In this document: positions 1 to 36,214 of the stretch, in pieces | Layout: each line of letters begins with the position of its first letter | Position numbering within the stretch: position 1 is the stretch's first letter | Program-made: the position numbers and the translations under genes | The notes under the pieces: model-generated | Told to the model about the DNA's origin: nothing | The model's input: only the letters and a program-made list of their open reading frames with translations | The model's database searches: none | NCBI GenBank assembly: GCA_037917675.1 | Contig: JAVCBW010000053.1 | Location: forward strand, 1-36,214 | DNA: 36,214 bases | Direction of reading: 5' to 3' | Source: Thermoproteota archaeon | GTDB lineage: Archaea > Korarchaeota > Korarchaeia > B14-G2

Positions 1-423
1 AGTTTCGTCATCAGGTCAGGGAAGCGATTTAGAAAGGTAAATTGAATACTTGAAAGGAATATTGTTCAGCTAAGGGATATGGTGTTATTGAGGTTCTAAC
101 GGATATAGCATCAGGTCTAAGCGAAAAGCGTAGGAGACTGAGGAGATTGTTTGAGTATGTTGTAAACGGTAGAATCGATGTTGTAGTGATAAGCTACAAA
201 GACAGGCTTACGAGGTTTGGATTCAGATACTTAGGAGAGTTCTTTGTTCTCATGGAGTCAGGATTGAGGTCGTTTTCGGCGACGAACCCAAGATTTACAG
301 CAAGAGCTTATCGAAGACTTGATCACCATAGTAACCTCATTTGCTGGAAGGCTGTATGGTATGAGGAGCCATAAAAAGAGGAAGGTAGTTGAAAGTGTCA
401 AGCAAGCGATTAGAGGCTGTTAA
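1..423 (+). pseudogene. tnpA: IS607-family serine recombinase TnpA, 5'-truncated by the window edge, frameshifted
   Basis: Fragments in different frames read VSSSGQ, DIASGLSEKRR, VVVISYKDRLTRFGF and [24 protein letters not shown], all hallmark IS607 resolvase motifs. Several frameshifts and an in-frame stop; ends TAA 421-423, overlapping tnpB. Confidence 0.88.
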
Positions 424-1474
424 GCTTACAGCAAGGTTTAAACTCGACGGAAAATTAGATGTAGCCCTCTTTGAAACCTATAGGTCAATAGTTAACGAGC
501 TATTAGATTATGCTCATTCTGAAGGAACTACATCATTTAAGAGGATGAAAGCTGAGAAGTACCGTGAATTAAGACGAAGATATCCGAAGTTGCCATCCCA
601 CTACACTTACACAGCTTGCCAGATGGCTTGTTCAATATATAAGTCGTTCAGGAAGCTCGAAAGGAAGGGTAAAGTTAAAGCTGACAAACCTCAGTTCAAG
701 AGAAACGTAGTAATGCTCGACGACCATTTGTTCAGGCTCGATTTGGAAAACTGGACTGTCAAAATTTTCATGCCGAGTGGAAGGTTTGATTTCAAGCTTC
801 TACATGGAGAATACCACGAGAAATTCAAGGAGTGGAAAGTTGGTCAGGCGTGGTTAGTCAAGAGGGGCGACTATGTTTACTTAAACGTAGTATTCTCGAA
901 GAACATCGAAATAAGAGATTGTAAGGATGTTATAGGAGTGGACGTGAATGAAAACAACGTTACCATTGCAACTAATCACAGTCTCGTGCTGTTTGAGACA
1001 AGGGAAAGAGTAGTTAGAACTGCTTACTTCTTAAAGAGGAAGGGGATTCAGAGCAAGATTAGGTGTAGAAGAGTTAAAGCTAATGTCTTAGCGAAATATC
1101 GTAATAGGGAGAGAAACAGAGTTCTCGACATTTATCATAAGGTTGCCAATGAGACTGTCAAGGTCGCTTCAGAAGGGAATTCAGCGATAGCCCTGGAAAA
1201 CCTCAAAGAAATAAGAACGAGAGTGAACTATTCAAGGGAGTTGAATGGAAGACTACACAGGTGGAGCTTCAGAAAGCTCCAGCAGATATTGGAGTACAAG
1301 GCTAAGCTCAAAGGTATTGATGTCGTATACGTCAATCCCTACAAGACCTCAAGCCTCTGCCCGACATGTGGGAGAAGGCTAAGCCCGAACGGGTGGAGGC
1401 TGCTAAAATGCGAGTGTGGTTTAGTTGCAGATAGAGATGCAATCGGTAGCTGGAATATTAGACTAGAGGTTTAG
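389..1474 (+). CDS. tnpB: TnpB RNA-guided endonuclease (IS607-associated)
   Basis: RuvC triad IGVDVN / IALENL / ADRDAIG, zinc finger CPTC...[23 protein letters not shown]. Likely start GTG 395. The usual C-terminal tail ([18 protein letters not shown]...SQNG) lies in another frame after about 1470. Confidence 0.93.
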
Positions 1475-1589
1475 AGATTGATGTGGGAAGCTCCGCTTAC
1501 CCCGAAAGCCCTCCCATGAAACCCGAGGAGGGAAGGCTCTCCACCACAAACGTAACAGAAGCCATGAAAGTGGTAGAGAGCCAGAACGG
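1475..1589 (+). ncRNA. Candidate TnpB omegaRNA scaffold (element right end); boundaries approximate
   Basis: Lies between tnpB and the element end, and is similar to the stand-alone copy at about 35076-35185. TnpB omegaRNAs are known to derive from the right end. Confidence 0.55.
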
Positions 1590-2304
1590 TGGTATATACC
1601 TGGAGAGACAGATGCAGCAGTGATACTGCTCCATGGGCTCCACTCTAGGAAGGAGAGGCTGCTCCCTCTGGCAGCTGAGCTCAACGAGGCTGGCTTCAAC
1701 ATACTCATGTTCGACTTCAGAGCACATGGGGAGAGTGGAGGAGAGTATACTACCTTTGGGCTGAGAGAGCTACTTGACCTGCTTGGTGCCCTAGACTACC
1801 TGCTGAACAGGACAGATGTGAGCTCAGAGAGGATAGGTGTATTAGGCTTCAGCATGCTGCTTCAGTAGCAATAGAGGGTGCAGGAGCATCAGACCGCTTC
1901 AAGGCTGTGGTGGCAGACTGCCCATTCGCAACCTTCATGGGGGCGTAGACTGGGGTTTCAGCGAGTCCACTGGGCTCCCATCTCTCCTGAAGGAGCCTGT
2001 CGTGTTCTTTGGAGGGCTGGCTAGCGGCATAGAGCTAGAGGAAATCAGGCCAGTAGACTACGCTGCGAAGATGAGGAGGAGCCAAGCTCTCTTCGTGATA
2101 TGCTCTAAGGGAGACAGGATAGTAGACTATAGGGATGGAGTGCTACTCTATGAGAGGAGTGGCTGCAGCATGGAGAGGAAGGTGCTTTGGTTAGATGATG
2201 ACGCACCACACTGCGGGAAACTAGCACAGCATCCAGGGGAGTATCTCAGGAGAGCCATCGAGTTCCTGAGAGTAAACCTGCTAGGCATGCGGCTACAGCA
2301 CTAG
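1590..2304 (+). pseudogene. Alpha/beta hydrolase, interrupted by the IS607 insertion and frameshifted
   Basis: WYIPGETDAAVILLHG...DFRAHGESGG...GVLGFSM, with a frameshift at the GxSxG elbow (~1855) continuing ASVAIEGA...KAVVADCPF. A second frameshift (~1945) leads into ORF 2002-2304 with the D(RIV) and PH catalytic region. Confidence 0.85.
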
Positions 2305-2337
2305 ATCCTCAACTTGGGAGCAGAGGCTCAGGCACAG

Positions 2338-2350
2338 TAAAATTAAAAAC
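2338..2350 (+). promoter_or_regulatory. Putative TATA box for tRNA-Trp
   Basis: AT-rich TAAAATTAAAAAC ending about 25 nt upstream of the tRNA 5' end. Confidence 0.5.
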
Positions 2351-2375
2351 TGGGAGAGATGCTGGTATGCTAGGT

Positions 2376-2480
2376 GGGGGCGTAGCTCAGCAAGGCTCGG
2401 ATCCCTGGTATGGTAGAGCGGCGGGCTCCAGACCCGAAGGTCGGGGGTTCAAGAGGCTTCTGGAACTCCCCTCGCCCCCA
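2376..2480 (+). tRNA. tRNA-Trp(CCA) with two non-canonical introns (2393-2410 in the D-loop, 2454-2466 in the T-loop)
   Basis: Acceptor GGGGGCG/CGCCCCC, D-stem GCTC/GAGC, anticodon CCA 2428-2430, T-stem GGGGG/CCCCT. Removing the two BHB-bounded inserts gives D-loop AGCATGGTA and T-loop TTCAAGT. Confidence 0.92.
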
Positions 2481-2481
2481 C

Positions 2482-3609
2482 CTAGAGAAGCTTGGCAGCA
2501 GCCTCCTCTACTTCCCTGGGGGCTATAGGCTCTCCTCCACCTATCTTGTTGAGGCCCTCTACTCTGCATGGTGGCTTGACATGCTTCCTGACCTCCTCTA
2601 TCAGCTGCCCTAGGCTCAGCTCTACAACCAGCACTGCCTTAGCTTCCTCAGCCAGCCTAGAGAGGGGGTGAGCTGGAAACGGGAAGAGTGTTCTAGGCCT
2701 GAAGAGCGCTGCCTTCAGCCCCCTAGAAAGCATCCTCCTCACAGCTTCCTTAGCTGACCTCGCAGCTGACCCTATTGCCACGATCACCAGCTCAGGGCTC
2801 TCTGAGCCATAGTAGTCTATGTCGCGGAGCTCAGGCTCTCTAGACTCCACCTTCGCCACTATCCTCGTGACTAGCTTCCTATGCACCTGTGGGTCAGCTG
2901 TCTTCCTATAGCCTCTGCTGTCATGTGTCGAGCCAGTGACCATGACATTGAAGCCGTCTCCCAGCCTAGGCATCGGTGGGACTCCAGCTGGCTCTCTTGA
3001 GCCAAAGAACTCTACTTCACCTGGCTTAGGCCTAGGTGGCTCAGGCACCTCAAGGCTATCTGGGACCTGGACCTCCTCTCTCATGTGTGCTACAGTCTCA
3101 TCTGAGAGCACTATGACAGGAACCCTCAGCTTGCATGCTATGCTGAAGGCCTTAGCTGTGAGCTCAAGCATCTCCTGAGGCGAGTAGGGAGCTAAGACGA
3201 CCACAGCCTGGTCTCCATGCCTACCCCACCTAGCCTGCATTATGTCACCTTGCCCACACTTCGTAGCTTGGCCTGTAGCTGGCCCAAGCCTCTGTACATC
3301 TACTACAACAAGTGGAGTCTCTGTCATGACAGCATAGCCTAAGGCCTCTTGCATGAGGCTGAATCCTGGGCCGCTTGTGGCTGTCATAGCCTTAGCTCCA
3401 GCCCACGACGCCCCTATCACAGAGCATATCGCAGCTATCTCGTCTTCAGTCTGTATGTATACTCCACCTAGCTTTGGAAGCCTCTTAGCCATGTAGCTCA
3501 TTATCTCAGACTGTGGGGTTATAGGGTAGCCTGCAAAGAACCTGCATCCTGCTAGTATGGCGCCCTCAGCACAGGCATCATTCCCCTGCATGAACCTCAG
3601 CTTCAACAT
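2482..3609 (-). CDS. korA: 2-oxoacid:ferredoxin oxidoreductase subunit alpha (KorA-like)
   Basis: GCRFFAGYPITPQSEI, EDEIAA, TATSGPGFSLMQE motifs; ATG at 3609 preceded by RBS GAGGTGAG. Confidence 0.92.
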   Translation of the reverse strand: MLKLRFMQGNDACAEGAILAGCRFFAGYPITPQSEIMSYMAKRLPKLGGVYIQTEDEIAAICSVIGASWAGAKAMTATSGPGFSLMQEALGYAVMTETPLVVVDVQRLGPATGQATKCGQGDIMQARWGRHGDQAVVVLAPYSPQEMLELTAKAFSIACKLRVPVIVLSDETVAHMREEVQVPDSLEVPEPPRPKPGEVEFFGSREPAGVPPMPRLGDGFNVMVTGSTHDSRGYRKTADPQVHRKLVTRIVAKVESREPELRDIDYYGSESPELVIVAIGSAARSAKEAVRRMLSRGLKAALFRPRTLFPFPAHPLSRLAEEAKAVLVVELSLGQLIEEVRKHVKPPCRVEGLNKIGGGEPIAPREVEEAAAKLL

Positions 3610-3616
3610 GCTCACC

Positions 3617-4837
3617 TCATGGCAGCCCATGCTCAAAGCTGTAGTAGACCCTGTTGAACTCAGCTGAGAGCTCCATGACCTCCCTCCTGACCTTCTCAGG
3701 AGGCTCTCCATGCCAGACCCTAGAGAACAGCTCAGCTACCTTCTCCATCTCCCTCTCCCTCATCCCTCTCCTCGTCAGCTCCTGTGTCCCTAGCCTACCT
3801 CCCAAGTCTACTATCAGGTGTGCCTGCTCAAGCCTCCTAGCCTTCTCAGCGTAGTCTTCTCTGGCCTCAAGCTTCACCTGGTGGCTACAGGTATAGCCTA
3901 GCTCCCTGAAGAGGACAGGTATACCGCTCTCATCAAGTGCCTTAGCTAAGGCTCTAGCATTCGAGACAACCTGCCTAGCATAGCTCCTCGAGTACTCTAG
4001 CATCTCAGCTAAGGTATATGCTAGAGCAGCTATCCTATGGAGGTGAGGGTTGTCTACCAGCTTATGTGGTATGTGCTCTGATATCTGCTCTCCTAGCTCT
4101 AGGCTTGATGTAAGCAGGATCCCACCCTGTGGGCCTGGTAGCGTCTTATGGGTGCTTCCAGCTAGGATCTGAGCTCCCTCCTCTAGTGGAAGCTGGAACT
4201 CTCCTCCAGCTATCAGCCCAAGGACATGTGAGCCATCATATGCTAGGACTGCCTCGACTTCGCTACATGCTTCAGCTACCTCTCTGACTGGGTGAGGGAA
4301 TAGCATGATTGACCCACCGAGGACCACTAGCCTAGGCTTCTCTCTCCTCACTATGCTAGCAGCCTCCTCAGCTACTGGAGTATACCCTCTGGTAGGAAGG
4401 TATATGGCCTCTAAGCCTAGCAGGGAGGGTATCTTCTCCCTCTGGAAGCCTGGGTAGCCTCCACTCAGAGGCTCCACGACAGCTATCTTGTCTCCATGCC
4501 CACATACGCCTGCAACCATAGCTAGGTCTGCTATGTGCCCTGAGATAGGAGATACGTCAGCGTAGCTGCACTTGAAGAGGCTTCTAGCAGCCTCCTCACA
4601 TATCCTGATAGCTTCTCTAGCCCACCTGCTCCCCATGTAGTAGTCTTCTAGGGTGTAGCCGTGTGTTGAGTAGGGCATCAAGCTAGTATACCTGTGAGCG
4701 AGATCTCCTGAGAGCATCTTCCTAGCCTGAGAGCTCATCACGTTCTCTGATGGGATCAGGGTCAGGGAGCTTGCTCTCATGGCTTCATGCTCGCCTACAG
4801 CCTGCTTGAGCATGTCAGCTGCTCTCACACCGCTCAC
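3617..4837 (-). CDS. glyA: Serine hydroxymethyltransferase-family PLP enzyme (divergent GlyA-like)
   Basis: LIPSEN, YDGSHVLGLIAGG, GSTHKTLPGPQGG (PLP lysine), RLGTQELTRRGM; the YAEG and GGH motifs are altered. Confidence 0.8.
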   Translation of the reverse strand: MSGVRAADMLKQAVGEHEAMRASSLTLIPSENVMSSQARKMLSGDLAHRYTSLMPYSTHGYTLEDYYMGSRWAREAIRICEEAARSLFKCSYADVSPISGHIADLAMVAGVCGHGDKIAVVEPLSGGYPGFQREKIPSLLGLEAIYLPTRGYTPVAEEAASIVRREKPRLVVLGGSIMLFPHPVREVAEACSEVEAVLAYDGSHVLGLIAGGEFQLPLEEGAQILAGSTHKTLPGPQGGILLTSSLELGEQISEHIPHKLVDNPHLHRIAALAYTLAEMLEYSRSYARQVVSNARALAKALDESGIPVLFRELGYTCSHQVKLEAREDYAEKARRLEQAHLIVDLGGRLGTQELTRRGMREREMEKVAELFSRVWHGEPPEKVRREVMELSAEFNRVYYSFEHGLP

Positions 4838-5341
4838 CTAGACCACCTCAGCAAGCCTCCAGCCCTCTTCGAGGGCCCTGAGGTTCAGCTCCAGGAAGGG
4901 GAGCTCCTCCTCCCTGACTGCAGCCTTCAGGGAGCTCAGTGAAGCTATGTGCTCTCTAGCTGAGACGAATGCTGCCATCACCATGTTAGCTAGCACTCTC
5001 CTCCCAGCTGCTCTGACAGCAGCCTCCTCAGCATCAACTGCAACTGCCCCTGGCATAGGGCTCTTGGAGCTCACATAGATCCTCTCAGCCCTCAGCTCCA
5101 TCTTCTCTAGTAGAGGAGGGAACATACACACTAGGACTCTAGGGCTCTCACAGAACGGGAACGTGACTGGCTCATCAGACACTACGACGTCAGCCCACGA
5201 CGGAGTTCCTCTGACTTCAGCTCCATATGACCCTGTGAAGGTGGCATGTAGGCCCTCTATGACTGCAGCATGCGCCAGGACACGGCCAAGGAACTGTATC
5301 CCCTGCCCCCCGACTCCGACAGCCTTTATCTCAAGCCTCAC
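4838..5341 (-). CDS. 2-oxoacid:ferredoxin oxidoreductase subunit gamma
   Basis: GVGGQGI, SYGAEVRG, ANMVM and LNLRALEEG motifs of the POR gamma family. Confidence 0.9.
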   Translation of the reverse strand: MRLEIKAVGVGGQGIQFLGRVLAHAAVIEGLHATFTGSYGAEVRGTPSWADVVVSDEPVTFPFCESPRVLVCMFPPLLEKMELRAERIYVSSKSPMPGAVAVDAEEAAVRAAGRRVLANMVMAAFVSAREHIASLSSLKAAVREEELPFLELNLRALEEGWRLAEVV

Positions 5342-6132
5342 CTCAACCCCCTCACACTCTCTATGAAACCAGGCCTCCTAGCTTGAGCCCTCCATGACCC
5401 TAGGGGAAGCCTGTCTTCTCTTGGGCCCTGCATGACATCCCTGAACTCAACAAGCTCCCTGAGCTTCTTCATGGCTTCAACTGGGCTCCTAACCTTAAGC
5501 ATCAGCTGGAAGTGTGTTGTGCAGGTGGAGACCACCTCAATGAACCTGAATCCATCAGCCTGCAGAGCCTCTGACATGAGCTTCTCTAGGTGTCTAGGGT
5601 AGGCTACACACCCTCTGGCAACATAGCTTGCTCCAGCTGCAGCAAGCGTCCTGACCACGTCTATCGGGTTCTCTGGGTTCCCATATGGTGAAGTAGCTGT
5701 GATGAAGCCTCTCGGTGTCGTGGGTGCAAGCTGTCCTCCAGTCATCCCATAGATCATGTTATTGACCATTATAGTCAGGATCTCAAGGTTACGTCTCGCA
5801 GCATGAACTAGATGCCCTAAGCCTATGCTAGCTAGGTCTCCATCTCCACCGAAGACGACTACCTCAAGCTCTGGCCTGACAGCCTTCACACCCATAGCTG
5901 CTGGGATCGAGCGTCCATGGAGTATGTGTATGCTATCAGCCTTGAAGTGTGGTGATGGGATCCAGGCAGCACACCCTATCCCACTGACAAAGACGAACTT
6001 AGAGAGGCTGCTGTGGCCTAGCTTTCTAGCAGCTCTCAGGAAAGCTGAGGCTGTGATCCCGCAGCCACACCCAGGACAGTAGGGTGTAGGCAGAGTTTCA
6101 GTCCTCAGGTAGGGGTCTAGAGGATGCTTCAA
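5338..6132 (-). CDS. korB: 2-oxoacid:ferredoxin oxidoreductase subunit beta (TPP-binding)
   Basis: CPGCG, SGIGC, HGR and GGDGD...NNMIYGMTGGQLAPTT TPP-binding motif. Confidence 0.92.
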   Translation of the reverse strand: MKHPLDPYLRTETLPTPYCPGCGCGITASAFLRAARKLGHSSLSKFVFVSGIGCAAWIPSPHFKADSIHILHGRSIPAAMGVKAVRPELEVVVFGGDGDLASIGLGHLVHAARRNLEILTIMVNNMIYGMTGGQLAPTTPRGFITATSPYGNPENPIDVVRTLAAAGASYVARGCVAYPRHLEKLMSEALQADGFRFIEVVSTCTTHFQLMLKVRSPVEAMKKLRELVEFRDVMQGPREDRLPLGSWRAQARRPGFIESVRGLR

Positions 6133-6206
6133 CAGGACACCATGACCCTGCTACAAGCTAGCTTAATAGCTAAACCTTTTAACCACATAAGCCATGGAGG
6201 TGTAGC

Positions 6207-7100
6207 TTGAGGGGGAGAGCTCTCCTAGCCTTGAGCCTAGCCTTAAACGCCATAGCATTAGCCTGCTTAGCTGGAGTATACTCAAGCTACACCCAGCTCA
6301 GAGAGCATACCATGGAGCTTGCATCAGAGTATGAGAGAGCTCAGACTGAGGTTAGAGCGCTGAGGGAGCAGCTTAACATGACTCTAGCTCAGCTTGAGCA
6401 CTATAGGAGGCTTGTAGAGCACCTTACACAGCCTCAGCCTAGAGGAGGAGAGGCAGAGGAGATAGCTGGGAGAGCTGAGGTGCAGCTTGTAGCAGTGAAA
6501 GCTAAGCCAGACCTCTTCACCTATAGCCTAGAGGGAGTAGTCCTCAAGGCTGTGGTCGAGCTTAAGCCAGGAGAGGGTAGAGTGCTTGTGAGCACAACTC
6601 CTCTGATAGGAATAGACCTACAGGCCTCACTGAGGACAGCTGTCAGTGTAGCTGAGCAGGTCACTGGATCACCCCTCTCATCTACAGATGTCGTGGTGAC
6701 GATAATAGGAGAAGAGGAGATGGAGATCGTAGATGGCCCCAGTGCTGGAGCAGCTCTAGCTCTAGCTATAATAGCAGCTATCAGAGGAGAAGGGATCCCG
6801 CCAGGCATATATGTGACTGGGACAATAGAGCCAGATGGCAGCATAGGGCCTGTCGGAGGAGTCCTAGAGAAGGCTGCTGCAGCAGCAGAGGCAGGAGCAA
6901 AGGTCTTCATAGTCCCAGCAGGGCAGTCTAAGGTAGAGGTCCCAGTGCCAGTTGAGAGGAAGCTTGCTCCAGGCTTCACTCTAGTAGTCTATAGGTATAA
7001 GGTGGTAGATCTAGGAGACTACTTGAGGCAGCAAGGCTATGAGATAAGGGTGGTGGAGGCATCTACAATATGGGACTTGATCAGCATAGCAGGCCTCTAG
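6207..7100 (+). CDS. Membrane-anchored S16 (Lon C-terminal-like) serine protease
   Basis: N-terminal hydrophobic anchor and coiled coil; DGPSAG catalytic Ser; TGTIEPDGSIGPVGGVLEK catalytic Lys; no AAA+ domain. Confidence 0.88.
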   Translation: MRGRALLALSLALNAIALACLAGVYSSYTQLREHTMELASEYERAQTEVRALREQLNMTLAQLEHYRRLVEHLTQPQPRGGEAEEIAGRAEVQLVAVKAKPDLFTYSLEGVVLKAVVELKPGEGRVLVSTTPLIGIDLQASLRTAVSVAEQVTGSPLSSTDVVVTIIGEEEMEIVDGPSAGAALALAIIAAIRGEGIPPGIYVTGTIEPDGSIGPVGGVLEKAAAAAEAGAKVFIVPAGQSKVEVPVPVERKLAPGFTLVVYRYKVVDLGDYLRQQGYEIRVVEASTIWDLISIAGL

Positions 7101-7702
7101 GCTGATAGCTTCAAGGCAGGCTTAACTGCCTTGTAGATGGCTAGAGCTAAGCCTACTGTCAACAGCACATGGAGCACATTGAATAAGGCTGTCATCGCTA
7201 GGATATATCCTATCTTCTCTAGGAACCAGCTTATGGTCTCCTGGGGAAGCGGGAGCTTCACAGCAATGTACTTTATGAACAGGTAGTTTGGTGGAGTCAT
7301 GGCGAGAGCCCTCACAGCCATGGAGGATGCCATGAGAGCTATGATGCTAGGTAGGCTGCTAGATGGACTTGGCCTCCTTGAGACAAGCCACATCCCAGCT
7401 ATAGTGCTCAAGACAGCTAAGCCCTTCATGAGTGGGCCAAAAGCTGGGACTCCAGTTGAAGCCATTATCAGCTGGCTGAAGGGATCCATGTTTATTGAGA
7501 GGCCGATCACTAGGACTAAGGTAGCTAAGGCAGCAGATGTGAAGCCGAATATGAAGTATGCTACTGCAACAATGACCTCACAGGGGTCGAAGATGAGGTA
7601 GCTTAGTGGAGGGAAGTAGAGGATGTGGCCTAGCCCAGCTAGCTCTAGAGCTAGAGTCAGGCCACCGAATACTATAGATGAAGCTATGTCTCTAGGCTTC
7701 AA
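7097..7702 (-). CDS. ECF transporter substrate-binding S component (RibU/PanT-like)
   Basis: About 200 aa with 5-6 hydrophobic helices; FPPLSYLIFDPCEVIVAVAYFIFG and ALFNVLH resemble RibU-type S components. Confidence 0.7.
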   Translation of the reverse strand: MKPRDIASSIVFGGLTLALELAGLGHILYFPPLSYLIFDPCEVIVAVAYFIFGFTSAALATLVLVIGLSINMDPFSQLIMASTGVPAFGPLMKGLAVLSTIAGMWLVSRRPSPSSSLPSIIALMASSMAVRALAMTPPNYLFIKYIAVKLPLPQETISWFLEKIGYILAMTALFNVLHVLLTVGLALAIYKAVKPALKLSA

Positions 7703-7753
7703 GCAGACACCAGAGAACCCTTTCAGATTTTTCTTTAAAATGTTTCAAAATTG

Positions 7754-7767
7754 TCTCATTTATGAGA
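7754..7767. promoter_or_regulatory. Palindromic operator candidate TCTCAT-TT-ATGAGA upstream of the S-component promoter
   Basis: Perfect 6+6 inverted repeat just upstream (on the minus strand) of an AT-rich BRE/TATA (GAAACATTTTAAAG). Confidence 0.5.
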
Positions 7768-7771
7768 ATGA

Positions 7772-8941
7772 CTATGAAGAGCCCCTGACGAGCCCCAGCT
7801 TTAGAGCTGTCTTAGCCTTCACCGCCCTCTGATCAGGTGGCCTAAGCTTCTCCATCAGCTTCCTGAGCACACTCAGGAGCTCAGATACCTCTCCGCTTGC
7901 AGCTGACATCCTACAGACTGGGATGCCATCCGCAGCCTCTGCTATCTCTCGTGTAGCGAGCTCAGCCTGCTCTTCTGAAACAAGGTCTGTCTTGTTCAGC
8001 ACTATGACCAGCCTATCCTTTGAGACACCTATCTTCTCTGTGAGCAAAGCTAGCCCCTGCTCCAGCTTAGCCTTCAGGAGGAGAGGAGGATCGCTTATGT
8101 CAAGCATGAAGAGCAGGATGTGGGCTGCCTTCATGTCGTCTACGTTCAGCTTGAATGAGAGAATGAGCTCTGGATCCAAGTCTAGGGTGAAGCCTATCGT
8201 GTCAACGAGGTATATCTCCCTATGCTCATCTAGGAGCCTACCATACTTACTTGAGAGCGTTGTGAAAGGCTGGTCGCTCACAGGCATGCTTAAGCCTGTC
8301 AGGAGGTTGAATAGGGTTGTCTTGCCAGCGTTATAGTAGCCTGTTATGCAGACTATCCAGGCGCCATTCTCGAGCTTCTTCCTCACCTGGTCAGACCTTA
8401 TCCTCCTGTACCTCTCTATCTTCCTCTCAAGAGCCTTTATCTCCTTGTGTAGGCCTCTTATCCTCGACATGTAAGCGTACTCTCCACCACCTCTGAACCC
8501 AGCTCTATGCCTGAAGTATCTCCTAGCTGCCTCAAGCTTCAGGTATGGGAACACCTTCCTCTTCAAGGCGAGCATGATCTGGAGAGCTGAGAAGACGTCA
8601 GCTGAAGAAAGCTGGAATATCTCGAGAGTTAGCTCAACTCTATCTATCACTCTAGCTGGATAGAGGAGCCTCTCGAGGTTCAGCTTCTGCTTGCTAGACA
8701 GCGTATTATAGAATATGACTGTGTCAGCCCTATGAGCTTCAACCTTCTCCCTAAGCTCCTGAGCCTTCCCCTTCCCAAAGCAGTAGTCTGTTGTAGGCTT
8801 AAGCCTAGTCTGGATCACAGTGTCGACAGGAGTATAGCCAGCTACCTCAGCTAGAGCACGTAGCTCACGCATCCTAAGCTTGTAGAAGACGTGGTCGTGT
8901 GGATCTGTCCTGACCATGCAGAGCACAGCCTTGCTAGGCAA
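7772..8941 (-). CDS. hflX: Ribosome-associated GTPase HflX
   Basis: ELRALAEVAGY, FGKGK, VIDRVELTLEIF, G1 GYYNAGKTT, DQPFTTL, DTIGF, NKTD. Confidence 0.9.
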   Translation of the reverse strand: MPSKAVLCMVRTDPHDHVFYKLRMRELRALAEVAGYTPVDTVIQTRLKPTTDYCFGKGKAQELREKVEAHRADTVIFYNTLSSKQKLNLERLLYPARVIDRVELTLEIFQLSSADVFSALQIMLALKRKVFPYLKLEAARRYFRHRAGFRGGGEYAYMSRIRGLHKEIKALERKIERYRRIRSDQVRKKLENGAWIVCITGYYNAGKTTLFNLLTGLSMPVSDQPFTTLSSKYGRLLDEHREIYLVDTIGFTLDLDPELILSFKLNVDDMKAAHILLFMLDISDPPLLLKAKLEQGLALLTEKIGVSKDRLVIVLNKTDLVSEEQAELATREIAEAADGIPVCRMSAASGEVSELLSVLRKLMEKLRPPDQRAVKAKTALKLGLVRGSS

Positions 8942-10316
8942 GCAAGATCTCCTCTAGCCTACGCTTATCAACTGGGACCTCAGGCTTCGTGAATAGGTCT
9001 CTAGGTGCCTTGCAGGTTGCATCCACAATCACTTTCGACTGAGCCTCTTCAACGAGGACTCTCCTCCCACCTATATTAACATACCTCAGGTTGCTCCTAT
9101 CTAGGCTAGAGCCTCTCACCTCCCGGATGACGTGGATGTCCCTAGCTGGGTTAGCTCTCTGAGCTACTGCTCTAGCCACCTGCTCATAGTCCTCCACATC
9201 TATGTCGTCATCAACCACTATCACGCTCTTAAGAGACTTGTGAGCTGATATAGCTGCTAAAGCAACTATGAGAGGCTGCCCCTCATACTCCTTCTCAATG
9301 CTCACTGCAACCTCAATCCAGTGGGCTCCAGCTGGAGTCATGGCTACCCTAGCCTTCTTAGCATGCTTCCTCACCTCTCTGAGTATTATGGGCTCGACTG
9401 GAAGCCCCATGAGAAGCTCATGCTCTCTGCCACCAGGGAGTATAGCCTGGTAGAGTGGGCTGTCAGCTAGGTGCATCAGCTTGACATCTACTACTGGCTG
9501 CATCCTAGCTACATCAACACCCATTATCTCATAGAAGGGGCCCTCCTTAGCTCTCGACCCAGGCTCAATGACCCCCTCTAGAACTATTTCAGAGTGAGCT
9601 GGGACATCGAGGTCAACTACCTCACAGCTTGCCACCTCAAGTGGAGACCTCTGGATCGCTGCAGCAAGCTCCAGCTTATCTACCCCCATAGCTGGAGAGG
9701 CAGCAGCCAAGGCCATAGATGGAGGGACTCCTATCGCTATAGCTACCTCAATAGGCTCACCTGCATCCTCTCTAAGAGATATTATCCTGTGGAGCTCTCT
9801 GCCTTCGACAACTCTCATAGCTAGCCTACTGCGTCCAACAGGCATCATCCTGTGATATGAGGCAGATACGTAGCCTTCAGGGTGCTTAGCGAACACCACT
9901 CCAGCAGTGATGTATGGAGCAGGCTCACATGGATAGTGCCTCAAAACTGGAAGCACACCTGCTACATCAGGCGCCTCCAGGGTCTCTCCGCCGAAGAAAG
10001 GTTTTCCCCTCGTGATGGATCCCCTGCTTGCTAAGGCCTTAGCAAGCACGTCCTGAACTGGCAGATTTGGAGATATGACCATAGAGATAGCCTTCCTGCT
10101 AGAGTACAATCCGCCTACTACAGGAATCCTATGCTCTCCCCCCCTGTGTGCCGGCCTATGGAAGATGCATGCTTTCCTGCCTTCAAGCCTGCTGATCACG
10201 TAGGGTATCTCGTATTCTGTTGAGATCAGCTCTCTGAAGTCTCTCACGGCACCCTCTCTCCTCATCCTAGCTACCGCTGACCTCAGAGAAATGCATGCTG
10301 CATCCTCACCTGACAT
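8934..10316 (-). CDS. UbiD-family prenyl-FMN decarboxylase (possibly anhydromevalonate phosphate decarboxylase)
   Basis: YITAGVV, SYHRM, VPAHSEIVLEG, EGPF, VVDDDIDV, GSSLD, VDAT motifs. Likely start ATG 10316; stop overlaps the hflX start. Confidence 0.88.
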   Translation of the reverse strand: MSGEDAACISLRSAVARMRREGAVRDFRELISTEYEIPYVISRLEGRKACIFHRPAHRGGEHRIPVVGGLYSSRKAISMVISPNLPVQDVLAKALASRGSITRGKPFFGGETLEAPDVAGVLPVLRHYPCEPAPYITAGVVFAKHPEGYVSASYHRMMPVGRSRLAMRVVEGRELHRIISLREDAGEPIEVAIAIGVPPSMALAAASPAMGVDKLELAAAIQRSPLEVASCEVVDLDVPAHSEIVLEGVIEPGSRAKEGPFYEIMGVDVARMQPVVDVKLMHLADSPLYQAILPGGREHELLMGLPVEPIILREVRKHAKKARVAMTPAGAHWIEVAVSIEKEYEGQPLIVALAAISAHKSLKSVIVVDDDIDVEDYEQVARAVAQRANPARDIHVIREVRGSSLDRSNLRYVNIGGRRVLVEEAQSKVIVDATCKAPRDLFTKPEVPVDKRRLEEILLA

Positions 10317-10399
10317 GTTCTGGAGGGGGGCATGGAAAGGTTTAAGTATATTGGCTGTCAACCCTTACGCCAGCCTTCGACGGATGCCATACATGTAGG

Positions 10400-10870
10400 G
10401 TGGCACATAAGGCACTACTAGTGGAGGTGGCTACCTTGCTGACACAGCTTTCATATGAGATAGAGGTGCCTCTAGACGCACCATACTTAGACGAGAGTCT
10501 GCATAAGAGGCTTCTCAGAGAGTTCCCTGGGAGAGTAGAGTTCACGAGAGACCCTCCGAGGTGGGTGGTGAAGATCAAGAGCAAAGCTGACGCTGACAGG
10601 CTGATCAAGCTGCTGAGGAGCATGAGCTACCCAAAGAGCCTGCTGAAAGAGCTCTCCTATGGGCTAGAGAGCATAGTGTTCCTAGACATAGAGAGGGGCA
10701 TACTTAAGGCGAAGACTCTAGCCACGAGAGGGGCAGCTGTCGAAGTTGCTGCGACAATAGACGGAGTACCACTCTCGATAGCTAGACATAGGCTTAGATG
10801 GGGGCTTAGAAAGGCACCGAGAGTGAGAGTCCTCCTACCTGAGGGAGTGAGCATAAGCGAGCTGCTATAG
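10400..10870 (+). CDS. Hypothetical protein
   Basis: 156-aa ORF with host-like codon usage, divergent from the ubiD-family gene and filling the gap; no recognised motif. Confidence 0.65.
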   Translation: MAHKALLVEVATLLTQLSYEIEVPLDAPYLDESLHKRLLREFPGRVEFTRDPPRWVVKIKSKADADRLIKLLRSMSYPKSLLKELSYGLESIVFLDIERGILKAKTLATRGAAVEVAATIDGVPLSIARHRLRWGLRKAPRVRVLLPEGVSISELL

Positions 10871-10917
10871 CAACATACCCTATAGCTGGGAGCCTATCTG
10901 GCTCCGTGGCCTCTGGG

Positions 10918-11697
10918 CTAGAGCGCATGTATCTCTGACTCTATTGCTGCTGGCCTAGCTGAAAACAGCTCTAGGCTAGACACTATGTCAGGTGGCCTCC
11001 TGCAGCTCTCTACCTGGCTCAGTGTAGGCGTCTGGAGCTCGACTAGAGGCCTTGGGCTGATGGCTTCCATGGCTTCCAGTATGGCTTCAGCTAGCTCTCT
11101 GGTCTTCACAACTATGATGTCAGCTAGCTCAGCTGCTTCAAGGGCTTCTACCATGTTAGATGCCTCTACTGCAACCTTCAAGCCTAGGCTCCTCGCTAGC
11201 TTAGCTCTCTCAGCTGCCTCCCTTGCTCCTCCAGAGAGCTTTGCGTGAAGAGAGGATATGAGGGCTACATCCTCTCTGAACCCTAAGCCACCACCATCTT
11301 CAACAGCTCTACACTCCAGCTCATATAGCCTATATGGGATTTGGAGCGGGAGAGCTATAGCTGATGGAGCTAGCTTAGCCCTCTCAGATCTCACCTTGGT
11401 AGCTATGCTACATGCCCTAGATAGTATGAGCCTGATAGCTGGCTCTATAAGCAGGAGAGCTCTAGAGCATCCCTTAAGCTCAAGCAGTGGCCTCCCTCTC
11501 CTCACGAGCTCTGAGTCTCTAGCCTTCATATCAGCTTCGATGCCTAGCTTTGAAGCTAGGCTTGCAGCTACACCTATACCTGATGCTACAATGTCCTCTA
11601 GTGGGGTGATCTCTAGCACACACCTCTTAGATGGAGCTGAAAGCTGAGCTGCCCTCGCAGCTAGCGGTAGAGAGCGATCTAAGCTAGCTACATCCAT
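10918..11697 (-). CDS. NadC/quinolinate phosphoribosyltransferase-fold protein lacking catalytic motifs
   Basis: IVASGI, IAT, AVEDGGG, VAVEA...ADIIV align to the NadC layout, but TRKT, NHR, IKDNH and MLDN are absent. Confidence 0.65.
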   Translation of the reverse strand: MDVASLDRSLPLAARAAQLSAPSKRCVLEITPLEDIVASGIGVAASLASKLGIEADMKARDSELVRRGRPLLELKGCSRALLLIEPAIRLILSRACSIATKVRSERAKLAPSAIALPLQIPYRLYELECRAVEDGGGLGFREDVALISSLHAKLSGGAREAAERAKLARSLGLKVAVEASNMVEALEAAELADIIVVKTRELAEAILEAMEAISPRPLVELQTPTLSQVESCRRPPDIVSSLELFSARPAAIESEIHAL

Positions 11698-12379
11698 CCT
11701 GGATCTTCCTCAAAGCCTCTTTGACCTCAGCTAGCTCGCCTTCTATTCGAGACAACCTCTCTTCTAGAGAGCTCTTGAGCAGGGCTAGCTGGGCTGCAAG
11801 CTTGAGCAGCTTGAAGCTAGCCTCCCTAGGGAGCTTCCCTTCCCTCCTCAGCCTGCCTATAGCTGAGGCAAGCTCTCTTGGTGTGCATCCAGCTCTCCTC
11901 GACGCCTCCTCCATGTCATCTGAGTGAGCAAGCGTATCTGCTAGATCACCTAGAGCTGAAGCTGCCTCCAGTGCCCTAGATAAGGTGTCTGCTACAGCCT
12001 CTCTGACAGCATACTCTAGCTCCTCACCCTCTAGTAGCATGTAGTAGTCTGGGAGCTGGATGACCTCTACACCAAGCCTCTCAGCTACAGCTTGAGCAGC
12101 ATCGTCAGCCAGCCCCTTGCAGACGAGCAGAGGCTTCATTCCTAGGAGCAGAGCGTTGACATACGCCTGCCTGACATCTGAGACGCCAGCTCTGCCAGCC
12201 TTGACCTCGACAGCATACCTAGAGCCCTGAGAGCTCTCTGCTATGATGTCTACTTCACCAGCATCAACTTCACCTAGCTTTATCTTCCTCGAGACCTCTA
12301 GGACTCTGAGCCCAGAGCTCTCTAGGACTTCAGTAGCTATCCTGAGAGAGCTCTCTCCTCTCCTAGCCAGCTCCACCAC
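11684..12379 (-). CDS. PD-(D/E)XK nuclease-like protein (YraN/RecB-like) with C-terminal helical/coiled-coil region
   Basis: GE...GEVDIIAE...YAVEVKAG...DVRQAY motif. Confidence 0.8.
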   Translation of the reverse strand: MVELARRGESSLRIATEVLESSGLRVLEVSRKIKLGEVDAGEVDIIAESSQGSRYAVEVKAGRAGVSDVRQAYVNALLLGMKPLLVCKGLADDAAQAVAERLGVEVIQLPDYYMLLEGEELEYAVREAVADTLSRALEAASALGDLADTLAHSDDMEEASRRAGCTPRELASAIGRLRREGKLPREASFKLLKLAAQLALLKSSLEERLSRIEGELAEVKEALRKIQDGCS

Positions 12380-13834
12380 CTACATGTAAGGTGAGATGAA
12401 TGCCTCAATCAATGCTGCAGCAATGAAGAGAGGTAAGGTCCCTGCTGCAGCTAGCGCTATAGACTCTACTAGCTCAGATGGAAGAGAGCTGCCTCTCCTC
12501 AGGGAGGCTAATACAGCCCTGCTTAGCCTGAGCCCTAGGCTACAGCAGATTATGAAAGCTGGGACCTCTACTACTCCATGGGGTATGAGCTTGAGCTCTA
12601 TAGGCTCACCTGTTATAGGCTTGAGGAACCCTACTGCAAGCCCTATGACATAGCCGTTTACAGCTGAAATCAGGAGGGGAGAGGCAACCAGGATCCCCGA
12701 TGAAGCTGACGCCAAGCCTACCTGCCAGTTATGTGACATTATGAGCATGGCTAGCCCTGAGCTCTCTAGGATGCCTAGAGGCCCTCCTGATAGAAGAGAC
12801 CTGATAGCTTCAGCAGCCTGAGCTGAGATGGCTCCTGCAGCTACAGCACCCCTATGGTAGCCTACCAGCAGCAGTACAGCTAGGATAGCAGCTGAGATAG
12901 CTGCCTCCGGCACCAGCTCTCTGGCAGCTCTAGCTAGGGCGCTAGCTGAGGCCTTAAGCCCACCAGCTAGGGTGTCTAGTACTCTGCTGCCAGAGGGGGG
13001 TGGAGCAGGGAGCTCTCCATGTAAGAGCATGTAGACTGACATGACAGAAGCCATCCTCGAGGGATTCAGGTATAGAGCTAGGAGAGCTGTGATCGATAGT
13101 GAGAGCCCTGGAGCCAAAAGGTCTCCTACTGATAGGAGTGCTGCTGAGGCAGCTAGCAGAAGGAAGTATATGGCTCTGATCATGAAGGTCAGCATAGGCT
13201 CTCTAGTGAAGAGAGCTACTGAAGCAGCTATAGACTGCAGCACATCGAAGCCATCTGCAGCAAAGCAGTAGGCATAGGTGTAGGCTAGCTCCACCAAAGC
13301 ATACCAGGCCATGGAGGCTATGATGGCCCAAGCTGACTCAGCTAGCAGCTGAAGCCACACTCCAGGAGGCTCTCCAGCTAGCTTTGAAGCAAGGTAGGCT
13401 AAGGCGAGAGCTGCTGGGAGGAGCTGAGCTGATAGCTTTGTGAAAGCTATCATCAGAGGCTTTAGAGGGCTCCTCAAGACAGCTGTGAGAGGCTCTCCTG
13501 TCTCAGCTTCCTCAGATCTGAGGAGGCTCCTCAAGTAGAGGGCTGCAGGCATCCAGGAGAAGGCTTCAGCTAGCCCCATGGCCACAGCAGATGCCAGAGC
13601 TATGGCAGCAAGCTCCCTTGACTTAGCTGCTTCAGCTATAAGCTGGAGGAAGCCTCCTCCAGCTGAGATCATGGGGGCAAGCTTGAAGAGGAGTTCAGCT
13701 AGCAGGATAGTGGAGGCCACACTTGCTATAGCTGAGGCCCCCCATCCTGAAAGCTGGAATACAGCTAGCCTAGGGTTGGAGAAGCCCCACTTGAGCCCTA
13801 CCAGCACAGAGGACAATGAGCTAGGCCTTCTCAC
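12380..13834 (-). CDS. Multi-pass membrane protein with C-terminal SpoIIM domain
   Basis: Many TM helices; HNW, NGYVIG, LIPHGVVEVPAF, AAALIEAFISP are SpoIIM signatures. Confidence 0.8.
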   Translation of the reverse strand: MRRPSSLSSVLVGLKWGFSNPRLAVFQLSGWGASAIASVASTILLAELLFKLAPMISAGGGFLQLIAEAAKSRELAAIALASAVAMGLAEAFSWMPAALYLRSLLRSEEAETGEPLTAVLRSPLKPLMIAFTKLSAQLLPAALALAYLASKLAGEPPGVWLQLLAESAWAIIASMAWYALVELAYTYAYCFAADGFDVLQSIAASVALFTREPMLTFMIRAIYFLLLAASAALLSVGDLLAPGLSLSITALLALYLNPSRMASVMSVYMLLHGELPAPPPSGSRVLDTLAGGLKASASALARAARELVPEAAISAAILAVLLLVGYHRGAVAAGAISAQAAEAIRSLLSGGPLGILESSGLAMLIMSHNWQVGLASASSGILVASPLLISAVNGYVIGLAVGFLKPITGEPIELKLIPHGVVEVPAFIICCSLGLRLSRAVLASLRRGSSLPSELVESIALAAAGTLPLFIAAALIEAFISPYM

Positions 13835-14441
13835 GTGCCCTCACCCCAAGCTCTGCTACAGCTTCTCTAGTAAGCCTCCTCAGCCTACGGTATGCTGAGG
13901 GATGCCTCCTCTCACCCCTGATAGTCTCAACTAGATGCTGATAGAGAGACTCCGTTAGCCTCTTGAGTGCGAGCCTAGCTGAAGCCCTATCACGTGCTAT
14001 CAGAGGGAGCACAGGGGCTCCACGTGCCCCTATTGCCTCAGCTACAGCCTCAGGGGGATGTGCTCCAGGCAGGTCCTGCTTGTTAGCACATATGACAGTA
14101 GGGATGTCTCCAGCTGACGTAAAGAAGCTGTATATCATCCTAGCTTCAGGCCAGCTCCCAGCATCAGTTGAGTCTACAAGGAGCAGCAGAGCATCCATAC
14201 CATTAGCTAGCTGATCCCACATGAAGCGGAACCTCCTCTGCCCTGGTGCACCAAAGAGAAGGAGGAGGATCCTTGGAGTAAGCTTCACCTGCCCCAAGTC
14301 GAATGCTACAGTTGTAGTAGACTCGCCTCCAGTAAGCGGGGTCTCTGACAGGAGAGGGGTACTGTCGCTTACAGACTTGATGAAGGTCGTCTTCCCAGCT
14401 CCAAAGGGCCCTGCTACAACAACCTTAAACCTGAACAACAT
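13821..14441 (-). CDS. Small GTPase, MglA/CvnD-like
   Basis: G1 GPFGAGKTT, TTTVAFDLG, FGAPGQRRFRFMW, G4 NKQD; likely start ATG 14441. Confidence 0.88.
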   Translation of the reverse strand: MLFRFKVVVAGPFGAGKTTFIKSVSDSTPLLSETPLTGGESTTTVAFDLGQVKLTPRILLLLFGAPGQRRFRFMWDQLANGMDALLLLVDSTDAGSWPEARMIYSFFTSAGDIPTVICANKQDLPGAHPPEAVAEAIGARGAPVLPLIARDRASARLALKRLTESLYQHLVETIRGERRHPSAYRRLRRLTREAVAELGVRAREKA

Positions 14442-14533
14442 GAGCACCAAGATGCGAGCCCACCGCCATATATTACTTTGGCCTCCACAACTTAAATCAG
14501 CCTCCATGCTAGGGTTATAGGTGTAGCCTAGAG

Positions 14534-16006
14534 ATGGCTGAGGAAATAGTGAGAGAGAAGCTCAAGAAGTACAGGGAGATACTTGAGATGGGGATTAACC
14601 CGTTCAAGGAGACCAGGTTTGAGAGGACACATACAGCTAGCGACATAAAGAGGGAGTTCAGCTGGGTGAGCCCAGACAGGCATTCAGATAGCCAGGTGAG
14701 GGTAGCTGGGAGGATAAGAGGGAAGAGAGTGCATGGAGGCTCAGCCTTCATGGATCTAGAGGACGCTACAGGCAGGGTGCAGCTCTACTTCGCCAGGGAC
14801 AAGCTCGGAGAAGAGAGCTATAGCTTCGCTAGAAAGTATGTTGACATAGGCGACATACTGGGAGCCTGGGGTAGGGTATTCAGGACAAGGAGAGGAGAGC
14901 TCACAGTAGAGGTCCTAGGATATAAGCTCCTAGCTAAGTCGATAAGGCCTCTGCCATCAGAGTGGCATGGGCTAAAGGAGGTTGAGGCAAGATACAGGCA
15001 GCGATACCTCGACCTCATAATGAACCCAGAGATCAAGAGGAGGTTCCAGCTTAGAGCTAAGATAATAGCTGAGATAAGGAGGTTCCTCGACTCAAGGGGG
15101 TTCCTTGAAGTCGAGACCCCGATGATGAGCTATGTGGCGACAGGCGCCTTAGCTAGGCCATTCAAGACATGGCATAATGAGCTTGGTGTAGAGCTATATC
15201 TGAGGATAGCTCCAGAGCTATACTTGAAGAGGCTGATAGTAGGAGGATATGAGAAGGTATATGAGATAGGGAAGGTTTTCAGGAATGAGAGCATAGATAG
15301 GATGCACAACCCAGACTTCACCATGCTAGAGCTCTACCAGGCATATAGCGACTACAATGACATAATGAAGCTCACAGAGGAGCTCATAGCAACTGTAGCA
15401 GAGAGAGCTCTCGGCACCACAAGGATAGCGTACCAGGGCAGGGAGATAGACCTGACACCACCCTTCAAGAGAGTGAAGTTCTATGATGCCATAGAGGAGC
15501 ATACTGGAGTAGACTTCAGAGGCCTGAATAGGGAGGAGACCCTGGAGAAGGCTCTAGAGCTAGGGGTACAGACAGAGAGGACATATACTAAGGGGCATAT
15601 ACTAGACAAGATCCTAGAGCATAGTGTAGTCCCTAAGCTGGTTCAGCCGACCTTCATATTAGACTACCCAGTTGAGATATCACCTCTAGCTAAAGCCTCA
15701 AGTGAGCCTGGGCTAGTAGAGAGGTTTGAGCTCTTCATAGCTGGAATGGAGGTTGCAAACGCCTTCTCAGAGCTAAATGACCCATTCGACCAGAGGAGGA
15801 GGTTCATGGAGCAGCTTGAGCTCAGGAAGATGGGAGATGAGGAAGCTCATGAGATGGATGAAGACTACATCACAGCCTTAGAGTATGGGATGCCTCCGAC
15901 AGGAGGCCTAGGCATCGGAGTAGATAGGCTGGTAATGATCCTAACAGATGCCCCCTCAATAAGAGAGGTCATACTGTTCCCAGTCCTGAGGCCTGAGAAA
16001 AAGTAG
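14534..16006 (+). CDS. lysS: Lysine--tRNA ligase, class II
   Basis: OB-fold anticodon domain, RYRQRYLDLI, YLRIAPELYLKRL, FRNESID..HNPDFT, YGMPPTGGLGIGVDRL. Confidence 0.97.
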   Translation: MAEEIVREKLKKYREILEMGINPFKETRFERTHTASDIKREFSWVSPDRHSDSQVRVAGRIRGKRVHGGSAFMDLEDATGRVQLYFARDKLGEESYSFARKYVDIGDILGAWGRVFRTRRGELTVEVLGYKLLAKSIRPLPSEWHGLKEVEARYRQRYLDLIMNPEIKRRFQLRAKIIAEIRRFLDSRGFLEVETPMMSYVATGALARPFKTWHNELGVELYLRIAPELYLKRLIVGGYEKVYEIGKVFRNESIDRMHNPDFTMLELYQAYSDYNDIMKLTEELIATVAERALGTTRIAYQGREIDLTPPFKRVKFYDAIEEHTGVDFRGLNREETLEKALELGVQTERTYTKGHILDKILEHSVVPKLVQPTFILDYPVEISPLAKASSEPGLVERFELFIAGMEVANAFSELNDPFDQRRRFMEQLELRKMGDEEAHEMDEDYITALEYGMPPTGGLGIGVDRLVMILTDAPSIREVILFPVLRPEKK

Positions 16007-16024
16007 GGGTGGCCGCCCTCCGGG

Positions 16025-16207
16025 CTACTCCATTGAAATAGCGCCCTCAGGGCAGCTCTCAACACAGGCCTGGCACTCCATGCAGGCTTCTGGATGCACT
16101 ACGTGAGACTTCCCCTCCCTTATCTCGAAGACAACAGGGTCTGCAGGGCATACTTCCACACAGGTCCCACAGCCAGTACACTTCTCATGATCGACCTTCA
16201 GAGGCAT
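16025..16207 (-). CDS. 2x[4Fe-4S] ferredoxin
   Basis: CTGCGTCVEVCP and CMECQACVESCP. Confidence 0.92.
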   Translation of the reverse strand: MPLKVDHEKCTGCGTCVEVCPADPVVFEIREGKSHVVHPEACMECQACVESCPEGAISME

Positions 16208-16304
16208 CTAACCACCCCAGCAGCCCTAGAGCAGCACATTAAAAACTTTAAGCGACATCTTAGAGAGCAGACGCTAAAGCAGCCTAGGCACTGCTAGCGG
16301 CATG

Positions 16305-17069
16305 CTAGCCTGAGATATCCCAGAGCGGAGACCAGTAATCCCAGTCATCTGGTACACCAGGATACCTACCATACTCAGGGTCATCTATCCAGTTGACTAT
16401 GAGATAAGAGTACTGGTCAAAGAAGCTGTTGTCATAGATGACGTTACTGAAGTACCAGCCTCCAGCATAGGTGCCATAAGCTGTTATGCCAAGGCATATC
16501 ATGACAGGCCTACCGTCACGATCCTCAAAGAGCTCTATCAGGAACAGGTCGCTCCTCCCCATGTTCCTAGCTATCTCATCAAACGAGACAGAGAGGAGCT
16601 CTTCTCCAGTGTCAGTTTTCGTGAAGTGGACAGCAACATCATCTGCCCAGACCACAACAGGAGGACAGCCCTCAGTCATATAGTAGTATGAGAGCGCGTT
16701 AGTGACTGGGCCTCCAAAGAGGATCAGAGAGCTGCCAGGCTCGAAATGTGAGTTATTGGGAGTATAGGGGGGCTCCTGTGATATGAAGTACTCGTTGCTA
16801 TCAGCAATCACAACAACAGAGGCATTCCATCCTCCAGGGATGGCGGCAACATAGGCTGCAGCAAGGTTGTCATGGACTGCTCCAGGGATAGGCTTCCCAT
16901 TCTCCCCTGTCTCAGTTATCACAAGATAGCATACACGGGAGTTGACAAACATGCTCTTGAAGTCACCAAATGTGAGCTGAGACTGGCTGCCGCCATAGCC
17001 AGCTAGAGGAGTGAGCAAAGTAACCATAAGCATAGACAGGATACAGAGGTCAATACGCCTACAGGACAA
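16305..17069 (-). CDS. Secreted/surface protein with S-layer-C-terminal-like domain
   Basis: Signal peptide; LILFGGPVTN...DLFLIELFED.DGR.VMICLG...GT shared with 18314-19351. Confidence 0.7.
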   Translation of the reverse strand: MSCRRIDLCILSMLMVTLLTPLAGYGGSQSQLTFGDFKSMFVNSRVCYLVITETGENGKPIPGAVHDNLAAAYVAAIPGGWNASVVVIADSNEYFISQEPPYTPNNSHFEPGSSLILFGGPVTNALSYYYMTEGCPPVVVWADDVAVHFTKTDTGEELLSVSFDEIARNMGRSDLFLIELFEDRDGRPVMICLGITAYGTYAGGWYFSNVIYDNSFFDQYSYLIVNWIDDPEYGRYPGVPDDWDYWSPLWDISG

Positions 17070-17200
17070 GCAGACCCCAACCCTCTAGCTGAAGGCATTT
17101 AACTACTTTAGCTTCACAAACATGTGAGAACGTTCACTAATCAGAGAACCAAAAGCTTAACCTAGGCTCCATAGCATAAGCCATCAGCTAGCAGCTATGC

Positions 17201-18181
17201 TTAGGCCTCAGCCTCCATTTCATCTAGAGGCTTCATAAGGATGATCCTATTAGTCTTCCCCATAGGCTCCTTTCTCACAACCCCCTTCTCAGCGAGCTTC
17301 GAGATAAGTGTGCTCACTCTAGACTTAGAGTAGCCTGTCCTCCTACATATCTCCTTCTGTGTAAGCTCGCCTCCAGCTTCAGCAAGGACCTTGATGACCC
17401 TAGCTTCAGCTGAGCTCAGGGAGAAAGGCTCCTCAAGCTCTCTAGAGGCGCCTCCAGCTAAGCCTAGCAGCCTGAATGCTATAGCTGAGGAGGCTGCTCC
17501 AGCAGCAAAGAACACTACAGCCATAGCCCAGCTCCACCTCTGAGCTCCAATCTTCCTACATGCGAGGACCAAGTCAACCTTCTCCCCTGGGCTCGATATA
17601 GCCCATTCTACAGTCATCCTGACCCCGTCAGCAGTAACTCTGCTAGGAGGAGGAGAGACAAAAGACGTGTTTGGCGTGAAACCTCCCTTCAAGCTCAGAG
17701 GAAAGGGGAGGCGGAAGCTCTCTGGGAGAGCTAAGCTGACCCTGATATCCTCAGTGAGAGCAGCACACAGGAGAGTCATCGAGAAAACATGGTACTCACC
17801 CTTCTTCTCAATGAGCCCTGAGAGAGAGTACTCTATACGTAAAGTATAGGTCTCACCTAGCTTAAGAGGACGCCTCAACTTAATGATGACCTCACCCTCC
17901 TCAGGTACAGCATACTCAAGAGGCCCCTCAGAGTCCTGGACAACAACATCCTCGATATCATAGGCAGAGAGGAAAGTGAACTCACTAACCTCCTCCCTAC
18001 CCCTGTTAAGAAGCCTAACCTGCAGGCTTATGTCAGCTCCACCAGACTCGCTCATAGAGATACTATACATGTAGCTTACACTACACTGGGGGGCCTCTCT
18101 GCTGATACAGTAGGGAGCAAGCATAATAGATAGCACAGCAGAGAGCAGGAAGCCTCTATTCAGCAGCATGTAACACCGCAC
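17201..18181 (-). CDS. Membrane-anchored transcriptional regulator (extracellular beta domain, TM helix, C-terminal winged HTH)
   Basis: Signal peptide, beta-rich domain, one TM helix, then LSSAEARVIKVLAEAGGELTQKEICRRTGYSKSRVSTLISKLAEKGVVRKEPMGKTN. Confidence 0.82.
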   Translation of the reverse strand: MRCYMLLNRGFLLSAVLSIMLAPYCISREAPQCSVSYMYSISMSESGGADISLQVRLLNRGREEVSEFTFLSAYDIEDVVVQDSEGPLEYAVPEEGEVIIKLRRPLKLGETYTLRIEYSLSGLIEKKGEYHVFSMTLLCAALTEDIRVSLALPESFRLPFPLSLKGGFTPNTSFVSPPPSRVTADGVRMTVEWAISSPGEKVDLVLACRKIGAQRWSWAMAVVFFAAGAASSAIAFRLLGLAGGASRELEEPFSLSSAEARVIKVLAEAGGELTQKEICRRTGYSKSRVSTLISKLAEKGVVRKEPMGKTNRIILMKPLDEMEAEA

Positions 18182-18313
18182 ACTAGCACTACAGCAGGCG
18201 TTATAAAAAGGTTAGCGGCATGCCGATGCAGCAGCTAGAAGCAAGCTATAAGCTGATACAGCAGCATAGCGGGTAAGCTTAAAAGATGCAGGAGCCTAGC
18301 CTTAAGGGGCTCC

Positions 18314-19351
18314 ATGAGCAGCAAGGCAGCTCCACTACTCATCCTACTGGCTGCAGCCATGCTGCTAGCATGCTCTACAGGCCAGCAGCCCCCTCAGCTA
18401 CAGGTCTCAGCTAGCCTAGACAGAGAGCAGTACACTTATGGAAGCATACTCCACGTCAATGGCTCTATGACGCGAGGAGGAGAGAAGGCAAGCTCAGCCA
18501 CCATACTCCTACAGCTCATAAGCCCATCTGGAAGCCTAATACTCACCTGGGCAGTCATGTCAGCTGAATCAGGTGAATTCGAGCTCTCAGCTAGGCTACC
18601 TAGTGAGTGGCCTCCTGGAAGACGTGTCCTAAGCATAACAGCTCAGCTAGAAGACCAAGCTAGCACACCACTCAACCTCACATTCAACCTAGGAGAGAAA
18701 GCAGGTAGACTCTATACACAAATACTCTCAAACCCAAGCGTAGTCATGACCCTACCTGACATAAAGGGCAAGCAGGCTAGAGGCCTACTCCCAGTAGTAA
18801 ACGCCTCCCCCTCAGACCAGGCTGCAGCAGGCTACATAGGAGGCCTATGCCAAGCTGAGACAATAGCATATGACACAGACAGCTGGTATATAGACCCTGA
18901 GACAGGAGAGCCGACAAGCAAGCTTCAGCCTAGAGCAGGGCTAGTGCTCCTTGGAGGACGCATAGTCAACAGAGCAGTATACTACTATGAAGCTGTGTCG
19001 AAGCAGACACCAGTCTACCCTGAAGCCAACAGTACACACATATGGTTCACCCACCAAGCTACAGGTAAGTCAGTAGAGAACACAGCAATATCTTGGAGTG
19101 ACCTCAAAGAAGAGAAAGCAGACCTCTTCATAATAGAGCTATTCCAAGACAGCCAAGGAAGATACGTGATGATATGCTATGGCCTAGGTTGGAGAGGGAC
19201 ATTCACAGCAGCCCTATACCTTGACAGGGTCATCTGGCCAAACATAGGTAGCTACAACAGCACATGGCATATAACTAAGTGGATAGATGACAGAGACACC
19301 TCAGTAGAAGACCCTCTAGCAGACACATACCAGCTGATAGCAGAAGGCTAG
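18314..19351 (+). CDS. Secreted protein / possible lipoprotein: Ig-like domain plus domain paralogous to 16305-17069
   Basis: Signal peptide ending LLAC; LDREQYTYG Ig-like start; LVLLGGRIVN...DLFIIELFQDSQGRYVMICYG..WRGT. Confidence 0.72.
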   Translation: MSSKAAPLLILLAAAMLLACSTGQQPPQLQVSASLDREQYTYGSILHVNGSMTRGGEKASSATILLQLISPSGSLILTWAVMSAESGEFELSARLPSEWPPGRRVLSITAQLEDQASTPLNLTFNLGEKAGRLYTQILSNPSVVMTLPDIKGKQARGLLPVVNASPSDQAAAGYIGGLCQAETIAYDTDSWYIDPETGEPTSKLQPRAGLVLLGGRIVNRAVYYYEAVSKQTPVYPEANSTHIWFTHQATGKSVENTAISWSDLKEEKADLFIIELFQDSQGRYVMICYGLGWRGTFTAALYLDRVIWPNIGSYNSTWHITKWIDDRDTSVEDPLADTYQLIAEG

Positions 19352-19359
19352 GTGGAAGC

Positions 19360-20235
19360 TTGAAGATAGTAGCATGCATGCCAGCATACAACGAGGAAAA
19401 AACCATAGCTAAGATAATACTGCTAGCAGAAAGGCATGTAGACCAAGTGCTAGTATGTGACGATGGGTCAACAGACCTCACAGCAGAGATAGCTGAGAAA
19501 ATGGGAGCGACAGTCATAAGACACAAGGAAAACCTAGGGAAGGGCGCAGCCCTAAGGACACTCTTCAAGAAAGCCATAGAGCAGGAAGCAGACATAGTAG
19601 TAACCCTAGACTCAGATGGCCAACATGACCCAGCAGAGATACCTAAGCTCATAGAGCCCATCCTAGCTGGGGAAGCAGACATAACGATAGGGCACAGGCT
19701 CCAAAGCGAGGAGATGCCCCTATACAGGAGGATAGGGAACAAGCTGCTCACAGCACTCCTCAGGAAGGCAGCGAGAGCCCCAGTACTCGACACACAAAGC
19801 GGCTTCAGAGCATACAGCAGAAAAGCCCTCCAAGCCATATCAATAGAAGTAGACACAATAGCAGTAGACTCCCACATAATAGTAGAAGCATCCAGAAAAG
19901 GGCTGAGAGTAAAGGAGGTACCAGTGAAAACAGCATACAAGGGGCTAAAGCACTCAACACTCAACCCACTCACACACTTCTACACAGTAGCATCATACAT
20001 ACTCAAGCTGATAGCTGGAAGAAAGCCTATAACATGGCTAGGAGTACCAGGAACAATCCTCATAACAGCAGGGCTCCTAGCAGGACTCAGAGTAGTCAAG
20101 ATATTCATAGAAAACAACTACCAGATAGCAATAGGGACAGCTCTGATAGCAGTAATGCTCATAATCCTAGGCTTCATACTCCTAACCACAGCAGCAATAC
20201 TATATGCCATAAGAGAGGCACTAAAGCCAACCTAA
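19360..20235 (+). CDS. Glycosyltransferase family 2 (dolichol-phosphate mannosyltransferase-like)
   Basis: PAYNEE, DDGSTD, NLGKG, DSDGQH, DTQSGFRA; two C-terminal TM helices. Confidence 0.92.
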   Translation: MKIVACMPAYNEEKTIAKIILLAERHVDQVLVCDDGSTDLTAEIAEKMGATVIRHKENLGKGAALRTLFKKAIEQEADIVVTLDSDGQHDPAEIPKLIEPILAGEADITIGHRLQSEEMPLYRRIGNKLLTALLRKAARAPVLDTQSGFRAYSRKALQAISIEVDTIAVDSHIIVEASRKGLRVKEVPVKTAYKGLKHSTLNPLTHFYTVASYILKLIAGRKPITWLGVPGTILITAGLLAGLRVVKIFIENNYQIAIGTALIAVMLIILGFILLTTAAILYAIREALKPT

Positions 20236-20382
20236 ACAAGGCAAGCCAAAATACAGCAGCCCACGAAAACAGAGCATCAGCCTAGATCCACAAAAAGACA
20301 TCAGAGAAAGCCAAAAACCCATGAGCAAGCCCTCCATGCCCTATGAGATACCGCGTCTTCTAGCACCCATGGCTATGTTTAT

Positions 20383-20826
20383 TTGGCTGCCTTCTATAGC
20401 CTTATGGTGTTAGTTGTGGTTGAAGCTTTGCCCACCTTACTTGACATAGCTGTCAGAGAGGCTGTTGAGCGTATACTAGGGAAGATTAAGGAGGGCAAGA
20501 AGATATCTGATGCTGAGATAACCTTGCTACTAGTAGGTGAGCTAGCTAAGAGAATCAATGCACTAGAGAAGAGAGTTGAAGAAGTCAAGGAGGACTTAAG
20601 TAGGAGGATCGAGGGGCTTAAGAGTGAGCTTAGCAAAAGAATCGATGATAGTAGAGATGTAATGGCTACCAGGATTACTGCATTAGAGAAGAGAGTTGAG
20701 GGGTTAGAGGGAAGAACTGAGGAGCTGGAGAGCGAAGTCAGAGGGCTTAGAGCTGAAGTTTCTTCCATCAAGTCTGATGTAATCATACTGTTAAAGGGCT
20801 GGCTAGAGGGGAAGAGAGGAGAGTAA
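20383..20826 (+). CDS. Coiled-coil protein
   Basis: Heptad repeats (ALEKRVEE.../ALEKRVEGLEGR); start may be ATG about 20405. Confidence 0.7.
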   Translation: MAAFYSLMVLVVVEALPTLLDIAVREAVERILGKIKEGKKISDAEITLLLVGELAKRINALEKRVEEVKEDLSRRIEGLKSELSKRIDDSRDVMATRITALEKRVEGLEGRTEELESEVRGLRAEVSSIKSDVIILLKGWLEGKRGE

Positions 20827-21299
20827 CAGGCTTCCTCTCTGCTGTTAAGTTATCCTCTGAGCCAGCTTTCCTCTTGTAGCTGTAAGCGTTGCTGACCTTA
20901 CTAGAGGTGCTCGCTGCTCTAGGCGGATCTAGCTACAGAGGACTCAGGCCACATACAATCACATGCCCATAACAAGACATACAAAGAGAAGCTGACACAT
21001 GCATGTAGCATACTAGCATAAAAGCAAGACCACAGGCAGCAGCCATAGCATCATACTCTAGCTTAACGCTAGGAAGCACTGAAACAAGGAAGCCACAGGT
21101 AACTGAGTGTATTGGCATAAGAGGCAGAGAAGTCGACAACAACCTGAGACGTGCTTCTGACAGCAGCTCTAGGAGCGTTTAAAGAGCTGGTAGAGCTAGA
21201 AAGCTGATGAAGCTGCTGTAGCTACATGAAGGCAGCTAGACAGCAGGCACAGCTACAGAGCTTATAAGATATTAAAGCAAGCTGAGAGCAGGGAGAAGA

Positions 21300-22133
21300 T
21301 GTGAGAGAAGACTTTACTGCTACCAGCACTCACACTTACACTAGCCTACATGACAGCAGCAGCTCAGCCTACCCTACTTGGAGTACATGCTCCAAGCCCT
21401 AGCATACCACTCCCATAGCATAACAGCAGTCTACTATCAAGTAGAGTGGCCAGAAATCACCTTAACAGTAAAGCTGGCAGCACCACCAAAGCTAGGGCCA
21501 CTAGGAGACATAGTAGTATACCTAGACACAGATCCAGCAAAAGGATACTACAGCTTAAACCACCCACTATATGGCACAGACCACTACATAGACATCAACA
21601 ACAAGACACTATATAGCAGAGTAGAGATCATAGAGGAAGACGTCTACATAGCATACTGGCAGCAACCCAAACCCCAGCAGTGAAAGTAGACCCAGCAAAC
21701 ATGACAGTAACAGCTGAATTCAGCCTCCACCACTAAACATAACAGGCGAGCTGAAGATAGCTATAGCAACATACATGCCAAGTGAAGAAGGCTGGCAGCT
21801 AGCTGACAGAACCCCCAGTGAGCTAGACCAGCAGCCCCCTATACATCAGCATACTACATAAGAGAACAGCAAGCACCACAGCCCATAGCAGCATGGTACA
21901 AGCCAGAGAAGCCATCCTATAACATAACCAACATAACAGTATACTGCATGCTAGCAGACGACCTTACAGGAGTACATGAGGCAGCTGCAATGTACTCAAT
22001 AGACGATGAAAACTGGAGCTGCATGAAGATGGTGAGAGTAAACACAAGCACATACATGGCTCAGCTCCCAACTCCACCATGGAGAGAAACACTGCTATAC
22101 TACATCCTATGCTGGGATAGAACAGGGAAGTAG
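21300..22133 (+). pseudogene. Fragmented gene for a secreted Ig-like-domain protein
   Basis: Signal-like KTLLLPALTLTLAYMTAAAQ, then VVYLDTDP, then DDLTGV...YSIDDENW...M...YMAQLP...LYYILCWD.TG in different frames. Confidence 0.6.
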
Positions 22134-22139
22134 AAGGAA

Positions 22140-22966
22140 GCAGCAGCCATCACAGCAATCACAGCACCACACATAGCTAGAGCAACCAAGCCAGCAGTAA
22201 AAGCAGCCATGCAGCTAGCTAGCATGCAGAAGCCTAAGGCAGCAAGAAAGCTAGCACTAGCACGGCAGCAGCAGGTGCAGCAATCCAGCTAGCACTCATA
22301 GCAAACTGGGCTCTAACAGGGACGCCAGTAACCCAGCACATGATAGCATTCCTCTCAAGCTGCCTCTACATAATAGTAGGCATAGAGGTGATCCTACATG
22401 CAAAGCAGGATACTACAGGAAGCTAGAAGGAAGGCTACCCCACTACTCTTAGCAGGGTTAATTCTGCTAGCAACACCAGCAGCCCTAAAGCTCTATGACA
22501 CATACAAGGCAGCAACCCTAGCAACACTCACATTCACCCTGATAGCGAGAGCACAAGCAAGACAGGCTCAAAAAGCCGAGAAGACAGTGAAACTCGCAGG
22601 AAGCCTCCAAAGGGACCTAGAGAGCTTCATAAGCTGAGCAAACAAGAATACACACGAATTCAGACAGACATTCAAGCAGGCACTAGCACAAACCCCCTGC
22701 CAAGCAAGCTTACAGCAATAGTACTCTATAAGCTAGCAGACAACAGTAAAGTCTACACGATAACACCATATATTGTGGACGGAGAGTACGCTACACTACA
22801 GCAGAGCCATCCGCAGAGCCCAGACCTCACAGTAGCCTTAACCAAGCAAGCATGGTACATGCTGGTGAAGCTAGGCTACAAGTACACAGGAGAGCCAGAC
22901 TATACAGAGCTACGGAAGACTCTCCTGAAAATGATAATAGGAGGACAGCTCAAGACAGAAGGCTAG
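22140..22966 (+). pseudogene. Fragments of a membrane protein / hypothetical gene
   Basis: Short hydrophobic ORF pieces (22398-22637, 22775-22966) in different frames on the same strand. Confidence 0.35.
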
Positions 22967-23111
22967 AAGCAGACCCTCTGCCAGCTGAGAAGCATCCATT
23001 AAGCTCAGCTTGCACGTCGAGCTCAACAACAGCTTGACAGCAAAAGCGCCTACAGCTAGCACAAGCTGAAGTAGAGGCAAAGGATATTAACCTCGATTGC
23101 AGCAGCCTCAC

Positions 23112-23858
23112 ATGAAAGCTGTGGTGCTAGCTGGAGGGCAGGGAGCGAGGCTTAGGCCACTAACCTACTACTTCCAGAAGTGCATGATCCCAGTAGGAGC
23201 CAAGCAGAAGCCTCTCCTAGAGTACATAATCAGACTCCTCAGATACCACAATCTAAGAGACATAATCATAGCAGCAGGGTATAAGCATGAGCAGATAATA
23301 AACTACTTTGAAGATGGATCTAGATTCAAAGTCAAGATAACCTATGTGGTAGATAGGCCAGGCTATGAGAGCACAGCGCTAGCTCTACTAAATGCCATGG
23401 AGCAAGGGCATCTAGCTCCAAACGAAGACATACTCGTATACTATGGAGACATCTTGTCAAACGTCAATTTAACAGAGCTTATCAAAGTACACGTTGAGAA
23501 GAAGGCAGCAGCAACCCTAGCTCTAGCAAGAGGCTATAGGATAAGAGTTGGGACAGCGAGAACCATGCCAGATGGGAGGATAACACAGCTAGTAGAGAAG
23601 CCTCAGCTAGACATACCAGTTACCATAGGCATACTAGCATTGAACACAACATCACTCCAGGTAGTAGAGCAGCTCAGAAAGCACACTAAACACGTAGACA
23701 TAATGGCACACCTAATACCCCAGCTGATAAAGCAGGGGAAGCCAGTCTACAGCTACCTGACAACAGAATACTGGCAGGACATAGGCTCAACAGAAAGATA
23801 CGAGAAACTAGACCACAGCCAAGTAGAAAGGAAGCTAGCACACCTACTAAAAGACTAG
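23112..23858 (+). CDS. Sugar-phosphate nucleotidyltransferase family protein
   Basis: MKAVVLAGGQGARLRPLT...K, YGD, EKP, WQDIG. Confidence 0.92.
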   Translation: MKAVVLAGGQGARLRPLTYYFQKCMIPVGAKQKPLLEYIIRLLRYHNLRDIIIAAGYKHEQIINYFEDGSRFKVKITYVVDRPGYESTALALLNAMEQGHLAPNEDILVYYGDILSNVNLTELIKVHVEKKAAATLALARGYRIRVGTARTMPDGRITQLVEKPQLDIPVTIGILALNTTSLQVVEQLRKHTKHVDIMAHLIPQLIKQGKPVYSYLTTEYWQDIGSTERYEKLDHSQVERKLAHLLKD

Positions 23859-23867
23859 CTGCAGAGC

Positions 23868-24462
23868 CGACACCCTCCATGGCTGAAGCCAGGAGACTCT
23901 GGGTTTGTCTCTTAAGCTTCATCCTACCCAGTTCTTTTACAGAGTTGACACAGCCATTCTCGTTCTTTAATCGTCTCTCCACCAAGAACCACTCCCCTCC
24001 TCCCATTCTTATACTTACCCTACCAATCTCCCAAAAATCTAATACAACTTCTGCTCTCTTCTTCAATCGAAGGCGTGGATAGAGCTTCTTAGCAACCTCT
24101 ATAGCCTTACTATCTGCTACCTGCCATTGGTATGCTGTCCTCCACTCTAGTTTTCTCCTTTCAACTCGCATAGAACCGCAACCGAAGAAATTCCATATAA
24201 ACTCTAATTTATTAGCCATCGCTATTTTAGCTTGTAGATAGTGGTGTGGCTTATCCATGTTGTTCTTTTTGCTATTCTAATACCTCCTTCACCATCAAAA
24301 GTCCTGCTAAGTATGCTAAACTACTTCACTCATGCTACTCACATAACTATGTTGTGTCTCAAACCTTAAAAGTCACAATGGGAGCATATCTTTGACGTGT
24401 TAGCTTCATTAACTTTTATTACCATGATACCTTCCCAAGCTGCTTTGTATTCGATGAATCTA
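23868..24462 (-). mobile_element. IS200/IS605 tnpB relic with embedded LAGLIDADG gene and right-end hairpin
   Basis: Minus strand reads RFIEYKAAWEGIMVIKVNEANTSKICSHC (TnpB, ~24462-24376), then the LAGLIDADG remnant, then hairpin CTCC-TGGC-TTCA-GCCA-T-GGAG (23895-23875) followed by GGTGTC. Confidence 0.72.
23925..24342 (-). pseudogene. Single-motif LAGLIDADG homing endonuclease, frameshifted
   Basis: LAYLAGL/FDGEGGIRI across a 1-nt frameshift (~24320-24275), then FFGCGS...AYQWQV...KKLYPRLRLKKRAEVVLDF and a C-terminal IKEREWLCQLCK in another frame. Confidence 0.82.
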
Positions 24463-24703
24463 GATCACCTGCTCCATACCTATGCTCCCTCCAAAACCTA
24501 ATAACCTCAACGCTATTCCAGTCCTTGGGTGCCTCTCTTCTCAGCTCCTCGTTTAGAAGCACAGCTTTAGCTAGATTCCTCTTCTCCTCCAGCTCCAGCC
24601 TACGTAAAATAGCCTCTCTTACAACCTCGCTCCAGTTGATATTTCGAAGAGCCCACATTCTCCTCTTAAGTTCTTCGTCAACTCTAACACTAACTACAGT
24701 TAC
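24419..24703 (-). CDS. VapB-type ribbon-helix-helix antitoxin (start codon unclear; cognate toxin missing)
   Basis: VVSVRVDEELKRRM...INWSEVVREAI...NSVEVIRFWRE pattern typical of archaeal VapB; 3' end runs into the tnpB relic. Confidence 0.75.
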   Translation of the reverse strand, partial: VTVVSVRVDEELKRRMWALRNINWSEVVREAILRRLELEEKRNLAKAVLLNEELRREAPKDWNSVEVIRFWREHRYGAGDLDSSNTKQLGKVSW

Positions 24704-24822
24704 AAATCTATACTACACAGGTCATAACTCATACTTGTATCTTACCAGCGACCTTCTATGTAAGCTACAACAGGTTTGTTAAGGAGCTTAAGAAAGGGTA
24801 TTTCAGTATTTGAATGGAGAGC

Positions 24823-25276
24823 TTACCAGTACTCGGGTTTTGAGCTCTCCCTTATCTTCTCAATAGGATCTGTTACGTGCCTCCACAGTCCCTTCCTGAA
24901 GCTTACTACAACTATGCCAAGCTCGTCTATTATATAGTCGCTTAAAAGCACTTCATTTATGTCTGGATTCACAACAACGTTACACTTTACTTCCTTCGAC
25001 CCCTCTACACCTGCTAGCTTAATCCTCACCATCCCCTACTCTAGGTAAGTCTACCTCTCCACCTGCTGTCTCAAACCCCTCTATCTCAAAGTCTTCTGTA
25101 GGCCATACTTTCAACGCTATCGCTAGCCTAATTGGCATTGCAATATCTGGCTCTCCACTTTCAAATCCAGAGCTGACTAGAGCTGATGTTTCTAAGCGTA
25201 CACCTCTCTCCGATGACACGTATAGCTTCACTCTAACTCCCAGCTCCACCACGCTTAATCCTACACATAAAGCCAA
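24823..25276 (-). pseudogene. Retropepsin-like (clan AA protease fold) protein split by a frameshift near 25030
   Basis: ETSALVSSGFE...P...ETAGG in one frame continues into EVLLSDYIIDELGIVV...GLWR in the overlapping ORF. Confidence 0.65.
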
Positions 25277-25287
25277 CCTTTTTCCTC

Positions 25288-26090
25288 GGGGTTCAGCTTA
25301 CATAGGCGTTGGTAAGCCTTGGAGCTCATCGGGCACAGTCCCCCTCTTAGGTTCATCAGGGTTTGTCATAGTCCTTATCTCCATTCGTGGCAACCCCCAG
25401 AGTCTTCATCTGCATCTTCCACTAGGGATCATCTTCTTAATCACCACACGGTAGAAGGTGCTCGGACTCTGGGGAAAACCACACATCCTAAGGTAGATAT
25501 TGATTGCTCCACACAGTTGTCTGTCGAGGGTCAATCTACATTCCCTGCATTTGACCACCCGCCCCTTTCGGAGCTTCACTATTTCTCCTCCACACATGGG
25601 GCAAGTGGATGAAGTCTTATATGGATTTACAAGCTTGACTCTAGCCTTATAGCCCATATACTGGACTATCATCTTCCAGTTCTGTTTAGTGACATCCCTG
25701 TTATGCTTCTTCCTCCTGGTATACATGCCGCTCTTCTCAAGGTTTTCGAAGCCATGTACTGCATTTGGGAACATCCTAGAAAGTTGTGTGGTCAACTTGT
25801 GAATAAGGTCCTTAGCCCTACTCGCTTCTCTCCTTCCATGTTCTGAAACTTTAGGTTCAATTGATTGTTTCTTGGATGCTTTGCTCTGAGCCACCTTTCT
25901 TTTAATCTCGTGAACTCCATGGATGTGGCAGAGTTTCCTTAAATCTTTTTTATCCATCCATATCTTGTGGAGAATCCATCCATACTGCATTTATTCAGAT
26001 CCCAGCCAATGAATTCTGTTGGCTCCCTATTTTCTCGACTGGGTTGCCAGCCTTCCCTCTCTTAAGTGTGCTGCCCTTAACTCTCTTCAC
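25288..26090 (-). mobile_element. tnpB: Degraded tnpB element (IS607-like) ending CTGAACCCC
   Basis: FIGWDLN (RuvC-I, out of frame), [20 protein letters not shown]...CREC...LDRQLCGAINIYLRM; internal deletions and frameshifts; end motif shared with the 29741-30014 element. Left boundary approximate. Confidence 0.82.
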
Positions 26091-26158
26091 AATCTTATGC
26101 ATCATGACAATGCTAGAAAGACATTAAACGAAGGTAATGTCTAGGGTATGGTGAGCTC

Positions 26159-27586
26159 ATGTCTAGGTACTCTCTACCCAGAGAGGGGAAGTCTAGCAGT
26201 GAGGTGCTAGCCCTCTTAGATGAGGCTTCTAGAGGCGACATGGATCCTCATAGCGGGCTGATGTGGGCTCACTCCTATGAGCATGGGATCAGAGAGGTCT
26301 GGGACGCTGCACACCAGGCGTTCCTAAAGTTCCTAGACAAGACGATGCTAAACTTCACAGTATACCCTAGCATCCTGAAGCTAGAGAGGGAGGTTGTAGG
26401 CATAGTAGCCTCTCTGATGAATGCTGGAGAGGAAGCTGTTGGAACATTCACTTACGGTGGAACTGAGAGCATAATGCTAGCTGTCAAGGCTGCTAGAGAC
26501 CACTTCAGGAAGAGGAGGGGCTCTGATGTAGCTCCTGAGATCATAGTGCCACAGACTGGGCACCCCTCCTTCCTGAAGGCAGCAGAATACCTCCAGCTGA
26601 AGGTGGTGTATGCTAGAGTAGACCCTGAAAGCTATAAGGTAGATGTAGGTGATGTCGAGGAGAAGATAAGCTCTAATACAGCCTTGGTGGTTGGCTCAGC
26701 TCCAAACTACCCCTTTGGGACAATAGATGAAATAGAGAGCCTAGGGGAGCTAGCTGAAGACAGGAATGTATGGCTACATGTAGACGCCTGTATGGGAGGC
26801 TTCATCCTACCATTCTTCGAGAAGCTAGGAGAGAACGTAGTGAAGTTCGACTTCAGAGCCCCAGGTGTATGCTCGATGTCAGTAGACCTCCACAAGTATG
26901 GTTATGCTCCCAAGGGGGCTTCAGTAGTACTCTATAGGGAAGGCAGCTATAAGCTAAACCAGATATATGTGAATGCTAGCTGGCCAGGCTACCCTCTAGT
27001 AAACACTGCAGTCTTATCGACGAGGTCCACAGGACCCCTTGCAGCAGCATGGGCTGTACTACACTGCCTAGGAGAAGAAGGCTACCTGAGGCTCGCGAGT
27101 AAGGTGCTTGATGCAAGGAGAAAGCTTGTCAGAGGGCTTGAGAAGCTAGGCTTCAAGATACTAGGTGCCCCTGAGTCCAGCCTGCTAGCATTCACACACA
27201 ATGAAGTAAACGTGTCGCTAATAGCTGAGCGCATGAAGAAGAGAGGATGGTACCTTCAGGTACAGCCAGGATCCCTCCACCTAGGATTCCCTAAGAGCAT
27301 ACACTTAACCATCAGCCCAATACATGACGAGAAGGCAGAGAAGCTCCTAGCTGACCTAGAGGAGTGCATAGAGGAAGCTAGGCGTCAGCCTCCTCCGCCT
27401 GTAGACAGAGTCTTAGAGCAGCTATCTGGCAGGATAAGCTTAAGGGATGCGATGAAGGCCTTAGGGCTCAGAAGAGGAGAGGCCCCTAGAGAAATGGCCT
27501 TGATAAACGAGCTCATACACCTGCTTCCACCAGATGTCGTTGAAAGCGTTTTCAGGGAGCTAGTCAACGAGCTATTCAGACCCTAG
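26159..27586 (+). CDS. PLP-dependent group II decarboxylase, sphingosine-1-phosphate-lyase-like
   Basis: TYGGTESIMLA, VGSAPNYPFGTID, LHVDACMGGF, SMSVDLHKYGYAPKGASVVLYR. Confidence 0.88.
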   Translation: MSRYSLPREGKSSSEVLALLDEASRGDMDPHSGLMWAHSYEHGIREVWDAAHQAFLKFLDKTMLNFTVYPSILKLEREVVGIVASLMNAGEEAVGTFTYGGTESIMLAVKAARDHFRKRRGSDVAPEIIVPQTGHPSFLKAAEYLQLKVVYARVDPESYKVDVGDVEEKISSNTALVVGSAPNYPFGTIDEIESLGELAEDRNVWLHVDACMGGFILPFFEKLGENVVKFDFRAPGVCSMSVDLHKYGYAPKGASVVLYREGSYKLNQIYVNASWPGYPLVNTAVLSTRSTGPLAAAWAVLHCLGEEGYLRLASKVLDARRKLVRGLEKLGFKILGAPESSLLAFTHNEVNVSLIAERMKKRGWYLQVQPGSLHLGFPKSIHLTISPIHDEKAEKLLADLEECIEEARRQPPPPVDRVLEQLSGRISLRDAMKALGLRRGEAPREMALINELIHLLPPDVVESVFRELVNELFRP

Positions 27587-29159
27587 CGCGGTTTAGCCTC
27601 CTGAAAGAATCCTTCAGCCTCCCATACATTTTTTCAAACTCCCCATAGACCTCACTATACGCTTTAGAGGCCTCTACTCTAGGTGTAAAAACCCTATCTA
27701 CCACCACACTCCTACAGGCCTCCTCAAAGCTATCATATACCCTTAAGCCGACAGCTGCTATGATAGAGGCTCCAACCAAGGTTACGTTCTGAGGCTCTGA
27801 GACCCTCTCAACCCTCCTCCCCAATACGTCTGCTAGGATCTGACACCACGTGTCAGAGAGTGCTGCCCCACCTACAAGCCTCACCCTATCCCTATATCCT
27901 AGTAGCCTCTCAACATAGGAATACGCCCACCTGATGTTATAGCATACACCCTCCATGATAGCCTTCAGAAGCTCTCCAACACTACTTTCAAGACCTACAT
28001 TCAACACTGCACCTCTAACATATGGGTCGTCTATAGGACACCTCTCCCCATACATCCAGGGCAGGAACACAACCTTCCCCGGCAGCTCTCCAGCACCCCT
28101 CACAAGCTCCTCTACCCTATCATACCTACCCTCTAAGCCTGTGATCTTCATCAGCCACTCCAAGGCTCCAGCTGCAACCTCCTGCTCAGCTACCAGAAGA
28201 TACCTACCTGGTATCGCACTCAAGATACTGCCAATGTAATGAGATACATCAACCATCCTCCTAGAGACATGTGCCCCCACCCAGTCGCTAGTACCAACAT
28301 ACACATGGACCTCCCCATGCCTAACTGCCCCAGAGCCTACAGCTGCTGAAGTCAAGTCTCCAGCCCCAACGAACACAGGGACCCCAGCCTCAACACCCAG
28401 TTCCCTAGCGACGCTAGGCTTCAGCCCACCAGCAGCCTCAGTCGAATCCCTTATCTCAGGAAACTTCTCAGCTGGCAAGCCATACTCCCTAAATAATGGA
28501 GGCCACCACTGAGCTCTCCCCCTCCTAGTGTCTACCAGCCACGTCAAGTTCGCCTCATCATGGCTCGTAACATAGCTTCCAGCAAAAGCACTTATCAGAT
28601 ACCCCTTGATATCAAGGAACTTGTATGTCCTCTCATATACCTCAGGCTCATACTCCCTAATCCACAGCACCTTCGATATAGGATCCTTACCAGTCTTACT
28701 AGGAGCACCTCCAGTGATCCTTAAAAGCCTCAGCAGCTTAAAGACATTATAGCCTTTGACCTTCACCAACCCTCTCCACAAGCCCCTCGGGAAGCCTACA
28801 GCCCTCTCATCAATCCATATTATCAGGTTCCTCAGAGGATTCCCCTCCACATCTACAGGAGCAACCCCAGCCATATGAGGCGAGAAAACCAAAGCCCTAA
28901 CCCTACCAGAGAGCTCCCGAGCACCATCTAAAACCATCCTCGAGAGCTCTATCAAGTCCTCCAGGAGCCTATATGGGTCTATCTCCGCCCACCCCCTCCT
29001 AGGATACAGTATCTCAGCAGGCTTACAAGCCTTCTCCAAAACCCTCAGAGCCTCAAGATCCACAAGACCTACCTTCAAAGAAGTAGTACCGACATCATAA
29101 GCTAAAACACAGCCTCCAGCAGGCAAGCTACCACCTACAGCCACAGCCCTCAAAAACAA
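27576..29159 (-). CDS. FGGY-family carbohydrate kinase (xylulokinase-like)
   Basis: LAYDVGTTSLK, WIDERA, GAGD, GTS, FLPWMYGERCP, AIMEGV, VGGAALS..W.QILADV. Confidence 0.92.
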   Translation of the reverse strand: MFLRAVAVGGSLPAGGCVLAYDVGTTSLKVGLVDLEALRVLEKACKPAEILYPRRGWAEIDPYRLLEDLIELSRMVLDGARELSGRVRALVFSPHMAGVAPVDVEGNPLRNLIIWIDERAVGFPRGLWRGLVKVKGYNVFKLLRLLRITGGAPSKTGKDPISKVLWIREYEPEVYERTYKFLDIKGYLISAFAGSYVTSHDEANLTWLVDTRRGRAQWWPPLFREYGLPAEKFPEIRDSTEAAGGLKPSVARELGVEAGVPVFVGAGDLTSAAVGSGAVRHGEVHVYVGTSDWVGAHVSRRMVDVSHYIGSILSAIPGRYLLVAEQEVAAGALEWLMKITGLEGRYDRVEELVRGAGELPGKVVFLPWMYGERCPIDDPYVRGAVLNVGLESSVGELLKAIMEGVCYNIRWAYSYVERLLGYRDRVRLVGGAALSDTWCQILADVLGRRVERVSEPQNVTLVGASIIAAVGLRVYDSFEEACRSVVVDRVFTPRVEASKAYSEVYGEFEKMYGRLKDSFRRLNRARV

Positions 29160-29222
29160 TACAAGAGCATAACGTTATAAGCTTGATGCTAACAGCAAGA
29201 CACACCAACGGAGGCCTCTACC

Positions 29223-29738
29223 ATGAAGCCCTGGCTCCTACTCCTAGACCTAGATGGGACACTATGGGACCACCATGACATATCATCCCTAAAGCCCCCC
29301 TTCAAGAAAGCTGGCAAAAACACCATCATAGACTCTAATGGAGTAGAAGTCAGAGCATATGAAGACATGATCAACCTCCTAAAGTGGGCTAAGACCAAGA
29401 ACGCCATAACATCCACCCTAAGCTGGAACATCAAAGAGATAGCAATAGAAGCCCTAAAAACCCTAGAGCTAACAAGCCTATTCGACTACCTAACAATAGA
29501 GCCCCACCCAAGAAAAGACCTCATGCTAAAAAAGCTCCTAAAAACCATCAACAAAGAAAGAGGAGTAAAAATACCACCATGCAGAATAGTATACATAGAC
29601 GACAGAGAAATCCACATCAGAGAAATCTACGAGAACATAGGCACAGTAAACTTCCTAAAAGCCTGGAAAAGCTTCAGAAACCTTCAAGACTGCATCACAA
29701 AAATAGAGAAGAAGCTCTCAAACTGCACCGAAACCTAA
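29223..29738 (+). CDS. Magnesium-dependent phosphatase-1 (HAD IIIC)
   Basis: LDLDGTLWDH, LSWN, PHPRK, IVYIDDR. Confidence 0.88.
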   Translation: MKPWLLLLDLDGTLWDHHDISSLKPPFKKAGKNTIIDSNGVEVRAYEDMINLLKWAKTKNAITSTLSWNIKEIAIEALKTLELTSLFDYLTIEPHPRKDLMLKKLLKTINKERGVKIPPCRIVYIDDREIHIREIYENIGTVNFLKAWKSFRNLQDCITKIEKKLSNCTET

Positions 29739-29740
29739 AG

Positions 29741-30014
29741 CCTTACGAGACAGCCTCAGACTCTGTGGGTACTTACGAGCACAACACACTTATATCGCCT
29801 CCTCGAATCTCACATAGCTCGGTGACTGAAGCGTCAAAGCCTCACAAAAGGGGGTGTAGCGGATTCAGGCTAAGGATGTGGGGTTTCCCCCTAGGGGGTT
29901 ACCCTGAAAGGAGAAGAAGACCAATGGTATGCTCCCAATAAACCCTGAGAGAGCTGAAGTCGATGTATCCCAAGGCGTATATAAGCCCACAAACGCTCAC
30001 ATACACTGAACCCC
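29741..30014 (+). mobile_element. Non-autonomous IS607-like MITE (about 274 bp)
   Basis: Starts CC with repeated CTTACGAG; contains AGGATGTGGGGTTTCCCC and ends CTGAACCCC, matching the 3' part of the tnpB relic at 25288-25490. Confidence 0.65.
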
Positions 30015-30051
30015 CCTACCTACACTAGCATATGAATCGTTAATTGCCCAC

Positions 30052-30639
30052 CTACCACAAGAATAGCCTCATAAGCATCACTAGGATACCTGCTAACACC
30101 GGTATGTTAAACCCCACTATAAGCTTCTCAAGAAGACCAACACGCCTATCCACATAATACCTAAGATCCTCAAACCTCCTGTTAACATCATCAAAACGCC
30201 TATTCATGTCCTCAAACCTCTTGTTAATATCCTCAAAATGCCTATTCATATCCTCAAACCTCTTGTTAATGTCCTCGAACCTCCTATTCATGTCCTCGAA
30301 CCTCTTGTTAATCTCCTCAAACCTCCTGTTAATGTCCTCGAATCTCTTGTTGATGTCCTCGAACCTCCTATTCATGTCCTCAAACCTCTTATTTACATCA
30401 TTGAACCTCCTGTTTACGTCCTCAAACCTCCTGTTTATCTCCTCAAATCTCTTCTCCATCAGCTCCATCAGCAGCTTCAGGTCTTCTTTCGTCGCCAGCT
30501 TATCCCATGGAGCTAGCTTCACCAGTACACTATAGAGTATCTCTGGCTTAGCTTCAAGAGCCTCAGCTATAATCTGAGGATGCTCCATCAAAACCCTCTT
30601 AACATCCTCCACCAAAGACAAGAGACCCCCAGCAACCAA
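30052..30639 (-). CDS. Coiled-coil repeat protein with C-terminal membrane anchor
   Basis: LATKEDLK motif, 14 heptads (K/R)RFED(I/M/V)N, C-terminal hydrophobic helix. Confidence 0.82.
   Translation of the reverse strand: MVAGGLLSLVEDVKRVLMEHPQIIAEALEAKPEILYSVLVKLAPWDKLATKEDLKLLMELMEKRFEEINRRFEDVNRRFNDVNKRFEDMNRRFEDINKRFEDINRRFEEINKRFEDMNRRFEDINKRFEDMNRHFEDINKRFEDMNRRFDDVNRRFEDLRYYVDRRVGLLEKLIVGFNIPVLAGILVMLMRLFLW
30160..30453 (-). repeat. Coding tandem repeat, 14 x 21 bp
   Basis: Degenerate 21-nt unit encoding (K/R)RFED(I/M/V)N; no spacers. Confidence 0.92.
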
Positions 30640-30893
30640 AGAACCAGCATTTAATAAACATTAAAGAAACAATAGAAGCCTACGATCCCACAACCCCTCC
30701 TCACAAAACCAATGAAAACTTAGAATACAGCAAAATAGAAGCTACAGCCACCCAGAGAACAGCAACAGACAACAACACCACATCTCCATACTCCCTTAAC
30801 ACATCAAAGTCATAAAGTAGCGGAGAACCAGAACAAGGCCTTAAGGTTCTCCGCAACCAGGCTTAAGCAGCTGGAGGACTCAGCCAAACTCCT

Positions 30894-30913
30894 TATAGGC
30901 TAGAAAGCCTATA
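30894..30913. terminator. Hairpin TATAGGCT-AGAA-AGCCTATA just after the HEPN stop
   Basis: Perfect 8-bp inverted repeat 3 nt downstream of the HEPN gene; terminator role is inferred. Confidence 0.35.
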
Positions 30914-30916
30914 CCT

Positions 30917-31357
30917 CTACAGCCTATAATGGTGCTCTAGCCTTCCAAGTATGATCTCCATAATCTCCTTAGCCCTCTTAGCTCTTGAGAGAGCCTCAGA
31001 AGCACTCTCCTCATCATATATGTCCCATGGTGTAAGTCCTCTCAAGGGCTCACCGTATGTTGCTCTACCATGCTCTGGTGCAAGCCTCCTAGCTATGTCA
31101 GCAAGCTCCTCAGCTAGCTTCTTCAGATCAGGAGGCAGCATCAGCGAGACCTCCAGTAGCTCATGAGATGGGTCATGGCTCCAGCTTGGTATCCTAAACA
31201 AAGCTATGATAGCTTTAGCTGAGCTCTCAGCGCTAAGCTGAGAAGAAGCCACCACACCTCTATAGTCTCCTCGCCTAAAAGCCTCCTCAGCTTCAGCCAG
31301 ATACCTGGTAGCAAGCTTAACCCTATAAGAAACCTCACCCCTAGGGTTAAGCCTCAA
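30917..31357 (-). CDS. HEPN domain protein (MNT-HEPN toxin)
   Basis: YLAEAEEAFRRGDY, SQLSAESSAKA, SHD, RATYGEP, ASEAL; likely TTG start 31357 overlapping the MNT stop. Confidence 0.88.
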   Translation of the reverse strand: MRLNPRGEVSYRVKLATRYLAEAEEAFRRGDYRGVVASSQLSAESSAKAIIALFRIPSWSHDPSHELLEVSLMLPPDLKKLAEELADIARRLAPEHGRATYGEPLRGLTPWDIYDEESASEALSRAKRAKEIMEIILGRLEHHYRL

Positions 31358-31814
31358 CCTCCACAACCCCAATAGGCTTACCATCAGCTCTCTTCCACCC
31401 ATACTTCCCATCAGGCGTCCTATACCTCACGAGACCAGCCTTCTCAACAAGCTCAACAGCCTTCATCTTCAGCCTCCTAAGCACACCAAGCTCATCATAC
31501 ACCACAATACCATCATAAAGAGCATTAAGAAGCAGCGGAGTAACCTCCAGAACACCCCTCAAGAAGTCAGCTAAATCCACATCCACCAGCGTAAGCGGCC
31601 TCCCAACACGCCTAGCCAAAACACTATAAATCTCCTCCCTAGCTCTCAAGCCCCTCAAGCCCCTCACCACAACAAGAACATCAACATCACTACCCTCAGA
31701 AGCCTCCCCCCTAGAATAGCTCCCAAAAAGCAGCAAGCCAACAAAACCCTCACCAAAAACCCGCTTCAAGTCCCTGGAAGCCTCCTCCAACACCCTCAAA
31801 ACATCCCCAAGCAT
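31347..31814 (-). CDS. Minimal nucleotidyltransferase (MNT antitoxin)
   Basis: LFGSYSRGEASEGSDVDVLVV (GSx10DxD); likely ATG 31814. Confidence 0.9.
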   Translation of the reverse strand: MLGDVLRVLEEASRDLKRVFGEGFVGLLLFGSYSRGEASEGSDVDVLVVVRGLRGLRAREEIYSVLARRVGRPLTLVDVDLADFLRGVLEVTPLLLNALYDGIVVYDELGVLRRLKMKAVELVEKAGLVRYRTPDGKYGWKRADGKPIGVVEVEA

Positions 31815-31944
31815 CAACACCAACACCCAACCACACAAAACAATTCCAACACCAGCCACTCTTATAGCTTCCCCCACACATACAACAACCCCTATAAGAA
31901 GCATAGAAAAACCCAAGAAACCTCAAAGACAACAGCCTATATCT

Positions 31945-32385
31945 GTGATAGAAGAGGCGGTGAAGGTAGTCTCCGGAGAACTGGGGATAAAGGCGGCAAG
32001 CATCGACAAGCTGGAGGAGGTTGTGGGTAGAGGTGCTACAATGATTATGGCTGAGGAGAGGGAGGGGTGTATGGTATTTGTGGTTAGATCAGCGACTGAC
32101 AGGGGAAGCGTAACCATTGAACTTCTTGGAGGCAAAGTGAGAGAAATCCTAAGTGATAAAGGCGAAGATGGGGGGTTGCAAGGGAGGCAGCGGAGAAACT
32201 CGAAGAAATTAGAGGCAGGGGTAGAAGGGTGCTGGTGGAGTTCTTGTAAAATCAGGATTCAGGGTCTAGTGATTACCAAACATAGAGCTAACATCGAGAC
32301 TTTGAGGGTAAACCCTGTCGAGGAGGCTGGGTTGAGGTGGAGTTCACGGGGATCGGTGGAGTTTGCTGGAAGGTGCAGGGAATAA
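31945..32385 (+). other. Possible hypothetical gene or gene remnant
   Basis: Purine-rich, protein-like N-terminal half, but apparent frame switch near 32175; no family recognised. Confidence 0.3.
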
Positions 32386-32449
32386 ACGAGCAGCGTGCTG
32401 CTAAGAGGTGCTGAAGCTCTCGAGATCCATGTCCACTAGCGTTATCGCG

Positions 32450-32686
32450 TCAAAGACGTGGCTGACTCTCCGCTACAATCGAGTAGAGCAGCCTCCTATG
32501 CTCCACCAGGTCTGCTAGAGGCACACCCTCATGTAGGATCAGCAAGCCTACATCACTTCTCTCAGTCACCTCACCACGCGTAGCAGAGCCGAATAGCAGC
32601 ACCACTTTAACATACTCAGGGAGCCTCTCAAGGCTTCTACGCAACTCCTCGACAACCTCTGACACAGACCTCACAGCGACCACCAA
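32450..32686 (-). pseudogene. Truncated MNT nucleotidyltransferase
   Basis: LLFGSATRGEVTERSDVGLL (second catalytic Asp replaced by Gly); only 78 aa; no partner HEPN. Confidence 0.7.
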
Positions 32687-32696
32687 GCCTCCTATG

Positions 32697-32860
32697 CTTC
32701 ACTTTGACTCCAATAGCTTAGCTACCTCAGGCCTCGCAATCAAGCCACCATAGAGCCACATATCGACCAGAGCATCGACCATAACCTAACCCTGCCTCCA
32801 CAAAGCCCCACATCAACGTAACGCTACCCACACGCTCCCTCTTCAGCAGCTTCACCAAAT
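32697..32860 (-). pseudogene. Retropepsin-like protease remnant
   Basis: VMVDALVDMWLYGGLIARPEVAKLL resembles ALVDTGFxGxL..PxxVAxxL. Confidence 0.45.
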
Positions 32861-32924
32861 CTCCTCTCGTTAGCTCCTCTAGAAATAGTATTAATGCCTA
32901 GTATATAGCTTTTCAGGGTTTGTC

Positions 32925-33180
32925 ATGGCTACCGTGAGAGCTTGAAGAGAGCGAAGAAAGACATCGCTTTAGTTGACACAGAGGCATCTATAGCAATATT
33001 GGATAGAAGTGTAGCTGACGTTATAGGAGTCAAAGCAACAGGATAAAGAGGGTACTTGCGGCATCCCCCAGACATAAAGTTGAGGATGAGATTCTGACTG
33101 AGGTTGTTTCTAGGAATAGAGAGCCTTATGAGTTTGAGAGAATGCTTGAAAGAGAGGCTAGAAGATGACTATGATCGGTG
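32925..33180 (+). pseudogene. Retropepsin-like protease remnant
   Basis: EDIALVDTEASIAILDRSVADVIGVKATG followed by a stop and frameshifts. Confidence 0.55.
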
Positions 33181-33246
33181 GCACGGTAAATCTTAAATTA
33201 CACCAGATAATCTCCATCCTCCATTCTACTAGAGTGGGAGAGAACA

Positions 33247-33726
33247 ATGTCTACCATAACGCTAGAACAGGCTGTAATTAACGTACTGGAGGAGGCTAAA
33301 GGCATTCTTACATTACATCCGGATCTTTTCATTTTAGTTAATAAGCAAGTTGTAAGAAGACTTTCTGAAGCCTCGAGAAGCTTAAACGATAAGGAATCCT
33401 TACTCCTAAGCTCTTCTTTTACAAGCTTTGGCTTGCCATTCGGAGAGCACTATAATAGATTTTTTGGAGGTAAATTTAGGGGAAATGAATGCAGCAAAAG
33501 ACTCGCTGAGAGGGGGTTGGCTGAGGGAGAAATAGTTATCGCAGCCACAGCTGTTAATGAGTTGAACATTAAGGGAGGAGCTTTTGGTGAGATAAGAGTG
33601 AGTAGCAGATTTTTTGGCAAAGATCCGCTTTTAATGCCTTTGAAGAGAATTCAAAAGAGCTTATGCTGTCAACATGTAGAGTGGGATGGAGTGTTGAGAT
33701 TCAAGAAGAGGAAGGTTGCTGGTTGA
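33247..33726 (+). CDS. Hypothetical protein; N-terminal part weakly MoaD/ThiS-like
   Basis: TLEQAV...DLFILVNKQ...RSLNDKESLLL resembles a beta-grasp segment but lacks the terminal GG. Confidence 0.4.
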   Translation: MSTITLEQAVINVLEEAKGILTLHPDLFILVNKQVVRRLSEASRSLNDKESLLLSSSFTSFGLPFGEHYNRFFGGKFRGNECSKRLAERGLAEGEIVIAATAVNELNIKGGAFGEIRVSSRFFGKDPLLMPLKRIQKSLCCQHVEWDGVLRFKKRKVAG

Positions 33727-34922
33727 GGCTGAGAGGCTTGAGCCATAAAATCCTACCTTTCTACGTTCCTCCCACACTTGTTGTAAGGCAGGCGGTTACC
33801 GCGCTAGCCTTTAAAATGGCTACTGGCTGGAGGTTTGAGGAGAGATGGCTTAAGTCTCTGGGTAGGCTTTTAAAGGTTGCGGCTGGGGCTAGATATGCAG
33901 GATGCTTTGGCTATGAGCCTCACCCCGTGTTAGAAGTGACTGGCCGCTGTAACTTGAATTGTATCCATTGTGAGGTTAGGGGAGGGGAGGCTGAAGCCGA
34001 CCCTCCACTAGCCCAAATATACAGGATGATTAATTCAATCGCAACAGTGCCTGAATTCCGGATGCTAGTTCTAACTGGTGGAGAGCCGCTTCTCAGAAAG
34101 GATATTTACGACATAGTTAAGTATGCTAAGGATATAGGCTTTGAAGTGACTATAGCAACTAATGGCACTTTGATTTCTAGGGAGGCTGCTAGGAGGCTTT
34201 CATCACTAGATATTACTGGGGTTGCTATAAGCTTAGACTTTATGGAGCCTGAGCTTCAAGACAGGTTTCGAGGAAAGCATGGAGCATGGAAGAAAGCCTT
34301 AGAGGGTATGGAAAATGCTGTGAGAGAAGGCCTATACCTACAGGTGAACATAGCACTATCAAGGCTAAACCTCCAAGAACTCCCACAGCTTCTAAGATTT
34401 GCTGATGAACTAGGCTCGTGCGTAGTACTCCTATACCAGTTTCAACCATTTGGGAGAGGCTCACTAAGGGAGGAAATAGCCTTAACTCCAGCAGAATTTC
34501 TCAAAGTAATTGAAGCGGCTTCCTCCTTACAGAGGGAGCTCAAAACACTGGTTGTACCTGTGGGGCTCCCTGAATATTTTGCTTATCTGGCAGGTAAAGC
34601 CCCCTTGTTGAGTAAGATGTTCAGAGGCTGCATAGCTGGTAGAGGGATGTTCTATGTGAAATGGTATGGCGATGTTTGGCCCTGCGTCTTCCTTCAAACA
34701 AGCGTGGGCAACATACTGGAGAAGCGAGCACTAGAAATATGGAAAGAGAGCGAATTGCTTGCAAAGCTTAGGGATAGAAGCAATTTTGGTGAGCCTTGCA
34801 GGTCATGCCAGCATAGGGAGAATTGTGGTGGATGTAGATCAAGAGCGTATCTATTGACAGGCGACCCACTAGCAGCGGACCCAGCATGCCCACTTACTCA
34901 ACAATCTAAGTTAGTGGGCTGA
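33663..34922 (+). CDS. Radical SAM protein with SPASM domain (AhbC/AhbD/NirJ-like)
   Basis: CNLNCIHC, TGGEPLLR, TNG, SPASM CIAG...GDVWPC...CRSC...CGGCRSRA...DPAC; start uncertain. Confidence 0.9.
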   Translation: MLSTCRVGWSVEIQEEEGCWLRLRGLSHKILPFYVPPTLVVRQAVTALAFKMATGWRFEERWLKSLGRLLKVAAGARYAGCFGYEPHPVLEVTGRCNLNCIHCEVRGGEAEADPPLAQIYRMINSIATVPEFRMLVLTGGEPLLRKDIYDIVKYAKDIGFEVTIATNGTLISREAARRLSSLDITGVAISLDFMEPELQDRFRGKHGAWKKALEGMENAVREGLYLQVNIALSRLNLQELPQLLRFADELGSCVVLLYQFQPFGRGSLREEIALTPAEFLKVIEAASSLQRELKTLVVPVGLPEYFAYLAGKAPLLSKMFRGCIAGRGMFYVKWYGDVWPCVFLQTSVGNILEKRALEIWKESELLAKLRDRSNFGEPCRSCQHRENCGGCRSRAYLLTGDPLAADPACPLTQQSKLVG

Positions 34923-35039
34923 GACAAATAATGGTCGTATATGTGACATTAATTTGATCTTTTGTAACGTCAAGTCTTTATAGGGATAGGTGGCCTCTAT
35001 AGGTTGGCTCTTACTCAGGATGTGGGAGAGTGGTGAGAG

Positions 35040-35185
35040 GTGGGAAGCCTGAAGGAGTGGAGCCTCAGCAAGACGGATGTGGGGAGCCCGGTTCACCCCG
35101 AAAGTCCGTCGATGAAACCTGAGATGGGAAGGTTCACCGCTACAAGTGTAGTGAAAGCCACGAAAGCAGCAGAGAACCAGGACAG
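35040..35185 (+). mobile_element. IS607/tnpB right-end relic (omegaRNA-like) between the radical SAM gene and menA
   Basis: 35076-35185 aligns with 1479-1589 (GATGTGGG-AGC...CCCCGAAAG...ATGAAACC-GAG...GGGAAGG...AAGCCA-GAAAG...CCAG-AC-G); 35040-35072 resembles tnp[11 protein letters not shown] codons. Left end may extend to about 34925. Confidence 0.75.
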
Positions 35186-35192
35186 GGGGAAG

Positions 35193-36119
35193 ATGGGTTC
35201 CCAGTGGAAAGCCTGGATCAGGGTTGTTAGACCAAAGTTCTTCCTAGCAGGCATACCCTCAGTTATCTTAGGCACAGCCATCTCTTGGCATTTAGCCAGA
35301 ATCTTCGACCTATCCTACTTTTTGCTGACCCTCTTGGGCATTATATTTGCGATGGCTGGCTGCTATACATTAAACGAGTATTTCGACTTCAAGAGCTGTG
35401 TAGACTTGATTGTTAAAGAGGAGGATATAACTCCTTTTAGTGCTGGCAGCCGTGTGCTTCCTGAAGGCTTAATCTCGCCTCCACTTGTACTTAAAGCTGG
35501 CATAATCTTCTGGCTACTAGCTTCAATGATAGGAGCTTACCTCACATTGGTTAGAGGCTGGCTGATAGTCATTTTTGCTCTAGCTGGCATGCTTGCAGGC
35601 GTATTCTACACGTCTCCTCCTTTCAAGTGGGCCTACCGTGGAATAGGCGAAGCCTTAATCGGGCTAACCTATGGCCCCCTCATAACTCTTGGAAGCTGCT
35701 ACGTTCAGCACACCAATCCTTCGCTACTAACACCAGCCATTTTGCCATCCTTAATCCCAGGGTTCCTCATAACAGCCGTAATATGGATAAATGAGCTTCC
35801 AGACTATTTCGCTGATAAAGAAGCTGGGAAAAAGAATTTAGTCGTGAGAGTTGGAAGAGAAAAAGCTAGCAACATCTACATTCTCCTCCTAATAGTCCCC
35901 TACCTACTACTATCCCTAGGGGTTTTAGTGGGTCAACTTCCACCATCAACCCTAATAGCACTATTAACCATACCAATAGCCTACAGAAACATAGCTACCG
36001 TCAGGAAAAAGTATAACAAACCCAAGGAACTCATTCCAGCAATGAAGGGGACAATCCTACTATTCACTTTAACTTCACTTCTCCTATCCTTAGGATACAT
36101 TACTGGGGTTCACGATTGA
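35193..36119 (+). CDS. menA: UbiA-family prenyltransferase, MenA-like
   Basis: W...RPKF, NEYFDF..VD, SAGSR, YTSPPF...YRGIGE, INELPD...DKEAGKKNLVVRVG; ATG 35193. Confidence 0.85.
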   Translation: MGSQWKAWIRVVRPKFFLAGIPSVILGTAISWHLARIFDLSYFLLTLLGIIFAMAGCYTLNEYFDFKSCVDLIVKEEDITPFSAGSRVLPEGLISPPLVLKAGIIFWLLASMIGAYLTLVRGWLIVIFALAGMLAGVFYTSPPFKWAYRGIGEALIGLTYGPLITLGSCYVQHTNPSLLTPAILPSLIPGFLITAVIWINELPDYFADKEAGKKNLVVRVGREKASNIYILLLIVPYLLLSLGVLVGQLPPSTLIALLTIPIAYRNIATVRKKYNKPKELIPAMKGTILLFTLTSLLLSLGYITGVHD

Positions 36120-36214
36120 TAGAACCTCCATAGATAGATGTGAGTCTTGGTCTATCAATCGCTTCCCCATCATCGAGCTTGCTTATCAAGGGCTTCTCTC
36201 ACAGAACTCCTTTT

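What the first reader, a model, noticed from the sequence alone, without database searches (positions are those of the whole stretch)
23868..24462. LAGLIDADG endonuclease nested inside an IS605 tnpB element and bracketed by a BHB-like splice structure: candidate archaeal intron in a TnpB/omegaRNA transposon
Seen on the minus strand, in order: (1) a TnpB fragment RFIEYKAAWEGIMVIKVNEANTSKICSHC; (2) a frameshifted single-motif LAGLIDADG gene (LAYLAGL/FDGEG); (3) an IS200/IS605-type right end with a bulged-T hairpin at 23895-23875. The two borders of the LAGLIDADG segment pair as a bulge-helix-bulge: inner helix GACACA(24358-24353)/TGTGTC(23952-23947), bulge TGA(24361-24359), 4-bp helix GGTT(24365-24362)/AACT(23946-23943), bulge CTG(23942-23940), outer helix CTTTTA/TAAAAG (one extra A). 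Cutting after the second bulge base gives a 419-nt intron, 24359-23941. Established: archaeal BHB introns carrying LAGLIDADG genes occur in rRNA genes, and bacterial IStrons join group I introns to IS605/IS607. Inference: a homing BHB intron invaded a tnpB/omegaRNA transcript, or an IS605 element replaced part of TnpB with a LAGLIDADG cargo. I do not know of either being described. Caveats: the locus is decayed, and the spliced exons do not restore the missing TnpB RuvC-III.
Basis: partly seen in the sequence, partly recalled or inferred. Interest (0 to 1): 0.82.

Follow-up and report, generated by a model that had tools for sequence, protein, structure and literature searches.

The report
Dead homing-endonuclease gene inside dead transposon
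A frameshifted LAGLIDADG homing-endonuclease gene sits between the leftover TnpB fragment and the leftover right end of one old IS200/IS605-type insertion sequence, and the proposed archaeal splice structure around it does not hold up as an intron.

Summary
(1) 24476-24357(-) is a TnpB zinc-finger/TNB remnant (Pfam E=6.6e-12; 60% to a relative's TnpB, E=1.8e-13). (2) 24333-23924(-) is a single-motif LAGLIDADG_1 pseudogene. It is collinear with all of residues 23-162 of an intact 162-aa homolog, P0002, but needs four frame changes. (3) 23934-23869(-) is the right end of the same IS family. It is 76-81% identical to five copies in genome G028, and the bulged-T hairpin is conserved with one compensatory change. 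So the LAGLIDADG gene is nested in an IS remnant.

(4) The bulge-helix-bulge pairing is in the letters, and an equally good one is expected only 0.008 times per locus-sized box. It still fails as an intron. Its 3' half is LAGLIDADG coding sequence conserved in P0002. The ORF stop lies 17 nt beyond the '3' splice site'. IS homology resumes 6 nt from that site. Excision leaves RuvC-III missing and an in-frame stop upstream. The pairs have probability 0.004 or less in the predicted ensemble.

There is one copy and no second nested locus. I read it as an ordinary decayed pile-up of selfish elements in an unusual combination.

The parts
24357..24476 (-). TnpB remnant (end of the RuvC-II/TNB region with the first visible CxxC of the zinc finger). 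About 40 codons with two in-frame stops (TAG 24467-24465, TAA 24368-24366). No N-terminal 300 aa and no RuvC-III.
   Evidence: PF07282 E=6.6e-12 on 24369-24464. tblastn with the L011 TnpB ORF covers 24476-24357, 60%, E=1.8e-13. Four other TnpB relatives match the same stretch at E 1.6e-10 to 2.4e-5.
24334..24356 (-). Short spacer of unresolved origin between the TnpB remnant and the LAGLIDADG start codon. Together with 24357-24372 it holds the 5' half of the proposed BHB.
   Evidence: No significant match. The best local DNA alignments to L011 are weak: 24387-24371 to the second CxxC of L011 (score 19, reached by 19 of 500 shuffles), and 24365-24355 and 24338-24330 at scores 12-13.
23924..24333 (-). 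Single-motif LAGLIDADG_1 homing-endonuclease pseudogene, from ATG 24333 to TAG 23926-23924. Frames change 1->0 (about 24322), 0->2 (T run at about 24299), 2->1 (24276-24225) and 1->0 (about 24019-23989).
   Evidence: Five frame pieces cover P0002 residues 23-26, 27-34, 35-48, 44-131 and 133-162 in order, with identities 3/4, 7/8, 12/14, 53/85 and 20/30. phmmer E=3.1e-27. Own-genome matches to P0002 at E=7.6e-32 and 2e-6. P0002 hits PF00961 at E=7.1e-8.
23869..23934 (-). Right end (RE / 3' part of the omegaRNA-coding region) of an IS200/IS605-type TnpB element. It overlaps the last three codons and the stop of the LAGLIDADG ORF by 11 nt.
   Evidence: 76.5% over 68 nt to L011 1755-1822, which is the last TnpB codons plus about 55 nt, E=6e-10. 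Four more G028 copies match at 78-81%, all covering query positions 7-72 only. The G028 copies diverge from one another just past the aligned block.
23875..23895 (-). 8-bp hairpin with a bulged T inside the right end.
   Evidence: Paired in 6 of 6 aligned sequences. One pair is CG in 4, UA in the window and UG in 1.
24353..24372 (-). 5' half of the proposed bulge-helix-bulge: outer CTTTTA, extra A, central GGTT, bulge TGA, inner GACACA.
   Evidence: Letters verified. It holds the TAA stop of the TnpB frame.
23934..23952 (-). 3' half of the proposed bulge-helix-bulge: inner TGTGTC, central AACT, bulge CTG, outer TAAAAG. It lies wholly inside the LAGLIDADG codons for L-C-Q-L-C-K-R.
   Evidence: Letters verified. 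The coding frame and its match to P0002 (L-Y-Q-L-C-K-E) are shown.
23097..23858 (+). Convergent host gene (nucleotidyl transferase). Its stop lies 11 nt from the IS right end, which marks the chromosomal flank.
   Evidence: PF00483 E=1e-35.

Best explanation
The locus is the wreck of two selfish elements, one nested in the other.

An IS200/IS605-family TnpB element once sat just downstream of the nucleotidyl-transferase gene. Its right end survives at 23934-23869, and about 40 codons of its TnpB zinc-finger region survive at 24476-24357. Between these two pieces the element should code the second zinc-finger half, RuvC-III and the TnpB C-terminal tail. Instead there is a free-standing, phage-like, single-motif LAGLIDADG_1 homing-endonuclease gene (24333-23924).

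The most likely history has four steps:
1. The IS inserted.
2. The LAGLIDADG gene entered its 3' part by an illegitimate or endonuclease-provoked repair event. This event deleted roughly 115-150 nt of tnpB and joined the gene to the right end through a short overlap (GAACTGGGTAG, read by both homologies).
3. The IS lost its 5' part.
4. The LAGLIDADG gene then decayed through four frameshifts.

Nothing here is predicted to work now. There is no intact nuclease ORF, no RuvC-III, and only the last 66 nt of the guide-RNA scaffold region.

The BHB-like pairing is best read as a fortuitous, or at most non-splicing, complementarity between the leader of the LAGLIDADG gene and its own last codons.

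Shown: the identity, order and orientation of the three pieces, the frameshifts, single-copy status, and the misfit of the BHB with the homology junctions. Inferred: the order of events and the mode of entry.
For: - TnpB remnant.
- LAGLIDADG pseudogene collinear with all of P0002 residues 23-162.
- The right end belongs to a multi-copy IS. The tail matches four places in G028 plus L011. In those copies TnpB C-terminal codons directly precede it.
- Both the best TnpB match and a tail match lie in one element, L011. The two window pieces are in the same order and orientation as there, but 422 nt apart (24357 to 23934) instead of 148 nt (L011 1606 to 1755).
- No RuvC-III-like match to any of 5 TnpB relatives anywhere in 23800-24600.
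- The nearest look-alike clusters of the LAGLIDADG protein are 144-171-aa LAGLIDADG_1 proteins, 71-100% viral. 37 phage records hold distant relatives at 26-35% identity, some annotated 'LAGLIDADG endonuclease'. This fits a free-standing gene rather than an intron-borne one.
- No indel in the gene in Logan contigs: X1 across 23000-24534, X2 across 23000-24292.
- One copy in the own genome.
- The surrounding genes are ordinary chromosomal ones.
- Against the intron: the stop lies 17 nt past the 3' cut; the six bases 23940-23935 match none of five IS copies; TAA comes before the 5' cut; the MFE lacks the pairing, z=+1.66, and the pair probabilities are <=0.004; Rfam gives no hit.
Against: - The BHB-like pairing is stronger than expected by chance at one locus: 0.008 expected for inner>=6, central 4, outer>=6 in an 80x130 box. 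Forcing it costs only +1.7 kcal/mol at 37 C. I have no positive explanation for it.
- Its cut sites fall within a few bases of where TnpB homology fades (about 24357) and where right-end homology resumes (23934).
- The left junction is not resolved. The CxxC in the window may be the first or the second of the TnpB finger, so the size of the deletion is uncertain.
- Only one comparable IS with both parts (L011) was found, at 60% aa and 76% nt identity, and it is itself an N-terminally short 221-aa open frame.
- The genomic context of the only close LAGLIDADG relative (P0002) could not be seen, so a heritable IS-LAGLIDADG unit is not excluded.
- The Logan runs may include the sample the window came from, so the 'no indel' result is not independent.
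Confidence: 0.75

Rival explanations
1. The segment 24359-23941 is, or was, an archaeal bulge-helix-bulge intron carrying a LAGLIDADG homing-endonuclease gene. It invaded a tnpB/omegaRNA transcription unit and is cut out by the tRNA-splicing endonuclease.
For: All 16 pairs with two 3-nt bulges around a 4-bp helix are present. An equal or better arrangement is expected 0.008 times per 80x130 box in this genome. The cuts lie within 3-6 nt of the points where TnpB and right-end homology stop and resume. The constrained fold costs +1.7 kcal/mol. From established knowledge (also stated in PMC13565253, passages seen), archaeal BHB introns can carry LAGLIDADG genes.
Against: - The ORF stop (23926-23924) is outside the 'intron', so the excised RNA would carry an ORF without its last five codons and stop.
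- The 3' strands of all three helices are codons conserved in P0002.
- 'Exon 2' would begin with six bases that belong to the LAGLIDADG gene and match 0 of 6 positions in five IS copies.
- A TAA lies in the TnpB frame before the 5' cut.
- The joined exons lack the second zinc-finger half and RuvC-III.
- An extra A turns the 3' bulge into a 1x3 loop. The outer helix is five A-U pairs and one G-C.
- Ensemble pair probabilities are <=0.004, and the region folds worse than its shuffles, z=+1.66.
- By extrapolation (263 hits with every third offset from 300 to 600 sampled), about 800 equally good motifs with 300-600-nt spacing exist in this 1.78-Mb genome.
- No second locus exists for covariation.
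Confidence: 0.05
2. The LAGLIDADG gene is a heritable module of the insertion sequence, not an accident. One form of this idea is a cargo that replaced the 3' part of tnpB, so that a protein-only homing nuclease took over TnpB's role of cutting the emptied donor site. The other form is a homing endonuclease whose target lies in the tnpB 3' end/omegaRNA region. Either way the composite moved or homed as a unit before dying here.
For: The gene lies inside the IS boundaries, in the same orientation as tnpB, and replaces exactly the nuclease's catalytic C-terminus while the right end is kept. The gene joins the right end through an 11-nt overlap. TnpB is itself described as a transposon-retention homing nuclease (abstract of bioRxiv 10.1101/2023.11.20.567912, seen in the listing). 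P0002 ends at the same residues (K-E-T-G-stop against K-R-T-G-stop).
Against: - Single copy in the own genome. Depth in the Logan contigs equals that of the flank.
- P0002 relatives were found in 0 of 42 other genomes of the phylum. Pattern scans of GTDB species genomes and of IMG/VR found none.
- 0 of 10 longer relatives scanned carry a TnpB domain, and no longer fused form was found (weak evidence).
- The shared C-terminus is also the family's usual end: distant phage-like relatives end with similar K-R-G residues (alignment). It therefore does not show a shared junction.
- The N-terminal extension of P0002 shows no scorable likeness to TnpB.
Confidence: 0.12
3. Chance neighbours. The TnpB fragment, the LAGLIDADG pseudogene and the right-end-like tail are leftovers of three unrelated events in a junk-rich intergenic region, not parts of one nested structure.
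For: The 2.3 kb between the two host genes (23859-26158) also holds another TnpB half, a start-less RHH ORF and two small ORFs. TnpB homology is abruptly lost upstream near 24459-24476, where a related metagenome contig continues differently.
Against: The fragment and the tail both find their best matches in the same IS family of one genome, and both occur in one element there (L011). They keep the right order, strand and polarity. The LAGLIDADG ORF runs directly into the right-end homology with no spacer.
Confidence: 0.08

Closest known systems
Free-standing single-motif LAGLIDADG_1 homing endonuclease genes of tailed phages (Pfam PF00961)
   Same: One LAGLIDADG helix followed by D-G-E-G. Length is about 140 aa from the likely start. 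The nearest Atlas clusters are 144-171-aa LAGLIDADG_1 proteins, mostly viral. There are tblastn matches at 26-35% identity in 37 phage records. The gene is not inside a recognisable intron or intein.
   Different: It lies in an archaeal chromosome, inside an IS remnant, and is broken by four frameshifts. The only close relative (P0002, 62%) comes from an unnamed assembly of unknown context.
Archaeal rRNA/tRNA bulge-helix-bulge introns carrying LAGLIDADG genes (for example the intron type of Dalgaard et al. 1993, cited in PMC13565253, reference list seen)
   Same: A LAGLIDADG ORF of about 400 nt bracketed by sequences that can be drawn as helix, 3-nt bulge, 4-bp helix, 3-nt bulge, helix.
   Different: The host is not a stable RNA gene. 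The ORF overruns the 3' cut. The helix strands are coding sequence. Excision restores nothing. There is no conservation or RNA evidence. From recall, not from a call: the known intron enzymes are mostly two-motif monomers.
IStrons (group I intron fused to IS605/IS607 tnpB; bioRxiv 10.1101/2023.11.20.567912, abstract seen in the listing)
   Same: An intron-type or homing-type selfish element physically combined with an IS200/IS605-family element and its guide-RNA region.
   Different: No group I intron here: Rfam gives 0 hits at gathering scores in the window and none relevant at E<=1 in 23700-24600. The added element is a protein-coding endonuclease gene at the 3' rather than the 5' side, and everything is decayed.
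IS200/IS605-family TnpB elements (IS1341-like, tnpB only) and their short TnpB-less derivatives
   Same: A TNB/zinc-finger remnant, and a right end with a conserved subterminal hairpin shared with at least five copies in G028. Two of those (L027, L028) keep only the last 25-30 TnpB codons.
   Different: No left end, no TnpA and no RuvC-III. A foreign nuclease gene occupies the place of the TnpB C-terminus.

Membership tests
Archaeal BHB intron | hBHBh' motif: two 3-nt bulges on opposite strands separated by a 4-bp helix, flanked by helices | tested here: inconclusive
   Present only in a relaxed form. The central helix has one G-U, and an extra A opposite the 3' bulge makes it a 1x3 loop. An equal or better motif is expected 0.008 times per 80x130 box.
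Archaeal BHB intron | Splice sites coincide with the break in homology to intron-less copies, and excision restores the host sequence | tested here: not met
   Right-end homology starts at 23934, not 23940, and 23940-23935 match 0 of 6 positions in five IS copies. The joined exons still lack about 115-150 nt of tnpB, including RuvC-III.
Archaeal BHB intron | The intron ORF lies within the intron | tested here: not met
   The ORF stop at 23926-23924 is 17 nt beyond the 3' cut at 23941|23940.
Archaeal BHB intron | Helices conserved or covarying in homologous loci | not testable with these tools
   No homologous DNA locus was found.
Archaeal BHB intron | Spliced exon junction and circular intron in RNA | not testable with these tools
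   No RNA run is listed among the holders.
LAGLIDADG_1 homing endonuclease (PF00961) | Profile match above the curated cut-off | tested here: inconclusive
   The window pieces give 0 families at E<=1, and PF00961 finds nothing in the own genome. The 62%-identical homolog P0002 scores 33.7 bits against a cut-off of 23.1, and the window is collinear with it.
LAGLIDADG_1 homing endonuclease (PF00961) | LAGLIDADG helix ending in an acidic residue (single motif, so a homodimer type) | tested here: met
   L-A-Y-L-A-G-L / F-D-G-E-G is read across one frameshift. Only one motif is present, and 12 single-domain relatives align along the whole length.
LAGLIDADG_1 homing endonuclease (PF00961) | Intact reading frame | tested here: not met
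   Four frame changes. No indel differences appear in the Logan contigs that cover them.
IS200/IS605-family TnpB element | TnpB with a RuvC-I/II/III split nuclease and a zinc finger | tested here: not met
   Only TNB positions 6-35 of 60 remain. No match to RuvC-III or to the N-terminal part was found in 23800-24600.
IS200/IS605-family TnpB element | Right end with a subterminal hairpin, shared by multiple copies | tested here: met
   Five G028 copies match at 76-81%. The hairpin is paired in 6 of 6 sequences with one both-sided change.
IS200/IS605-family TnpB element | Left end / TnpA | not tested
   The upstream sequence is an RHH-like ORF. No left-end model was available.
IStron | Group I intron ribozyme joined to the IS | tested here: not met
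   Rfam gives 0 gathering hits in the window and no intron family at E<=1 in 23700-24600.

The most novel reading that the evidence does not exclude
The LAGLIDADG gene is a heritable part of an IS200/IS605-type element. Either it is a protein-only homing nuclease that replaced the RNA-guided TnpB as the transposon's retention nuclease, or it is a homing endonuclease that targets the tnpB 3' end/omegaRNA region of this IS family. The conserved leader-to-ORF-end pairing, whether BHB-like or not, would then be part of how the module is expressed or removed from the guide-RNA precursor. The intact relative P0002 would be a living example.
Probability: 0.1. Interest if true: 0.7.

Novelty: new variant of a known kind. 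Interest (0 to 1): 0.3.

Why it matters
TnpB is now understood as an RNA-guided homing nuclease that keeps its transposon in place. A protein-only homing endonuclease sitting exactly where TnpB's catalytic end should be would be a natural 'nuclease swap' between the two great classes of selfish nucleases. My three full-text searches found no paper describing such a pair. Searches returned only general reviews and unrelated papers that name both LAGLIDADG and TnpB or IS605-type terms. One search covered BHB plus LAGLIDADG plus protein-coding.

As found here it is a single, dead, single-copy locus, so it shows only that such a combination has arisen once. Its practical value is as a pointer to the intact relative P0002. 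It is also a caution: a BHB-like drawing, even one expected only 0.008 times by chance, is not an intron when it disagrees with the homology junctions and the reading frame.

Tried and rejected
1. Insert-free allele. The same-genus genome G001 matches only 21500-22960 and 24824-25284, on two contigs and in a different context. No empty site could be read.

2. More copies of the LAGLIDADG gene.
- Own genome: none.
- 60 relatives: none.
- 42 other genomes of the phylum: none.
- GTDB species genomes by peptide patterns: none.
- IMG/VR: none.
- JGI metagenomes: two loci, both false. The match lies in a 238-aa ORF of a bacterial-looking operon that merely shares one pattern word.

3. Fused TnpB-LAGLIDADG proteins. 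None appeared among longer proteins (weak evidence). 0 of 10 longer phmmer hits scanned carry a TnpB domain; further hits over 280 aa were not scanned.

4. N-terminal extension of P0002 as a TnpB remnant. By eye there are hints (F-K-V; D-x-N-x-M-N), but Pfam gives 0 families at E<=10 on residues 1-30 and BLASTP against the L011 TnpB gives nothing better than E=2. I rejected it as evidence.

5. Shared right junction in P0002. I first took the common K-(R/E)-T-G-stop as proof. I withdrew this because distant family members end with similar residues.

6. An 11-nt exact reverse-complement match between window 23955-23945 and L011 1742-1752 (E=1.8 in that small search), and the weak collinear matches. 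I noted them but do not rely on them.

7. RNA evidence. No RNA holder is listed, and the Logan contigs laid were DNA only. No joint across 24360/23940 is listed, which for DNA says nothing about splicing.

8. Repeats of the tail in the own genome: only chance-level short matches.

Full report
WHAT IS THERE

On the minus strand, between the convergent nucleotidyl-transferase gene (23097-23858, PF00483 E=1e-35) and a PLP-decarboxylase gene (26159-27586), lies 2.3 kb without an intact gene. Its downstream 600 nt are the finding.

TnpB FRAGMENT

- Window 24369-24464(-) hits Pfam PF07282 (Cas12f1-like TNB domain) at E=6.6e-12, profile positions 6-35 of 60.
- A search of the 43 genomes held for this phylum with the 32-aa fragment found relatives in 9 of 43, counting the own genome.
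- The best is in G028 (locus L011, 65%). Its 221-aa open frame aligns to 24476-24357 in one frame, through two stops (TAG 24467-24465, TAA 24368-24366). Identity is 60% over 40 aa, E=1.8e-13.
- None of five TnpB relatives matches anything else in 23800-24600 above noise. In particular there is no RuvC-III.
- The nearest match within the own genome is only 45% over 29 aa.

LAGLIDADG GENE

Pfam finds nothing on the raw window pieces, and PF00961 finds nothing in the six-frame own genome.

An exhaustive phmmer search of 1.84 billion representatives with the 113-aa frame piece gave 27 hits at E<=0.001. Two of them were at E<=1e-10: the window's own ORF, and P0002, an intact 162-aa protein from an unnamed assembly (E=3.1e-27, 62%). 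P0002 passes PF00961 LAGLIDADG_1 (E=7.1e-8, 33.7 bits against a cut-off of 23.1).

Five pieces in alternating frames cover P0002 residues 23-162 without a gap in order:

| Window piece | Frame | P0002 residues | Identity |
|---|---|---|---|
| M-S-E-V, from 24333 | 1 | 23-26 | 3/4 |
| S-L-A-Y-L-A-G-L | 0 | 27-34 | 7/8 |
| F-D-G-E-G-G-I-R-I-A-K-R-T-T | 2 | 35-48 | 12/14 |
| long middle piece | 1 | 44-131 | 53/85 |
| K-Y-K-N-G-R-R-G-V-V-L-G-G-E-T-I-K-E-R-E-W-L-C-Q-L-C-K-R-T-G, to 23927 | 0 | 133-162 | 20/30 |

TAG follows at 23926-23924. The gene is therefore 24333-23924 with four frame changes.

Logan contigs of two runs from two studies show no indel in the parts they cover: X1 over 23000-24534, X2 over 23000-24292. 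One of these runs may be the window's own source.

The family looks like free-standing phage genes:
- The nearest Atlas clusters are 144-171-aa LAGLIDADG_1 proteins, 71-100% viral.
- 37 phage records hold 26-35% relatives.
- Twelve single-domain relatives align end to end.

RIGHT END

The 66 nt at 23934-23869 are 76.5% identical (68 columns, E=6e-10) to L011 1755-1822. That stretch is the last TnpB codons, the stop and about 55 nt beyond.

A search of the phylum with 23862-23940 found four more places in G028 at 78-81% identity. All of them cover query positions 7-72 and no more.

In the alignment of the five G028 copies with the window:
- the G028 copies stay alike upstream, in TnpB C-terminal codons, where the window does not follow them;
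- they diverge from one another a few bases past the block, which marks the element's end.

One pair reads CG in four copies, UG in one and UA in the window.

The TnpB fragment and the tail thus belong to one IS family and keep its order and polarity. They are 422 nt apart, against 148 nt in L011. The LAGLIDADG gene fills that space and overlaps the right-end homology by 11 nt. The gene is nested in an IS remnant.

THE BHB

All 16 pairs exist.

As a null I scanned both strands of the organism's own genome. This covered 350 million position pairs with spacing 300-600. I required a central 4-bp helix with 3-nt bulges on both strands, and allowed G-U pairs and one extra base next to the outer helix.
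- Inner>=6 and outer>=6 occurs at 7.5e-7 per pair, or 0.008 per 80x130-nt box.
- The minimal 4+4 form gives 0.29 per box.

Some BHB-like drawing is therefore available at about every third locus, but this one is in the top few percent. It is not trivially chance.

Everything else speaks against an intron:
1. The ORF stop is 17 nt outside the 3' cut.
2. The 3' strands of the inner, central and outer helices are the codons L-C-Q-L-C-K-R, which match L-Y-Q-L-C-K-E of P0002. That strand is fixed by coding.
3. The 3' cut (23941|23940) is 6 nt from the homology junction (23935|23934), and those six bases match none of five IS copies.
4. TAA closes the TnpB frame 6 nt before the 5' cut.
5. Joining the exons leaves out the second CxxC, RuvC-III and the C-terminal tail, about 115-150 nt in L011.
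6. The MFE of 24400-23900 does not contain the pairing, and the region folds worse than its shuffles (z=+1.66). Forcing the pairs costs +1.7 kcal/mol at 37 C and +3.1 at 75 C, and their ensemble probabilities are <=0.004.
7. Rfam gives nothing, and there are no tRNAs in the window.

Covariation and RNA junctions could not be tested: no homologous DNA locus was found and no RNA run is listed.

IS THE COMBINATION HERITABLE?

I looked for a second nested locus and found none.
- The gene is single-copy in its genome.
- It was not found in 60 relatives, in 42 other genomes of the phylum, in pattern scans of GTDB species genomes or in IMG/VR.
- The two JGI metagenome 'hits' are false.
- No longer fused form turned up, and 0 of 10 longer relatives scanned carry a TnpB domain.
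- P0002 ends with the same residues as the window's gene, but so, roughly, do distant relatives.
- The N-terminal extension of P0002 has no scorable likeness to TnpB.
- The context of P0002 could not be fetched.

LITERATURE

Three full-text searches were run: LAGLIDADG + TnpB (7 papers hold both, 5 listed); BHB + LAGLIDADG + protein-coding (3 papers); and LAGLIDADG with IS605/IS200/IS607. None gave a paper on a LAGLIDADG gene inside an IS200/IS605 element.

Of PMC13565253 I read only the passages around the two terms. It treats homing endonucleases and TnpB side by side and notes that archaeal BHB introns harbour homing-endonuclease genes. Of the other papers I saw only the listing and the start of the abstract. 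Supplements were not consulted.

VERDICT

The best account (0.75) is a free-standing phage-type LAGLIDADG gene that landed in, and deleted part of, an IS200/IS605 TnpB element, after which both decayed.

The unexplained residue is the strength of the leader-to-ORF-end complementarity.

The boldest reading still open (about 0.1) is that the LAGLIDADG gene is a true module of this IS family. P0002's contig would decide that.

Noticed in passing
window 25406-25990 (-): A 194-aa ORF is the C-terminal half of a different TnpB (PF07282 E=6.1e-13, full TNB domain and a RuvC-III-like end). Related pieces at 55-85% aa identity lie on own-genome contig C22:35360-35924.
   Followed up: partly
window 24422-24700 (-): RHH/CopG-like ORF (PF01402 E=0.014, under the cut-off). 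It has no ATG/GTG/TTG ahead of its beta-strand, and its frame runs on into the TnpB remnant. No PIN/VapC partner follows it.
   Followed up: partly
window 24826-25276 (-); L009 (G001:C13:14571-15035): Two small overlapping ORFs without a Pfam family. There is a 70% nt match in the same-genus genome, but there it lies in an unrelated neighbourhood.
   Followed up: partly
L012 (G041:C15), locus positions 1214-1500: A run of 287 N begins directly after the C-A-I-C codons of a 59%-identical TnpB. This is the same point at which the window's TnpB breaks off. It may be an assembly gap or a masked stretch; it was not listed among the withheld bases.
   Followed up: no
L011, L023, L026, L027, L028 (genome G028): At least five copies of the 66-nt IS right end occur in one genome. 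L027 and L028 keep only the last 25-30 TnpB codons ahead of it, which suggests short TnpB-less derivatives. A second small stem (alignment columns 17-27) shows GC in 2 copies and AU in 3.
   Followed up: partly
window 24352-24459 (Logan contigs of X1 and X2): A 201/213-nt contig at higher depth is 88% identical over this stretch and runs on upstream into unlike sequence. By eye that sequence reads as further TnpB codons, so there is a closer and longer TnpB copy in the same samples. X1 also carries T>C at 24322 and 24333; the latter turns the LAGLIDADG ATG into GTG.
   Followed up: partly
window 1013-1513 (+); L020: Another TnpB-like gene (361-aa open frame), 45% identical to the fragment over 29 aa.
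   Followed up: no
window 23955-23945 vs L011 1742-1752: An 11-nt exact reverse-complement match between the LAGLIDADG 3' coding region and the IS sequence just upstream of the right-end junction in the intact copy. E=1.8 in the small search, so it may be chance.
   Followed up: no
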